From the NCBI GenBank assembly GCA_049903315.1, contig JBNGBT010000002.1, forward strand, positions 64,001 through 128,000: DNA of 64,000 nucleotides. The letters are read 5' to 3'. The DNA comes from Candidatus Cloacimonadota bacterium. GTDB taxonomy: Bacteria; Cloacimonadota; Cloacimonadia; JGIOTU-2. Made by a program: the position numbers and the translations under genes. Below are positions 1 through 64,000 of the stretch, piece after piece. Below the pieces are notes generated by a model that saw only the letters and a list, made by a program, of their open reading frames with translations, searched no databases and was not told the origin of the DNA. Every line of letters starts with the position of its first letter. Position 1 is the stretch's first letter.

Positions 1-35
1 AACCACACAGACCTAAAAAATCTAAATTTCTCATC

Positions 36-1067
36 TTAGTTTATTAGTTCAAAATACTCAAATGGATTAATAAATGTTACATCATTTTGAATTAAAAAAT
101 CAATAATATTCTTAAATTCTGAAAACCTATTTCCATCCCATGAATTTGGATGTATCTGTAAAGCAAGATAGAACTCTTGTGAATTATAATTATTTCGAAA
201 TTGTAGGTAATCAGGATTATGCGTGGGAAACTCGATTTCTGCAAGCCGCGGTAAATTTAATCTTGAGAAATCTTCAGATCCAAAATACCATACTTTAATA
301 TCATCTACATATTCAATTGCTATGAGTGTCGTATCTTCAAAGGCATTTCCTGGTGCACCAAAAGTATGCAAAGTAATACCTAATTTCTCTTGTGCTAAAT
401 TCTGGGTCATGAGGAGATGTTCCTTTTGGTATTCAAGGGACGTGTTCCAAAATTCATTATAAGTCTCACCATCTTCATTTACACCATTTAGTATGTGATT
501 ATAACCATGATTCCAGATTTCAAAATTGTCATTCTCAGCAAGATCCTTTAAATAAGAATAATATGCATTATTTCCTTTTTCAAGAGAATCTCCAATTAAA
601 CCAAGACTCGCTTTAATATTTTTTGATTTAATATAATTAATAAATGATTGCCATTGTTCTGAGATAATATTTATCGAATTAAAACGAACATCATCAGCCT
701 TTAAAAATATTAATTGTTTAAATATTAAAATTTCTGTGGAATTAGTATGAATATTATTATTTGAATCTTTTATTTCTACCTTAACTACTGCTGTACCTGT
801 GAAGTCTGGTGCATAATATACTATTTTAGAACCTTTCATTTTTATATATCCGATATTTGTTGTCCATTTAGCAGCGCGACATGAATCAGTTCCTATTGGC
901 ACACTAATTTCAATTGTTGTTGAATCTTGAATTCTAAGCAATTTATCATGTATATTAAATGAAATATCTGATTCATAAGCGGGAGAGTTAATTTGTTCTG
1001 TGCACTGATAAAATAAAAAAGTAATAACTAATAATATTAAAAGTCGGCTAATTTTTTTCATAATCAC
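36..1067 (-). CDS. Putative lipoprotein with C-terminal polysaccharide deacetylase-like (NodB/DUF2334-type) domain
   Basis: N-terminal hydrophobic stretch ending FLFYQC (lipobox-like); CE4-type motifs 'LKADD', 'EIWNHGYNH', 'TFGAPGN', 'LQIHP'. Confidence 0.65.
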   Translation of the reverse strand: MIMKKISRLLILLVITFLFYQCTEQINSPAYESDISFNIHDKLLRIQDSTTIEISVPIGTDSCRAAKWTTNIGYIKMKGSKIVYYAPDFTGTAVVKVEIKDSNNNIHTNSTEILIFKQLIFLKADDVRFNSINIISEQWQSFINYIKSKNIKASLGLIGDSLEKGNNAYYSYLKDLAENDNFEIWNHGYNHILNGVNEDGETYNEFWNTSLEYQKEHLLMTQNLAQEKLGITLHTFGAPGNAFEDTTLIAIEYVDDIKVWYFGSEDFSRLNLPRLAEIEFPTHNPDYLQFRNNYNSQEFYLALQIHPNSWDGNRFSEFKNIIDFLIQNDVTFINPFEYFELIN

Positions 1068-1260
1068 TTATTTGCTCAATCCTCTTCGCATGCATTAAAA
1101 AATTAAAATTTTATACAATATGAAGTTAAGATGTTTTTCTACATTTCTCATAGTATTATCCAGTAAAGTATCCTTTGGATAACATTATTATTCTTTAAAA
1201 TTCTCACTGTAAAATTTGCATTTATTGACACAATTTTCAAGAATCTTTTTGTCAAATATT

Positions 1261-3456
1261 ATGAAACCCATATATCTCGACTATAATGCAACTACGCCAC
1301 TTGCACCTGAGGTGGCGGAAGCAATGAATCCCTTTTTGGAGGAGTATTTCGGCAATCCGTCAAGCTCGCACTGGTATGGTGTGCAGACGCGTAAAGCAGT
1401 GGAAAAAGCACGCGCACAGGTTGCAGCACTCATTCATGCCAATTCGGATGAGATCATCTTTACAAGTGGTGGTTCGGAGTCAAATAACTTTGCGATCAAG
1501 GGTATCGCATATGCAAAGAAGTCTGTTGGCAATCATATTATTACTTCATCGATAGAGCATCCGGCAGTTGTTGAAGTGTGTGAGTATCTCAAATCACAGG
1601 GCTTTGAAATAACTTATATTCCTGTTGATGAGTACGGCGTGGTGAATCCCGATGATGTGGAAAGAGCAATAACTCCGCAGACAATTCTTATTTCCATCAT
1701 GCACGCCAACAACGAAGTAGGTACGATCCAACCGATACAAGAAATTGCTGAGATCGCGCATAAACATGAGATTATTATGCACACGGATGCAGCGCAGTCA
1801 ACTGGGAAAATTCCGGTTGATATGGATGAACTTGGCATAGATCTGCTTTCCATTGCAGGGCATAAACTTTACGGACCAAAAGGAATTGGAGCACTGTACA
1901 TACGGCGTGGTGTTAAACTCGAAAAGATCATCCACGGCGCAGATCATGAGCAGAATCTACGAGCTGGTACGGAGAATATTCTTTGCGATGTCGGACTGGG
2001 AAAAGCGTGCGAAATAGCTGGTCAAAACTTGCAGAAAAATATGCAACATATGAAAGAGATGAGGGACTTACTACATCAGAAAATAGAGGACTCCGGACTT
2101 GATTTTATTTTGAACGGACATCCAGAAAAACGGTTGCCGAATACACTCAGTCTCTCCTTCCGAAATGTTGAAGCAAATACGGTCCTTTCAGAACTTACAA
2201 ACGTTGCAGCTTCTGCAGGTGCAGCGTGCCATTCCGACCAGATCGATGTATCTGCGGTGCTGGAAGCAATGGATATACCGCTCGAATATGCAATGGGAAC
2301 AATACGCTTTTCAACCGGAAGGTTCACCACCAAGGATGATATCGAGAAGGCAGCGGAAGAAGTCATAAAAGTGATAATGAATTTCCAGGGAAAAGGTGAA
2401 GAAACAGTCTCCAAAGCAGGAGCTGAAATCAAACTTACTCACTACACACATGGCATGGGATGTGCCTGTAAGATCGAGCCGGCTTTGCTGGAAGATATAT
2501 TGAAGAACCTGCCGATTCCTGACGATCCAAAAATTTTAGTAGGCACACAAACTGCAGATGATGCTGCGGTGTATAAAATAAATGAGGAAACCGCACTTGT
2601 AGTCACACTCGATTTCTTCACACCCATTGCAGACGATCCATATGATTTCGGCGCAATCGCCGCATCTAATGCGTTGAGTGACATTTATGCGATGGGAGCA
2701 ACTCCTTTGTTTGGCTTGAATATCGTTGGATTTCCCTCGAACAGACTGCCGATGTCAGTGCTGGAAAAAATTCTACAGGGAGCGCAGAGTAAAGCACAGG
2801 AAGCAGGTATTTTTGTGATAGGCGGTCACACGATAGAGGATACTGAACCGAAATACGGCATGGTCGTCATCGGTAGTGTGCATCCCGAAAAAATATGGAA
2901 AAATATCGGTATGCAAAAGGATGATGTACTGATCTTTACTAAACCAATCGGCACGGGCATTCTTTCGACTGCATTAAAAAGAGGTTTGCTCGATGATGCA
3001 CAGAAGGATATGCTGATCTCGACAATGGCTGAGTTGAATAAAAAAGCTGCGGAGATTCTCCACAATTATGCTGTTCATGCCTGTACAGATGTAACTGGTT
3101 TCGGTCTACTCGGGCATCTCATGGAAATGGTACAGGGGAGCAATGTGGCAGTTGAGCTTAATGCAGAGAATGTGCCGGTTCTTGATGGCGTATTCGAACT
3201 GACAGCAGGAAATGTCATACCGGGTGGGACGCTCTCGAATATGAAGTATGTCGAACCAAGTGTTGAGTGGAGCTCGAAATTATCAAAGGTACAGAAAATT
3301 GTTCTTTGTGATGCGCAGACTTCTGGCGGATTACTCGCAGCAGTGGGGGAAAAAGTTGCACATGAAATTGTGCGAGAACTGCATGATGCAGGCATCACCC
3401 ATGCGCAGATTATAGGAAAGGTAATTGAGGGAAAGCCGATTATTAAAGTGGTGTAA
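1261..3456 (+). CDS. selD: Fusion of class-V PLP cysteine desulfurase/selenocysteine lyase (NifS/IscS-like) and selenide,water dikinase (SelD)
   Basis: N-half: YLDYNATTP, GNPSSSH, FTSGGSESNN, HTDAAQS, GHKLYGPKG (PLP Lys), SAGAAC. C-half: GMGCACK, DDAAVY, TLDFFTP, NALSDIYAMG, GGHT, TDVTGFGLLGH, DAQTSGGLL. ATG at 1261 preferred over TTG at 1216 because it opens directly on the NifS N-terminal motif. Confidence 0.92.
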   Translation: MKPIYLDYNATTPLAPEVAEAMNPFLEEYFGNPSSSHWYGVQTRKAVEKARAQVAALIHANSDEIIFTSGGSESNNFAIKGIAYAKKSVGNHIITSSIEHPAVVEVCEYLKSQGFEITYIPVDEYGVVNPDDVERAITPQTILISIMHANNEVGTIQPIQEIAEIAHKHEIIMHTDAAQSTGKIPVDMDELGIDLLSIAGHKLYGPKGIGALYIRRGVKLEKIIHGADHEQNLRAGTENILCDVGLGKACEIAGQNLQKNMQHMKEMRDLLHQKIEDSGLDFILNGHPEKRLPNTLSLSFRNVEANTVLSELTNVAASAGAACHSDQIDVSAVLEAMDIPLEYAMGTIRFSTGRFTTKDDIEKAAEEVIKVIMNFQGKGEETVSKAGAEIKLTHYTHGMGCACKIEPALLEDILKNLPIPDDPKILVGTQTADDAAVYKINEETALVVTLDFFTPIADDPYDFGAIAASNALSDIYAMGATPLFGLNIVGFPSNRLPMSVLEKILQGAQSKAQEAGIFVIGGHTIEDTEPKYGMVVIGSVHPEKIWKNIGMQKDDVLIFTKPIGTGILSTALKRGLLDDAQKDMLISTMAELNKKAAEILHNYAVHACTDVTGFGLLGHLMEMVQGSNVAVELNAENVPVLDGVFELTAGNVIPGGTLSNMKYVEPSVEWSSKLSKVQKIVLCDAQTSGGLLAAVGEKVAHEIVRELHDAGITHAQIIGKVIEGKPIIKVV

Positions 3457-3706
3457 TTTAACCACTGATTAACACGAATTGAAATCAATAAAGGAAATTC
3501 CCAAATGTATGATGAATCTCGCGATCGATTTCAAAATATTCAAGGATTCTGCCATGTAGCGCAAGATTCCGATTTATCAAGGCGTATTCCGGTTTACAGG
3601 AAGGAGACATATCTTGCGTATTCGACATCCATTTTCATTTCATTACACCGAGACAGGTCGGAATGTTAAGTTACTTCCCGCTGTAACGAGAAAACTAAGT
3701 GATTGC

Positions 3707-3734
3707 TTGACAACCTCACCTAAAAACCTAATCT
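3707..3734 (+). promoter_or_regulatory. Putative sigma70 promoter for the 3756 gene
   Basis: TTGACA (3707-3712), 16 nt spacer, TAATCT (3729-3734); SD GGAGGT at 3747-3752 before ATG 3756. Confidence 0.55.
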
Positions 3735-3755
3735 ATTTTCATATTCGGAGGTACA

Positions 3756-4793
3756 ATGAATAGTAAAAAATATATAAAGAGAGTTGTTGCATTGGCAGCA
3801 ACGCTAATCGCAGTATCTGCTGTATCACTTTCTGCGGATATTTTACTCTGGGATAATGATAACTACTCCACAATTGAAGATCCGGAAGGTGCTGGATATG
3901 TCGGATGTGAATATGCACTTGAAAAAGCATTCAATAACATGACTTTATCCTACACGACCTTAAGTTATCTGCCCACAAATCTGAGTGATTATGACATGTT
4001 GTTCATTACACTCGGTCACTGGTGCTTTGGTTGAGGAAGCACTCCTCCGGGCCAGGTTGGCTCAATCGAACAGCAGATGATCATCGATTTTATTGAATCC
4101 GGTAAATCGGTATATATAGAAGGCACAGATGTTGCTTCGGGTTTGCAGGGAACGTCACTTTTTGACTACTTTGGAAACTCATTTGACGGAGAGGGTGGCA
4201 ATATGAATGTGCAAGATCTTGCGGGTGTTCCGGGCTCGTTTGCTGATCCTATTATGGTTGATTATCAGTACTTTTCAGAATCAGATTATGGTGTGGATGA
4301 GCTTGGCGCAGCATCTGCAGGAATATGTGTCCAATCCCAGGATATGATTGGCAGAGTTACTTATTGGGACGGTCCTGATGGCACTTATAGAGCAATGATG
4401 AGCTCGATCCTGTTCGGTTCAATAATCGATGGAACAGGTAACAACAATAAAGCTGCACTCCTGAGCCGTTATTATTCCTTCATGAAAATTCCCCCTGTAA
4501 GTGTCGATCCGCCAAATTCACCATCAAATGACATTATTCTGCAAAATTATCCCAATCCATTCTCAGCTTCTACCTTGATTTCTTACTCAATCCCTCCCCA
4601 TCAAAATAATATTTCTCTCGAAATATTTGATATCAAAGGGAGAAAAATTAAAGAATTTTCTTCATTGCAACAGGACGGCACTATTGTCTGGGATGGTTCA
4701 GATCATTTCGGAAATAAAGTGTCTAATGGTATATATTTGTACAAATTCCGGGGAGTGGATAGTGACGTGCATAAAATGATGTATATAAAGTAA
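3756..4793 (+). CDS. Putative secreted selenoprotein, 345 aa: signal peptide, CxxU motif (C90-F-G-U93), alpha/beta domain, C-terminal T9SS-type/FlgD-Ig-like sorting domain; in-frame TGA at 4032-4034 read as Sec
   Basis: ORFs 3756-4034 and 4077-4793 are in the same frame, joined by TGA plus 14 sense codons (GSTPPGQVGSIEQQ); sequence TGG TGC TTT GGT TGA GGA; SECIS-like hairpin downstream; gene follows selD; 4077 ATG has no SD or signal peptide. Confidence 0.8.
4049..4063 (+). promoter_or_regulatory. Candidate bacterial SECIS hairpin
   Basis: GGGCCA-GGT-TGGCTC, 6-bp stem with one G:U and a G-first loop beginning 20 nt after the UGA. Confidence 0.65.
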
Positions 4794-4815
4794 CTGAATT
4801 AGCTTTTTATTATAT

Positions 4816-4847
4816 GCCCTCAAATTATTATTTTTGAGGGCTTTTTT
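4816..4847 (+). terminator. Rho-independent terminator after the putative selenoprotein gene
   Basis: GCCCTCAAA-(8 nt)-TTTGAGGGC followed by TTTTTT. Confidence 0.85.
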
Positions 4848-4950
4848 ATTCTTATTAATTATAATAACTTATTTATATTATGTAATTTGTATAATATTTG
4901 ACAAGAAAACACGGTACTACGACTTTTTAACAAATTTCATGCAGTTCTTC

Positions 4951-4976
4951 GCTGGTTCTCCCAACCAGCATTTTTT
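4951..4976 (+). promoter_or_regulatory. Terminator-like hairpin in rimP-nusA leader (possible attenuator)
   Basis: GCTGGTT-CTCCC-AACCAGC then ATTTTTT, ending 18 nt before the rimP ATG; TTGACA at 4898-4903 upstream. Confidence 0.6.
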
Positions 4977-4994
4977 GTATTTAGAAATGAGAGT

Positions 4995-5480
4995 ATGATA
5001 GATAAAAATGCACTAAAGAAAAGTATCGATCGCATCTGCGACGAAACAGGTTTTCAGCTTTATGACTGGAAACTGAAACGGAGAGGGAGCGCTCATAATC
5101 TGGTTATATATATTACAAAGCCAGTGGGCGTAACCCTTGATGATTGCGAGGTTTATAGCAGAATGCTTGGTGATGACCTGGACATGAACGATGTCATCGA
5201 AACCAGATATTATCTTGAAGTTTCTTCTCCGGGTTTGTCGCGTCCGCTTTTTACAATTGAACATTTTCAAAGTGCAGTTGGTGAGTTTGTGAAAATTACT
5301 TTTCTCAATGCTGAACGCAATCATGAAACGATACACGGAAATATCTCTGGTGTAGATGAGCAGATGATCACTCTCGCAAGCGAAAATGGAGAAGTGAGAT
5401 TGATCAATATATCCGATGTCCAAAAGGCAAAAACTATATTTGTGTGGCCCCGTACATCATCAAAAACTAAAAAGGAATAG
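4995..5480 (+). CDS. rimP: Ribosome maturation factor RimP
   Basis: GVTLDDC, YYLEVSSPGLSRPL motifs; first gene of nusA operon. Confidence 0.95.
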   Translation: MIDKNALKKSIDRICDETGFQLYDWKLKRRGSAHNLVIYITKPVGVTLDDCEVYSRMLGDDLDMNDVIETRYYLEVSSPGLSRPLFTIEHFQSAVGEFVKITFLNAERNHETIHGNISGVDEQMITLASENGEVRLINISDVQKAKTIFVWPRTSSKTKKE

Positions 5481-5488
5481 AGGTTATT

Positions 5489-6724
5489 ATGGCATTTAAT
5501 TTGATTTCTATTATTGAAGAATTTTCCCGACTGAAGCAGATCGATAGAGAAAAGATTGCTGAAATCATTAAAGAAAGTCTGGAATCCACTCTTCAAAAAA
5601 AGTTGTCTGAAGAGACTGAACTTGCCGTTGAAATTAATTTTGATGAAAGCGAAGTTGTCGCAAAATTCGATGCTGTCGTTGTTGAAGAACCTACAGGTTT
5701 CCTCGATGAAATAGTCCTTGAAGAAGCTCGTAAGATCAATCCCGAAGCAGAGCTCGGAGATATCATACCTCTTGAAATGCCGGTGTCTGATTTCGGGCGC
5801 AAGACAATACAGTCTGCACGGCAGGCAATTATAAATAGGTTTAGAGAATCCGAGACAGAAAAGGTCAAAGTCGACTATGAAAAGCAAAAGGGTGAGATCA
5901 TTTCCGGTGCGGTGAAGAAAGTAGAATATAACGGCTACATCATTGATATTGGATTTACCGATGCGCTTCTGCCAACAGAAGAACAGGTGGAAACCGAATT
6001 TTATAAAGCCAATGATTTTCTGAAAGCATATGTTGCAAGTATTCGTCAGTCAAAAAGCGGAGTGCGCGTAATCCTTTCCAGAAAGCGTCCCGAATTTATC
6101 ATAAAACTGTTCGAAAATGAAATACCGGAAATTGCTGACGGCATTGTCGTGATCAAAAAAATCGTCCGTGAACCGGGATTTAGAACCAAAGTTGCTGTTG
6201 CAAGCAATAACGAGAATGTCGATCCTTACGGCAGCTGCATCGGTTCTAAAGGAATCAGGATTGGGGAGATCCGTAAAGAGCTTAATGGTGAACAAGTCGA
6301 TATTGCTCTCTGGAGCGATAACCCTGAAGATTTTATACGAAATGCAGTTGGTCCCGAATTGGTAAAGCGAGTCTACCTGGCTGATAAGGGACGATTTGCT
6401 CAGATAATTGTGGATGAAGATAATAAAAATATTGCGATAGGCAAAGGCGGCAAGAATATCAAGCTTGCTGCAAAACTGACCAACTATAAATTGGATGTTC
6501 TTCTTGAAGAAGAGTATGAAGAGATCGCTGCAAATGAACGCCGTATTACGAGTCAAATCTTCGATCTCGACGGTGTCCATGAAAAAGTGGGTAAGATCCT
6601 TCATGAAGCAGGTTATACTTCTGTACAGGATATTCATCTTGCCACTGTGGAAGAGTTGACTCAGATTGAAGGCGTAGGCGTAAAAACTGCTGAAAAGATC
6701 AAAGAATCTGCGAAATATTTTTAA
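5489..6724 (+). CDS. nusA: Transcription factor NusA
   Basis: FGRKTIQSARQ, S1 and KH domains (REPGFRTKVAV, CIGSKGIRI, AIGKGGKNIKLA), C-terminal HhH-like repeats. Confidence 0.97.
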   Translation: MAFNLISIIEEFSRLKQIDREKIAEIIKESLESTLQKKLSEETELAVEINFDESEVVAKFDAVVVEEPTGFLDEIVLEEARKINPEAELGDIIPLEMPVSDFGRKTIQSARQAIINRFRESETEKVKVDYEKQKGEIISGAVKKVEYNGYIIDIGFTDALLPTEEQVETEFYKANDFLKAYVASIRQSKSGVRVILSRKRPEFIIKLFENEIPEIADGIVVIKKIVREPGFRTKVAVASNNENVDPYGSCIGSKGIRIGEIRKELNGEQVDIALWSDNPEDFIRNAVGPELVKRVYLADKGRFAQIIVDEDNKNIAIGKGGKNIKLAAKLTNYKLDVLLEEEYEEIAANERRITSQIFDLDGVHEKVGKILHEAGYTSVQDIHLATVEELTQIEGVGVKTAEKIKESAKYF

Positions 6725-6945
6725 TGCCCAATAAAGCTTCGAATAACGGTCATATACCTGTTCGAACATGTGTGATATGCAAAGAAAAAGGTTCGAAGCG
6801 CTCGATGCATAGATTTGTGATACAGAAAGGCGCTATCCTCTTTGATGAGAAAAAAAATCTCGAAGGTAGAGGATATTATTTCTGTGATAAGGAAAAGTGT
6901 AGAATTTCGTTAGACTCATGGTTGAAGAAAGTAAAGAAAAAGTAG
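6724..6945 (+). CDS. ylxR: YlxR/DUF448 family RNA-binding protein
   Basis: PVRTCVIC...GRGYYFC..C; conserved position after nusA. Confidence 0.85.
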   Translation: MPNKASNNGHIPVRTCVICKEKGSKRSMHRFVIQKGAILFDEKKNLEGRGYYFCDKEKCRISLDSWLKKVKKK

Positions 6946-7229
6946 CAAATATGCTACGGATTGCAAGAAAAGCAAAAGCTGTTTCTATCGGCAGACTCGC
7001 TGTTGAGAGAAGCATCAAGAAAAATGAAACTAAGCTTATTTTTGCAGGTAAGAAAGAGAATAATTTCATGAGAAAACGAGCACAGGATTGTGCATCTAAA
7101 GGGATAAAGATATCTCATCTCTTTGATGATAGTGAATTAAGCACTATATTCGGACGGCAAAAACTGACCCTTGTAGCAGTAGTTGACAAGAACTTCACAA
7201 AGGGCATAAATGAGATTTTAGAAAATTAA
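6918..7229 (+). CDS. L7Ae/YlxQ family RNA-binding protein
   Basis: LRIARKAKAVSIG...ELSTIFGR...VAVVDKNF; position between ylxR and infB. Confidence 0.8.
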   Translation: MVEESKEKVANMLRIARKAKAVSIGRLAVERSIKKNETKLIFAGKKENNFMRKRAQDCASKGIKISHLFDDSELSTIFGRQKLTLVAVVDKNFTKGINEILEN

Positions 7230-7238
7230 AGGATATAT

Positions 7239-9620
7239 ATGGATCAAATTAGAGTGTATGAACTGGCTCGCGAACTGAAGATCTCACCTCAAGCGCTTAT
7301 CTCAATTCTGAAGAGTCTCAAGGTGAAAGTGAAAAGCCACATGAGCTACCTGGAAGATGATACTGTTACTCAGGTGAAACAGATGTTCCAAGACCAGTTA
7401 GATGCCGCGAAAGCACGACAGAAGCAGAGAAAGAATTACCAGCAAGAGCAGCGGCAGAAACGCCTTGAAAAAGTCAAAAAAGAAGAAAAGAAACAAACTC
7501 AAATAAAAGAAGAGCCAAAGGAAAGAAAGAAAGAAGAAAAGGAAGAACCAAAGAAGAAATCTGAAAAACGGTACGAAAAACCAAAATATCCTTCCAAAAA
7601 ATCAGTCTCAACAGAAAAAGAAAAAGAGAAGCCAAAAGAAAAAGAAAAAACAACGGTTGAAACACCCAAAATTCTTTCTGCAAAAGAAAAAGAGAAGCAA
7701 AGAGAAAAAGCATATAAAGATAAGAAACAGAAAATTCTTGAGGAAAAACAGAAGAAGTTCTTTGATCAGCAAAAGATCAAGGGCAATATAAAAGCAACGC
7801 TCACAAAAGACCCCAAACGCAAAAAATATAAAAAAGAAAAAACAGAAGTTGAAGAAGAAGTGACCAAGATCATTATCAGTGAATTTACCTCAGTTTCCGA
7901 ACTCGCAAAGATCATGGATAAAAATCCCACTGCGATAGTTGCGAAGTTCATGGAAATAGGGAAAATGGTTACTATCAACCAACGACTGGATAATGAATCT
8001 CTTATTATGATTTGTGATGAATTCAATTTTGATGTTGAGTTCGAAGATCAATACGGGAAAGAAATTCTTGAAATTGATGAAGAAGATAGTGAGAAATATG
8101 AAGATGTAGAACGACCTCCAATAGTCGTTGTCATGGGTCATGTTGACCATGGTAAGACCTCAATTTTAGACTATATCCGTGAAGAGAATGTTATTGCTGG
8201 AGAAGCAGGAGGCATAACACAGCATATTGGTGCATATCAGGTTGAACATAATGGCAAAAAAATAACGTTTATTGATACGCCGGGTCATGAAGCTTTTACA
8301 GCCATGCGTGCACGAGGTGCTGACATCACAGACGTTGCAGTTATCGTTGTTGCTGCTGATGATGGAGTCATGCCACAGACTATGGAAGCCATTGATCATG
8401 CAAAAGCTGCAGGAATTCCCCTTATATTTGCCATTAACAAAATTGATAAACCTGCTGCTGATATCGAAAAGGTGAAAGTACAGCTCTCACAGAAAAATAT
8501 CCTTCTCCAAGGATGGGGTGGTGATATAGAATCTGTTGCATGTTCTGCGAAGACCGGTGAAGGTCTCGGAGAACTGCTGGATACAATATTGCTGGTATCC
8601 GAAGTCGAAGAACTTACTGCAAAATATGATCAGAAAGCTGAAGGTACAGTTATTGAAACCAAGCTTGATAAGGGCAAAGGTCCGCTTGCAACTGTACTCA
8701 TATTAAATGGAGTCCTTAAACCTGGTGATATTATCATATGCGGAGCTCAATACGGTCGTGTCCGACTTATGCTCGATGAACGGCAGAATGAACTTGCGGA
8801 ATGTCGTCCTTCAGGCGTTGCACAAGTTCTTGGTTTGAATGGTGTACCTCAGGCAGGTGATACCCTCAATGTTGTTGATGATGAGCGCAAAGCAAAAGAT
8901 ATCTGTTCAAAAAGGCAACAAGTGATACGACAAAGGCAGATCGCTACTGGAAAGGGAGTTACGCTCGATAATATCTTTGATAAAATCCAGGAAAGCGAGA
9001 TCACTTCTCTCAATCTTATCGTGAAGGGTGACACTGATGGCTCGGTCGAAGCATTGTGTGATGCACTCCAGAAAATTCGCAATGAAGAAGTAGGCGTGAA
9101 TGTGGTTCATCGAGGTGTGGGCGGCATTGTCGAAGCTGATATTGACCTCGCAACTGCATCAAAAGCTATTATTATTGGATTCCATGTAAGACCCAATGCT
9201 GAAGCTCGCGCAGCAGCAGAAGTGAACCATGTGGATATACGTTTGTATGATATTATTTATGAAGCTATCGACGAAGTGAAGAAATCTCTGGAAGGATTGC
9301 TTGCACCAACGATCAGAGAAGAACATCTTGGTACAGCAGAAGTAAGAGAAATCTTTAAAATTTCTAAAATAGGCACTATTGCCGGATGTATGGTCACAAA
9401 AGGAAAGATCACGAGTAATGCACTTATGAGACTTTTCCACGATGATATTAAAGTCTATGAAGGAACTGTTGAAAGTCTGAAACGTTTCAAAAACGAAGTT
9501 AAAGAAGCAACCGAGGGTCAGGAATGTGGAATTTCGATTGTTGGTTTCAATGATATCAAGGTCGGCGATGTTATTGATGCATATATTAAGATCGAGGAAA
9601 AGAAAAAATTAGAATTATAA
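7239..9620 (+). CDS. infB: Translation initiation factor IF-2
   Basis: [10 protein letters not shown]-terminus, [21 protein letters not shown] GTPase motifs. Confidence 0.98.
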
Positions 9621-9623
9621 TCA

Positions 9624-9905
9624 ATGCCTGTAAAAAGTGTGCTTGTAAATTTGTATCTTCCTACATCTCGTTCACTTAAGAATAAAAGAAGTATCATACA
9701 GAGTATTATAAAAAAACTAAAAAACCGCTATAATGCATCTGTTGCAGAGCTCAGCGGATTGGATAAATGGCAGCATGCAGGCATCGGCATCTCTGTTATC
9801 TCAAACGACCCAATTATTATTGATAAGACCCATTCGGACATTATAAGTTTTATCGAAACTAATTATACAGATATTCAGGTAATGAGTGTTCAGGATTACG
9901 AATAA
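9624..9905 (+). CDS. DUF503 (YlxP-like) protein
   Basis: SLKNKRSII..LKNRYNASVAE..DKWQ; position between infB and rbfA. Confidence 0.85.
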   Translation: MPVKSVLVNLYLPTSRSLKNKRSIIQSIIKKLKNRYNASVAELSGLDKWQHAGIGISVISNDPIIIDKTHSDIISFIETNYTDIQVMSVQDYE

Positions 9906-10258
9906 TGCAGCAGCATAGAATCGAACGATTGAATAAACTTCTACACCAAACCCTCTCAAGTATTATTGGTTTTGAACTTCTTGATAGTCGCTTGGAAGGA
10001 GTTAATGTAGAGTACGTAATTGTCTCTTCTGATATGCGGGACGCGACAGTTTTTGTTACTGTTTTGGATGAAGAAAAAAAAATCGTCGCACTCGAGGGTT
10101 TGAACAATGCAAGCAAAGTGATAAGGAAGAAGCTGGCTGATTCATTAAATCTCCGTTACACACCGAAATTACACTTCAAATTTGATACACAGGAACCTAA
10201 GGCGCAGCGTATCGAGGAAATAATTGAGAAAGAAAGAGAACGAAATGAATCTGAATGA
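9905..10258 (+). CDS. rbfA: Ribosome-binding factor A
   Basis: VSSDMRDATVFV, LRYTPKLHFKFD. Confidence 0.93.
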   Translation: MQQHRIERLNKLLHQTLSSIIGFELLDSRLEGVNVEYVIVSSDMRDATVFVTVLDEEKKIVALEGLNNASKVIRKKLADSLNLRYTPKLHFKFDTQEPKAQRIEEIIEKERERNESE

Positions 10259-11219
10259 GTTCAAAGAAACGCTATCCAAGCTGATCGGAAGCCACGATAC
10301 TTTCATACTTACTACTCATGAAAATTCTGATGCTGATGGAGTTGGTGCGGAATATGCTGTTTATCTCTATCTTGAAATGTTCGGAAAGAACGTGCGAATG
10401 ATAAATAACGATAAACCTTCACCTGAATGCGAGTTTCTGCACATTGGAAATAAAGTTCACACCCAGATTGAGACTCTCGACAAAAACGCAATTGTCTTTA
10501 TGCTTGACTTCAATGAGATAGATAGGGTTGGAAAAAAGTTAATTCCCTCACTTACATCGGGCAACCAGATTGTAAGGATAGATCATCATAAAAAACCTGA
10601 AACAATATTGAATTGCATTTCTTATATTGATGATACCGCTTCTTCCACATGCGAAATTGTGTTCACTCTTATCAAAGATGAACTTCCTCAATTTCCTCAA
10701 GAAGTGCAACATAAGATAGCTCTTTCTCTTTACAGCGGAATTATCTTCGATACAAACAATTTTGCAAATAAAAATGTATCTCCACAAACATTTGAAGTAT
10801 GTGCTCAACTCAAAGCTTATGGCGCTGATAATCATCTCGCTTACAAGAAGCTTTTTGAAAACAGACAAACAAGGGAATTACAGCTTCTCGGACTTACGCT
10901 TAGCAGCATTGAGGAATTCTATGATGGGAAAGTCGTCATGTATTTCACTACTCTGCAAATGCTTGCCGAGTGTGGGCTTCCGATAGAGTCTACAGAGGGT
11001 TTCTCTAAAGATGTCAAGCCGACAAATGGAAGAGAAGTTGTAATTTATATACGCGAAACTGCCAAAGATACTTATCGTGTTTCCCTTCGCTCTGATCATA
11101 AAGATGTCCAAAAGATTGCTGAACATTTTGATGGTGGGGGACATATTCTGGCTTCGGGATTTCGGGCAAAAATGAAATTGACTGACTTGAAGTTAAAATT
11201 ATTAACTCTGTTAAAATAA
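10245..11219 (+). CDS. nrnA: DHH/DHHA1 phosphoesterase (NrnA-like nanoRNase/pAp phosphatase)
   Basis: THENSDADG, IDHH, SSTCEI, GIIFDTNNF, VSLRS, GGGHILASG; ATG at 10245 preferred. Confidence 0.85.
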   Translation: MNLNEFKETLSKLIGSHDTFILTTHENSDADGVGAEYAVYLYLEMFGKNVRMINNDKPSPECEFLHIGNKVHTQIETLDKNAIVFMLDFNEIDRVGKKLIPSLTSGNQIVRIDHHKKPETILNCISYIDDTASSTCEIVFTLIKDELPQFPQEVQHKIALSLYSGIIFDTNNFANKNVSPQTFEVCAQLKAYGADNHLAYKKLFENRQTRELQLLGLTLSSIEEFYDGKVVMYFTTLQMLAECGLPIESTEGFSKDVKPTNGREVVIYIRETAKDTYRVSLRSDHKDVQKIAEHFDGGGHILASGFRAKMKLTDLKLKLLTLLK

Positions 11220-11228
11220 GAAATTCAC

Positions 11229-11948
11229 ATGCATGGTGTAATTTTTGTAGATAAACAAGCAGGAATGACATCCTTTGATGTGATCGCGAGTCTGCGGAGA
11301 ATAACTCAAATTCGCAAAATAGGGCACGCAGGCACATTAGATCCTTTTGCAACAGGCTTGTTAATTATCTGTATAAGCAGGCAGGCAACCAAATTTATTG
11401 ATGAATTTGCCCGATTGGACAAGACATATACAGCAACTCTAAAACTTGGTGAAAAGACAGATACTGCTGATATTGAAGGTAATGTAACAGAAGTGAGGCA
11501 AGTGCCGGATAATATTGAAAAGAATGTTGAAGGTGTATTCACTTCCTTTTTAGGAGAGATAGATCAGGTGCCCCCTCAATTTTCAGCAATTAAAAAAAAT
11601 GGAGTCCGCTTATATAAAACAGCACGAAAGGGCATTCAGGTCGAAGTTGAGCCAAGAAAAGTGTATATCAATTCATTATCATTTATGAATTATCAAAAAC
11701 CGTATCTTGAATTCCGGGCAACTGTTTCAAAAGGAACATATATTCGATCTTTAGGTGAGGATATTGCTGCAAAACTCGGTACTGTTGGTCATCTTACAAA
11801 ATTGCGAAGGGATTCTATTGGTCCATTCTCAGTTATCAATGCTTTAAAATTAGAAAATATTAATAAAGAAATTATTGAAAATTCGCTTCTACGAGTTGAG
11901 GAAGCTATAGCAACAGTTCAGAAATACTGCAATGAAAAATCTGCATAA
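11229..11948 (+). CDS. truB: tRNA pseudouridine(55) synthase
   Basis: KIGHAGTLDPFATGLL, QVPPQFSAIK, SKGTYIRSL. Confidence 0.97.
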   Translation: MHGVIFVDKQAGMTSFDVIASLRRITQIRKIGHAGTLDPFATGLLIICISRQATKFIDEFARLDKTYTATLKLGEKTDTADIEGNVTEVRQVPDNIEKNVEGVFTSFLGEIDQVPPQFSAIKKNGVRLYKTARKGIQVEVEPRKVYINSLSFMNYQKPYLEFRATVSKGTYIRSLGEDIAAKLGTVGHLTKLRRDSIGPFSVINALKLENINKEIIENSLLRVEEAIATVQKYCNEKSA

Positions 11949-12858
11949 AATTAAAAAACATCTGATAAATCCTGTTGTCACCATTGGTACTTTTGACGGA
12001 GTGCACATTGGTCATAAAGCACTTCTTGAAAGAGTCATGGAACGAGCAAAAGCACTGCATGGGGTTTCTGTTGTTATCACATATCATCCTCATCCCATTG
12101 AGATTTTGAAGAAAAAAGTATATCCGTTCCTTCTTACGGAAAAAGTGAAGAAGGAGCAGTTTCTGAAAGAGGTTGGGGTCAATTATGTGCTGTGGCTTGA
12201 TTTTGATATGAATCTTGCGCACCTGAGTCCTGCTGAATTTATCCGCGATCATCTTTGCAAAGGGATTGGAGCCAAAGAGATCATCGTGGGATATGACTGG
12301 CATTTTGGAAAAGATCGTGAGGGAGATTATCATTGGCTTAAGAAGCTTGAACCAAAGTCTTGCTATCATGTGGAAATGGTTGATGAGGTGCTTATCGATA
12401 ATGAGATCGTTTCAAGCTCAGCTATCAGGAAATATCTGAGTATGGGAAATATCCAAAAGGCATACAGAATGCTCGGACGTGAATACTCAATTATTGGAAC
12501 TGTGGAAAAAGGGGATCATATCGGTACTGGCTTCGGTTACCCGACTATTAATCTCAAACCTGCCGAGACAAGAAAGCTGTTTCCTGCAATCGGTGTGTAT
12601 CTTACCAAAATAAAATATGCTCAAAAAATGTTCTGGGGTCTTACAAATGTCGGCACAAGACCGACCGTTGATAAAAATAATCGACAGAAAAATGTGGAAA
12701 CACACATTTTAGATTTTAATGAGCGTATCTACGAACAGAAATTTGAGCTGTTTTTTATTCAGAAACTCCGCGATGAGATTGAATTTGAATCCATGAATGC
12801 TCTTGTTGAGCAAATCAGGAAAGATGAAATTAATGCGCGAAGTATTATTGAGAGATGA
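11932..12858 (+). CDS. ribF: Bifunctional riboflavin kinase/FAD synthetase
   Basis: IGTFDGVHIGH, VSSSAIR, GYPTIN, NVGTRPT, VETHILDF. Confidence 0.96.
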   Translation: MKNLHKIKKHLINPVVTIGTFDGVHIGHKALLERVMERAKALHGVSVVITYHPHPIEILKKKVYPFLLTEKVKKEQFLKEVGVNYVLWLDFDMNLAHLSPAEFIRDHLCKGIGAKEIIVGYDWHFGKDREGDYHWLKKLEPKSCYHVEMVDEVLIDNEIVSSSAIRKYLSMGNIQKAYRMLGREYSIIGTVEKGDHIGTGFGYPTINLKPAETRKLFPAIGVYLTKIKYAQKMFWGLTNVGTRPTVDKNNRQKNVETHILDFNERIYEQKFELFFIQKLRDEIEFESMNALVEQIRKDEINARSIIER

Positions 12859-12862
12859 AAAA

Positions 12863-13549
12863 ATGAGTAATTGCGCTATTATCACTGCAGCAGGCAGCGG
12901 ACGCCGTATGAACTCCGCAATGAAGAAACAGTTTATCGAGATCGGGGACAAACCGATCCTTATACATACTCTTGATACGTTTGTTGAAGCCCAGGTTTTT
13001 CAGAAAATTATCATTACATGTCCCGCATCAGATATTGATTTTTTGAATGAGTTACTCTTTCAGTTTTATGATTATGATCCCAATCTCATTATAATTATTG
13101 AAGGTGGGAGCAGACGGCAGGATTCGGTTTACAATGCCCTAAAAACTCTTAATAATAAGACGGAAATCGTAGCGATCCATGATAGTGTGCGTCCATTTGT
13201 GAAAGTATCTGAAATTCTTCAGAGTATAGAAATGGCGAAACAATATGGTGCTGTTACACTTGCGCATCCTGTAAAAAATACGATAAAAAAAGTGAAGGAT
13301 GGGCAAGTAATTGAAACATTCGATAGGGAACAATTGTGGGAGGTTTATACTCCTCAGACCTTTATCTTTGATCAAATATTGGAAGCTCACAGAAAAGCGG
13401 AAAAAGAGAACATTCCTGTGAGAGACGATGCTGAACTTATTGAGTTGATCGGGCTTCCCGTTCATGTGCTGAAGGGTACATCCCTGAACATTAAGATCAC
13501 AGATCCGTTTGATCTGATTCTAGCAAAGTTGCTGATTAAGGAGATATGA
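12863..13549 (+). CDS. ispD: 2-C-methyl-D-erythritol 4-phosphate cytidylyltransferase
   Basis: AAGSGRRM..KQF, GGSRRQDSV, IHDSVRPF, TPQTF, NIKITDPFDL; ATG at 12863 preferred. Confidence 0.93.
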   Translation: MSNCAIITAAGSGRRMNSAMKKQFIEIGDKPILIHTLDTFVEAQVFQKIIITCPASDIDFLNELLFQFYDYDPNLIIIIEGGSRRQDSVYNALKTLNNKTEIVAIHDSVRPFVKVSEILQSIEMAKQYGAVTLAHPVKNTIKKVKDGQVIETFDREQLWEVYTPQTFIFDQILEAHRKAEKENIPVRDDAELIELIGLPVHVLKGTSLNIKITDPFDLILAKLLIKEI

Positions 13550-14028
13550 TGAAAATCGGCTTTGGTTATGATGTACATAAATTAATTGAGGGCAGATCTC
13601 TAATACTTGGAGGTGTGCACATTCCATTTAAAAAAGGATTACTCGGTCATTCTGATGCAGATGCACTTATTCATGCTATCATTGATAGTCTTCTTGGTGC
13701 TGCGAATCTTGGAGATATAGGCACACATTTTCCAGATACTGATAAGGAATACGAAGATATATCCAGTGTACTACTTCTCGAGAAAACAAAAGCACTTTTG
13801 GATGAAGCAGAATATGTTGTTGTGAATATTGATGCAACAGTTGTTTTGGAAAAACCAAAGCTTTCTGTCTATATTGCTGATATGAAGGAAACTATTGCTG
13901 ACAAACTTGACATAGAAAGCAACCAAATCTCGATAAAAGCTACTCGAGAAGAGGGGATGGGATTTGTCGGAAATGGCGAAGGCATAAAGGTTTTCGCTGT
14001 ATGTTTAGTTGAAGAATCTAATATATGA
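13546..14028 (+). CDS. ispF: 2-C-methyl-D-erythritol 2,4-cyclodiphosphate synthase
   Basis: IGFGYDVH, GHSDADALIHA, GDIGTHFPD. Confidence 0.97.
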   Translation: MMKIGFGYDVHKLIEGRSLILGGVHIPFKKGLLGHSDADALIHAIIDSLLGAANLGDIGTHFPDTDKEYEDISSVLLLEKTKALLDEAEYVVVNIDATVVLEKPKLSVYIADMKETIADKLDIESNQISIKATREEGMGFVGNGEGIKVFAVCLVEESNI

Positions 14029-15281
14029 TAAAGAATAAGCACGTAGATACAATAATAAAAAATGCAAGTCAGCTTGTGACAGCAGCTTCAGATATTCCAA
14101 AGATTGGAAAAGACTTACAGGCTCTGGGAATAATTGAAGATGGTGCACTTGGCATTACTGATGGAATGATATCATATGTGGGGAATACAGAAGAAATTCT
14201 TAAAACTTTCACTGCTGATACAATTATAGATGCTTCAAAGAAAGTTGTGATGCCCGGTTTTGTCGATCCACATACTCATCCAATCTTTGTAAAAACGCGT
14301 GAGTGTGAATTTGAGAAGAGGTTGCAAGGGAAATCTTATAAAGAAATCTCACAAACAGGTGGGGGAATCCGTGCCAGCATTCAAGATGTGAGGAATGCAT
14401 CTTTAGAAGAACTTTTTGAGCTGGGACTCAAACGTATTAACAAAATGTTTGAAATGGGCACAACCACAATTGAAGCAAAAAGCGGGTACGGGCTTACTAC
14501 AGAATCCGAGATCAAAATGCTCAAAGCAATACAAATGATCAATGAAATTTCGGACATGGAGATCATTCCTACTTTTCTGGGAGCTCATGAGTATCCTGAA
14601 GAATATAAAAGTGATCATGAAAAATATATTGATATCTTGATAAATGAGATGATGCCAGCAGTTAAAGAGCAAAATCTTGCTGAATATTGTGATATTTTCT
14701 GTGAAGAACATGTTTTTACTGTAAGTGAATCACGAAGGATACTAAATGCTGCAAAGGAACTTGGTTTTAGAATCAGATTTCATGCAGATGAACTTGAACC
14801 TATCGGTGGGGCTGAATTAGCTGCTGAAGTAAATGCTGTATCCGCGGATCATCTCGTTGCAATATCGGATAAGGGAATCATTAGATTAAAAGAAGCAGGA
14901 GTGATACCAATTCTTCTCCCGGCAACTACATTCAGTCTAGGGCTTGAGCACTATGCCCCAGCAAGAAAAATGATCGAAGCAGGTTTACCTGTAGCGCTTT
15001 CAACAGATTTCAATCCCGGTTCGTGTAATTGTGATTCCCAGCAGTTCGTTACCAGTTTAGCATGTTTGCAAATGAAAATGCTTCCCGCAGAAGCTATTAA
15101 TGCAGTAACTATCAATGCAGCACACTCTATAGAACGCGGAAAATTTATCGGTTCGCTAGAGGTTGGCAAACAGGCAGATATCATAATACTGGACATGCCG
15201 ACATATCAATATTTACCTTATCATCTTGGAAGTAATACAGTACAAAAGGTCATCAAAAAAGGTAAAATAATAAAAAATTAA
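14025..15281 (+). CDS. hutI: Imidazolonepropionase
   Basis: PGFVDPHTH, GTTTIEAKSGYGL, HADEL, ADHL, STDFNPGS. Confidence 0.93.
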   Translation: MIKNKHVDTIIKNASQLVTAASDIPKIGKDLQALGIIEDGALGITDGMISYVGNTEEILKTFTADTIIDASKKVVMPGFVDPHTHPIFVKTRECEFEKRLQGKSYKEISQTGGGIRASIQDVRNASLEELFELGLKRINKMFEMGTTTIEAKSGYGLTTESEIKMLKAIQMINEISDMEIIPTFLGAHEYPEEYKSDHEKYIDILINEMMPAVKEQNLAEYCDIFCEEHVFTVSESRRILNAAKELGFRIRFHADELEPIGGAELAAEVNAVSADHLVAISDKGIIRLKEAGVIPILLPATTFSLGLEHYAPARKMIEAGLPVALSTDFNPGSCNCDSQQFVTSLACLQMKMLPAEAINAVTINAAHSIERGKFIGSLEVGKQADIIILDMPTYQYLPYHLGSNTVQKVIKKGKIIKN

Positions 15282-15295
15282 ATGGATTATCAACT

Positions 15296-16627
15296 ATGAA
15301 AAAACATATTTTTATCATAATCTTAATCACTATTCTCCCATTTGGTCTTCTGGGTCAATCTAAAATGGATTTATCCCAATCGTCTTATCAAATGATACAA
15401 TACAATATTTCGGTTGTGGGAAATGTACGTTATCCGGGCACTTATATGTTACAAGCAGATCAGCGTGTATTCGATGCAATAAAACGTGCCAACACTTATA
15501 TTGACGAAAATGGAAATCCACGTTTTAGTCCACCTGAAAATTCTTCTACTCGAAATATCACCTTAAAAAATAAAAATGGAATTTCCATTATAGACATTGA
15601 AAGATTTCTTCGCTTGGGTGATGAAAAACATAATCCATATATTCAGGATGGGGACATTATCATAGTGCCATCAATAGAAGAAAATGTTGTTATAACTGGC
15701 GCTATAAATAATCCTGGCGAGTTAGAGCTTATAAAAAATGACCACATTTTGGATATAGTCATGCTTTCAATGGGATTTTCTGATAACGCATATTTAGACT
15801 CGATTGAAGTTGTTCGTTTTGTAAATAATTCATCCAATACCGAAATGATATTTGTTAATTTTAATGATATTTTAGATAATCCAAATAGTGAACAAAACAT
15901 TGTTTTAAAAAATGATGATAGGATATATGTAAGATCCATTCCAGAATATCATAGAAAAGAAGGTGTCCTGATTTCTGGTGAGGTGGAATTTCCTGGTGGT
16001 TACGCAATTGAGGATGGAAAAACTACGTTATACGATATTTTAATTGAGAGTGGTGGACCAACCCAAAAAGCAGATCTTCAAAATGCTTATCTTAAAAGAC
16101 AAAGTAGAGAAGATGTAGTGGATACAGAATTTGAGCGGCTTAAAATTATGTTAGTTGAAGATATGACTCCACTTGAATATGAATATTTTAAGACTAAATC
16201 AAGGGAAATGCGAGGGAAATTCGCCACTAATTTTCAGAAACTCTGGTTTGAGAATGATCCGGAGTATAATTTTTTACTTAAAACGGGTGATTTCATTTAT
16301 ATTCCAGACAAAACCGTGACAGTAACAGTTTCCGGACAAGTAAAAAATCCAGGTCTTGTAACATTTGTAGAAGGCAAAAATTATCTCTACTACATTGAAA
16401 AAGCCGGCGGTTTCGCCTGGCGTGCCCGTAAAGGCAAGATGCGTCTTATAAAAGCAAATACAGGAGAGTGGCTCAAGCCCAAAGAGGATACTCCTATAGA
16501 TGTGGGTGATATGATTTTTATTCCTGAAAAACCTGATATAGATTATTGGGTATTAACAAAAGATATAATGAGCATTGCCGCCCAGCTCGCGACAGTGATC
16601 ATAGTGATACAGAATGTATCGAAATAA
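15296..16627 (+). CDS. SLBB-repeat polysaccharide export protein (Wza/KpsD-like)
   Basis: Signal peptide; repeated 'V.V.G.V..PG' SLBB motifs with 'D.I.IP' ends. Confidence 0.8.
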   Translation: MKKHIFIIILITILPFGLLGQSKMDLSQSSYQMIQYNISVVGNVRYPGTYMLQADQRVFDAIKRANTYIDENGNPRFSPPENSSTRNITLKNKNGISIIDIERFLRLGDEKHNPYIQDGDIIIVPSIEENVVITGAINNPGELELIKNDHILDIVMLSMGFSDNAYLDSIEVVRFVNNSSNTEMIFVNFNDILDNPNSEQNIVLKNDDRIYVRSIPEYHRKEGVLISGEVEFPGGYAIEDGKTTLYDILIESGGPTQKADLQNAYLKRQSREDVVDTEFERLKIMLVEDMTPLEYEYFKTKSREMRGKFATNFQKLWFENDPEYNFLLKTGDFIYIPDKTVTVTVSGQVKNPGLVTFVEGKNYLYYIEKAGGFAWRARKGKMRLIKANTGEWLKPKEDTPIDVGDMIFIPEKPDIDYWVLTKDIMSIAAQLATVIIVIQNVSK

Positions 16628-16641
16628 AAAGGAATTCAATA

Positions 16642-17748
16642 ATGAACGATAAAGAGCTTCAAATCATTGATTATATAAAAATTATATTAACTCAGAAGAA
16701 ATTTATTATTTTAGCTATGGTTATTGTTATAATTTTAGCAGCACTTATATCCTTTATATTGCCAAAATGGTATAAGGCCACTGTTGTTTTATTACCTCCA
16801 ACATCTGAAGGTCCTTCCTTCTCTGGACTAAGTGCAAGCTTAGGAGCATTCGGACTAGGAAGTATTTTTGGTGGAAACGAAGATCAATTCAGACTTGTTG
16901 CAATCCTTCGTAGTAGATCATTACTTGAAGCTATGAATGATAAATACAATTTTCAGGAAAGATATAAATTAAAAATTCTGGATGATACCTTCAAAAAACT
17001 TCGGAGTAACATTGCAATACATATCGGTGATGAAGAGCAAATAATTTTTTCTTTTAGTAGTAAAGATCAGGATGAGGTTGCCAATATGACTAATTATGCA
17101 ATTTATTGCCTTGATAGTATCAATATTAGTTTAGCTACAAATCAAGCTATGAATAGTAGAGAATTCGTTGAGAAAAGAATCTTATTAGTTCAAGATAGTC
17201 TTTTAATTCTTGAAAAGAATATTGAAAAATTCATGAAAACTCATGGAATAATCAGTATATCAGACCAGATGACAGCTTCAGTAGAGAATGCAGCAGACCT
17301 TAAAGCTAAAATCATGAGTAAAGAGATAGAGCTAGAGCTTAAAAAAACTTATCTCGATGTTGAAAAGCCTGAAATTTTATTGCTTCTTCAAGAAATTACT
17401 TTATTGAGGAATAACTATTCAAATTTCTTTATAGATAGTGCAAATGATCAATTATTTATAAATTTTAATGAGATTCCAAAGATTGAAAGAGAATTATTAC
17501 GCTTGAAAAGGCAAGCAGAATATTATATAAAACTTCTTGAGTATTTAGGACCCCAATATGAACAAGCCCGAATTGAGGAAGCGAAAGATGTACCGACTAT
17601 TCAAGTCCTCGATAAAGCAGCCAGACCTGATAAAAGAGATAAACCAAGAAGGGCTTTATTTGTCATAAAGATTTCTATAGTTGCATTTATTATTAGTCTA
17701 TATATCGCTTATTTTAGAGGAAAGAAAAATTATCCACGATCTCAGTAA
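16642..17748 (+). CDS. Polysaccharide co-polymerase/chain-length determinant (Wzz/GumC-like, no kinase domain)
   Basis: N-terminal TM then LPKWYKATVVLLPP, coiled-coil middle, VLDKAARPDKRDKPRR plus C-terminal TM; ATG at 16642 preferred. Confidence 0.8.
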   Translation: MNDKELQIIDYIKIILTQKKFIILAMVIVIILAALISFILPKWYKATVVLLPPTSEGPSFSGLSASLGAFGLGSIFGGNEDQFRLVAILRSRSLLEAMNDKYNFQERYKLKILDDTFKKLRSNIAIHIGDEEQIIFSFSSKDQDEVANMTNYAIYCLDSINISLATNQAMNSREFVEKRILLVQDSLLILEKNIEKFMKTHGIISISDQMTASVENAADLKAKIMSKEIELELKKTYLDVEKPEILLLLQEITLLRNNYSNFFIDSANDQLFINFNEIPKIERELLRLKRQAEYYIKLLEYLGPQYEQARIEEAKDVPTIQVLDKAARPDKRDKPRRALFVIKISIVAFIISLYIAYFRGKKNYPRSQ

Positions 17749-17774
17749 TTCTTCGTTTTCTGACGGTTTGTAGT

Positions 17775-19295
17775 ATGGTGCACGCAAGAAGTTTTTTAAA
17801 AGATCTTTCAGTTACGTTCATTATTCAGATTACTGTAACAATCACTGGAATAGTATTATTAAAGCTACTCTCTTCAATTCTTCCTGAAGAGGGATTAGGA
17901 ACATACTTAGTTATAAGGCGATTTGTTGCTCTCACATTTCCACTCATAACTCTAAATCTAAGTATGAGTCTTGCACGATTTATAAGTTTTAATCAAACAA
18001 AAGCGGGGATTTATTTTTTTACTTCGGTAGTATTATGTTTAAGTTTTTTTATATTATGGATTATTCTATTACCTTTTTATAAGGATCTTTTTTCACGTTT
18101 AATCTTTGGAGACATCAGATTTGATTCTCTAGTCTTGCCAACTATCATTTTCCTTTTTGCTAGTTCTTTTCAGTTTTTATGTGTTGGTCTTTTTAGAGGA
18201 TTACATGATTTTTTTGCCATGAATATAGTTAATATTCTTTTTTGGATTGAAGCTGTTATTGTCTTGATAATAATTCAATTTTTTCAAATTGATTTTATAC
18301 ATAAACTCATTTATTTTTTTATGTTCTACTCATGTATTTCTATACTTGTAAATTGCCTAATCATCTTGGCTCGAAAAAAAAATATTGAATTCAAAATACA
18401 CTTTTTACAAATGTCAAAAATACATTTAAAGAAGTTTCTGAGATCCAGTTTTCTTCATTATGGCGTAAAGAGATTACCATCGGGATTCCTCATTGCCGGA
18501 ATATTTTTTGTGCCGGTTTTTGCTGCGTCAAGCTCTATTTCATTAAAAGTGGCTGCCTATATGGGTATTATTATTTCAATAGTAAGAATGATTCAATTAC
18601 TTGGACTTCCCTTTAATTTATTGTTTTTACCTAAATTCTCTTTATTCCAATCTAAAGGGGATAGTGTCGCGATCAAAAAATATTCACAACTGGTAATAAA
18701 TTATATATTTACTTTACCATTGATTCTGGGATTGTTAGTATCATTCTTATCTAGAGAGATGATTTTGCTATGGGTAGGATCTAAATATCAAGTTGTAATT
18801 TTGTATATGCAAATCACCGGACCATTTTTAGTATTTTTCCTTAGCTATGTCATAATTAGGGGGATTTTGGACGGTATATCTAACTATCCATACGTAAATA
18901 TTATAACTCTAATTAGTTTCTTATGTATTGTTATTATCTCGGTACTGACAATTCTCTTTTCGTATGATATGATGGGGCTTACAGGTGCTTTTTGCTTTGG
19001 TTTAAGTGCACTTGGTATTTTTTCAATAGGTTTTCTAAAAAAAATACAAAATTTAACAATTGCTTCTACTAAGAATTTCATTGCTTCTTTATGGTTTCTT
19101 TTCTCTGCATTAATTCTCTTTCTGATTAATAAGTATTTAATATTTGATTCATTGATACTTTTATTCTCAATAAAATTATTTATTTCGCTAGTTATGATCA
19201 TAACATCAATCATTATATACAAATTTCTCAAATATGAATGGTTGACTGAAATTAAATCAAGACTCAGAATATTAAACCAAAACGGTGTAGTTTAA
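17775..19295 (+). CDS. Wzx-like oligosaccharide flippase
   Basis: About 500 aa with many TM segments; position within polysaccharide locus. Confidence 0.7.
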   Translation: MVHARSFLKDLSVTFIIQITVTITGIVLLKLLSSILPEEGLGTYLVIRRFVALTFPLITLNLSMSLARFISFNQTKAGIYFFTSVVLCLSFFILWIILLPFYKDLFSRLIFGDIRFDSLVLPTIIFLFASSFQFLCVGLFRGLHDFFAMNIVNILFWIEAVIVLIIIQFFQIDFIHKLIYFFMFYSCISILVNCLIILARKKNIEFKIHFLQMSKIHLKKFLRSSFLHYGVKRLPSGFLIAGIFFVPVFAASSSISLKVAAYMGIIISIVRMIQLLGLPFNLLFLPKFSLFQSKGDSVAIKKYSQLVINYIFTLPLILGLLVSFLSREMILLWVGSKYQVVILYMQITGPFLVFFLSYVIIRGILDGISNYPYVNIITLISFLCIVIISVLTILFSYDMMGLTGAFCFGLSALGIFSIGFLKKIQNLTIASTKNFIASLWFLFSALILFLINKYLIFDSLILLFSIKLFISLVMIITSIIIYKFLKYEWLTEIKSRLRILNQNGVV

Positions 19296-19296
19296 T

Positions 19297-20742
19297 ATGC
19301 AAAAAAGTGTAGACGCTGATAAGGTTCTCCTGCATATTTTAGCGATAAGCGCTATTGTATTTCTATTACTACCAACTACACAAATTACCCAGTTTGCCCT
19401 TAGTTTAATAGTAATGCTGATAGTTTATGAAATCATTATTTTTCGAAAAAGAGAAATATATGGATTTACTGGTTTAAGGTTCATTTCACTACCTTCTTTG
19501 ATTCTTTTATCATTTACACTTTTCATCGCAATTCCCGGGGTGTATATTGCAAGTATTAAAACGTCACCTATACGCTATTCATATTTCGCATCAATATTGC
19601 TTTTCTATATTCTTTATCCTGCAGGATTACTTTTCGGTGATTCATATAAGAAGATCGAAATTAGTAAAGTTTCAAAACTCAAAAACGAAGGTTTTATTAC
19701 TAGTGAATTTGATGAAAAATTTTACCAACTCCTAATATTCTTATTCATTTTTTGTTTACTAATATTTGCCTTGTATATTTCAAGAACCAAAGTTTTTCCT
19801 CTTTTTGAGTTAATTAGAAATCCTGGAGAATATTTGAAACTGAAATTTATGAGGGAAGAAGCTTTTAAATTACTAGATATAAGTTTCGTCGAACGATATC
19901 TTTTTCATTGGTTACGATCATTATTTTTTCCTTTTGGAATTGTAGGAAGTCTATATCTCGCAGCAAGTTACAGGAAATATAAATACTATATATTATTTAT
20001 GCTGTTTTTTTTCTCTGGATTAGTGATGAACAGTCTAACATTGGAAAAATCACTTACAGCCGGTATTTTTCTCTCGATTATGTCTTTACTATATTTAAAG
20101 AAAAAACAGTTCAGCGTAAGATTCATTATTGTGGCGTTTCTTTCTACTATGGCTTTTCCGGCGATCGTTGTTTATTATTTAAATTTTGGAAGGGAAGACA
20201 TGCTTACCGTTGTTCTTGGTTCATTTTTAAATCGAATTTTTCTTGTTCCAACAGAAACACTGTATCAGTATTTCAGAATATTTCCCGATGTTCATGAATT
20301 TATACTTGGCAAAGGCACACAACTATTTTCATGGCTCTATAATGAAGGACAATTTCCTTTAGCTAATTATGTGGGAAGAGTATGGTGGAAAAAACCCCAT
20401 ACAACAGGATTTGCAAATGTAAATTTTATTGGTAATTTTTGGGCAGATTTTGGATGGATAGGTGTGATAATATCTATTTTTTTAGTTGGATTCTTAGTAC
20501 ATCTGTTTTATAGGCAAATTTTAGTAACTTCAAATTATCATAAAAATTTCATTTACGTTGTTTTCATATCAAGTATAACGACTATCTTTACAATAAACTT
20601 TTTAAGTTCAAATTTTACTACGTTATTTATTTCTAGAGGATTGATTCTTATGATCTTTTTGTTAGTGTACATATCTTCAATGAAAAGAAAATCAGCATCT
20701 TTATGGATAAAAAATTATAGTGGATTATTGGAGAATAATTGA
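19297..20742 (+). CDS. Wzy-like O-antigen/polysaccharide polymerase
   Basis: Multi-TM protein with late loop and 'WADFGWIG' motif typical of Wzy. Confidence 0.7.
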   Translation: MQKSVDADKVLLHILAISAIVFLLLPTTQITQFALSLIVMLIVYEIIIFRKREIYGFTGLRFISLPSLILLSFTLFIAIPGVYIASIKTSPIRYSYFASILLFYILYPAGLLFGDSYKKIEISKVSKLKNEGFITSEFDEKFYQLLIFLFIFCLLIFALYISRTKVFPLFELIRNPGEYLKLKFMREEAFKLLDISFVERYLFHWLRSLFFPFGIVGSLYLAASYRKYKYYILFMLFFFSGLVMNSLTLEKSLTAGIFLSIMSLLYLKKKQFSVRFIIVAFLSTMAFPAIVVYYLNFGREDMLTVVLGSFLNRIFLVPTETLYQYFRIFPDVHEFILGKGTQLFSWLYNEGQFPLANYVGRVWWKKPHTTGFANVNFIGNFWADFGWIGVIISIFLVGFLVHLFYRQILVTSNYHKNFIYVVFISSITTIFTINFLSSNFTTLFISRGLILMIFLLVYISSMKRKSASLWIKNYSGLLENN

Positions 20743-21830
20743 AAGAAATTTTTATAGCATCATCCGCGCATCCATGGAATGATCCCCGAGTATTTCTAAA
20801 AGAGGTAAGATCTTTAGCAAAAAAATATTCTGTCGAACTTCATGCTCCAGCAGAATTTAAATACAAAAAGATAGATAATCTTAAAATATATGGTTTACCC
20901 GAATGGAAAATTATCAAAGACAGAAAATTAAATAGAAAAATAATATTAAAAAGGGCTCTAAAAAAACGCAATTTTGTATTTCATTTCCATGATCCTGAAT
21001 TGATTCCAATAGCAATTGTTTTAAAACTATTACGCAAGGCGAAAATAGTATATGATGTCCATGAAGATGTACCAAGACAGATTTTAACAAAACCTTATAT
21101 AAATAAGAAAATTATTAAATTCGTTTCAAAAATCTTCGAAATCTTTGAATTCCTTACTTCTTATATTATGGATGCTCTTATTGTAACTACGATAGAAATA
21201 TATAATAGGTTTCGTATACAGAATATTGAAATTATCAGAAATTATCCACTTTTAAATGAGTTAAGTTTTCATAATAACTGGGAAGAGAAAAAGAACGAAA
21301 TTGTATATATTGGTTTGGTAATAAAATTTAGGGGTGCCCTAGAAATACTTCAGGCAGTCTCTGATCTCAATATAACTTTCAATCTAGCCGGGAAAATATT
21401 CCCCGATAGTTTCAAAAAAGAACTTGAGCAGTCACAAGGTTGGAAGAAAACAAAATATTGGGGATTTATTAATAGAGAACAGATTAATATGTTGTTGTCA
21501 AGATCGAAGATTGGAATGGTTATTTTAAGACCAGATAAATGTTATATGGAAATTCTTCCAGTTAAGATGTTCGAATACATGATTGCCGGTTTGCCAATTG
21601 TCGCGTCAAAATTTCCCAAAATTGAATCTATTATTAATAAACATAATTGTGGAATATGTGTCGATCCTATGGATATTGGATCTATTCGAGGTGCAATAAC
21701 TTACTTATTGGAAAATCCCGAGGTTTGTATGAAGATGGGTCAAAACGGACGACGGGCTGTTCTCGAAGAATATAATTGGAAGAATGAAGAGAAGAAGTTA
21801 TTTAAACTTTACAAACTTTTAATGTCATGA
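20739..21830 (+). CDS. Glycosyltransferase family 4
   Basis: HFHDPEL, YDVHED, PVKMFEYMIAGLPIVAS; TTG start. Confidence 0.88.
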   Translation: MKEIFIASSAHPWNDPRVFLKEVRSLAKKYSVELHAPAEFKYKKIDNLKIYGLPEWKIIKDRKLNRKIILKRALKKRNFVFHFHDPELIPIAIVLKLLRKAKIVYDVHEDVPRQILTKPYINKKIIKFVSKIFEIFEFLTSYIMDALIVTTIEIYNRFRIQNIEIIRNYPLLNELSFHNNWEEKKNEIVYIGLVIKFRGALEILQAVSDLNITFNLAGKIFPDSFKKELEQSQGWKKTKYWGFINREQINMLLSRSKIGMVILRPDKCYMEILPVKMFEYMIAGLPIVASKFPKIESIINKHNCGICVDPMDIGSIRGAITYLLENPEVCMKMGQNGRRAVLEEYNWKNEEKKLFKLYKLLMS

Positions 21831-21878
21831 AAATCTTATATAATAATTTAGAAAAGAAAATCTTATCTTGGAGGTTTC

Positions 21879-22958
21879 TTGAAGAAAATTAAATTTGCCT
21901 TAGTTGGTTGCGGAAGAATTTCCAGAAAACACATCGAGTCAATTAACGAATTGAAAAACGCTGAGCTAATCGCAGTTTGTGATATTGATTACAAAAAAGC
22001 TGAATTGGTTTCGAAACAATTTCCATTAGTAAACTCCTATGATAATTATAATAGTATGTTAGAAAATGAGACTATCGATGTTGTGAGTATTCTCACTCCA
22101 AGTGGTCTCCATCCCAAACATACAATTGATATAGTTAAAAAATACAAAAAGCACATTGTCTGTGAAAAACCGATGGCATTAAAACTTGAAGATGCGGATG
22201 AAATGATTCGTGTATGTGATGAAAACAGAGTGAGATTGTTTGTTGTGAAGCAGAATCGATTTAATATACCAGTTATTAAACTAAGAGAAGCAATAGATTC
22301 CGGAAAGTTTGGTAAAATTGTCATGGGTACAGTGAGAGTGAGGTGGTCTCGTAACCAACAATACTATGATCGAGATCCTTGGAGAGGTACATGGGAATTC
22401 GACGGAGGAGTTATATCGAATCAGGCATCTCATCATGTTGATTTACTTGAATGGATGTTAGGAGAACCGGTTTCTGTGTTTGCCAAAACCGATACTTTCC
22501 TTTCAGACATAGAGGTTGATGATACTGCTCTTGCGATTTTAAAATTTAAAAATGGTGCATTAGGTATAATTGAAGCAACTACTGCAACCCGACCAACAGA
22601 TCTAGAAGGTTCGATTTCAGTACTAGGAGAAAATGGAACTGTTGTAATTTCAGGTTTTGCAGTCAATGAAATGCAGACATGGAATTTTTCAAATGAAACT
22701 CCAGATGAACAACAAAAAATTCTAGCTAATTATAGAGAAAATCCACCAGATGTATACGGATTTGGGCATATAAGATATCTTGAAAATGTTATTGATTGTA
22801 TTATTAACGATAAAAGTGCGTTGGTAGATGGTCTCGAGGGCAGGAAATCTCTTGAATTGATTAATGCAATTTATGAGTCAGCTGAAACAGGGAAAGAAAT
22901 TTTTATGAAATTTACACCCCGGAAGTCAAAATTGGGTTTTAAAAATGGATCAAAATAG
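21879..22958 (+). CDS. Gfo/Idh/MocA oxidoreductase, WbpB/WlbA-like UDP-GlcNAcA 3-dehydrogenase
   Basis: VGCGRIS, TPSGLH, EKPMAL, VVKQNRFN, WRGTWEFDGG..NQASHHVD; TTG start with GGAGG SD. Confidence 0.85.
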   Translation: MKKIKFALVGCGRISRKHIESINELKNAELIAVCDIDYKKAELVSKQFPLVNSYDNYNSMLENETIDVVSILTPSGLHPKHTIDIVKKYKKHIVCEKPMALKLEDADEMIRVCDENRVRLFVVKQNRFNIPVIKLREAIDSGKFGKIVMGTVRVRWSRNQQYYDRDPWRGTWEFDGGVISNQASHHVDLLEWMLGEPVSVFAKTDTFLSDIEVDDTALAILKFKNGALGIIEATTATRPTDLEGSISVLGENGTVVISGFAVNEMQTWNFSNETPDEQQKILANYRENPPDVYGFGHIRYLENVIDCIINDKSALVDGLEGRKSLELINAIYESAETGKEIFMKFTPRKSKLGFKNGSK

Positions 22959-23583
22959 AATAAAAATTTATCCAAATGTAACTCTGGGTAAGAATGTGGA
23001 AATTGAAAGCTTTTGTATCATTGGAAAACCCTCCGTTAAAAATAAACAAGAGAATTCATTTTCCAATACTATAATCGGGGACAATGCAGTTATTAGAAGT
23101 CATACTGTCATATATGCGGGAAATAAAATAGGGAAGAACTTTAATACTGGGCATCATGTAGTTATTAGAGAAGATAATGAAATAGGTGATAATGTGAGCA
23201 TTGGCACGTTATCTTGTGTGGAGCATCATGTGATAATAGAGGATAATGTTCGAATTCATTCTCAGGCTTTCATTCCAGAATATACAGCGTTAAAGAAAGA
23301 TTGTTGGATCGGTCCCAATGTTGTAATAACTAATGCTAAATACCCTCGCAGCATTGATGTGAAGAACAACCTTCGTGGAGCTATCATCCAAGAGGGTGCC
23401 AAAATTGGAGCTAATGTCACAATACTTCCTGATATTGTTATAGGGAGTAACGCTTTAGTAGGTGCTGGAAGCATTGTTACCAAGAATGTTCCCGGAAAAA
23501 AAGTTGTGGTTGGAAATCCGGCGAAGATTATTTCTAATATTGAGCACATAAAAGAATATGATTTACCAAAGGAGAGAGAATGA
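22945..23583 (+). CDS. Hexapeptide-repeat N-acetyltransferase, WbpD/WlbB-like
   Basis: Left-handed beta-helix repeats, IGPNVVITN.KYPRS, VVVGNPAK. Confidence 0.82.
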   Translation: MDQNRIKIYPNVTLGKNVEIESFCIIGKPSVKNKQENSFSNTIIGDNAVIRSHTVIYAGNKIGKNFNTGHHVVIREDNEIGDNVSIGTLSCVEHHVIIEDNVRIHSQAFIPEYTALKKDCWIGPNVVITNAKYPRSIDVKNNLRGAIIQEGAKIGANVTILPDIVIGSNALVGAGSIVTKNVPGKKVVVGNPAKIISNIEHIKEYDLPKERE

Positions 23584-24680
23584 ATATCCCTTTTATGAAT
23601 TTAAATGATAGCCTCAATGAAATTAAAGAAGAAATTGTTAAAAAATTAGAGTACTTAATTGATAATACAAAATTTATTGGTGGCGAAGAAGTAGAGAATT
23701 TTGAAAAAGAATTTGCCGAGTTTTGTCAAACAAAGTATTCTGTGGGTTGTTCAAATGGCACCGATGCCTTGATATTAGCACTAAAAGCTTTAAATGTGAA
23801 GCCAAGCGAGACGGTTCTTGTTCCCGTTAATACTTTTATAGCAACTTCAGAAGCGGTTACTGCTGTAGGAGCAAATGTTGAATTCGTCGATGTTGAGGAG
23901 GAATATTATACTATCGATCCACTAAAGATAGAAGAAAAATTAAAGAGTTCGGGAAAAAAAATTTCTGCGATTATTGCGGTTCATCTCTATGGTCAAATGT
24001 CAAATATGCCCTTGATTAGCGAAATCGCTAAAAAGTATGGGGTGAAAGTTATTGAAGATTCTTCTCAAGCTCATGGCTCAAAGCTGAGAAATAATATGCC
24101 TGGCAAATGGGGAGATATAGCAACTTATTCTTTTTATCCCGGGAAAAATTTAGGTGCTTTTGGTGACGCAGGAGCTATTACGACGAACAATGAAGAATAT
24201 TATAAATACATTAAAATGATTGTAAATCACGGCAGGTGGAAAGAAAAATATACTCATTCAGTTGAGGGCTTCAATAAAAGGATTGATACTATTCAGGCTG
24301 CAATATTACGAATCAAACTTACGAAGCTTAATTCTTGGAATGAACTAAGGAGAGAGAAAGCTAGTATTTACCTCAAGAAGTTGGTAGATAAACAGTTGAT
24401 CCTTCCAAGGATAAGAGATGGAGCTTCACCTGTGTGGCATATATTTGCAGTTCGAAGTAATCACAGAGACGAATTAAAGGATTTTCTTAAAATGAAAGGG
24501 ATTTCTACTGGAATTCATTATCCGATACCATTGCACCTTCAACCTGCTTATAAATATAAAGGATATACAAAGGGTGACTTTCCTGTTTCCGAAAAGTGTG
24601 CTTTGGAGCAATTAAGTTTACCTTTCTGGCCCGAAATTTCTGAAGAACAGATAGAATTTATTGCTGATCTTCTTGAGTAA
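23580..24680 (+). CDS. DegT/DnrJ/EryC1/StrS sugar aminotransferase (WbpE/WlbC-like)
   Basis: NGTDAL, VHLYGQ, EDSSQAHG, SFYPGKNLGAFGDAG, IHYPIPLHLQ. Confidence 0.9.
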   Translation: MNIPFMNLNDSLNEIKEEIVKKLEYLIDNTKFIGGEEVENFEKEFAEFCQTKYSVGCSNGTDALILALKALNVKPSETVLVPVNTFIATSEAVTAVGANVEFVDVEEEYYTIDPLKIEEKLKSSGKKISAIIAVHLYGQMSNMPLISEIAKKYGVKVIEDSSQAHGSKLRNNMPGKWGDIATYSFYPGKNLGAFGDAGAITTNNEEYYKYIKMIVNHGRWKEKYTHSVEGFNKRIDTIQAAILRIKLTKLNSWNELRREKASIYLKKLVDKQLILPRIRDGASPVWHIFAVRSNHRDELKDFLKMKGISTGIHYPIPLHLQPAYKYKGYTKGDFPVSEKCALEQLSLPFWPEISEEQIEFIADLLE

Positions 24681-24817
24681 GCGGAATAAAGAGTTTTGCT
24701 TCTCAAAATACAATGGTGTAAATAGTATCTCAAATTATCCACCATTTATGAATTTTCAGTATGTTTTCAGTATATACTCAATCTTGGAACTTAAAAAATA
24801 GACTTGAGGATTAAACA

Positions 24818-26380
24818 GTGATAATTTCGAAATGTAAATTGTATCTCAATACCTTTAAATATATGAAACCAATCCAGATCTACTACAAGGTTTGGCTAAA
24901 ACTAAGTAGAAAATATTTAAATCACTTTGCGTTGAAATATAGATCAGTTAAGAATTTTAAGATTCCAGTATTGTATAAGCACACCAGCATTTTAGAAAAT
25001 ATCCAAAATTATTCAATATTCAATGAAAAAATCGATCTATCTCAAATTGACTGGAAAATGCGTTGTGAAGACGCACTCTTTCAATATCATCTTCATTATC
25101 ATGATTTTCTATCAAACCTTGAAGAAAAAAGCGGATTAAGAGTAATTCTTGATTGGATTGAGAAAAATCCTCCATCGAATTCCATCGCATGGGATCCATA
25201 TACAATCTCTTTAAGAGTGGTGAATTGGATAAAATTTATATCTCGTTATCATTTGATAAATCAAGTAGTTATCGATTCTTTGCTACTGCAAGGTATCTGG
25301 TTGTATTACCAAAGAGAATATCATCTCCTCTCAAACCATTTTTTCAAAAATATTGTAGCTCTTTTATATCTTGGTTATATTTTTGAGAATAAAAAATGGT
25401 ACCAATGGGCTTTCAGAAATTTTGAGAAACAGCTTGAAGAGCAATTGACAAATGAGGGATATCATTTTGAATTTTCGCCGACCTATCATGCTATTTTTGT
25501 AAAAGATCTTCTAGATATTTATAATCTAATTGTGAATAATGATACTCCATTTAAGAAACGAATGGTATCCAAATTAGAACTGGCAATTAGTAAATCTCTA
25601 TTTTGGCTACAATATTTTAGTTATAGTGGATCATATTTACCAATTAATGATGTGAATTATCAGGATGTTTCACGACCTAATGAGTTGATCAGAATAGCTG
25701 AAGAATTGGAAATACAACCAGTACAGAAATTAGTTTCATCTTGTTATCCTGTTTTGGAGAATAAAAACCTAAAGCTCATGGTGTTTTGCGCTCCATTCAA
25801 TCCATCGTACAATCCTTCACATTCTCATGCAGATATATTATCTATATTACTTTGGTTCAGAGGAAAGCCAATAGTTATTGATACGGGTAATTTCACATAT
25901 AAGGAATCGGCTGAGAGATCTTATTCAAGGTCTACAAGGGCTCATAATACTATTGAGATCAATTCAAAAGACCAGGCAGAAATGTGGAAGGCATTTCGGG
26001 TAGGAGATCGCAGTATAATTTCAGAAAAGGAAATTGCAGATATAAGTATTAGCTGTGAGTATCATTTTCATGACATAAGCCATCAACGCAAAGTTAAAAA
26101 ACAAGATGATGAATTTTTAATTTGTGATACCATTATAGGGAAGGGGACACATTCATTTAAAATGTACTATCATTTCTCCCCTGAATGTTCTGTTCACAGG
26201 ACAGAGAGGAAAATAATAATCGATGATCAAATAGTGATTCTTGTGCCGGATGAAAGAATTACAGTAGAGAAAACTTTGTTTTTTCCTGAAATGTATCAAA
26301 GGAAAGAGAAAAATACGATAGTAATTTCAGGTACTTTTGTAGACACAAAGATGTTAGAAACCAGAATTTACCTCCAATGA
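24818..26380 (+). CDS. Heparinase II/III-family (alginate lyase-like) protein
   Basis: WDPYTISLRVVNW, EYHLLSNH, HFEFSPTYH, HSHAD, DTG..Y, RSTRAHNT; GTG start. Confidence 0.85.
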   Translation: MIISKCKLYLNTFKYMKPIQIYYKVWLKLSRKYLNHFALKYRSVKNFKIPVLYKHTSILENIQNYSIFNEKIDLSQIDWKMRCEDALFQYHLHYHDFLSNLEEKSGLRVILDWIEKNPPSNSIAWDPYTISLRVVNWIKFISRYHLINQVVIDSLLLQGIWLYYQREYHLLSNHFFKNIVALLYLGYIFENKKWYQWAFRNFEKQLEEQLTNEGYHFEFSPTYHAIFVKDLLDIYNLIVNNDTPFKKRMVSKLELAISKSLFWLQYFSYSGSYLPINDVNYQDVSRPNELIRIAEELEIQPVQKLVSSCYPVLENKNLKLMVFCAPFNPSYNPSHSHADILSILLWFRGKPIVIDTGNFTYKESAERSYSRSTRAHNTIEINSKDQAEMWKAFRVGDRSIISEKEIADISISCEYHFHDISHQRKVKKQDDEFLICDTIIGKGTHSFKMYYHFSPECSVHRTERKIIIDDQIVILVPDERITVEKTLFFPEMYQRKEKNTIVISGTFVDTKMLETRIYLQ

Positions 26381-27621
26381 GAATCCTATACGTAACCCAG
26401 TATTTCCTGCCGGAAACCTGCGCGCCATCAAACAGAGCGTATTCGACTGTGAAACATCTCTCCGATGCAGGCCATCAAGTAGCCATACTCACAGAAATGC
26501 CAAATCATCCTAGAGGAATAATCTTTGATTCATATAAAAACAAAGTATTTGTTCATGAAAAAATGGATGGATTTGATGTTTTAAGAACCTGGGTTTATAC
26601 ATCACCTAAGAAGAATTTTGTTACAAGAATACTGTTTTATTCAACATTTATGATCAGCGGTATACTCACAGCATTACTGACATGGCGTAATTATGATATA
26701 ATATTTATCTCATCGCCGCCACTTTTTGTTGGTGGCATTGGACTAGTACTCAAAAGACTATTTCCAAGGATAAAATTTATATTCGAAGTGAGAGATCTCT
26801 GGCCTGATGTTGCGATCGAGATGGGTGAGCTTAGCAATCCTAAGTTCATTAAACTCAGCACAAAACTCGCAAATTCATGCTATGAGTTATCAAATAAAAT
26901 CATCTCTGTTACAAATTATTTCAAAGATGAAATAATAAAAAATGGTATTAAGGGTGAAAAAATACGGGTAGTGAGAAATGGAACTGATATACTGAACTGG
27001 AGTAGAGTAGAAGGTGTAGAGAATATCAGCAACAAATACAATCCTCATCATAAATTCGTTGTGATTTATGCAGGGAATCTGGGTCTTGCACAAGGAGTGG
27101 AAACGATATTACATGCAGCAGATAAGCTTAGGGATATTAATGATATTTTGTTTCTGATTATCGGGGATGGACCGGAGCGAGATAAACTGTATAAAATACA
27201 TAAAGAGAAGAAACTAGCAAATACTTCCTTCATTAAAGAACAATCAAGAGAAGATATTGCGAAGTATATATCAATAGCAGATTGTGGTGTGGTACCACTT
27301 ATCAAATCCAGTGTTTTTAAGGGGACGATTCCATCAAAACTTTTTGATTATTTGGCATGTGAGCTTCCAGTTTTACTCGGGGTTGATGGCGAGGCAAGAA
27401 CAATATTAGATGAAAGTCAAGCAGGATTATTCTTTGAACCTGAAGATTCCCATGATTTAGCTGAGAAAATTTTAACACTCAAAGAGAATCTTGAACTCAG
27501 AGCGATGGGGAGAATGGGAAGGAAATTTGTCGAACGTTTTTATAATAGGAAAATACTTGCACAGGAAATTGAAAAAATAATTTTGTACACTAATTTTGAA
27601 AAAAATGGAGAAGAGGTTTAA
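26377..27621 (+). CDS. Glycosyltransferase family 4 (WbuB-like)
   Basis: TQYFLPE, MPNHPRG, SSPPLF, EVRDLWP, YAGNLGLAQG, PSKLFDY. Confidence 0.88.
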   Translation: MRILYVTQYFLPETCAPSNRAYSTVKHLSDAGHQVAILTEMPNHPRGIIFDSYKNKVFVHEKMDGFDVLRTWVYTSPKKNFVTRILFYSTFMISGILTALLTWRNYDIIFISSPPLFVGGIGLVLKRLFPRIKFIFEVRDLWPDVAIEMGELSNPKFIKLSTKLANSCYELSNKIISVTNYFKDEIIKNGIKGEKIRVVRNGTDILNWSRVEGVENISNKYNPHHKFVVIYAGNLGLAQGVETILHAADKLRDINDILFLIIGDGPERDKLYKIHKEKKLANTSFIKEQSREDIAKYISIADCGVVPLIKSSVFKGTIPSKLFDYLACELPVLLGVDGEARTILDESQAGLFFEPEDSHDLAEKILTLKENLELRAMGRMGRKFVERFYNRKILAQEIEKIILYTNFEKNGEEV

Positions 27622-28598
27622 TGAACATTTTTATTACTGGTTCCAATGGATTTGTGGGTTCGAGGTTAATGTGGCATCTTGAAAACCTTGGACATAAAGT
27701 CTGTGGAATAGATAAGCGCGATGAATGCTTGGTGGAGAAACATCATCAAACAAAGAAAGGTGATATTCGTAATATTCATGATTTGCGCATCTTTGATCGG
27801 AATGATATTGACCTCATAATTCATTGTGCTGCGGATAAGCATGATTGGGGAATTTCTAAAGAAAGCTATTTTAGTAACAACGAGTATGGAACGGAAATTT
27901 TGATGCAATATGCGAGTGAAAGAAAAATCAACAAAGTTATTTATTATAGCACTGTTTCTGTGTATGGTCATGCATCGGTTCCATGTGATGAAAGTGGAGA
28001 AATTCATCCGGATAATGAATATGGGGAGAGTAAACTGGCTGGCGAAAAAGTTATTGAGAAATGGTTGAGTGAGGATGAAACAAGAGAAGGTATTTTTTTG
28101 CGTCCTACAATCATTTATGGTCCGTTCAATTATGCAAACATGTACAATCTGATCGATATGCAACACAAGAAGCCACTCTTTATGGTAGGGAATGGAAGTC
28201 ACATCAAATCAATAGTATCATTAGCAAATCTGGTTGATATGACAGTTTTTATAATTCCACAATTGAGGGATGGACTTCAGATATTTAATTGTATTGATAA
28301 ACCATATATTTCTCTTCATCGTTTGATGGAGATCATTGCAGATAACAAGGGATTTAGTATGCCTTTGATCGCAATCCCTCTCAAGCTTGCAGTAATTATA
28401 GGAAAATTCTTTGATATTATTGGAAAAATTGTGAAAAAAGATTTACCTATAAACAGTGATAGGCTGATGAAGCTTGCAACATCTACAGAATATCATTCGG
28501 AAAAAATCAGGGAACTTGGTTATATCCAAAAAAACACAATTGAATCCGAAATTAAAAGAACTACAGATTGGTATCTTAAAGAAGTAACAAGCCTATAG
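27621..28598 (+). CDS. NAD-dependent epimerase/dehydratase
   Basis: TGSNGFVG, YGESK, LRPTIIYGP. Confidence 0.85.
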   Translation: MNIFITGSNGFVGSRLMWHLENLGHKVCGIDKRDECLVEKHHQTKKGDIRNIHDLRIFDRNDIDLIIHCAADKHDWGISKESYFSNNEYGTEILMQYASERKINKVIYYSTVSVYGHASVPCDESGEIHPDNEYGESKLAGEKVIEKWLSEDETREGIFLRPTIIYGPFNYANMYNLIDMQHKKPLFMVGNGSHIKSIVSLANLVDMTVFIIPQLRDGLQIFNCIDKPYISLHRLMEIIADNKGFSMPLIAIPLKLAVIIGKFFDIIGKIVKKDLPINSDRLMKLATSTEYHSEKIRELGYIQKNTIESEIKRTTDWYLKEVTSL

Positions 28599-28740
28599 TA
28601 AATTAGTAATCCTCTTATAATAATCATATCATTATATCGCGTAAGTATAAATTTAGCACATATTGCTTACTAAACAAGAAAAAAACTTGCCTAAAAAACC
28701 GCATACAGGTCTTTGAAGTACTATTCATAAGGAGAATTGT

Positions 28741-29685
28741 ATGAAATATTTAGTAACTGGTGGAGCTGGATTTATTGGCTCAAATATTGTTCAGGAACTT
28801 CTTAATAGAGGAGAGTATGTTCGCGTTCTCGATAATTTTGCTACAGGGAAACGAGAGAATATATTTTGCTTTAAAGATAATGAAAATTTTGAACTCCTTG
28901 AGGGCGACTTACGGAGTTTTCATACAGTGCGCAACGCAGTTCGGGGCATGGATTATATTCTCCATCAAGGCGCTCTGCCATCAGTTCCCAGATCAATACA
29001 AGATCCCATTACTACGAATGATGTGAATATATTAGGAACATTAAATATTTTGGAAGCTGCTCGTGAATTCGATGTGAAAAGAATCATATATGCTTCTTCA
29101 TCCTCTATATACGGAGATAGTAAAGAGTTGCCCAAAAAAGAAGATATGTTTATTCAACCCCTTTCTCCCTATGCCCTTTCTAAATATACTGCAGAAAGAT
29201 ATTGCCAGATTCATACACTCATATATGGTCTTGAAACAGTTTGTCTTCGCTACTTTAATGTCTTCGGACCAAATCAGGATCCATTTTCTCAATATAGTGC
29301 TGTTATCCCAAAGTTTATTAAATTAATTTCGGCTGAGATACCACCTACAATATTTGGTGATGGCTCTCAATCCAGAGATTTTACATTCGTTCAAAATGTT
29401 GTGGAAGCTAATCTATTAGCTTGTACCGCTCCCGATACCGCAGGACAGGTAATAAATATAGCTTGTCAAGAGAGCACCACACTTATTGAACTTGTTAAAA
29501 TGATCAATGAAAAACTGCATAAAAATATTGAACCTTTATTTTCTGATAAGAGAAGTGGTGATGTAAAACATTCGTTAGCGTCCATAAAAAAAGCTGAAGA
29601 ATTATTACAATACAAAGTTGAAGTCCCATTTAGGGATGGATTATATAAGACAATAAATTTTTTACTTAATAACAAGGAGAATTGA
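28741..29685 (+). CDS. SDR sugar epimerase, WbpP/TviC-like UDP-GlcNAc(A) 4-epimerase
   Basis: TGGAGFIGS, HQGALPSVPRS, SPYALSK, LRYFNVFGPNQDP.SQYSAVIP. Confidence 0.88.
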   Translation: MKYLVTGGAGFIGSNIVQELLNRGEYVRVLDNFATGKRENIFCFKDNENFELLEGDLRSFHTVRNAVRGMDYILHQGALPSVPRSIQDPITTNDVNILGTLNILEAAREFDVKRIIYASSSSIYGDSKELPKKEDMFIQPLSPYALSKYTAERYCQIHTLIYGLETVCLRYFNVFGPNQDPFSQYSAVIPKFIKLISAEIPPTIFGDGSQSRDFTFVQNVVEANLLACTAPDTAGQVINIACQESTTLIELVKMINEKLHKNIEPLFSDKRSGDVKHSLASIKKAEELLQYKVEVPFRDGLYKTINFLLNNKEN

Positions 29686-30644
29686 TGAATATTTTAATTA
29701 CTGGAGGTTCGGGATTTATAGGATCATATCTTGCTGAGCACCTTCTAAAGAATGGCGATTCTGTCGTAATTTTGGATAACCTTTCCACTGGACGATTGGC
29801 AAATATCAAAAATATTTATCGTCACAAGAATCTCGAAGTCCATATTGATACGATTTTCAACCGTGAACTCGTCGATGAATTAGTGAAAAATTGTGATCAG
29901 GTATATCATCTCGCAGCAGCTGTCGGGGTTCGATTTATAGTAGATAATCCTGTCCAAACTATCGAAACAAATGTAGGTGGCTCGGAAATACTTCTAAAAG
30001 CAGCAAATAAATATAAGAAAAAAATATTCATCGCTTCAACTTCCGAGGTATATGGTAAATCCGACGAGCTTCCTTTTAAGGAAGATGCGATGAGAATCTA
30101 TGGTCCCACAACTATCCGCAGATGGTCATATGCCGAGTCAAAAGCTATTGATGAATTCCTTGCATTAGCATACCTTCATGAAAAAAAATTACCGGTTGTC
30201 ATTGCTCGATTATTCAACACAGTTGGTCCACGGCAGACTGGGCAGTATGGTATGGTCGTTCCACGCTTTGTCCAGCAAGCGTTGCTTGATCACCCACTTA
30301 CTGTTTACGGAGATGGGAAACAAACACGCTGTTTTGGTTATGTGGGGGACATTGTCGAAGCTATTGTAAAACTCATGGATAACGATAAGTGCATCGGTCA
30401 AATATACAATATCGGGACAAACGAAGAAATTTCTATTTACAATCTAGCTGAAAAAGTAAAAGAACTCACTAAAAGTTCATCACAGATAAAACTTGTTCCT
30501 TATGATGAAGCATACGAAGAAGGTTTCGAGGATATGAAAAGAAGAATTCCTGACATCTCAAAAGCAGGCAGGGATATCAATTATAAAGCGAAAGTATCTC
30601 TTACAAGAATCTTGCAGGAAATCATTGAATACTATAAAAAATAA
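29682..30644 (+). CDS. NAD-dependent nucleotide-sugar epimerase/dehydratase (UDP-glucuronate decarboxylase-like SDR)
   Basis: TGGSGFIGS, HLAAAVGV, STSEVYG, RWSYAESK, RLFNTVGPRQ. Confidence 0.85.
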   Translation: MMNILITGGSGFIGSYLAEHLLKNGDSVVILDNLSTGRLANIKNIYRHKNLEVHIDTIFNRELVDELVKNCDQVYHLAAAVGVRFIVDNPVQTIETNVGGSEILLKAANKYKKKIFIASTSEVYGKSDELPFKEDAMRIYGPTTIRRWSYAESKAIDEFLALAYLHEKKLPVVIARLFNTVGPRQTGQYGMVVPRFVQQALLDHPLTVYGDGKQTRCFGYVGDIVEAIVKLMDNDKCIGQIYNIGTNEEISIYNLAEKVKELTKSSSQIKLVPYDEAYEEGFEDMKRRIPDISKAGRDINYKAKVSLTRILQEIIEYYKK

Positions 30645-30646
30645 GC

Positions 30647-31084
30647 ATGGAGTACAAAAATAAGAAGGCTGCAAAGGATTATTATATTGAGAAAACCTTT
30701 GAAACGGGCATTGTGCTTACTGGTAACGAAATCAAATCCATACGTGAAGGAAGAGTGAACTTTACTGACAGTTATGCCCGTGTGAAAGAAGGTGAGCTCT
30801 GGCTCGAAAACCTTCATATAAGTCCTTATGATAAAGGTTTTAACTATGATTATAATCCTAAGCGAGCCCGAAAACTGCTCATGCATAAATACGAAATTAA
30901 CAGGTTAGATACTAAAATTGCTGAAAAAGGTTACACTCTTATCCCGCTTTCTCTGTTTATAAATGATAATGGATTAGCAAAAATAATTATCGGTCTCGCC
31001 AAGGGGAAACACACATATGAAAAGCGCGATAAGATAAAAGCAAGAGATGCTGAACGCGAGATGGATCGAACAAGGCAAAGATAA
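30647..31084 (+). CDS. smpB: SsrA-binding protein
   Basis: NKKAAKDY, GIVLTGNEIKSIR, RKLLMHK.EI, GYTLIPL, LAKGKH.YEKR. Confidence 0.97.
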   Translation: MEYKNKKAAKDYYIEKTFETGIVLTGNEIKSIREGRVNFTDSYARVKEGELWLENLHISPYDKGFNYDYNPKRARKLLMHKYEINRLDTKIAEKGYTLIPLSLFINDNGLAKIIIGLAKGKHTYEKRDKIKARDAEREMDRTRQR

Positions 31085-31089
31085 AAACT

Positions 31090-31923
31090 ATGAATTGGAT
31101 CTGGAATCCTGCAACCCATATACAGCTCTGCAAATTGGCATTATTAAAAATGTCTCCCTTTTTTAATGAACTGATCAACATTTATCCTCAATACTTCGAA
31201 CTTGGTATCATTGCTCCGGATAAATTATTTTGTGATACAACAAATCACTACTATAACTGTACTCCAAGTCCGTCAGGTTATCATTATGGCAGTGTAGTGA
31301 AAAAGATCATAAAAGAAGTAAATTTGATCAAAGAAATGATACATAATTATAACACGCTGATATATCATCACAATTGTGATGATTATATTGCGCATATCCT
31401 TGATAATCCGATAAAAACTCTCGTGTTTGAGCTTGGTGTTATCTCTCATTATGTTGCAGATTTGCACCAACCCTTCCACACTGATGGGAAATACAGATTT
31501 GAATATGAAGAAGTTCCACATCGGATATATGAGGCAGATGTGCGTAAACATTTTGGTGAATTAAGGATCGATGTTGGTAACAGACGCTACAGAATTCCTA
31601 ATCTTGAAGAATATCTTTATGCTGCAATTTATAGGATCAATAAATCTTATGATAAATTAATTAATTATTATTTTCTCACCCCAAGCAAAGTTAAGGTAGA
31701 CAGGTGGGAAAAAGCAATATCTAGAACTGAAAAATTTCTCTCAGAAGCCGCAAAATGCATTGCAAACATATGGTTTATATTCGAATCAGAGCTAAAAGTA
31801 TATAAAAAACAGTTGAAAAATATTTACTTAATGCAACAATTTGATAGTATAATTGATTTGAATGGCATCTATCACTTGAAAATATATGATTCAGGAACAA
31901 TGAGCATACGAAGGAGAAAATGA
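31090..31923 (+). CDS. Zinc-dependent phospholipase C / S1-P1 nuclease superfamily protein
   Basis: N-terminal W...TH, APD, HYVADLHQPFH, H..YE metal ligands. Confidence 0.7.
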   Translation: MNWIWNPATHIQLCKLALLKMSPFFNELINIYPQYFELGIIAPDKLFCDTTNHYYNCTPSPSGYHYGSVVKKIIKEVNLIKEMIHNYNTLIYHHNCDDYIAHILDNPIKTLVFELGVISHYVADLHQPFHTDGKYRFEYEEVPHRIYEADVRKHFGELRIDVGNRRYRIPNLEEYLYAAIYRINKSYDKLINYYFLTPSKVKVDRWEKAISRTEKFLSEAAKCIANIWFIFESELKVYKKQLKNIYLMQQFDSIIDLNGIYHLKIYDSGTMSIRRRK

Positions 31924-32600
31924 ATAATAACGCCGTTATACAGATTGAAAATATTACAAAGATATATCAGATGGGAAAGGTAAAAGTTCCTGCACTTGCC
32001 GGCATTGACCTTTCAATAGAGCCACATACCTACACTTCAATTATGGGACCTTCCGGTTCGGGTAAATCAACATTGCTTCATATTTTGGGATGCCTTGACA
32101 CACCAACCGATGGCGTGTATTATCTTGATCATGAAAAGGTGAGTGATTTAAGTTATAATAAACTTGCTGAGATTCGCAATAATAAGATCGGTTTCGTATT
32201 TCAGGTTTTTAACCTTTTGCCGAATATGAATATTTTGGAAAACGTTGAGCTACCTCTTATGTATGCTGGAGTACATAAGAAAAAGAGGAAACAGCGCGCG
32301 TCAGAAGTTCTTGAACAAGTGGGACTTGGACACCGTCTGAAACATAAACCACAGGAATTATCTGGTGGCGAGAGACAACGTACAGCCATTGCACGGGCAT
32401 TGGCGAATAATCCTGCAATTATTCTTGCTGATGAGCCGACAGGAAACCTCGACAGCACTTCCGGAAGCAGTATCATGAAAATATTCTCTGATCTGCATGA
32501 GCAGGGACACACGATCATCGTTGTAACACACGACAGTACGATTGCGAAAATGACACAGCGTGTGATCACACTAAGCGATGGAAAAGTTGTGAGCTTATGA
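31920..32600 (+). CDS. ABC transporter ATP-binding protein (MacB/LolD-like)
   Basis: GPSGSGKST, LSGGERQR, ILADEPTGNLD, VTHD. Confidence 0.93.
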   Translation: MNNNAVIQIENITKIYQMGKVKVPALAGIDLSIEPHTYTSIMGPSGSGKSTLLHILGCLDTPTDGVYYLDHEKVSDLSYNKLAEIRNNKIGFVFQVFNLLPNMNILENVELPLMYAGVHKKKRKQRASEVLEQVGLGHRLKHKPQELSGGERQRTAIARALANNPAIILADEPTGNLDSTSGSSIMKIFSDLHEQGHTIIVVTHDSTIAKMTQRVITLSDGKVVSL

Positions 32601-33823
32601 GCATATTTTATAACATACGACTCGGAGTTGTTGATATGATTCACAATGTTGGGCGTACTTTAATAACAATGCTTGGAGTAATCCTTGGTACAATGTCTAT
32701 TATTGCTGTTCTCGCGCTCGTAGAGGGGGGACGGGAGCAGTCGCTCCGTTGGCTTGAAGAACGGGGTGGCGTCCTCAAACTTTCAATTGATACTAAGTGG
32801 ACATTTGATCTTGATGAACGCTCACAGATTCGCGATCAGCGATTGATGTTAAAAGATATGAGACTCATAAGAAATTATTTTCCTGATCTTTTGAATTTTA
32901 GTCCCGAATCATCAAAGTGGCTTCAGATGAAATATAAGAATAAAAACTTTTCTACTCGTGTGAATGGTGTTTTTCCATCATATCAGGAAGCAGAAAATTT
33001 TAGTATTGGAGAGGGAAGGTTTATTTCTGAATTTGATATTGATCAAGCATCTCGTGTTATCGCAATTGGAGTAAGGGTCAAAGATGCACTCTTTGGGAAA
33101 GAAAATGCTCTTGGAAAAAACATTACAATCAACAATAACCAGTTCAAAGTCATTGGCATAATGGAAGAGAAGAAGATGGAAATCTCTGGTTGGAGTGGGC
33201 ACAATCCAATGGATTGGCTTAATCGCCAGTCTTTCATACCGCTTACTACCATGCTGAAAAAACTCTTCCCTGATGAACCAATTGATGAGATAAATTTTCA
33301 GGTCGCTTCATCAGAGATGGTAAAACCAACCCAGGAAAGATTGAATCAATTTCTTAAAGCTATGCGCCGTGGTGAGGAGATCTTCGAAGTCCGTGCAAAT
33401 AGCGACAGATTGGAGAATATTCAAAAAAATTCAAATGACACACAACTTATCCTCATGATCGTTGGTGGTATTTCTTTGATAGTTGGTGGTATAGTTATCA
33501 CAAATATTAGCCTTGCCTCGGTAAAAGAGCGTTTGCGTGAAATCGGCGTACGTATGGCGGTTGGAGCTAAAAGAAAGGATATACTCGTCCAATTCCTTAT
33601 ACAAACTACTTTTATGAGTTTGATCGGAGGAATATTCGGAGTTTTAATGGGATTATCGCTTCTACAAGCTCTCGAGAAATTTCTTTCTTCGCCCACAGCA
33701 GCAAATCCTAAAATGATCATTATAGCACTGATCTTATCAGTCGGAGTTGGCTTTATTGCAGGTTTCTTTCCTGCTATGCAGGCGAGTAGATCAGATCCAA
33801 TAAAAATCTTACGATACGAGTAG
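32597..33823 (+). CDS. ABC transporter permease (MacB/FtsX-like)
   Basis: One TM, periplasmic domain, ISLIVGGI, SVKERLREIGVRMAVGA, DPIKILRYE. Confidence 0.9.
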   Translation: MSIFYNIRLGVVDMIHNVGRTLITMLGVILGTMSIIAVLALVEGGREQSLRWLEERGGVLKLSIDTKWTFDLDERSQIRDQRLMLKDMRLIRNYFPDLLNFSPESSKWLQMKYKNKNFSTRVNGVFPSYQEAENFSIGEGRFISEFDIDQASRVIAIGVRVKDALFGKENALGKNITINNNQFKVIGIMEEKKMEISGWSGHNPMDWLNRQSFIPLTTMLKKLFPDEPIDEINFQVASSEMVKPTQERLNQFLKAMRRGEEIFEVRANSDRLENIQKNSNDTQLILMIVGGISLIVGGIVITNISLASVKERLREIGVRMAVGAKRKDILVQFLIQTTFMSLIGGIFGVLMGLSLLQALEKFLSSPTAANPKMIIIALILSVGVGFIAGFFPAMQASRSDPIKILRYE

Positions 33824-33826
33824 CAT

Positions 33827-34852
33827 ATGAAAAATAATTTCCTGAAATTCTGGCAAAATGTGAAGATAATCTATTCGAATTTTAGTACGGATCAAGCATA
33901 TTTAAGGGCTACCGGTCTTTCATACATAACATTTTTGGCATTCATGCCGTTTATTATGGTTATATTTCTTTTTACACCAAATATTACTGTAATAAAGATA
34001 AAAGACGTTTTCCTCAATTTTATTTTCACCACATTTATTCCTCAATCTGCCGATGTGCTCAAAGAGATCTTTAATGAGATGCTTGCACGAAGAACCGGTC
34101 TCGATGTAATCGGTATCATATTGCTTGTTATAACTTCATTTTATCTATTCAAATCAATTTCGCATACTTTTGATAAAATCTTACAGGCACAGAAACCGAA
34201 AAAAAGGTCTGTCTTTCGTGACTTTGAACGTTTCATTGCTGCTATTGTAGGAGGATTTATTGTTCTCGCAGCCCTCATTGTTGCGGCTTCCATGCCCGTA
34301 ATCAGTCAGATAATTCAGATAGGAATCTTCATCAAGCTGCTGCCATATCTGGGAATGATCCTGCTTATTTTTGCTCTTTATGAAGTTGTGTCTCCTGTGC
34401 ATCCCAAAGTGATCCATGCACTTATTGGTGCTGTGATAACAAGCTTTATCTGGTCAATCGGGAAAAGTGGTTTTGACTGGTATATTGCCACGTTTACTAA
34501 TGTCCGTTCAGTGTACGGAACACTTGGAGCTTTTCCGATATTTATGATTTGGCTTTATTTTACCTGGCTTACTATTCTCTTTGGAATGGAAATTGTCGCG
34601 TTTTTGTCGGGAAGAAAGAGTGCAACAAAAGCAGAGAAGAAAGAAGATAGTACAATTGCACTGACGTTATGTCTGGAAAAGAAAATTCCGGGTAAACTTG
34701 CAAAAGAGATCAAAGAAATCCAAAGATCAAAAAATGAAATTGATAATAAAACGTTTATAAAGTTAATAAAAGACATCGTAAATCCTTCCAAGAAAGAGGA
34801 CGAAGAAAAACCTGAACAAGAAAAGGAAACAGATGAGCTACAAGAGAAGTGA
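33827..34852 (+). CDS. YihY/virulence factor BrkB family membrane protein
   Basis: ATGLSYITFLAFMP, SVYGTLGAFPIFMIWLYFTW..ILFG. Confidence 0.85.
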   Translation: MKNNFLKFWQNVKIIYSNFSTDQAYLRATGLSYITFLAFMPFIMVIFLFTPNITVIKIKDVFLNFIFTTFIPQSADVLKEIFNEMLARRTGLDVIGIILLVITSFYLFKSISHTFDKILQAQKPKKRSVFRDFERFIAAIVGGFIVLAALIVAASMPVISQIIQIGIFIKLLPYLGMILLIFALYEVVSPVHPKVIHALIGAVITSFIWSIGKSGFDWYIATFTNVRSVYGTLGAFPIFMIWLYFTWLTILFGMEIVAFLSGRKSATKAEKKEDSTIALTLCLEKKIPGKLAKEIKEIQRSKNEIDNKTFIKLIKDIVNPSKKEDEEKPEQEKETDELQEK

Positions 34853-35576
34853 TAACAGGAAAGCAAACCAACTACGAGATATAAAGATCACAAGAAATTA
34901 TCTTCATGACCCTGAAGGATCTGTTCTTATCGAACTGGGAAACACCAAAGTGATCTGTACTGCGACTATTGATCATAAGGTACCTCAATTCATTAGAGAA
35001 AGCGGAGCGAAACACGGGTGGCTGACTGCCGAATACGATATGCTTCCCAGAAGTTCGAACAAACGGATACTGCGAGATAGATATCAGGGTAAGATCAAAG
35101 GGAGAAGCCAGGAAATACAGCGCTTGATTGGGCGTTCTCTACGAGCAATTTTCGATTTAACACAAATACCCGACAAACAAATAATACTGGATTGCGATGT
35201 CATCCAGGCAGATGGTGGCACACGGACTGCGGCAATCAACGGAAGCTTCATGGCATTATATGATGCCTGTTCATTCATGAGAGAAAGAAAATGGATAGGG
35301 GAGTTCCCAATCAAAAATTTCATTGGTGCTATCAGTGTTGGTGTTGTTCAGGATACAGTTCTGCTAGATCTTGCGTATGATGAGGATCTAGCAGCACAGG
35401 TTGATATGAATATCGTGATGGATGAAAATGGCAAATACATTGAAGTGCAGGGCACGAGCGAGGAAACACCATTTACTTCTGAACAACTTCAAAAAATGCT
35501 GAAGTATGCAGAAAAAGGCATCAAAGAGATTGTCGAATATCAGAAAGAATTAATACTAAAAGGGCTGACAGCATGA
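34833..35576 (+). CDS. rph: Ribonuclease PH
   Basis: GWLTAEYDMLPR, GRSQEIQRLIGRSLRA, DCDVIQADGGTRTA, IEVQGT. Confidence 0.97.
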   Translation: MSYKRSDNRKANQLRDIKITRNYLHDPEGSVLIELGNTKVICTATIDHKVPQFIRESGAKHGWLTAEYDMLPRSSNKRILRDRYQGKIKGRSQEIQRLIGRSLRAIFDLTQIPDKQIILDCDVIQADGGTRTAAINGSFMALYDACSFMRERKWIGEFPIKNFIGAISVGVVQDTVLLDLAYDEDLAAQVDMNIVMDENGKYIEVQGTSEETPFTSEQLQKMLKYAEKGIKEIVEYQKELILKGLTA

Positions 35577-37456
35577 AGGATTTGAGATTTTCAATTGAGC
35601 AACTCAACGAATTAAGCAGAATGTGCAAGGGTGATATACTCAAGATGACGACTATCGCGAAAAGCGGACACCCTGGTGGTTCAATGTCGTCTCTTGATTT
35701 GTATCTCGCATTGTATTCATATGCAAATATTACTCCTGAAAATCGCTTGAAGGATAATCGGGATAGGATTGTAATTAGTCACGGGCATACCGCACCTGGC
35801 ATATATTCTGTTCTCGGGCATTTCGGCTTTTTTGATATTAATGATGCGATTGCCTATTTCAGGAAAGCGGGAAGTATCTTTGAAGGTCATATTGAACCAG
35901 AAGTGCCGGGCATTGAATGGGCAACAGGCAATCTCGGGCAGGGATTATCGGCTGGAGCTGGCTTTGCATTGGCTGGAAAACAAAAGGGCTTGGATTATAA
36001 TGTTTATGTATGCATGGGAGATGGCGAGCAGCAAAAAGGGCAGTTAACCGAAGCTCGGAGATTTGCGAAAAAATACAATCTCTCAAACATAACTGCGCTT
36101 ATTGACTTTAATCAATTGCAAATCAGTGGCAATATTCACGATGTGATGCCCCAGAATATACGTGCAAATTATGAATCGGATGGATGGAATGTGATTGATA
36201 TCAACGGGCATGATTTTAAAGAAATATTTAGGGCACTGGATGAAGCAAATACAAGTAACAATCCGACTGTAATCATTGCTCACACTATTATGGGTCACGG
36301 AGTATCATTCATGGAAAATGATGAGGAATTTCATGGGAAAGCTCTCACATACTATGAATGCAGTAAAGCGCTGGCAGAACTCGGTTTGGTGAATGATCTT
36401 GATAGATATATAAAGATGAGAGAAGAGTTTGTGCTCCCCCGACCAGAGAAATATCATCCGATTTATCCTGAGATTGATGAGGGAGAAGGTGTTTTTTATT
36501 CGAAAGAGAAACCCGTAGCATGCAGAAATGCATATGGAAAAGCTCTGGCTGACCTTGCGCAGATCAATAAGAATGTTCAGTTTGCAGTCTTTGATTGTGA
36601 TCTTGCAGGATCTGTAAAAACTGCTCAATTTGCAAAGGAGAATCCTTCGAAATTTTATCAAGGAGGCATTCAGGAACATAATGCCGCAGTCGTTGCAGGC
36701 GTCATGTCCAAAGAGAATATCATAACATTTTTTTCTGATTTTGGTGTATTCGGAGTTGATGAAACCTATAATCAGCAGCGTCTGAATGATATCAATAAAA
36801 CAAATCTAAAACTTGTCACCACACATGTCGGTCTCAATGTCGGAGAGGATGGTAAAACTCATCAATGTATCGACTACATCTCTCTGATGAGCAATTTGTA
36901 CGGATTCAGAATACTCATTCCTGCTGATGGAAATCAAGCAGATAAGATAATTCGATATATTTCATCAATGTCAGGCAATTTCTATGTGCCGATAGGCAGA
37001 TCGGCTACGGCGATCATTACTGACGAGCAGGGGAATGAATTTTATGGAAAGAATTACATATTCAGATATGGTTCAGCAGACCATCTTCGAGCAGGAAAAG
37101 ATACTGCGTTGATCACAACAGGAGTCATGGTTGAGAAAGCATTGAAGATCTATGAAATTTTAAAGAAACAGGGAATTTCTCTTGATGTCTGGAATATTTC
37201 TTCCATAACAGAAATCCAGGAAGATGATCTCGAGAAAATTGCACAGCATAAAAATATTTTCACCTATGAAGATCATAATGTCAATACAGGCATGGGCTCG
37301 ATCATCGTAGCAAAAATGAACCAGTTCCATTTAGACGCATGTGTACATCGATTTGGTGTCACTCATTACGGTATTTCGGGAAACAGTGAAGAAGTGTATG
37401 CATATTTTCATCTTGACCCGGAATCAGTAGCTGAAAAGATCACAAGACTGATATAA
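35573..37456 (+). CDS. tkt: Transketolase
   Basis: SGHPGGSMS, SHGH, TGNLGQGL, TPP motif GDGE...N, GIQEHN, GEDGKTHQ. Confidence 0.9.
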   Translation: MKDLRFSIEQLNELSRMCKGDILKMTTIAKSGHPGGSMSSLDLYLALYSYANITPENRLKDNRDRIVISHGHTAPGIYSVLGHFGFFDINDAIAYFRKAGSIFEGHIEPEVPGIEWATGNLGQGLSAGAGFALAGKQKGLDYNVYVCMGDGEQQKGQLTEARRFAKKYNLSNITALIDFNQLQISGNIHDVMPQNIRANYESDGWNVIDINGHDFKEIFRALDEANTSNNPTVIIAHTIMGHGVSFMENDEEFHGKALTYYECSKALAELGLVNDLDRYIKMREEFVLPRPEKYHPIYPEIDEGEGVFYSKEKPVACRNAYGKALADLAQINKNVQFAVFDCDLAGSVKTAQFAKENPSKFYQGGIQEHNAAVVAGVMSKENIITFFSDFGVFGVDETYNQQRLNDINKTNLKLVTTHVGLNVGEDGKTHQCIDYISLMSNLYGFRILIPADGNQADKIIRYISSMSGNFYVPIGRSATAIITDEQGNEFYGKNYIFRYGSADHLRAGKDTALITTGVMVEKALKIYEILKKQGISLDVWNISSITEIQEDDLEKIAQHKNIFTYEDHNVNTGMGSIIVAKMNQFHLDACVHRFGVTHYGISGNSEEVYAYFHLDPESVAEKITRLI

Positions 37457-37461
37457 AATTT

Positions 37462-38343
37462 ATGTCTATCTTTGGATTTATTTCTCAGTATGAACGAACA
37501 AGGCGTAAACTCAAGCATAGTTTCTTTTCATATTATAAATACAATCTACGAATCCTTTTTTTTAGAATATATATTAGAATAAAATATTCATTATTCATCA
37601 AACTTCGCCTTTATTCCTTTTTTAAGAATACACTTTTTGTTTCCGCAGATATCGAAACCTACGGGTACTGCAATCGTTCCTGTGAATTTTGTTTTAATAA
37701 TCCAAGATTTGAGCAGAGAGAAAAAGGTGTGATGCCATCGGCATTATGGAAAAAGATCATTGATGAGTTGTCAGCACTCCATTATTATGGGCGGATATCG
37801 CCACATTTTTTTGGTGAACCACTGCTGGATAAACGGTTGCCCGATTTGATTTCTTATGCAAGAGAAAAATGTCCGAATAGTTATATCCTGATCGTCTCAA
37901 ATGGTGACATACTTGATAATTCAACATTTCTAAAACTCATTTCTGCCGGTGTTAACAGATTCTATATCACGAATTATTCTGAAAAATTAAGCTCTACGAT
38001 TCAAGAGCTTGTAGATAAATATCCTGCTTATATTTCTGTCCGTCATTACACTGATTTTTATAAAATTGATCGTGCAGGCATGCTATTTGAAAGGGGAAGC
38101 TCTGTGAAAAAACCATGTCTCTCGTTATTTGGTCAGTTGGTTATAAATTGGAAAGGGCAGGTTGTTCTTTGCTGCATGGATTATTATGCAAAATATATTT
38201 TTGGATCTGCGAGCGAAAGGCGGATTGCCGATATCTGGAGAGATAAAAAAATATCAGATTTCAGAAAAAAATTAATCAAAGGTGTGAGAGAATCTGTTGA
38301 AATATGTAAATTTTGTGATTATAATGGAAGTATGCCCTGGTGA
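37462..38343 (+). CDS. Radical SAM protein with SPASM/twitch domain
   Basis: CNRSCEFC (CxxxCxxC), GEPLLD, SNG, C-terminal PC...VLCCMD...CKFC. Confidence 0.88.
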   Translation: MSIFGFISQYERTRRKLKHSFFSYYKYNLRILFFRIYIRIKYSLFIKLRLYSFFKNTLFVSADIETYGYCNRSCEFCFNNPRFEQREKGVMPSALWKKIIDELSALHYYGRISPHFFGEPLLDKRLPDLISYAREKCPNSYILIVSNGDILDNSTFLKLISAGVNRFYITNYSEKLSSTIQELVDKYPAYISVRHYTDFYKIDRAGMLFERGSSVKKPCLSLFGQLVINWKGQVVLCCMDYYAKYIFGSASERRIADIWRDKKISDFRKKLIKGVRESVEICKFCDYNGSMPW

Positions 38344-38350
38344 AAGCTTC

Positions 38351-39493
38351 ATGTATAAATTATTAAAGAAAACTCTTCGTCTCACATTAAAACTTGTTGA
38401 AGGATTCATTGCAATATCAGGGAACATGCTATCTGCGAGTGGCAATCGAAGAGTCCAAATTGCACCAAGCTTTAAGATTGCACTCCTTATAAACTTTGGT
38501 ATTGGTAATGTTCTTATGGTTTCTCCGATGCTCAAAGCAATAAAAAATAAGTATCCTGATTCTGAAATAACAGTCATCGGCGAAAAATCATCATTACAAA
38601 TTATCAAATATAATCCGTACTGGGATAAATGCTTCTATATTTCTCGAAGTATGTTACAAAATATTTCTCTCTTTTCCAGATTAGATTGTGATGTATTTAT
38701 GTGTGCGTTTCCAAGTAATTCTTTCCGAACATCGGTGTTTGGATTATTATCATCAGCACCTATTCGGATCGGTTATGAATATCCGACATTATTTGGTTAC
38801 TCATCATTGTTCTTTACGCATCATCTTCCACGAATAAATGAACACATAGTGACTAAAAATATTGCTCTTCTTAAACTTCTTGATATTCGTGTGGATGTGG
38901 AAGACCAAATACCAAAGTATTATTTTAAGACCAATGATTCGACAGATTTCCTAGAGATGTTTTTCAAAAAGAAGAATATTTTCAGTAAAAAAATAGTCGC
39001 ATTTCATGTGGGAGCTTCGATAGGGGGTATTGGTAGAAGATGGTCTTTGGCAAAATTTGATGAATTGGCATTGTTGCTCGAAGAAATAGGATATACTGTA
39101 TTACTTCTTGTGGGACCGGATGAGACCACTCTGATACCTCACATTGAAGCTTTTAGTTCAGAATGTGTAATAGTGAACGGCCTTAACCTGGACCAAGTAT
39201 CATGCGTACTCGCAGAATGCGCTTTTATCATTTCCAATGATTCTGCATTGATGCATATTGCTGCTGCGGTTTCTACTCCTTCTGTAGGGATTTACGGCCC
39301 AACTGATCCTGCACTTTCATCTCCATATGGCATACAACATGAACCAGTTAGAGCACATATTGAGTGCAGCCCTTGCTATAGATCGGAAAACCCCCTCTCA
39401 TGTAAAATCGGGTATAAATGTATGGAAACTATTTCTGTTCAGAATGTGTTTACGGCTATAACAAAATTACAGGAAATTATTGCGAATTCATGA
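38351..39493 (+). CDS. Glycosyltransferase family 9 (heptosyltransferase-like)
   Basis: GIGNVLMVSP, RIGY, RRW, SNDSALMHIAAA, YGPT, CSPC..C; ATG at 38351 preferred. Confidence 0.85.
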   Translation: MYKLLKKTLRLTLKLVEGFIAISGNMLSASGNRRVQIAPSFKIALLINFGIGNVLMVSPMLKAIKNKYPDSEITVIGEKSSLQIIKYNPYWDKCFYISRSMLQNISLFSRLDCDVFMCAFPSNSFRTSVFGLLSSAPIRIGYEYPTLFGYSSLFFTHHLPRINEHIVTKNIALLKLLDIRVDVEDQIPKYYFKTNDSTDFLEMFFKKKNIFSKKIVAFHVGASIGGIGRRWSLAKFDELALLLEEIGYTVLLLVGPDETTLIPHIEAFSSECVIVNGLNLDQVSCVLAECAFIISNDSALMHIAAAVSTPSVGIYGPTDPALSSPYGIQHEPVRAHIECSPCYRSENPLSCKIGYKCMETISVQNVFTAITKLQEIIANS

Positions 39494-41013
39494 AAATTCA
39501 AGTTGGCATTCTCGGGAATCAGCACAGTTTCGAGCAAATCTTACGACAACATGGAATTCCTTATTCGATCCCAAATATGACTGAAATCCAGGATTTGAAT
39601 TCCTATCCTGTGATCATTGTCAATTCGCTCGAAGCATATTCAAAAAAAACGATTTTACATTACATTTCTACTGGAGGGACTGCATTAGTAAATACTACAG
39701 TTTATAAAATATTATTTCCATGCAAAACAAAAAAGAAGCAAATTTCATCTGTCATTGCTGGAGATTCAATATACAAGGATATTGGGCTGATTGATTTTTA
39801 CGATATATTCAACTTTCCTCAGGATAAAGAACTCATTACGCTTGATAGTGCATTACATATTTCTCAGAGAAAATACGGGGCAGGTTTTGTTATTAATTTT
39901 CCCTTTGATGTTGAGAAGCTGTTAAACAGTTATCAGTCAATGAGAAAAAAATTCCACGCTGAAAGAAATGAACTGCCTTCTGAAAGAGTATCTCGCGTTT
40001 CGAAAGGAAAAATAAGCCAAATCATCTATTCTACTATTGAGTACCTCTTTCATGCAAGGGATGTGCCATTTGTTCATGCATGGTATTATCCTGATGATTA
40101 TGAAGGTCTGTTTTCTTTTCGGGTTGATACAGATTTCTGCAATGCAGATGATGCATCCTCGTTGCTTTCAATATGTGAAAATAATGCGATACGGGGCACA
40201 TGGTTCGTTGATACGGAATCCAAAGAAATGTTGAATAATGTCTATGCACAGATGAAAGAGCAGGAAATTGCTCTTCATTGTGACAGGCACCTGGTTTTTA
40301 AAGATTACAAGCAGAATTTAACAAACATTGAGAGTGGACTATCAAAATTGCAGAAAGCTGGGATTACTGTTAAAGGGTTTGCTGCTCCTTTTGGGGAGTG
40401 GAATCCTGCTCTGAACAAAACTCTTAATGAATTAACATTGAATTATTCTTCCGAATTTGTGTATGATTTTGATGATTATCCCCTTTTCCCTGACGAGTCT
40501 CACGTTCTTCAAATTCCTATTCATCCAATAAGCATCGGCAGACTCCGCAGGTCACATTTTTCAGATGAAGAAATGGTCAATTATTTCAAGAAAGTGATCC
40601 TCAAGAAGAGAATTACATCTCAACCAATAATTCTTTATCATCATCCTCATCATCAAAGATTTGAAGTAATTGATGAAATATTTAAGTTCATTGCTCAATT
40701 TAATTTCTGGAAACCCACTATGTCTGAGTATTGCGAATGGTGCCGGGAGCGTAATGAGAGCTCAATAGAAGCACAGTTTGAAGATGACATTCTGAAAGTG
40801 AAGAATAATAATCCTAATCTTGCATTTCGAACTACTCAAAATATAAGATATTTCTCTATCATAAAATCAAATCAATCTATAAAATTAAGTGATATACAAT
40901 GGAAAGAAAAAAGTAGTATGTCCGTTCCTGCTGATATTAGCAGGACACGAAAATGGCATTGGCGGGATACATTATATAATTATGAAACCAGTAAAGCAAA
41001 GGCAGGAAAATGA
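39490..41013 (+). CDS. Polysaccharide deacetylase-like protein with N-terminal extension
   Basis: FSFRVDTD, TWFV, EIALHCDRH, GFAAPFGEWN, YSSEF, LYHHPHH; ATG at 39490 overlaps upstream TGA. Confidence 0.65.
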   Translation: MKIQVGILGNQHSFEQILRQHGIPYSIPNMTEIQDLNSYPVIIVNSLEAYSKKTILHYISTGGTALVNTTVYKILFPCKTKKKQISSVIAGDSIYKDIGLIDFYDIFNFPQDKELITLDSALHISQRKYGAGFVINFPFDVEKLLNSYQSMRKKFHAERNELPSERVSRVSKGKISQIIYSTIEYLFHARDVPFVHAWYYPDDYEGLFSFRVDTDFCNADDASSLLSICENNAIRGTWFVDTESKEMLNNVYAQMKEQEIALHCDRHLVFKDYKQNLTNIESGLSKLQKAGITVKGFAAPFGEWNPALNKTLNELTLNYSSEFVYDFDDYPLFPDESHVLQIPIHPISIGRLRRSHFSDEEMVNYFKKVILKKRITSQPIILYHHPHHQRFEVIDEIFKFIAQFNFWKPTMSEYCEWCRERNESSIEAQFEDDILKVKNNNPNLAFRTTQNIRYFSIIKSNQSIKLSDIQWKEKSSMSVPADISRTRKWHWRDTLYNYETSKAKAGK

Positions 41014-42047
41014 AAATATATTTAGCAAGCTATCAAACCTTGATGATCAATCGGGGAGGTCCCACCTATAAGATATTGTGTTTGAAAGATGATCTTGAAA
41101 AATTAGGTGTTGATGTTAATTTGTTCGATATGTGGGATTATGATATGAAGTTTACAGATGAAGACCTTGTGCATATTTTCAATGCTAATTTTCACACCTA
41201 CCCTTTAGCATATAATCTTGAACTCTATGGAGCACGATACGTTGTAAATCCGATTTTCTACAGCAACCATTCTGCACAGAAAATACATCTCTACAGGATG
41301 CTTGAAGCTCCTTTCAGAAAGGTATTTAAAAGATCTTATTCTGATTATTTTTTCACGAAATATGTCTGTGATAATGCAGAAAAGGTTTTACCGAATACTC
41401 TTGATGAGGGCAATCTCCTGTGCGGTGCTCTGGGCGTAAAAAGAGAAAAGATCGAAGTCATACACAATGGTGTTGAAGAGCGGTTTGCTCATGCCGATCC
41501 TTCTCTTTTTGAGAAAAAATACGGGATGAAAGATTTCATTTTGTATGTAGGCCATCTTGGACCGGTTCGCAAAAATGGGTTGAATATTATTCGGGCACTC
41601 CAGAAAATAGATCATCCGTCCGTAATAATTGCAGATATTCTCAACAATAAAGAAGGTGCAGCGTGCAGAGAGGAAATCGAAAAATCGAAGAATATTACTC
41701 ATATTAACTGGATCAAACATGATGATCCGCTTTTCGCGTCTGCATATGCTGCATGCCATACTTTCATTTTGCCCACCCGCTATGAAACACCCGGACGAGC
41801 TGCACTGGAAGCAGGACTTGCAGGTGCAAATGTGGTGATCACACCTTATGGTGGAACACGGGAATATTTCGAGCAATATGCAGAATATACCGAGCCATCT
41901 TCCATACATTCGATCATAAAAGTAACGGAGAAATCCCTGGAAAAAATGAAAAATTCTGCTCTGAAAGATCATATTTTAGAAAATTTTCTCTGGGATAAGA
42001 TTGCACAAAAGACGCTAAAAATGTATAAAAAAGTTCTTACTCAATGA
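41010..42047 (+). CDS. Glycosyltransferase family 4
   Basis: IHNGVE, YVGHL..RKN, ETPGRAALEAGLAG. Confidence 0.85.
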   Translation: MKIYLASYQTLMINRGGPTYKILCLKDDLEKLGVDVNLFDMWDYDMKFTDEDLVHIFNANFHTYPLAYNLELYGARYVVNPIFYSNHSAQKIHLYRMLEAPFRKVFKRSYSDYFFTKYVCDNAEKVLPNTLDEGNLLCGALGVKREKIEVIHNGVEERFAHADPSLFEKKYGMKDFILYVGHLGPVRKNGLNIIRALQKIDHPSVIIADILNNKEGAACREEIEKSKNITHINWIKHDDPLFASAYAACHTFILPTRYETPGRAALEAGLAGANVVITPYGGTREYFEQYAEYTEPSSIHSIIKVTEKSLEKMKNSALKDHILENFLWDKIAQKTLKMYKKVLTQ

Positions 42048-43501
42048 AAGAATATGTAGAAAAAATACTGCATTATACTGCAGGAAATCTATTGCAGAAA
42101 GTAATACTTTTGGTGCTTCTGCCGGTATTTACGCACTTTCTTGTCCCCCAGGAATATGCGGTGTACACAAATCTGGTAGTATTCATTTCTTTTGCCAGCT
42201 TGCTCTATTTTCTCGGGTTTCAGCAGACACTCTTTTCATATTTTTATCAAGAGAAAACTCCTGAATACCATTTTACCTTGATCAGTTCAATTTTTATAGT
42301 CATCATCGCTTTTGGTATTGTGCTATCACTTATCATCATCGGATTCCGAGTTGAACTTTCACAAATCATTCTTCGCACAACAGAATTTGCACACATCATG
42401 GTATGGGTAAGTGTTATATTATTCTTTGAGGTTATTTATGGGATGGTGCTCAGCGTTCTTAATATGATGGAGCTGTCAAAACAATATATTCTTGTCGGAA
42501 ATTTTAAACATATTCTGCTTTTTATTTTATTGGTTGGCGCAGCAATTGTATCTAAGTTTTCTTTGGAAACAATATTTATCTTGATGACTATCTCATCCGG
42601 ACTGGCTGCACTTGTTGCGGTTGCTGTGATGGGTTCAATTATGCAGAAGTTTGCTCAGCACATTGAGCGGAAGAAAATATTTTCGATCTCAGTCGTAAAA
42701 AAAATGCTCGCGTTCGGACTTGTCATGATACCTGGAACATTTGCAATGCTTATTCTGAAAGTATCCGATCGATATATGCTGACCTATCTTTCTGCACGAT
42801 CATTATACGATGTAGGAATCTATGCAATTGGGTATCGTGTCGGAATGATCATTACGTTTTTAAATTCAATTGTGAGTCTGGTATATTTCCCTTATGCAAT
42901 GAGAGTTGCTGATGTATCACATGCAAAGAAATCCTTTAAAAAAGTATTCAATGCATACGTAATATTTGGAGGAATACTGGGATTTTTTGTGATACTTTTC
43001 TCCCCGGAAATATTTAAGATTTTCATCAATAAATCATATCATGAAGCGGTTAAGATCGTATTTTTCGGAGTAATCTCTAATTATTTATATGGAATTTTTA
43101 ATATAATCAATCTGAGTTTTTATGTGAAAAAACGAGCTGGTAATATTGCGCTTGCAGTTGGTCTGGGAGCGATTCTTAATATCGTATTGAATTTTATATT
43201 GATTCCCAAATATGGAATTTATGGGGCAGGTATTGCTTCAATTCTTGCTTTCGGGCTCATTGTGGTTTTCAATTTCATTATCGCAGAAAAAACGTATCCA
43301 GTCGGATATAATTTTTTCTTTGTACTGATTCCTATCATCATTCTTGTACTGGTCGCAGCGGTTCCTTATTATGTTCAATATGAATTATACCAAACTTTTG
43401 TTAAGATAGCTTTATTATGTATTATGAGTATCTTTGCTTATTCACATTTCAAACGAACCGGAAAATTGTCCCAACTCCTTCATCAGTCGGAATCTGAATA
43501 A
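42044..43501 (+). CDS. Wzx-like oligosaccharide flippase
   Basis: LLPVFTHFL.P.EY, SDRYML, VGIYAIGYR, LNIVLNFILIPKYGIYGAGIA. Confidence 0.88.
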   Translation: MKEYVEKILHYTAGNLLQKVILLVLLPVFTHFLVPQEYAVYTNLVVFISFASLLYFLGFQQTLFSYFYQEKTPEYHFTLISSIFIVIIAFGIVLSLIIIGFRVELSQIILRTTEFAHIMVWVSVILFFEVIYGMVLSVLNMMELSKQYILVGNFKHILLFILLVGAAIVSKFSLETIFILMTISSGLAALVAVAVMGSIMQKFAQHIERKKIFSISVVKKMLAFGLVMIPGTFAMLILKVSDRYMLTYLSARSLYDVGIYAIGYRVGMIITFLNSIVSLVYFPYAMRVADVSHAKKSFKKVFNAYVIFGGILGFFVILFSPEIFKIFINKSYHEAVKIVFFGVISNYLYGIFNIINLSFYVKKRAGNIALAVGLGAILNIVLNFILIPKYGIYGAGIASILAFGLIVVFNFIIAEKTYPVGYNFFFVLIPIIILVLVAAVPYYVQYELYQTFVKIALLCIMSIFAYSHFKRTGKLSQLLHQSESE

Positions 43502-44784
43502 TGAAAAACTTGCTTTTCATCTCATATTTCTTCCCTCCGCTGGGCGGTCCCGGGGTGCAACGCTCGGTAAAATTCTGCAAATACCTTCCCGAATTTAGGT
43601 GGAATCCGATTGTGTTGACTGTGAAAGATATTGCTTACATTGCGTATGACAAAACTCTTGAATTTGATGTTTCAGCATTAGAAGTGCATCGTACTGGTTC
43701 AGCAGATATTATGCGATTACTCTATAAAATTGAGAAAGCAAAATCCTCGAGTGTTGATCAAGCGCTCTACACTAAAACGCCAAACCAGAGAAAGCAATTT
43801 TTTCGTGATATATTTCCAATTGATTCGAAAATAGGATGGATCCCTTTTGCGGTTCATGAGGGTAGGAAAATATGCAGAACTCAGAAGATTGATGCGATTT
43901 ATTCTTCTGTCGGACCATTTTCTTCAGCAATGGTCGGTTATAAATTATCAAAGATATTCAACATTCCCCTTATTGTAGATTATAGAGACCTTTTTAGAGG
44001 AAAGCCCGATGAAAGCTACTTTTCCTCCTTCCATGAAAGATATGCATACAAATGGGAGAAAAAAGTGCTCGAAAGAGCGAGTGCTGTCATTATCAACACT
44101 CATCGTGCTCAAGAAAAAATACAGCACATATTTCCTCAAATCGTTAAGCAGAAATTCTCAGTTATCTATAACGGATATGACGAGGAAGATTTTAAAATTA
44201 ATCATAGAATCGACTCTTCCGAAATAATCTTCACATACACAGGGGGATTTTATGGAGAGCGGACACCAAAATATTTTTTGCAAGCAATAGTAGAATTGAA
44301 GGATTCACGGCAACTTCCAGAAAATGTAAAATTTCAATTTGTAGGTAATATTCCTGAGCAAATCCGCAGATTGTTTCATAGATCAGGCATTTTGAAGTAT
44401 GTAATACTTAAGCAACAGGTTTCGCACATAGAATCAGTAAAATGCCTTATACAGAGTGATTTTCTGATGCTGTTTATTGCAAAACGAGATGGTGAAATAG
44501 TAATTCCTGCGAAGCTTTTTGAATATCTTGCAGCTCGCAAACCAATCCTGGCGATGATTCCGAAACATGGCGAAGCCGGACAAATAATCGAGAAATTCTC
44601 CGCAGGTTTGATATGTGAACCTGATGATATTCACAAAATCAAAGAATATATACTTGAAATGATAAAATACAAACAGCTTGGGATCACAAATGAAGTTTTT
44701 CCAATAAAAAAAAATAATTATTCGCCTTACGAGCGCAGGAATTTGACGAAAAAGCTTGTAAACGGTCTGCACAAATTAGTATGA
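43501..44784 (+). CDS. Glycosyltransferase family 4
   Basis: SYFFPPLGGPGVQR..KF.KYL, DYRD, YNGYD, YTGGFYGER, PAKLFEYL. Confidence 0.87.
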   Translation: MKNLLFISYFFPPLGGPGVQRSVKFCKYLPEFRWNPIVLTVKDIAYIAYDKTLEFDVSALEVHRTGSADIMRLLYKIEKAKSSSVDQALYTKTPNQRKQFFRDIFPIDSKIGWIPFAVHEGRKICRTQKIDAIYSSVGPFSSAMVGYKLSKIFNIPLIVDYRDLFRGKPDESYFSSFHERYAYKWEKKVLERASAVIINTHRAQEKIQHIFPQIVKQKFSVIYNGYDEEDFKINHRIDSSEIIFTYTGGFYGERTPKYFLQAIVELKDSRQLPENVKFQFVGNIPEQIRRLFHRSGILKYVILKQQVSHIESVKCLIQSDFLMLFIAKRDGEIVIPAKLFEYLAARKPILAMIPKHGEAGQIIEKFSAGLICEPDDIHKIKEYILEMIKYKQLGITNEVFPIKKNNYSPYERRNLTKKLVNGLHKLV

Positions 44785-45914
44785 GAAAAAAAAAGATCTG
44801 TCACGTTCAATTGTTACCACTACTGTCAGGCGTTCAGAATATGATGATCAGTCTACTGGACCATCTTGATAGAAATAAATATGATATTACTGTCGTTTCT
44901 GCCCCGGATGGACCAATGATTACTAGTTTGCAAGAGATGGGCATCAGGCATGTTGCTTTTCCGAAACTAATTCAGAAAATAAATTTTTATGACATGCTTA
45001 TATTCATTCAATTCTATAAATTTTTCAGAAGAGAGCGATTTGATATAGTGCACACCCACTCATCAAAAACCGGTTTTATGGGACGTATTGCTGCAAAGCT
45101 AGCAGGTGTCAAAATCGTTATCCATACAATACATGGATTTCCTTTTCATCCGTACCAATCAGAAATTATAAGAAATTTTTATCAAAACCTGGAAAGGATC
45201 GCTGGTTTTTTCTGCGATAAAGCAGTGTCTGTAAATTCATTTGAAAGGGAACTCGCAATCCAAAAACATCTTATTAATAAAAGAAAAATAGTTTCGATCT
45301 ACAATGGAATTCAAGATTTAGTATCACAAAATCCAATTCGGCGAAAGGAATTAGGAGTCGATAAGAACATGATAATTGTAGGCTCAGTAAGCAGGTTTTC
45401 CGAACAAAAAAATATTATAAATCTGATAAAAGTCGCGATCAATATTGTTAAAGTCGAGCAGAATATCACATGTATCTTCATCGGAGATGGAGAATATTTC
45501 AACCATGCATTGCAGCTTGTGAAATCAGCTGGAGCAGAACGTAATATCCTATTAGTAGGCTGGAAATCAAATGTCCCGGATTGGTATGAACTCTTCGATA
45601 TAGTTGTCCTCTACTCAAAATGGGAAGGACTTTCCTTGACGATTCTCGAAGCGATGAGCATGAAGAAACCTGTTATTGCATCAGATATAAAAGGGAATAA
45701 TGAATTGATAATTGATGGGGAAAATGGGTATCTAGTAAAAATAGATGACCATAAAGATTTGACAAAAAAAATTCTCTCCTTATCAAAAGACTCGCTGAAG
45801 CAAAAAAAATTCGGAGAAGCGGGTTATAAGATATTTTTAGAAAATTATACGATTGATAGGTTCGTGGGATCCTATAAAGAACTATATCAAAAATTAATTA
45901 AAAAAAAGTTATGA
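44781..45914 (+). CDS. Glycosyltransferase family 4
   Basis: VHTHSSK.G..GR, HTIHG, EGLSLTILEAM..KPVIASDIKG. Confidence 0.9.
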   Translation: MRKKKICHVQLLPLLSGVQNMMISLLDHLDRNKYDITVVSAPDGPMITSLQEMGIRHVAFPKLIQKINFYDMLIFIQFYKFFRRERFDIVHTHSSKTGFMGRIAAKLAGVKIVIHTIHGFPFHPYQSEIIRNFYQNLERIAGFFCDKAVSVNSFERELAIQKHLINKRKIVSIYNGIQDLVSQNPIRRKELGVDKNMIIVGSVSRFSEQKNIINLIKVAINIVKVEQNITCIFIGDGEYFNHALQLVKSAGAERNILLVGWKSNVPDWYELFDIVVLYSKWEGLSLTILEAMSMKKPVIASDIKGNNELIIDGENGYLVKIDDHKDLTKKILSLSKDSLKQKKFGEAGYKIFLENYTIDRFVGSYKELYQKLIKKKL

Positions 45915-46945
45915 TTAATATATATATTGCGCTTGGATCAATGCTGCTTGTGTGTCTTCTGGTGCCAGCGAACATCTGGCTGTCTAAGAAATGCGGAAAT
46001 GTTGATCATCCAAGGGATAGAAGTATCCATGAAATGCCCACTCCCAACAGCGGAGGGATAGCTTTATTTCTCGCTATCGTTATCACCCAAGTTATTTTGA
46101 TAGTACTCCGGTACCAGGAAGCAAATAACCTGCTATACGGTTTGCTGTTAGGCGGCTTTCTCATTGTTGTTCTTGGTCTTCTTGATGATATTTACAATCT
46201 TCCTGCGTGGTTAAAAGTACTGGTGGAGATAGGCATAGCTCTTCTTATGATATCTTTCAACTTTAAGATTGACCTGCTTACCAATCCTTTTGGCAACCCA
46301 ATCCAGACAGGTGCTTTTTCCTATCCTTTAACAATTTGCTGGTTTCTTCTTGTCATAAATGCAATAAACTTAATTGATGGTCTTGATGGGCTTGCTGCTG
46401 GAATTATTGGGATCGTGTCTCTCATTTTAGGTATTGCAAGCTGGAGTACAGGAAATTATTTTATTACTCTTTTCAATTTTTCCATTTTAGGGAGTTGCAT
46501 TGGATTTTTAAGATTCAATTTTCATCCTGCAAAGATATTTCTCGGTGATGCGGGCGCTCTATTTTTGGGCTTTTGCATAGCAGCCCTGTCAATTGCGGGG
46601 AATGCTCAATACAAAGGAGCGACAGCTCTCACAATGCTTGTTCCGATAATTGTACTTTCTGTTCCACTCCTTGATACGGTGTTTACAATATTAAGGCGGA
46701 TCAAATCGACCAAGCATATTTTCCGGGCGGATAAAAACCATCTTCATCATAAGCTTCTTGAGATAGGATTGAGTTATAAAACTGTTGTGTTAATTGGATA
46801 TTTTATTACACTCCTGTTCGGGCTTATCTCTCTTGGTTTCCTATTAGTTGACAGGAAAATCCTCCTCAGTCTGTTGCTTGGTATGGGTATTTTAATATTC
46901 ATAATTTTTTATAATATAATAAAAAGCGAGTTTATAAAAAAATGA
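45911..46945 (+). CDS. Undecaprenyl-phosphate GlcNAc-1-phosphate transferase (WecA/TagO, MraY family)
   Basis: VDHP..R.IH..PTP..GG, GLLDD, NAINLIDGLDGLA, FNFHPAKIFLGDAG, HLHH. Confidence 0.92.
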   Translation: MINIYIALGSMLLVCLLVPANIWLSKKCGNVDHPRDRSIHEMPTPNSGGIALFLAIVITQVILIVLRYQEANNLLYGLLLGGFLIVVLGLLDDIYNLPAWLKVLVEIGIALLMISFNFKIDLLTNPFGNPIQTGAFSYPLTICWFLLVINAINLIDGLDGLAAGIIGIVSLILGIASWSTGNYFITLFNFSILGSCIGFLRFNFHPAKIFLGDAGALFLGFCIAALSIAGNAQYKGATALTMLVPIIVLSVPLLDTVFTILRRIKSTKHIFRADKNHLHHKLLEIGLSYKTVVLIGYFITLLFGLISLGFLLVDRKILLSLLLGMGILIFIIFYNIIKSEFIKK

Positions 46946-49404
46946 AAAAAACAACCTTAATCATCGGTTTGTTATGCTTGGTTTCTTCCTTCGCCCTTGC
47001 TTACGAAGCGGAGGACATCTCACTTGCCAACTGGAAAGTTTTTACTAATACCACATATATACATCAGCTGATCTGCAATGGAGATTCAGTGGTTTCGGCT
47101 TCATGGGGAGGAGTAAGCATTTATGACACACAGCACGGCACATTTACGCCAATCACAAAAGGTGATGGGCTTGCAAAAAATGAGTTGTGGTCTGTACATT
47201 ACATTCCCGCGATCAATGAATACTGGTTTGGCACATTTACGCAGGGGATAATGCGTATGCAGGATGGAGAGCTGCTCAAACCATATCAGGCAAATCAAGG
47301 AATAGACGGCTATTTTATATATGATATTGATGATAATGATGAGTATATTTTTGTTGCATCTGAAAACGGGCTTTCTATGTTTGAGATCCTTTTAGGCGGC
47401 AAGCCAATATTTAAAAAAACTTTCATTGCACCGCGATGGATTTCCAACAACAAAGTGAATAGCATTGCGATTGATGATAACGATCGGATCTGGATTGCAA
47501 CAGATGCAGGAATTGATTATACTGATATAGTATATGATGAGATGATATTGAGTGAGAATTGGCATCATATCTCAACATCTACACCCGGCTATCCACTTTC
47601 CGGTGATAAGATAACAACGATAGCTTATCAAAATTCCAGGATATATTTTGGAACAGAGAATGGCTTTGCTTACATTAAAGATATCTATGCAGATACATTT
47701 GAATATAAGGCATTCAATGTGAGCCTTCCAAGCTCTTACATTCAGGATATTCAGCCTGTATCAGATTCCTTATTTCTTGTGGCTTTTGGCCGGTTTGATG
47801 ATGATGAACAGGCGATCCTCAACGCTGCTGGAGTTAGTCAATATTCATATAGTGGAACTCAATGGACAGCACAGCACTGGGATGAAGACAGTGATTTTGT
47901 CGATCAAGTATCTGATATTACGCTTGACGAGGAACAAACCATATGGGTTTCAACTTGGGGAAATGATCTCTACAGAAAAGTGCTTCAGGACAATGAATGG
48001 CAGAATGTCAAACGCAATTGCCTTGGTTTCAATTTTGCTTCCTATGCTTTCATTGATTACGAACAAAGGTTATGGGTAGCGAGTGGTATTATAGGATTTG
48101 GTGCGCGTCAGGGAGTGAAAGGAATTTCTGTATTCTCTGAAAATGTATGGACAACATACGATATTGATAACAGCAAACTCGTTGGCAATAAATCATTTCG
48201 GATTACACAGGATCTCGAGAATAGAATTTGGATTGGTGACTGGAATAAGGGCATTACACGTATCTCTGATTATGGAGAAGAAACTGAGCTTTGGCAAACC
48301 ATCACAAACAGCCCAACATGTGATGTGCCCGGCATAATCGAGGAGAATACTACTTCATTCTTGCAGAGGGACGAGTATGGTAATATGTGGATTGGGGACT
48401 ATAATAGAAGTATTAAAATTGTTGTGAATGATGACAGCGTCTATAGCTTTGAAGCATTTATTCCTTCTTCACACCCCAGCCACAAGCAAGATCCGATCTC
48501 AATCCTGTTCCTTCCGTATAATCAAGTATGGTTTGGTGCATACTTCAGTGGAATGCGATACTGGAATGGTACTGTTTTTCCTGAAACTCAAGATATTTTT
48601 TTCCCTGAAGGTAATCCTTCTTTCTCCGGTCCTATTCTCAGTATAGCATATCAGGACTCTGATGAAGGGCGTTACCTCTGGGCTTGCGGTGTCGATGGAT
48701 TGTATATGTATGATTTTTACTGGCAGCAGTGGTTCCGCTACACGAACGGGCTTGTCGAAGATGTAAAAATGTATCGCTGGAATGGCATCGAGTGGGAAAA
48801 TTACGACTATTACTGGTATGATGAAGAGGGCAATCCTGAGTCACGAATGGGTGCAGGGAAATCGAGTCAGATCAATCAGGTATATGTGGATCAACACGGG
48901 CGCAAATGGATTGCGACTAATGGTGGAGGGATCTCGATGCTCGATGAAGAAAATTACACATTTACAAACTTTACCACCGAAAATTCATCACTTCCAAGTG
49001 ATGTGGTACTCTCATTTGCTCATGATATCTATACTGGTGAACTCTACGTTGGTACTGCTGAGGGGATGTGTGTATTTAACATTGGCGCTCAAATCAATAA
49101 CGGACAAGGAACTGGTAGCATCAAAGATGTGGTTATTTATCCAAATCCCTTCAAGCCGAACGAGCATTCATATATTTATTTTGAATCCAGCCCATACACA
49201 AAACTCCCGACCGGCGAAAATATGCTCTACGTGTACAATCTCGCAGGTGAACTTGTTGTAGAAATTGAGGAATCAGATCATTTCAGATTTTTCTGGGATG
49301 GGAAGAACAATGGGAAAGAAGTTGCTAGCGGAATATATTTCTACGTGCTCTCATCAAAATCTGGAAAAACCTATTTAAACGGAAAATTTGCAATAATCCG
49401 TTAA
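46942..49404 (+). CDS. Secreted beta-propeller protein with C-terminal sorting domain (PorZ-like / two-component regulator propeller repeats)
   Basis: Signal peptide, repeated 'D...WIAT..G' blades, 'TENSSLPSD', C-terminal 'IYPNPF...YNLAGELV...WDGKN.GKEVASGIY'. Confidence 0.7.
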   Translation: MKKTTLIIGLLCLVSSFALAYEAEDISLANWKVFTNTTYIHQLICNGDSVVSASWGGVSIYDTQHGTFTPITKGDGLAKNELWSVHYIPAINEYWFGTFTQGIMRMQDGELLKPYQANQGIDGYFIYDIDDNDEYIFVASENGLSMFEILLGGKPIFKKTFIAPRWISNNKVNSIAIDDNDRIWIATDAGIDYTDIVYDEMILSENWHHISTSTPGYPLSGDKITTIAYQNSRIYFGTENGFAYIKDIYADTFEYKAFNVSLPSSYIQDIQPVSDSLFLVAFGRFDDDEQAILNAAGVSQYSYSGTQWTAQHWDEDSDFVDQVSDITLDEEQTIWVSTWGNDLYRKVLQDNEWQNVKRNCLGFNFASYAFIDYEQRLWVASGIIGFGARQGVKGISVFSENVWTTYDIDNSKLVGNKSFRITQDLENRIWIGDWNKGITRISDYGEETELWQTITNSPTCDVPGIIEENTTSFLQRDEYGNMWIGDYNRSIKIVVNDDSVYSFEAFIPSSHPSHKQDPISILFLPYNQVWFGAYFSGMRYWNGTVFPETQDIFFPEGNPSFSGPILSIAYQDSDEGRYLWACGVDGLYMYDFYWQQWFRYTNGLVEDVKMYRWNGIEWENYDYYWYDEEGNPESRMGAGKSSQINQVYVDQHGRKWIATNGGGISMLDEENYTFTNFTTENSSLPSDVVLSFAHDIYTGELYVGTAEGMCVFNIGAQINNGQGTGSIKDVVIYPNPFKPNEHSYIYFESSPYTKLPTGENMLYVYNLAGELVVEIEESDHFRFFWDGKNNGKEVASGIYFYVLSSKSGKTYLNGKFAIIR

Positions 49405-49422
49405 CGTGCAATTGGAGTAAAA

Positions 49423-51495
49423 GTGGCTTTCCAGTTGTTCGATAATATACAGTTTGTTCCGGGAGTTGGACCAAAAAGAGCAAAACTTTTTAATAAATTA
49501 GGCATCAAAACTGTGAGGGATCTGCTCTTTTACTTTCCGAGAGATTATCTCAGTAAAATTTCTGACAAGCGTATCGCCGACCTCAAGATAAACGATATGG
49601 CAAGTGTAAAAGGGCGTATAACCGGCTTTGACACAAGAGGGAACCGATTTCAAAAGCAACAATTCCGGGTATTTATTTCTGACGGCACAGGTTATATTAC
49701 CCTGATGTGGTTCAGACCTACTCCCTGGCTTATCAAACAATTTGAAGTTGGAAAAGAAATTATAGTTCTTGGGAGAATTCAGTACTATTACAACAAGTTA
49801 TGTGTGATCCACCCTGACTTTGAGATCATTCAGGAAAAAGAAAAGAAAAGCTTCTGGGTCGAGCAGGATATTCTCCCTTTGTACACTCTCACTGAAGGGA
49901 TCTCGAATAAAGTAATACGGAAAATCGTTAGAAATGTAGTATCCGAGAACCTTTTCCTAGACGAAACCCTACCCGAATATATCCGACAAGAGAAGCAGCT
50001 TATACCCTTGAACGATGCCCTTCATAAAATTCACATTCCGGATTCTGATGAAGATATTGCAGTTTCCCGAAAACGATTTGTATTTGAGGAATTATTTTTT
50101 CTGGAGCTGATGCTTGCGCGAAAGAAAGTGAACTGGCATAAAGCTCCGGGCTGTTCCATGGAGTTGAAAAAAACATACACCACTAAGCTGAGAAAGGCAC
50201 TTCCGTTTACGCTCACGGATGCTCAAAAGCGTGTGCTCAATGAGATCGTGGAAGACATGAAATCACCTCACCAGATGAACAGACTCCTGCAGGGAGACGT
50301 GGGTTCCGGTAAAACAATTATTTCCATTTTTGCAATGCTGCTTGCAATTGAGAACGGTTTCCAGGCAGCGATCATGGCGCCTACAGAAATACTTGCTACT
50401 CAGCATTATTTCTCATTAAAGGGATTTCTTGAGAATTTCGGTTTACGAGTCGAACTTTTACTCGGAGGAGTATATGCGGGAAAGCAGGACATCAAAGCTG
50501 CAATAGAAAGCGGCGAGGTCAACATTGTCATCGGCACACACTCGCTTATTCAGAAGGATGTGAATTTCCAAAAACTTGGGATGATCGTGATTGATGAACA
50601 GCATCGATTCGGAGTCATGCAGCGCCTTTCACTTACTCAGAAAGGACAAACACCTGATAAATTGATCATGAGTGCAACACCGATTCCCCGCTCTCTTGCA
50701 CTTACAGTATATGGAGATCTAGATGTGAGTGTGATCGATGAACTTCCACCTTTTAAAAAGGAAATCTATACAAATTGGATTTCTTCAAACAAAAAAGCAC
50801 AAGTGTATGATTTTATCACAAAACAACTCAATATGGGACGTCAGGTGTATATTGTGTGCCCGCTTGTAGAAGAATCTGAGAAATCAGATCTCAGGGATGC
50901 GACTAATACCTACAAAGAACTGCAAAGTACTGTCTTTAAAAAGTACAATGTTGGGCTTCTTCACGGCAGGATGTCCAACCAGGAAAAAGACGAGATCATG
51001 CATGATTTCAAAGAACATAAAATAGACGTTCTGGTCTCTACCACTGTTATCGAAGTCGGTATTGATGTGCCGAATGCGACTATTATGATGATCGAGCATG
51101 CTGAGCGTTTCGGGCTGTCGCAACTTCATCAGCTTCGAGGGCGCGTAGGGAGGGGTGCTCATAAATCATATTGTGTGCTTGTGGCATACGAACCGATCAG
51201 CGAAGAAGCATTGACACGTCTCAACACAATGAAAGAAACGAATGATGGATTCCGAATTTCAGAGGTAGATCTTGAATTGCGTGGACCGGGTGAATTTTTC
51301 GGTACAAAGCAGTCAGGTTTGCCTGTATTTCGCATTGCAAATATAGTTCGTGACAGATCAGTTCTTGAAGAAGCGAGAAAGCTGGCTTTCGAAATTATCC
51401 AGAATGATTACACTCTTGATGATGTGAGAAATCGGGAATTGAAAGAAAAGTATACGAAGTATTATTTAAAAAGGGAGAAGTTGTTTAGTTATTAA
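49423..51495 (+). CDS. recG: ATP-dependent DNA helicase RecG
   Basis: GVGPKRA, FPRDY, RLLQGDVGSGKT, DEQHRFG, SATPIPR, QLHQLRGRVGRG; GTG start. Confidence 0.97.
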   Translation: MAFQLFDNIQFVPGVGPKRAKLFNKLGIKTVRDLLFYFPRDYLSKISDKRIADLKINDMASVKGRITGFDTRGNRFQKQQFRVFISDGTGYITLMWFRPTPWLIKQFEVGKEIIVLGRIQYYYNKLCVIHPDFEIIQEKEKKSFWVEQDILPLYTLTEGISNKVIRKIVRNVVSENLFLDETLPEYIRQEKQLIPLNDALHKIHIPDSDEDIAVSRKRFVFEELFFLELMLARKKVNWHKAPGCSMELKKTYTTKLRKALPFTLTDAQKRVLNEIVEDMKSPHQMNRLLQGDVGSGKTIISIFAMLLAIENGFQAAIMAPTEILATQHYFSLKGFLENFGLRVELLLGGVYAGKQDIKAAIESGEVNIVIGTHSLIQKDVNFQKLGMIVIDEQHRFGVMQRLSLTQKGQTPDKLIMSATPIPRSLALTVYGDLDVSVIDELPPFKKEIYTNWISSNKKAQVYDFITKQLNMGRQVYIVCPLVEESEKSDLRDATNTYKELQSTVFKKYNVGLLHGRMSNQEKDEIMHDFKEHKIDVLVSTTVIEVGIDVPNATIMMIEHAERFGLSQLHQLRGRVGRGAHKSYCVLVAYEPISEEALTRLNTMKETNDGFRISEVDLELRGPGEFFGTKQSGLPVFRIANIVRDRSVLEEARKLAFEIIQNDYTLDDVRNRELKEKYTKYYLKREKLFSY

Positions 51496-51535
51496 GCGTT
51501 GAATTGATTAATTACTTTGATAAAAAATTAATAAC

Positions 51536-52777
51536 CTATTCTTTCTTGGTTGATTTCAATATAGTTGTAACAAAATTCTCTTTATCAAATATTCTATGAG
51601 CAACCCGTTGAATGTCTTCGGGAGTAATTTTCTCTATCTGCGCAATCACCTGATCTATTGTATTGATCTTTTTATTATATATGTACTGCTTTGCAAGACG
51701 ATTCATACGCGCAGAGGTGCTCTCAAGTCCGATCAAAATGCTTGATTTAAGCAATGCTTTTGTGCGTTCGAGCTCTAAGTCTTCGACGGGTTTCTCACGA
51801 AAAGTTTGTATTTCTTTATTGATCAATTCAATACTTTTCTTGCTGTTTTTAGGATTGGTGGCAGCATACACGCCTATACATCCAGTATCATGAAAAAAGT
51901 CTGCAAATGAACCAATATCATAAGAAATTCCATGCTTTTCCCGGATATTTTGAAAGAGGCGCGAACTCATTCCGCCTGAGAGGATTGCATTAAGCGTGAG
52001 AAGTATATATCGATCCTTGTCTGTATAAGGGAAAGTGCGTGTGCCAATACATGCATGTGACTGATGATTTGCATTTTTTGTATAAATATTTTTATATTTC
52101 TTTATTGATTCTAGGGGGCTCAAGATTCGTTTCGATGCAGTGGATGGCTTATCAAAGTTAAAATATTTTTCCGCAAAACGCACCAGCTTTTGATGGTCAA
52201 TATACCCTGATACTGAAATAATAATTCGCTCTGATTTATAATTTTTGGACATGAAAGAAGTGCAGGTAGATTTTTCAAAATTAGTTACTTCATCTTTGTA
52301 ACCTACGATCGGGTAACCAAGTGAGTTTTCCGGGAACATATTCTCATAAAAATAATCGAAGATCAGATCTCCGGGTGTATCTTGAATATCATTAATCTCA
52401 TCTATAACGACTTCCTTTTCTTTTTGCAATTCATTATCAGGAAAAGTGGAGTGGAGAAGCAGGTCCGAAATGAGGTCAATACTTTGCTCAAGATATTCTT
52501 CCAGGCATCGTGCATAGATACATGTATATTCTTTGCTTGTAAATGCATTTATTGATCCGCCGAGAGATTCCAGATAATTAGCAATCTCAGTTTTCGAGCG
52601 GGATTCTGTACCCTTAAACAGCATATGCTCAAGAAAATGAGCAATACCTCGATTATGTGCCACTTCATCACGTGACCCGGCATTGATCCATACACCGATA
52701 GAAATTGAGCGCACATGCTCGATATGTTCCGAAAGCACAGTTATACCATTATCCAAAATCGTTTTTTTATAACTCAT
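51536..52777 (-). CDS. M16 family (pitrilysin-like) zinc peptidase
   Basis: GSRDE, HFLEHMLFKGT (HxxEH), NAFTSKE, SSRLFQNIREK.G. Confidence 0.92.
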   Translation of the reverse strand: MSYKKTILDNGITVLSEHIEHVRSISIGVWINAGSRDEVAHNRGIAHFLEHMLFKGTESRSKTEIANYLESLGGSINAFTSKEYTCIYARCLEEYLEQSIDLISDLLLHSTFPDNELQKEKEVVIDEINDIQDTPGDLIFDYFYENMFPENSLGYPIVGYKDEVTNFEKSTCTSFMSKNYKSERIIISVSGYIDHQKLVRFAEKYFNFDKPSTASKRILSPLESIKKYKNIYTKNANHQSHACIGTRTFPYTDKDRYILLTLNAILSGGMSSRLFQNIREKHGISYDIGSFADFFHDTGCIGVYAATNPKNSKKSIELINKEIQTFREKPVEDLELERTKALLKSSILIGLESTSARMNRLAKQYIYNKKINTIDQVIAQIEKITPEDIQRVAHRIFDKENFVTTILKSTKKE

Positions 52778-52778
52778 T

Positions 52779-53267
52779 TTATTTCTTTTCTGTGTATTTT
52801 TCCGCCATTTTATCGCTTATTGATTTGGGAACATATTCCTTTATGCATCCGCCGGTGCTGATTATTTGTTTTACCAAGCTTGAGCTGAGATAGAGATATT
52901 TACTCTGAGGAATAAGGAAAATTGTTTCCACATCTGCGGCAAGTGTTCTATTTGCAAGAGCAATTTGCAGCTCATACTCAAAATCCGATACAGCCCGAAG
53001 ACCTCGGATCATTACCGAACTGTCCTTCTTCAGTACATAATTAACTGCGAGACCTGAAAAGGATTCTACATGCACGTTAGGAATATGCTTTGTTCCTTCC
53101 TTAACGAGCTCGACTCTTTCGCTCAAAGTAAATAGGCATTCTTTATATGTTTCTTCTGCGACGCCAATTATCACTTTATTAAATATTTTAGCAGCACGTT
53201 CTATAATATCAATGTGCCCGTTGGTAATCGGATCAAAAGTACCGGGATAAATTGCTATTTCTTTCAT
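52779..53267 (-). CDS. coaD: Phosphopantetheine adenylyltransferase
   Basis: YPGTFDPITNGH, RGLRAVSDFEYE, SSSLVK. Confidence 0.97.
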   Translation of the reverse strand: MKEIAIYPGTFDPITNGHIDIIERAAKIFNKVIIGVAEETYKECLFTLSERVELVKEGTKHIPNVHVESFSGLAVNYVLKKDSSVMIRGLRAVSDFEYELQIALANRTLAADVETIFLIPQSKYLYLSSSLVKQIISTGGCIKEYVPKSISDKMAEKYTEKK

Positions 53268-53275
53268 GTTTTTCC

Positions 53276-54505
53276 TTACTTTTTCATGATATTTTCTATG
53301 TCGGATATTTCTTTGGGTATATCTTTTGAAAGGTTCTCATGCCCGTCTTTCGTGATAAGAATATCATCTTCGATCCTTACTCCAATACCCTCTTCTGGAA
53401 TATAAATGCCGGGTTCAACAGTGATAACAGTTCCTTCTGCCAACGTCTTCGATCGATCGACAGGATCATGTGCTGCAAGTCCCAACATATGACTGACACC
53501 ATGCATATAATATTTCTTAAATTCCTCATCCTTTTTGATAAGATTTAATTTCTTGAGTGCAACTTTCATGAGTTTGATGGTCTCATCCTGAAGATCCTTC
53601 AAGGAAAGTCCGGGTTTCACTTTTTTAATGATCGCTTTGTTTATTTTCAGTACTTCTTCATAAACCTCTTTTTGACGAGTGGAGAACGTGCCATTTGCAG
53701 GGAATGTTCGTGTAATATCAGCACAATATTCGTTCCACTTAGCCCCCACATCAACAAGCACAAGATCATTTTTTCCGACTTTACTGTTATTCTTTTCGTA
53801 ATGCAGTATCGTAGCGTTTTTACCACTTGCGATAATAGGGAAGAATGCCATTTGCTTGGCATTATTCTTAACACAACCAAATCGGAAATATGCTTCAAGT
53901 TCATATTCCATCATTCCCGGTTTTGTATTTTTCATCAGATTGATAATCGCATGATGAGTGATACGAATCGCTTCTTGCATCTCTTTGATCTCATCATTTT
54001 TTTTGATCGATCTGAGTTGTGTTAAGAATCGTCCTGGGTGAAGTATCTTTAACGCAGGATAATGAGAAGTAATTTCTTTAATTTGATAGAGTGAATCAGT
54101 AAGATTTGCTCCGATCTTGTTTGCGTCATGGTCATAAAAACATACTTCACTAGTGAGTACAATGTTATGGAACACACTTGAGAATTCATCAATGTAAAAT
54201 ACTTTCTCAACACCAGAAATTTCTTTTACTTGTTCCTTTGATATTTTCTTTCCAATCCAGACTTCCATTTCCGGAATGTTGCGTTCAATAAAGATAATTG
54301 ATTGGTTGGCCTTTCCATGCTTTGCCATAATGAGCTGAGCATTTGCTACTTTGAGTCCGGTCATATAAAAGAAGTTTGCATTTTGTTCGAAATCAACTGG
54401 CAGATTTCCCGAGTCGGAAACAGTTGCAGAGAAAACTGCAATACTCTTATCAGGTAAAAGTCCAAAGAGTTCTTTTCTATTCGATGTGAAGAATTGTTTA
54501 TCCAT
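53276..54505 (-). CDS. pepP: Xaa-Pro aminopeptidase (M24B)
   Basis: N-domain QNANFFYMTG; LHY, D.G...Y.ADITRT, HGVSHMLGL..HD, TVEPGIY, GVRIEDD. Confidence 0.9.
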   Translation of the reverse strand: MDKQFFTSNRKELFGLLPDKSIAVFSATVSDSGNLPVDFEQNANFFYMTGLKVANAQLIMAKHGKANQSIIFIERNIPEMEVWIGKKISKEQVKEISGVEKVFYIDEFSSVFHNIVLTSEVCFYDHDANKIGANLTDSLYQIKEITSHYPALKILHPGRFLTQLRSIKKNDEIKEMQEAIRITHHAIINLMKNTKPGMMEYELEAYFRFGCVKNNAKQMAFFPIIASGKNATILHYEKNNSKVGKNDLVLVDVGAKWNEYCADITRTFPANGTFSTRQKEVYEEVLKINKAIIKKVKPGLSLKDLQDETIKLMKVALKKLNLIKKDEEFKKYYMHGVSHMLGLAAHDPVDRSKTLAEGTVITVEPGIYIPEEGIGVRIEDDILITKDGHENLSKDIPKEISDIENIMKK

Positions 54506-54646
54506 GTATCCTTCCTGAATATTTTTTCACAAAAGTTTGCATTGGCATTGAGATTGGCAATATTTTTATTTTCTATTGATCGAGATTATTGATTTTCTAA
54601 TCTCTATGAAATGCTAACTGTTGTGATGTGAGATCCATCAAATCAG

Positions 54647-55660
54647 CTAAATAACAGAACCGTAAAAGCTTTTTCTCATAATCCTCAACACATTATCCAT
54701 ATCCTGGGGGATGGGACTGGTGACAAAAATCGTTTTTTTCGTGATCGGGTGAATGAACTCGAGTTGGTGCGCATGAAGTGCCTGTCTTCTCAATGTATTC
54801 ATGATCAAATGTCTAACTATCTTTTTTGTTCTTTCCGGTACAAGATTGACCATCTGTTTTTGTGTCGAATATAATGTGTCACCCAAAACAGGATGTGTGA
54901 GATAAGAAAAATGGACCCGGATCTGGTGAGTTCTTCCTGTTTCTAAAATAATCTTCGTAATATCGAGACCGGGGTATGTTTCAATTACTTCATAATGAGT
55001 GACTGCGAGTTTTCCTTCTTCGAGGACAGCCATTTTTCTGCTATTTTCAGGATTTCTTCCAAACATAGTGCGGATCGTTCCTTCAGGAGAAGTAAGATTT
55101 CCCATTGTGAACGCAATATATATTTTTTGGATCTCGTGGTTCGCAAAGAGATCTTTTAATTTTGCATGAACGAGATCATTCTTTGCAACGATTATCAAGC
55201 CGGATGTGTCCTTATCAAGCCGATGGACGATGCCCGGTCGTAGAGGATCGTCAGGTGATGAGAGGTGCTTTAGGTGGTACATTATCGCATTCACAAGCGT
55301 ACCATGGTAATGCCCGGGTGCAGGATGCACGACCATGCCTGCAGGCTTATCAATAATTGCAAGGTGCTCATCCTCATAGACAAAGGAAAGCTCAATATTT
55401 TCCGGTAAAATGTCCTTTTTTGTGGGTGGGGGTATTTTGACGTGTATCAACTGATCTTTGTGAACGTGTTCGCTTTTCTTTACGATTTTTCCATCAAGAG
55501 TCACAAATCCTTTTTTTAATAAACGATCAATAAAAGACCGGGAGTAGAGTTCATTGATATTCAGGTTTGCTAAATATTTATCAATCCTGATGATGTCATC
55601 TGTGCGTACCGCAAATGTCAATTCTCGTTCACATCTATCCTTCTGTTCTTGATTTTCCAT
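54647..55660 (-). CDS. RluA/RluD family 23S rRNA pseudouridine synthase with S4 domain
   Basis: RIDKYL, KPAGMVVHP, GIVHRLDKDTSG, TGRTHQIRVH, QALHA; ATG at 55660 preferred. Confidence 0.92.
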   Translation of the reverse strand: MENQEQKDRCERELTFAVRTDDIIRIDKYLANLNINELYSRSFIDRLLKKGFVTLDGKIVKKSEHVHKDQLIHVKIPPPTKKDILPENIELSFVYEDEHLAIIDKPAGMVVHPAPGHYHGTLVNAIMYHLKHLSSPDDPLRPGIVHRLDKDTSGLIIVAKNDLVHAKLKDLFANHEIQKIYIAFTMGNLTSPEGTIRTMFGRNPENSRKMAVLEEGKLAVTHYEVIETYPGLDITKIILETGRTHQIRVHFSYLTHPVLGDTLYSTQKQMVNLVPERTKKIVRHLIMNTLRRQALHAHQLEFIHPITKKTIFVTSPIPQDMDNVLRIMRKSFYGSVI

Positions 55661-56408
55661 CTTCAGTACTGGGAGATTCATATAATTTTTTTAGGTCAAT
55701 GCCTGTGATGACAAAGACCATTCCTGTCACAATTCCGTCTTCATTGTGGATAATACCCACATGAAATGTTACATGCTTTTTTATTTTTGGAATGTAAATT
55801 TTTCGTTCTGCGATAAGGATTTTCTGAGAAACAGCTTCTTGGAAAAATTTGAGAACTTCACCTTCATAATGAAAATCAAGAAGTGGGGGATTATTATCTA
55901 CAGAAGCCAGTCCGAGTAATTTTTGAGCATGTCTGTCTATCATCACGATCTCATCTTTATCATTTGTAATGAGGATGCCGTCATCAGTGTTTTCGAGTAT
56001 CACATTAAGGCGGTGAGCATACTCCTGGATTTTACTTTTTTTCTCTTTATCAAACTGTTTCAGATTTGTTATCATCATATTCGTCGCGCTTATAAGTGCA
56101 GCAACCGGTCCATGGTGATATTCTTCCGGGACAGTAATATCGAATTTACCTCTTTTAAGCTCTTCAAAAACAGATTCGATAGGTTTGAGTGAATCCTGAA
56201 GTAACATAGGAACATAGAAAAGAAGCACGATACCGAGGATAACTTCAATAAACAGGAAAATATATTGAATAGTCATTATCCGATCTTTGATCACTTCGTG
56301 AATGAGTGTATTATTCAATTTGTAAAGAACAAAAGCAGCGTTGGCGATAATAAAAATTAGAAGAATAATAACAATGATACGAAGTTTGCTCTGAAATGTT
56401 AAATGCAT
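55635..56408 (-). CDS. Membrane protein with 2 TM, HAMP-like and PAS-like domains, no evident output domain
   Basis: Two TM segments; 'LKPI....EELKRGKFD....ATNMM...L' HAMP pattern; 'ILENTDDGILITN....A..LLG' PAS pattern; stops soon after the PAS domain; ATG 56408 has a GGGAG SD. Confidence 0.65.
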   Translation of the reverse strand: MHLTFQSKLRIIVIILLIFIIANAAFVLYKLNNTLIHEVIKDRIMTIQYIFLFIEVILGIVLLFYVPMLLQDSLKPIESVFEELKRGKFDITVPEEYHHGPVAALISATNMMITNLKQFDKEKKSKIQEYAHRLNVILENTDDGILITNDKDEIVMIDRHAQKLLGLASVDNNPPLLDFHYEGEVLKFFQEAVSQKILIAERKIYIPKIKKHVTFHVGIIHNEDGIVTGMVFVITGIDLKKLYESPSTEDGKSRTEG

Positions 56409-56423
56409 GGAAACTCCCAAAAA

Positions 56424-57134
56424 TTAATCTTTCATCTTTTGCTTTTCAGCAATTTTAATCAAGGCATCAACATCATTATTTTTGCCGATGATAATTATTT
56501 TATCAGATTTATGAAGTACATCATCAGCTGAGGGAAGCACATTTGTTTCTTCGAGAAGGATATTATTTCCTTGTTCGTCGACAGTTGGTTTCGTGCTTTT
56601 TATCGCAATAATGCTGATATTGTATTTATTTCGAACATCAAGGGTTTTGAGACTTTTTCCCACAAAGAAAGAAGGAACAGCAATTTCGACGACACTATGT
56701 TCTTTGGAAATTTCAGTATACGTAAAAATGTGTTGGGAGATCAACAGGTTTGCAATCTCGCGTCCAACATATTGTTCAGGGAAAATTGTGCGTTGAACTC
56801 CCATAATTGAGAGAATTCGTGCATGGAGTTCACTGTCGACCTTTGCCATGATCTTACCTACGCCGATCTTTCTGAGAATGGCTGCCGTCAGCACACTCAC
56901 TTCAATATTTTCTCCGATTGCGATAACTACTGCATCGACATTACCGATATCGATGGCGCGGAGTGCTTGTTCATCAGTTGAATCCAGGCATACCGAATTT
57001 GTTACAAATGTACGTGCTTCTTCTACCTTTTTTTCATCATTATCTATAGCGATAACTTCAGCACCCTTTTTCACAAGGGTTTCTGCGATAGTAACACCAA
57101 ATCTTCCTAAACCGATTACAGCAAATTGAGCCAT
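56424..57134 (-). CDS. KtrA/TrkA-family potassium uptake regulatory subunit
   Basis: FAVIGLGRFG RCK-N motif, 'IFPE', RCK-C 'GKSLKTLDVR'. Confidence 0.92.
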   Translation of the reverse strand: MAQFAVIGLGRFGVTIAETLVKKGAEVIAIDNDEKKVEEARTFVTNSVCLDSTDEQALRAIDIGNVDAVVIAIGENIEVSVLTAAILRKIGVGKIMAKVDSELHARILSIMGVQRTIFPEQYVGREIANLLISQHIFTYTEISKEHSVVEIAVPSFFVGKSLKTLDVRNKYNISIIAIKSTKPTVDEQGNNILLEETNVLPSADDVLHKSDKIIIIGKNNDVDALIKIAEKQKMKD

Positions 57135-57155
57135 TGTTCCTCCGAAAATTTATCC

Positions 57156-58868
57156 TTAACCGATAGCTATATTTTCATCTGGATAATGATAATGGACACT
57201 TATTTTTTTCTCACTTAATGCGAACGCTATGGTCAAAGGACCAACACGTCCCAAATACATTAAAGCAATAATTGCAAGTTTACCAATGGATGTCAAGTGT
57301 GGAGTGATACCCATGGAGAGACCGACTGTGCCAAACGCAGAGAATGCTTCAAAAATTATCTGTTCGAAGTTGAATCCACGACTTGCTTCAGAAACGCATA
57401 AAACAAGAATGAGTGTGACCAGGATAGTACCTGAAATAGTGATAAGAGACATTACTTTTCGGGTATTTTCTGAAGATACTGAGCAGTGGAACACTTCCAC
57501 ATCTTGCCTACGACGGATGATTGACCACACTGAGAGAACGAGAATAGCAAAGCTCGTGGTTTTTATGCCACCACCAGTAGAACCCGGTGAAGCGCCAATA
57601 AACATAAATACGATCATTAAAATTACTGAAGCAAAGCCCATTTTTGAAATATCAAGTGTGTTAAATCCTGCTGTTCGCGTCGTCACAGATTGGAATGTTG
57701 ATGCCAGAATACTATTCTTCATCGGGAGTTGGTTCAATTGATTATTGTACTCAAATGCGAAGATCAAAATACTTCCAATCACGATCAAGGCAATAGTCGT
57801 AACAATGACAATTTTCGAGTGTAAAGATAAAAATCGGATGTGTCTTCGTTTGATCACATTGTTATACACGTCGAGCATAACCGTGAAACCGATTCCTCCA
57901 ACAATAATAAGAGACATGATAACAAGATTTACACTCCAGCTTCCCTGAAATCGCATAAAGCTATCTGAATACAAGCAGAATCCAGCATTACAAAAAGCGG
58001 AGACAGAGTGGAACATACAATGCCCGAGCAGACTAAAGTTTGAAAGTTGGGCAAAATAAGCAAGAGGCCGGAATTTCAGGAAAAGGACCATCGCTCCGAT
58101 CAATTCAAACATAAAAGTCGTAACTATGATCGCACGAAGCAGCTTAACCATACTGTCTTTTGATGCTTCTCCGAGAACTCCCTGCAACAGTGACTGCCCC
58201 TGCAGACTTATCTGTTTCCCGAAAAGCATTATGAGTGCTGTGGAAAAAGTCATGATACCAAGTCCGCCGATCTGCATCAATATCAGTATTATTGTATGTC
58301 CGAAAGGTGAAAAATCAGTGCCCGTATCGAGTACTATCAATCCGGTCACACAAGTTGCTGAAGTTGCAGTAAATCCTGCATTGATGGGTCCTATGCTTTC
58401 CCCATTAGATGAAGCAAGAGGTAAACTCAGGAAGGTTGTGCCCAGCAGGATTATCAGTCCAAAACTCAGTAAAATTACCTTTGAAGGATGATTTCTAAAA
58501 CGTGAAAACAGGTTCACAGCAGATTTTGTTGATGCAAGCATGTCAATGAGGATAATGATCTGACGCAGGACTATATACACCTGGAAAACAATAAGATCAT
58601 TATAAAAAATGAAAGAGATGATTACTGCACAAAGATCGAAGATGATCTTTTTTATGTACGTAATACTGCCGCGATTGTAGTAAATTTTAAATATATTAAG
58701 ACAGGCAAAGTAGAAAAGAAATAATTTTGTGAATTCGTTGAAAAGAGAAATATAGTTCGTGTAAAATTGCTGATAGACTACAAAGAAGCTAATCGCAATA
58801 GCAATAGGGAACATCAGCAGTTCAAAGAATCGCCAATATTCTTTCCTGAAATCTAATCGTTTAAGCAT
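57156..58868 (-). CDS. KtrB/TrkH-family potassium uptake membrane subunit with N-terminal extra TM region
   Basis: Four pore loops SATCVTGL, SAFCNAGF, TRTAGF, SAFGTVGLS; ASPGSTGGGIK. Confidence 0.93.
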   Translation of the reverse strand: MLKRLDFRKEYWRFFELLMFPIAIAISFFVVYQQFYTNYISLFNEFTKLFLFYFACLNIFKIYYNRGSITYIKKIIFDLCAVIISFIFYNDLIVFQVYIVLRQIIILIDMLASTKSAVNLFSRFRNHPSKVILLSFGLIILLGTTFLSLPLASSNGESIGPINAGFTATSATCVTGLIVLDTGTDFSPFGHTIILILMQIGGLGIMTFSTALIMLFGKQISLQGQSLLQGVLGEASKDSMVKLLRAIIVTTFMFELIGAMVLFLKFRPLAYFAQLSNFSLLGHCMFHSVSAFCNAGFCLYSDSFMRFQGSWSVNLVIMSLIIVGGIGFTVMLDVYNNVIKRRHIRFLSLHSKIVIVTTIALIVIGSILIFAFEYNNQLNQLPMKNSILASTFQSVTTRTAGFNTLDISKMGFASVILMIVFMFIGASPGSTGGGIKTTSFAILVLSVWSIIRRRQDVEVFHCSVSSENTRKVMSLITISGTILVTLILVLCVSEASRGFNFEQIIFEAFSAFGTVGLSMGITPHLTSIGKLAIIALMYLGRVGPLTIAFALSEKKISVHYHYPDENIAIG

Positions 58869-58982
58869 AATTTTTCAGAAAGCTTTGAGCTATGAAAAGA
58901 ACATGAATCTTTTGAATTCGAAGTGAATAAATATTAAGAAAAATAGAAATGATACTGTGCGCTTATATTGCTGTACCTCTTT

Positions 58983-59366
58983 TTATTCGCTTGTAGTGTT
59001 TTCAACTTTATTCTTTGGTGCCGGTTTATTCCCTCGCTTGACCTTTGTACTTTTACTTCGGAGTTTTCTCAGATAGAAAAGCTTTGAACGACGGACGCGT
59101 CCATAGCGTACTACTTCGATTTGTTGGATCAATGGTGAGAAAAGAGGGAAAATACGCTCTACTGCAACACCATGGCTTATTTTTCGAACGGTAAATGTTT
59201 TATTGACTCCAGAACCCTTTTTCTGGATCACTATACCCTGAAATACTTGAATACGAGGTTTTTCAAACTCTCGGATCGTGTAGTGTACTTTTATGGTGTC
59301 ACCGGTATTAAAATCCGGTAATTCCACGTTCATCTGATCTTGACCAACTCTATATAAAATATCCAT
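58983..59366 (-). CDS. rplS: 50S ribosomal protein L19
   Basis: F..GDTIKVH, RIQVFQG, FTVRKIS.GV.VERIFP, GRVRRSKLFYLR. Confidence 0.97.
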   Translation of the reverse strand: MDILYRVGQDQMNVELPDFNTGDTIKVHYTIREFEKPRIQVFQGIVIQKKGSGVNKTFTVRKISHGVAVERIFPLFSPLIQQIEVVRYGRVRRSKLFYLRKLRSKSTKVKRGNKPAPKNKVENTTSE

Positions 59367-59424
59367 AAAAACCTCATTATTACTTATTTATTTATTGATT
59401 CTGGTTTTATTTAGATTAGTGCCT

Positions 59425-59988
59425 TTATTCGTAATCGCCGATTAACCTGTCAAGTGTTATAGCAATTGCACTACGCACAGAAAGATGATTGTATGGACAG
59501 GTTCCTTCTATTCTTAAAACATGGAAATTACTCGTGTTGATAAGCTCTTCAGACATGCCGTATCCAGTTCCAAAAAGAATGAGTTTTGGAAATGATCTGT
59601 TTATTATTTTTCTCATTTCTTTATAGGAAACACTTCCCGGCACTAACCTGGCAGAAGTAGTAATAAGAATAGGATCCTGGGAGTATCTATCCTTGATCCA
59701 TTTTTTTGCACTTGCAATATCAGGCACAAACTCGATGAGTTTGAAAGCATCAAAACGGTTTATATTGTATTGTTTACCCGGTCCTGTTCGCCAGAAATCT
59801 TTTAATCGATTGAAAATATCTCTTTGTGCATTTTCGGGATTAATTATAAAATAATTTCTTATACCATACGTTTTACAGGTTCGCGCAATATCATGTATAT
59901 CAAGGTTGGTGAGAGAAGTCGTAACAATCTCTTTATTTTTGTTATAAACCGGGTGATGAACCAGTCCAAGAAATAGATTATCATACAT
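59425..59988 (-). CDS. SPOUT-class RNA methyltransferase (Tm1570-like)
   Basis: LVHHPVYNK...TNLDIHDIAR..TYG, TSAR, LFGTGYG, YNHLSVRSA.AI.LDRL. Confidence 0.85.
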   Translation of the reverse strand: MYDNLFLGLVHHPVYNKNKEIVTTSLTNLDIHDIARTCKTYGIRNYFIINPENAQRDIFNRLKDFWRTGPGKQYNINRFDAFKLIEFVPDIASAKKWIKDRYSQDPILITTSARLVPGSVSYKEMRKIINRSFPKLILFGTGYGMSEELINTSNFHVLRIEGTCPYNHLSVRSAIAITLDRLIGDYE

Positions 59989-60673
59989 CAGAAGCTCCTT
60001 TCACCTTTTCTGAAAGTTTTTTCCGTTTACTTTTTTGCCATTCTTCAATCATTTTATGATTACCGGAAAGCAATACATCCGGCACCTTATAACCTCTATA
60101 TTCGCGTGGTCGAGTATAATAAGGACCATCCAATGTGTTGCCCTGAAATGAATCACTATAAGCGGATTCAATATTGGTAAGCACACCTTCCTGCAGACGA
60201 GCAAGAGAATCAATGATTATCATTGCAGGAAGTTCTCCACCGGACAACACATAATTTCCTATTGAGATCTCCCGAGTGACAAGATGCTCTCGAACACGAT
60301 AGTCAACATCTTTGTAATGTCCGCATAAAATTGCAAGATATTTTTTTTCACAAAGTTCTTCAGCGATTTTTTGAGTGTATGTTTCTCCCTGTGGAGTTAA
60401 ATATATAAGTGGAAAATCCTCACTTCCAAGCAGATCTTTTCTTTGTTCTTTCAGGAAATCAACTGCTTCAAAAAGAGGTTCCGGTTTGATGACCATACCA
60501 GGAGCTCCTCCGAAGGGGTAATCATCAACTTGTTTATGTTTATCCTGGGAGAATTCCCGAAAATCAATAAAATCAATTGTAAGTTTTTTTCTTTCGATCG
60601 CCCTTTTAACTATGCTGTGTGCGAGAGGGCTTTCAAACATCTCGGGGAAAAGTGTGAGAATATCAATATGCAT
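59981..60673 (-). CDS. trmD: tRNA (guanine37-N1)-methyltransferase
   Basis: LTLFPEMF, VDDYPFGG.PGM, LTPQG, SIGNYVLSGGEL, YTRP, VLLSGNH. Confidence 0.97.
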   Translation of the reverse strand: MHIDILTLFPEMFESPLAHSIVKRAIERKKLTIDFIDFREFSQDKHKQVDDYPFGGAPGMVIKPEPLFEAVDFLKEQRKDLLGSEDFPLIYLTPQGETYTQKIAEELCEKKYLAILCGHYKDVDYRVREHLVTREISIGNYVLSGGELPAMIIIDSLARLQEGVLTNIESAYSDSFQGNTLDGPYYTRPREYRGYKVPDVLLSGNHKMIEEWQKSKRKKLSEKVKGASDV

Positions 60674-61184
60674 TGAGCAAACCTTTAATCGGATTTATTA
60701 TGATTTTTTTATTCTCATTATCCACTTGCTCTATAAAGGCATCACAAAAAGGTATCATTATTTCTTTATCCTCTTTTGGGATGATCAGGATTTCCTGGCC
60801 TGCGGTGGATAGAATATCAGAAACGATACCGATAAATTCACCTGCTTTTGTATGCACTTCATAATCTAGAAAATGAATCGGATAAAACTCGTCTTCTTCC
60901 AGCGGAGGAAGCATGTCTTCAGCGATCATAATATGAGCGTTGATCATTTGTTGAGCTTCTTGTTTTGAATTAATATTCTTAAATTTGATAAGATATTTTT
61001 TATTCTTCAGTTCAATTGTGTCAATTGTTTCGAAGCGTACAGTTTCATCAGAGAAGACGATAAAAAATTCAGGAATAGTAAGATAATGCTCTGGAAAAGA
61101 AGTATCGGGAAGAGCAGAAATAATTCCGCCATTCCCGACGACTTTCTTAATAACCCCGATGGAAATTAAATCACTAATTTCCAT
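60663..61184 (-). CDS. rimM: 16S rRNA processing protein RimM
   Basis: Position between KH gene and trmD; LEEDEFY, PRC barrel 'MIPF...VD'. Confidence 0.88.
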   Translation of the reverse strand: MEISDLISIGVIKKVVGNGGIISALPDTSFPEHYLTIPEFFIVFSDETVRFETIDTIELKNKKYLIKFKNINSKQEAQQMINAHIMIAEDMLPPLEEDEFYPIHFLDYEVHTKAGEFIGIVSDILSTAGQEILIIPKEDKEIMIPFCDAFIEQVDNENKKIIINPIKGLLNAY

Positions 61185-61194
61185 TCATAAATTG

Positions 61195-61425
61195 TTATTC
61201 AATGATTTCTAATTCTGCTCTTTTACCATGTTTGGTTGAGACAGAATTAAGAATTGTACGTATCGAATTAGCAGTTCTTCCGCCTTTGCCGATTACTTTG
61301 CCAACCTCACCAGCGCCAACTCTCAATTCATAAAGAGTCACACGTTCGCCGGATACTTCTTTAACTACAACTTCATCTGGGTTATCAACTAATGCTTTCG
61401 CAATGAATTCCACTAACTCTTTCAT
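61195..61425 (-). CDS. khpA: KH-domain RNA-binding protein (KhpA/YlqC-like)
   Basis: [28 protein letters not shown]. Confidence 0.9.
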
Positions 61426-61446
61426 TGGTCGCCTCCTGCGGTGATC

Positions 61447-61797
61447 TTATTTTGCTGAGTCTTCAGCTTTCATATCTATTTCATCATTGGCTACGTCAGA
61501 TTTTTCTGATACAACCTCAGATATTGCTTTGCCATATTTTGCTTCATGAAACTTTTTTAAGATGCCCTCTTTTTTGAAAAGGCTTTTCACTGTATCTGAA
61601 GGGATTGCACCTTGCTCAAGCCAATACAGAGCTCGTTCATGATCAATTTTATATTCAAATTCTTCCGGTTTAGGATCATAAAATCCAATTTTTTCGATGA
61701 ATGCACCATCTCTTTTCTTGCGGGAGTCAACAACAACCACTCTGTAGGAAGGCTGATTTCGAGCACCCATTCTTCTAAGTCTTATCTTTACTGACAA
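61447..61797 (-). CDS. rpsP: 30S ribosomal protein S16
   Basis: [31 protein letters not shown] start with GGAGG SD. Confidence 0.97.
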
Positions 61798-61954
61798 TAA
61801 AACCTCCAGCGTTTAATGAGTAAACAACTTTATATTAGAAAATTACAGTCAAGTTTTTTAACGAACACTGTAAGTTCTATTTTTGATTATTTTAGAAAAC
61901 TTGTAATAATTCAGAATTTTCCAAAAAGTATGTCAAAACAGAAAGGATGTTTAA

Positions 61955-62401
61955 ATGCGGTCAATAAAAATTGAACCGATCGGAATAATTCATAGTTCAT
62001 ATAAAAATATAGAGGATATTCCCGGCCAGGGATATAAGAGAGAAAATATTGAAGCAATCATTGAAATTGATGAAAAATACAGATCGGGAATGAAGGATGT
62101 TGAGGGGTTTTCACACTTGATAGTGCTTTTCTATTTTCACAAAAGTATGAAAACTCATATGAGGGGACATCCATCTTGGGAAGATACGGAACATGGTGTA
62201 TTTGCAATCCGCAGTCCGCATCGCCCCAATCATATTGGTATGACTTTGATAAAAGTGAGGGAAGTTCGTGATAACAAAATTGTCTTTACAAATGTTGATA
62301 TGCTGGACGAGACACCAGTAATAGATATCAAGCCATATGTTGGGGAGTTTGATAGAATATCCGACCCAAAATTTGGTTGGTTGGAGAAGCATAAGGGCTA
62401 A
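61955..62401 (+). CDS. tsaA: tRNA (N6-threonylcarbamoyladenosine37-N6)-methyltransferase TsaA/TrmO
   Basis: PIGIIHS, GFSHL, GVFAIRSPHRPNHIG, DMLDETPVIDIKPY. Confidence 0.9.
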   Translation: MRSIKIEPIGIIHSSYKNIEDIPGQGYKRENIEAIIEIDEKYRSGMKDVEGFSHLIVLFYFHKSMKTHMRGHPSWEDTEHGVFAIRSPHRPNHIGMTLIKVREVRDNKIVFTNVDMLDETPVIDIKPYVGEFDRISDPKFGWLEKHKG

Positions 62402-62634
62402 TTCAATATATCGAACGAACGAAATAAACAATCATTATATCTTAATATCTTAAAGCATGAAAATCTTCTATATGTATAAATAAATTATTGACATACCATA
62501 ATGGCACAATGATGAAATTGCACTCAATAAATTATAGCTTCTAAATATTTTCATCGTTGTTAATAACTTCAGATTAAGAAGTTGATGAACTTAGTTCGCA
62601 AATTGGATATTTCATACAAAAGGAGAAAAAGATA

Positions 62635-64000
62635 ATGAAAGTTCGTTTGAAAATATTATTCATTCTTACTTGTTTATTAATAGCGGTTTTAGTTTTGAAT
62701 ACAAATCTATTAGCCCAGAATTATTGCCTTAATTTTGATGGTAATGATTACGCAACATTAGGTTCTGGTCTTTGTGACTCATTCACCGATGGCACAGAGA
62801 TCACGATTGAATTTTGGTTCAGGGGAACAACGATTAATTCGGCAGTGCGTTTACAAAACGGAAATAGCCCTTATATAATTGCCGGTTGGAGTTATAGCGG
62901 AAATATCGCATTTTCCGTTAGTAACGATGGTCATGTTGTCATCGCAACACCTTCTGCGTTGCAAGATGGTAACTGGCATCATATCGCCTGTACATGGAAG
63001 GCAAATACTGCTGATGGGATGAAAACCTATGTTGATGGCATATTTCAAAATCAAAGAACCACAACAGCAGCAGGATTGCCAGATGTAAATAGTGGTGGTT
63101 ATCTGGGTTGCTATGCTGGTAGCAGTGAATACATAAATGGCAAGCTGGATGAAGTGCGGATCTGGAATGTGGTGCGCAGCCAAACTGACATACAGCAAAA
63201 TATGGGAGAAAGCTTAACCGGAGGCGAAAGCGGTCTTGTGGCATATTACAAAATGAATCAATCCTCAGGAACAAACATAGACGATGCCACTAGCAATGAA
63301 TACGATGCTACTTTTGGCACCTACCCAGAGTACGCTCCAGACTGGAGTCCACTCGATTTTTCAGGAGGTTACGGATCAGCGGATGCACCCTGGCAGATTG
63401 CAAATCTAACTGATCTTAGTACGCTGTCTGACGGTTCATCTTATTGGGATGAATGCTTTTTGCAAACCGCAGATATCGATGCTTCAAGCACTTCAACGTG
63501 GAACAGCGGGGCTGGTTGGTCACCTATTGGAACCGGCTGGGATAATGCTTTTTTCGGGACATACGATGGTGGTAATTACACAATCAGCGGTATTACGATT
63601 GAAAGAAATGCAGGTAATCAAGGTCTATTTGGCATTGTAAGAAATGCTAACATTAAAAATATGAATTTAACCGATGTTACTGTCAGTATTACTGGAACTA
63701 GTACAGAAGGTTCTAGTTACAATATCGGGGCTATGATCGGAAACAGTAATTCAAGTATTATAAATAATTGTTTTGTCAGCGGTACTGTAAAAGGTTTTAA
63801 GTATATTGGTGGTTTGGTCGGAAGAAATAACGCTGGAACAATTTCCAACTGCTCTTTTGAAGGAATAGTTACATATTATGCTCTTACTTCTGCAAGAGAA
63901 AATTTGGGCGGTTTGATTGGTTATAATGAAAATAACGCTCAGATAGAAGATTGTTACGCCGATATCACTGTGTCTGGGTACAACGGTTTTTACGCTGGTG
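62635..64000 (+). CDS. Secreted surface protein with LamG-like (concanavalin A) domain and GLUG-type repeats; 3' end outside the window
   Basis: Not in the ORF track because it has no stop in the window. Hand translation from ATG 62635 (AGGAG SD): signal peptide MKVRLKILFILTCLL..., LNFDG.DY, WHHIACTW, GKLDEVRIWN, GLVAYYKM, then FSGG.GS..PWQI, GTYDG.NYTISG, GLFG, IGGLVG.N. Confidence 0.82.
   Translation, partial: MKVRLKILFILTCLLIAVLVLNTNLLAQNYCLNFDGNDYATLGSGLCDSFTDGTEITIEFWFRGTTINSAVRLQNGNSPYIIAGWSYSGNIAFSVSNDGHVVIATPSALQDGNWHHIACTWKANTADGMKTYVDGIFQNQRTTTAAGLPDVNSGGYLGCYAGSSEYINGKLDEVRIWNVVRSQTDIQQNMGESLTGGESGLVAYYKMNQSSGTNIDDATSNEYDATFGTYPEYAPDWSPLDFSGGYGSADAPWQIANLTDLSTLSDGSSYWDECFLQTADIDASSTSTWNSGAGWSPIGTGWDNAFFGTYDGGNYTISGITIERNAGNQGLFGIVRNANIKNMNLTDVTVSITGTSTEGSSYNIGAMIGNSNSSIINNCFVSGTVKGFKYIGGLVGRNNAGTISNCSFEGIVTYYALTSARENLGGLIGYNENNAQIEDCYADITVSGYNGFYAG

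Follow-up and report, generated by a model that had tools for sequence, protein, structure and literature searches.

The window, meaning the whole 64,000-nucleotide stretch of Candidatus Cloacimonadota DNA that was analysed, carries near its start a gene of 345 codons with one in-frame TGA (Table 1). The frame opens with ATG at 3756, passes through TGC (Cys90) at 4023–4025 and TGA at 4032–4034, and runs with no further stop to TAA at 4791–4793. Standard gene calling yields two open reading frames at this locus, of 92 and 238 amino acids. The initial annotation had interpreted them as one gene split at the TGA and encoding a CxxU motif, and this interpretation stands: the residues around the codon read H-W-C90-F-G-U93-G-S-T-P-P-G, and homologues align unbroken across the junction.

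Table 1. Features of the CxxU gene and its surroundings (positions in the window).
Feature	Position	Strand	Basis and remarks
NifS-SelD fusion, upstream gene	1261..3456	+	Pfam/NCBIfam domains
Possible sigma-70 promoter, perfect −35, weak −10	3707..3734	+	By eye; failed consensus scan
Shine-Dalgarno GGAGGT	3747..3752	+	3 nt 5′ of ATG; same in the two closest relatives compared
Exported (predicted) CxxU selenoprotein gene, 345 codons with TGA93 = Sec	3756..4793	+	Frame reading, homologue alignment
Predicted signal peptide, residues 1–27	3756..3836	+	Charge, hydropathy and homologue starts (pattern only)
Class I glutamine-amidotransferase-like domain, residues 28–249, nucleophile elbow without Cys	3837..4502	+	Predicted structure, fold matches
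C90-F-G-U93 motif (TGC ... TGA), loop after third core strand	4023..4034	+	Inside an insertion missing in Sec-less relatives
SECIS-like hairpin, 6-bp stem, GGU loop 20 nt past UGA	4049..4063	+	Folding, family comparison
T9SS type A-like C-terminal sorting domain	4548..4790	+	Pfam, NCBIfam models
Intrinsic-terminator-like stem-loop and T tail	4816..4849	+	Scan; stem itself 4816–4841

It had also been claimed that the first part bears the ribosome-binding site and a signal peptide, that one promoter and one terminator flank the whole, and that the gene directly follows selD. The Shine-Dalgarno sequence is present, and the N-terminus is basic and then hydrophobic, the rest of the protein having no hydrophobic segment. 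The terminator-like stem was recovered by a scan, whereas the promoter fell below the consensus scan, with a perfect TTGACA at 3707–3712 and a −10 box matching at three of six positions. The neighbouring selD proved to be a fusion of a cysteine desulfurase/Sec lyase-like domain with a Cys-form selenophosphate synthetase, in which Cys, not Sec, occupies the SelD site.

The region 3700–4850 is identical in the three DNA assemblies compared (contigs, not raw reads, which may stem from the same DNA). Since at least 95 homologous loci carry the TGA as well, the codon is not an assembly error. A global reassignment of TGA was ruled out, as it ends 349 of the 1751 long ORFs with a complete stop in this genome. 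An RNA contig from a relative spans 4209–4550 only, with the TGA outside it, and a search of positions 1–8000 of the window against Rfam gave no match. A second small hairpin is predicted at 4033–4047, directly 5′ of the SECIS-like one; it includes the last two bases of the UGA, and its outer pairs are kept mainly through Gly and Pro codons. Further along, a presumed rimP-nusA-infB operon is followed at 15296–46945 by a long gene cluster, apparently of surface-polysaccharide type, that takes up much of the window.

Selenocysteine machinery and the SECIS-like hairpin

The genome (G000, 96% complete) was checked for selA, selB and selC, and all three are present on the contig of the gene. The tRNA-Sec gene (selC), selA and selB lie in a row 14–18 kb upstream of the gene (10–14 kb before the window start), with about 11 kb of unrelated genes between selB and nifS-selD. 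A paralogue of the CxxU gene in the same genome has the same TGA. Three further genes with a TGA, named from their sequences, presumably encode a second SelD (C55:243640-244683, + strand), a peroxiredoxin with the TGA in a T-x-x-U site (C11:43699-44427, − strand) and a C-GCAxxG-C-C-like protein (C11:485045-485509, + strand). The genome holds both a Sec-SelD and the Cys-form NifS-SelD fusion.

Other secreted proteins of this genome show similar features. A secreted beta-helix protein gene has an in-frame TGA and a hairpin (C69:9698-11842, equal to L253:1698-3842). Just 5′ of selC, two genes for secreted, tail-bearing proteins are split by TGA in a U-x-x-C motif, namely C22:43298-45499 and C22:48072-49994 (L252:7286-9496 and L252:12072-13991), with the motifs S-T-S-U-G-Y-C and G-T-G-U-G-G-C. 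Both have PKD domains, one of them also with a beta-helix match, and the second has a TGA counterpart 5′ of selC in another genome (G017).

The hairpin downstream of the UGA fits the bacterial SECIS model and covaries. The published rules (PMC13188914) ask for a loop of 3–9 nt with G in one of the first two places, 16–37 nt after the UGA, and a minimum free energy of at most −7.5 kcal/mol; the query hairpin reaches −8.0 for a 21-nt window. Across the family, the hairpin has 5–7 bp and starts about 15 nt 3′ of the UGA. Among the loci of the matches listed (see next section), loop and spacing agree with the rules in 89 of 94 and the energy in 56 of 94. The mean energy over these 94 loci is −7.8 kcal/mol, compared with −3.2 for synonymous recodings of the same peptides. 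The natural sequence falls in the best tenth of such recodings at 83 of 94 loci; in two control windows it does so at 12 and 20 of 94.

Mutual information, calculated with no fold assumed, ranked two stem pairs as the top column pairs, which are Watson–Crick in 67 and 60 of 94 loci, against 29 and 22 after shuffling. The covariation score of the first 19 loci was reached by none of 500 shuffles. These compensatory changes answer the question of a conserved SECIS element raised in the initial annotation. From one subfamily to another the stem shifts by one or two columns, and the encoded residues change along with it. Because of this shift, RNAalifold applied to 19 loci failed to pick up the SECIS stem and gave other, weak helices. 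The hairpin was assessed instead by a count of the named structure, the synonymous-codon test and mutual information. Taken alone, the query hairpin does not exceed dinucleotide shuffles in stability (z from +0.3 to −1.1). Of 1072 candidate TGAs scanned across the genome, 15 passed the hairpin filter, including those of the query, its paralogue, the second SelD and the peroxiredoxin, the last two having the same kind of hairpin as the query.

Conservation of the codon and its match to the tRNA anticodon

A domain profile was searched against 232 genomes of the phylum (E ≤ 1e-10), and the best 150 of 176 matches were listed. The profile matches 103 of the 232 genomes. At least 95 homologous loci in at least 74 genomes bear one TGA each, with up to three copies per genome, and among the matches listed it stands at the same codon in all 95, none having TAA or TAG there. 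A Cys lies three residues before the TGA in all 94 loci analysed among these matches (one locus at a contig end was left out).

The distribution follows the selenocysteine machinery. Among the matches listed, selB or tRNA-Sec was found in 71 of the 74 genomes with the TGA form, the other three being 59, 64 and 92% complete; the most complete of them (G198) has the TGA form with neither gene found. Of the 116 genomes where neither was found, these three are the only ones with the CxxU family. The largest family of the phylum has selB or tRNA-Sec in none of 98 genomes, and its domain-profile matches are only weak (15 of 98 genomes, best E 2e-16). These conservation counts are descriptions and not tests, because related genomes are not independent.

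It could be argued that the TGA is a real stop, with two genes, a pseudogene, an assembly error or read-through as Trp behind the pattern. Gene callers do split the locus, and among the best 150 of 1799 library proteins matched by the domain profile (E ≤ 0.001) many begin just past the TGA and one has W at the site; one library protein is identical to the second ORF of the window at 230 of 238 positions. This explanation can hardly be maintained against a TGA present in 95 of 95 loci among the matches listed with no TAA or TAG, a continuous alignment, one predicted fold across the junction, a covarying hairpin, and a tight match to the Sec machinery and to the anticodon of tRNA-Sec. The insertion of Sec at UGA93, supported by very strong genomic evidence, is close to certain.

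The match to the anticodon comes from loci with TGC at the Sec position. Nine such loci occur in six genomes, and the hairpin is kept in all nine. All six genomes have a tRNA-Sec with a GCA anticodon, next to selA wherever the locus was read, and three of the six have a UCA copy and a second selB as well. In the phylum, the GCA type is found in 25 of 108 genomes with a tRNA-Sec match, but in none of the 67 TGA-form genomes with tRNA-Sec found. A loose tRNA pattern had been dropped for a specific one, as it matched 199 of 232 genomes by chance. In a quick tree, the TGC forms fall in two places among the TGA forms, and five of the six genomes come from one family. The back-translated Cys-form pattern retrieved only eight loci from 185,579 genomes, all in Cloacimonadota.

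Because the hairpin is kept and the TGC forms occur only in genomes with tRNA-Sec(GCA), these apparent Cys homologues are probably selenoproteins too. Recoding of sense codons by tRNA-Sec has been described, for instance at UGU in Aeromonas salmonicida (reviewed in PMC10778597), and a tRNA-Sec of Cloacimonetes type is mentioned in PMC5330540. The A. salmonicida case shares a tRNA-Sec with a Cys anticodon and a SECIS element, whereas here the codon of a whole family tracks the host anticodon, with TGC in six of six GCA genomes that have the family. The protein library contains, as protein sequences, four more CxxC proteins, one CxxW and one motif-less protein, so true Cys forms may exist but would be rare. 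Relatives lacking the pair amount to one R-x-x-C locus, one C-x-x-W protein and one motif-less protein. The GCA type of tRNA-Sec, common in the phylum, was seen at L117 and L120-L123. Four genomes (G054, G154, G155 and G161) have both GCA and UCA types and two selB genes each, and possibly run two parallel Sec codes in one cell.

The family extends beyond the phylum genomes. The TGA pattern was found in at least 120 metagenome stretches; 80 were examined, giving 61 homologues and 19 chance matches, and such chance matches in GC-rich DNA had a hairpin in 11 of 19 cases. A separate clade (clade 2), with a longer hairpin, makes up 26 of the 61 homologues. In clade 2, tRNA-Sec was located within 8 of 20 loci scanned and selA lies beside nine loci. 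At eight loci (L135, L148, L161, L175, L177, L191, L193 and L199) a family member with the longer hairpin sits directly beside selC-selA-selB. As a lead, clade 2 is probably Bacteroidota, because the nearest Atlas clusters of one of its neighbour proteins are mostly from that phylum. A TGC-form homologue used as query in the ESM Atlas retrieved unnamed clusters, also mostly of Bacteroidota, with DUF4960 as a lead only. The family pattern had no match in viral contigs.

Predicted export, fold and origin of the motif

The C-terminal sorting domain proposed in the initial annotation was recovered by two models: Por_Secre_tail matches residues 265–339 at 27.1 bits (cut-off 27), and TIGR04183 scores 29.6 (cut-off 23). 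The genome contains SprA and six PorV-family genes above the cut-off; a search of it for GldN gave no match, but its controls were silent as well. About 150 genes of this genome share a T9SS-type tail, a very large secretome for 3 Mb. A type IX system 'may be present' in the phylum (PMC11285876), and its members are reported to secrete many peptidases (PMC8542988). In all likelihood the chain crosses the inner membrane by means of its signal peptide and is directed by the tail to a T9SS-like translocon.

The AlphaFold2 model of residues 28–249 (pLDDT 90.8, pTM 0.91; motif loop pLDDT 73) forms one folded domain across the TGA junction. The best fold matches are class I glutamine-amidotransferase (GATase)-like domains, non-catalytic ones leading, with 2gk3 at Z 16.6 and an rmsd of 2.9 Å over 186 residues. 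The mature domain is therefore predicted to be a non-catalytic class I GATase-like scaffold. Its structural kin include STM3548 (2gk3), 3rht, the GH42 trimerisation domain (5xb7) and the IFT52 N-terminal domain (5fms), at Z 15–17 and rmsd 2.8–3.2 Å. They have the same fold and also lack the catalytic Cys, but identity to them is 8–12% and none contains CxxU. A sequence search of the PDB returned no match (best E 0.48).

The presumed nucleophile elbow reads I-E-G-T-D (T124) and is variable in the family, with no Cys, and no Cys or His is conserved in that part. The elbow and the third core strand were placed from the order of secondary structure and the usual topology of the fold. Conserved acidic residues are D33, D35, E122 and D181, while W32 and R200 are specific to Sec forms. 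Sharing a fold with amidotransferases, the protein might use Sec as the catalytic nucleophile of a GATase-fold hydrolase or transferase (an amidase, a glyoxalase or a DJ-1/PfpI-like deglycase), and W32 and R200 suggest a pocket. Furthermore, a GATase-fold selenoprotein has been catalogued (PMC13188914). That protein has the same type of fold, but its GxUxG is a nucleophile-elbow pattern, whereas the query has a CxxU loop inserted one strand earlier, an elbow holding T124 in place of Sec, and no match to the selenoprotein model (NF004836) at E ≤ 10. As no conserved His-Glu pair of the amidotransferase triad was found in the family and an invariant partner Cys at −3 typifies a site made of two residues, a catalytic nucleophile is very unlikely.

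The C-x-x-U-G-x-T-P stretch is an insertion, missing in 116 of 116 Sec-less domains aligned, and all CxxU and CxxC domains fall on one branch (SH-aLRT 96) of the quick tree, built from 88 of 242 domains with the motif columns included. Among the best 150 of the 1799 library proteins, most are C-terminal halves starting after the TGA or Sec-less domains, and several of the latter are modules of secreted C25, S8 or M14 peptidases. Homology of the query domain to the accessory domain of these peptidases (C25 being gingipain-like) is clear. Judged by sequence comparison, the CxxU stretch was inserted into a module that secreted proteases use as an accessory domain. In the peptidases the module lacks C-x-x-U-G-x-T-P, whereas here it is the main module, and no peptidase domain was found in any of 15 Sec- or TGC-form proteins scanned. 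Family members have about 340–960 residues, nearly all with a signal-like start and a sorting tail; larger ones add Ig-like, MAM, NIDO or fn3 modules, and the query represents the minimal form.

The initial annotation had not recognised a familiar selenoprotein family, and the comparisons point the same way. Pfam and NCBIfam identify the sorting tail only, and none of 23 domain sequences matches a selenoprotein model at E ≤ 10. Table 1 of the 2026 catalogue of 119 families (PMC13188914) lists no such family, its sole GATase-fold entry being the GxUxG protein, and the words secreted, periplasm and signal peptide are absent from that paper. The bacterial CxxU selenoproteins given there (SelW-like, AhpD/CMD-like, GrdA, UshA-like and the FCYXU TonB receptor) share UGA recoding by an in-frame hairpin and the Cys at −3; the present family differs in its GATase-like scaffold, its signal peptide and T9SS-type tail and its adhesin-like partners, and no family model matches it. 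MccSep of Geobacter sulfurreducens (PMC13510729) is likewise exported and a selenoprotein, and annotation splits its gene at UGA too, but it is a periplasmic multiheme cytochrome c, unrelated in sequence and fold. A literature search for selenoproteins together with type IX secretion or Cloacimonadota found no report joining them beyond a tRNA study; subscription journals and supplements of prediction papers lay outside its scope and may list members. This is a real and large family of selenoproteins with predicted export, and apparently an uncatalogued one.

Proposed function and significance

The preferred reading is that the Cys/Sec pair cycles in redox reactions at the cell surface, acting on disulfides, oxidised cysteines or peroxides, with a probability of roughly 60%. 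SelB and Sec-tRNA would bind the hairpin 20 nt downstream and insert Sec at UGA93, and the chain would then cross the inner membrane and reach the translocon. From the order of secondary structure, the C-x-x-U-G-x-T-P loop would be inserted at the face of the GATase active site. The pair would alternate between selenolate-thiol and selenenylsulfide states and reduce its substrates at or beyond the surface, for example by opening disulfide-bonded protein substrates or by keeping the many secreted cysteine proteases active. Against this reading, the predicted fold does not look thioredoxin-like: all 50 best fold matches are GATase-like, none is a thioredoxin, CxxU lies in a loop after a strand, and the shared fold shows no function.

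Electrons for re-reduction might come through DsbD, a thioredoxin-lipoprotein, TlpA and the secreted UxxC proteins of the same locus. On one strand 5′ of selCAB lie genes for a DsbD-thioredoxin-like protein, a CxxC lipoprotein, a TlpA-like protein, DUF6029, an S8 peptidase and the two secreted UxxC proteins; the DsbD-, lipoprotein- and TlpA-like names derive from motifs and from Pfam matches of counterparts in other genomes. In G017, the redox block runs unbroken through selCAB and nifS-selD into the CxxU gene, and in G170 two family members are followed by DsbD, TlpA and thioredoxin genes. In the query genome, dsbD-thioredoxin, the CxxC lipoprotein, tlpA and DUF6029 form one run (C22:32855-37854). 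DUF6029 may provide such a reducing relay with its component in the outer membrane. It is present, however, in 192 of the 232 genomes, and in 91 of the 98 that make up the largest, Sec-less family, so the relay is not specific to the CxxU protein. DsbD/CcdA-like neighbours recur in only two clusters of 3 of 163 loci, and the neighbours that recur overall are sel genes, secreted hydrolases and thiol-disulfide proteins. As a source of electrons, the DsbD relay is a tentative proposal.

The sel-gene neighbours lend themselves to another account, in which Sec attacks polysulfide, elemental sulfur or selenium species at the outer surface and passes a perselenide on, thereby initiating uptake, detoxification or selenium storage on behalf of the neighbouring NifS-SelD and SelABC. 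The gene lies directly after nifS-selD in 10 of 163 loci and next to selA in 9 of 163, the tRNA-Sec of the clade-2 loci fits as well, and the best-matching sequencing runs are recorded as seawater or marine metagenomes. However, selenoprotein genes often cluster with sel genes with no metabolic link, many paralogues with adhesin-like modules are far from them, and the protein has neither a heme nor a rhodanese domain. Reduction of polysulfide and selenite by a periplasmic selenoenzyme is on record (PMC13510729). On balance, such a transfer at the surface is unlikely.

It could also be proposed that the pair is a soft-metal site (Hg, Cu, Zn or As) that scavenges or buffers metals at the surface, with no redox role. 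Sulfidic, metal-rich habitats are typical of the phylum, the acidic residues named above are conserved, and CutC lies beside 3 of 163 loci and an arsenate-reductase-type gene beside 4 of 163. CxxU is also listed for predicted mercury-transport and heavy-metal proteins (Table 1 of PMC13188914). Each protein has only one pair, however, and no metal transporter is among the recurring neighbours, which makes metal binding distinctly unlikely.

If the redox reading is placed in its wider setting, a bolder picture emerges, possible rather than probable: Cloacimonadota and some Bacteroidota-like anaerobes would have an overlooked, T9SS-exported selenoproteome (the CxxU family, two UxxC families and a beta-helix family, all in one genome), supplied with electrons by DsbD, TlpA and an outer-membrane barrel for extracellular selenium redox chemistry. 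The CxxU protein would catalyse redox reactions with a fold that is not known to do so, Sec would be near-obligatory, 'Cys' forms being UGC-recoded, and the clade-2 gene, which travels with selABC, may maintain the Sec trait.

The family adds a large member, present in at least 74 of 232 genomes of the phylum, to the catalogue of bacterial selenoproteins, with a fold and compartment previously unlisted. Databases systematically show its genes in two pieces. The usual way of discovering selenoproteins, by seeking Cys homologues, nearly fails for it, because the members that look like Cys forms follow a tRNA-Sec with a Cys anticodon. The family therefore offers natural genes on which UGC recoding can be tested, and it shows cleanly how an RNA structure can steer the sequence of a protein. 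Finally, it suggests that uncultured anaerobes carry out selenium-based redox chemistry at their cell surface, and hints at a reason why protein-degrading anaerobes keep the costly Sec machinery.
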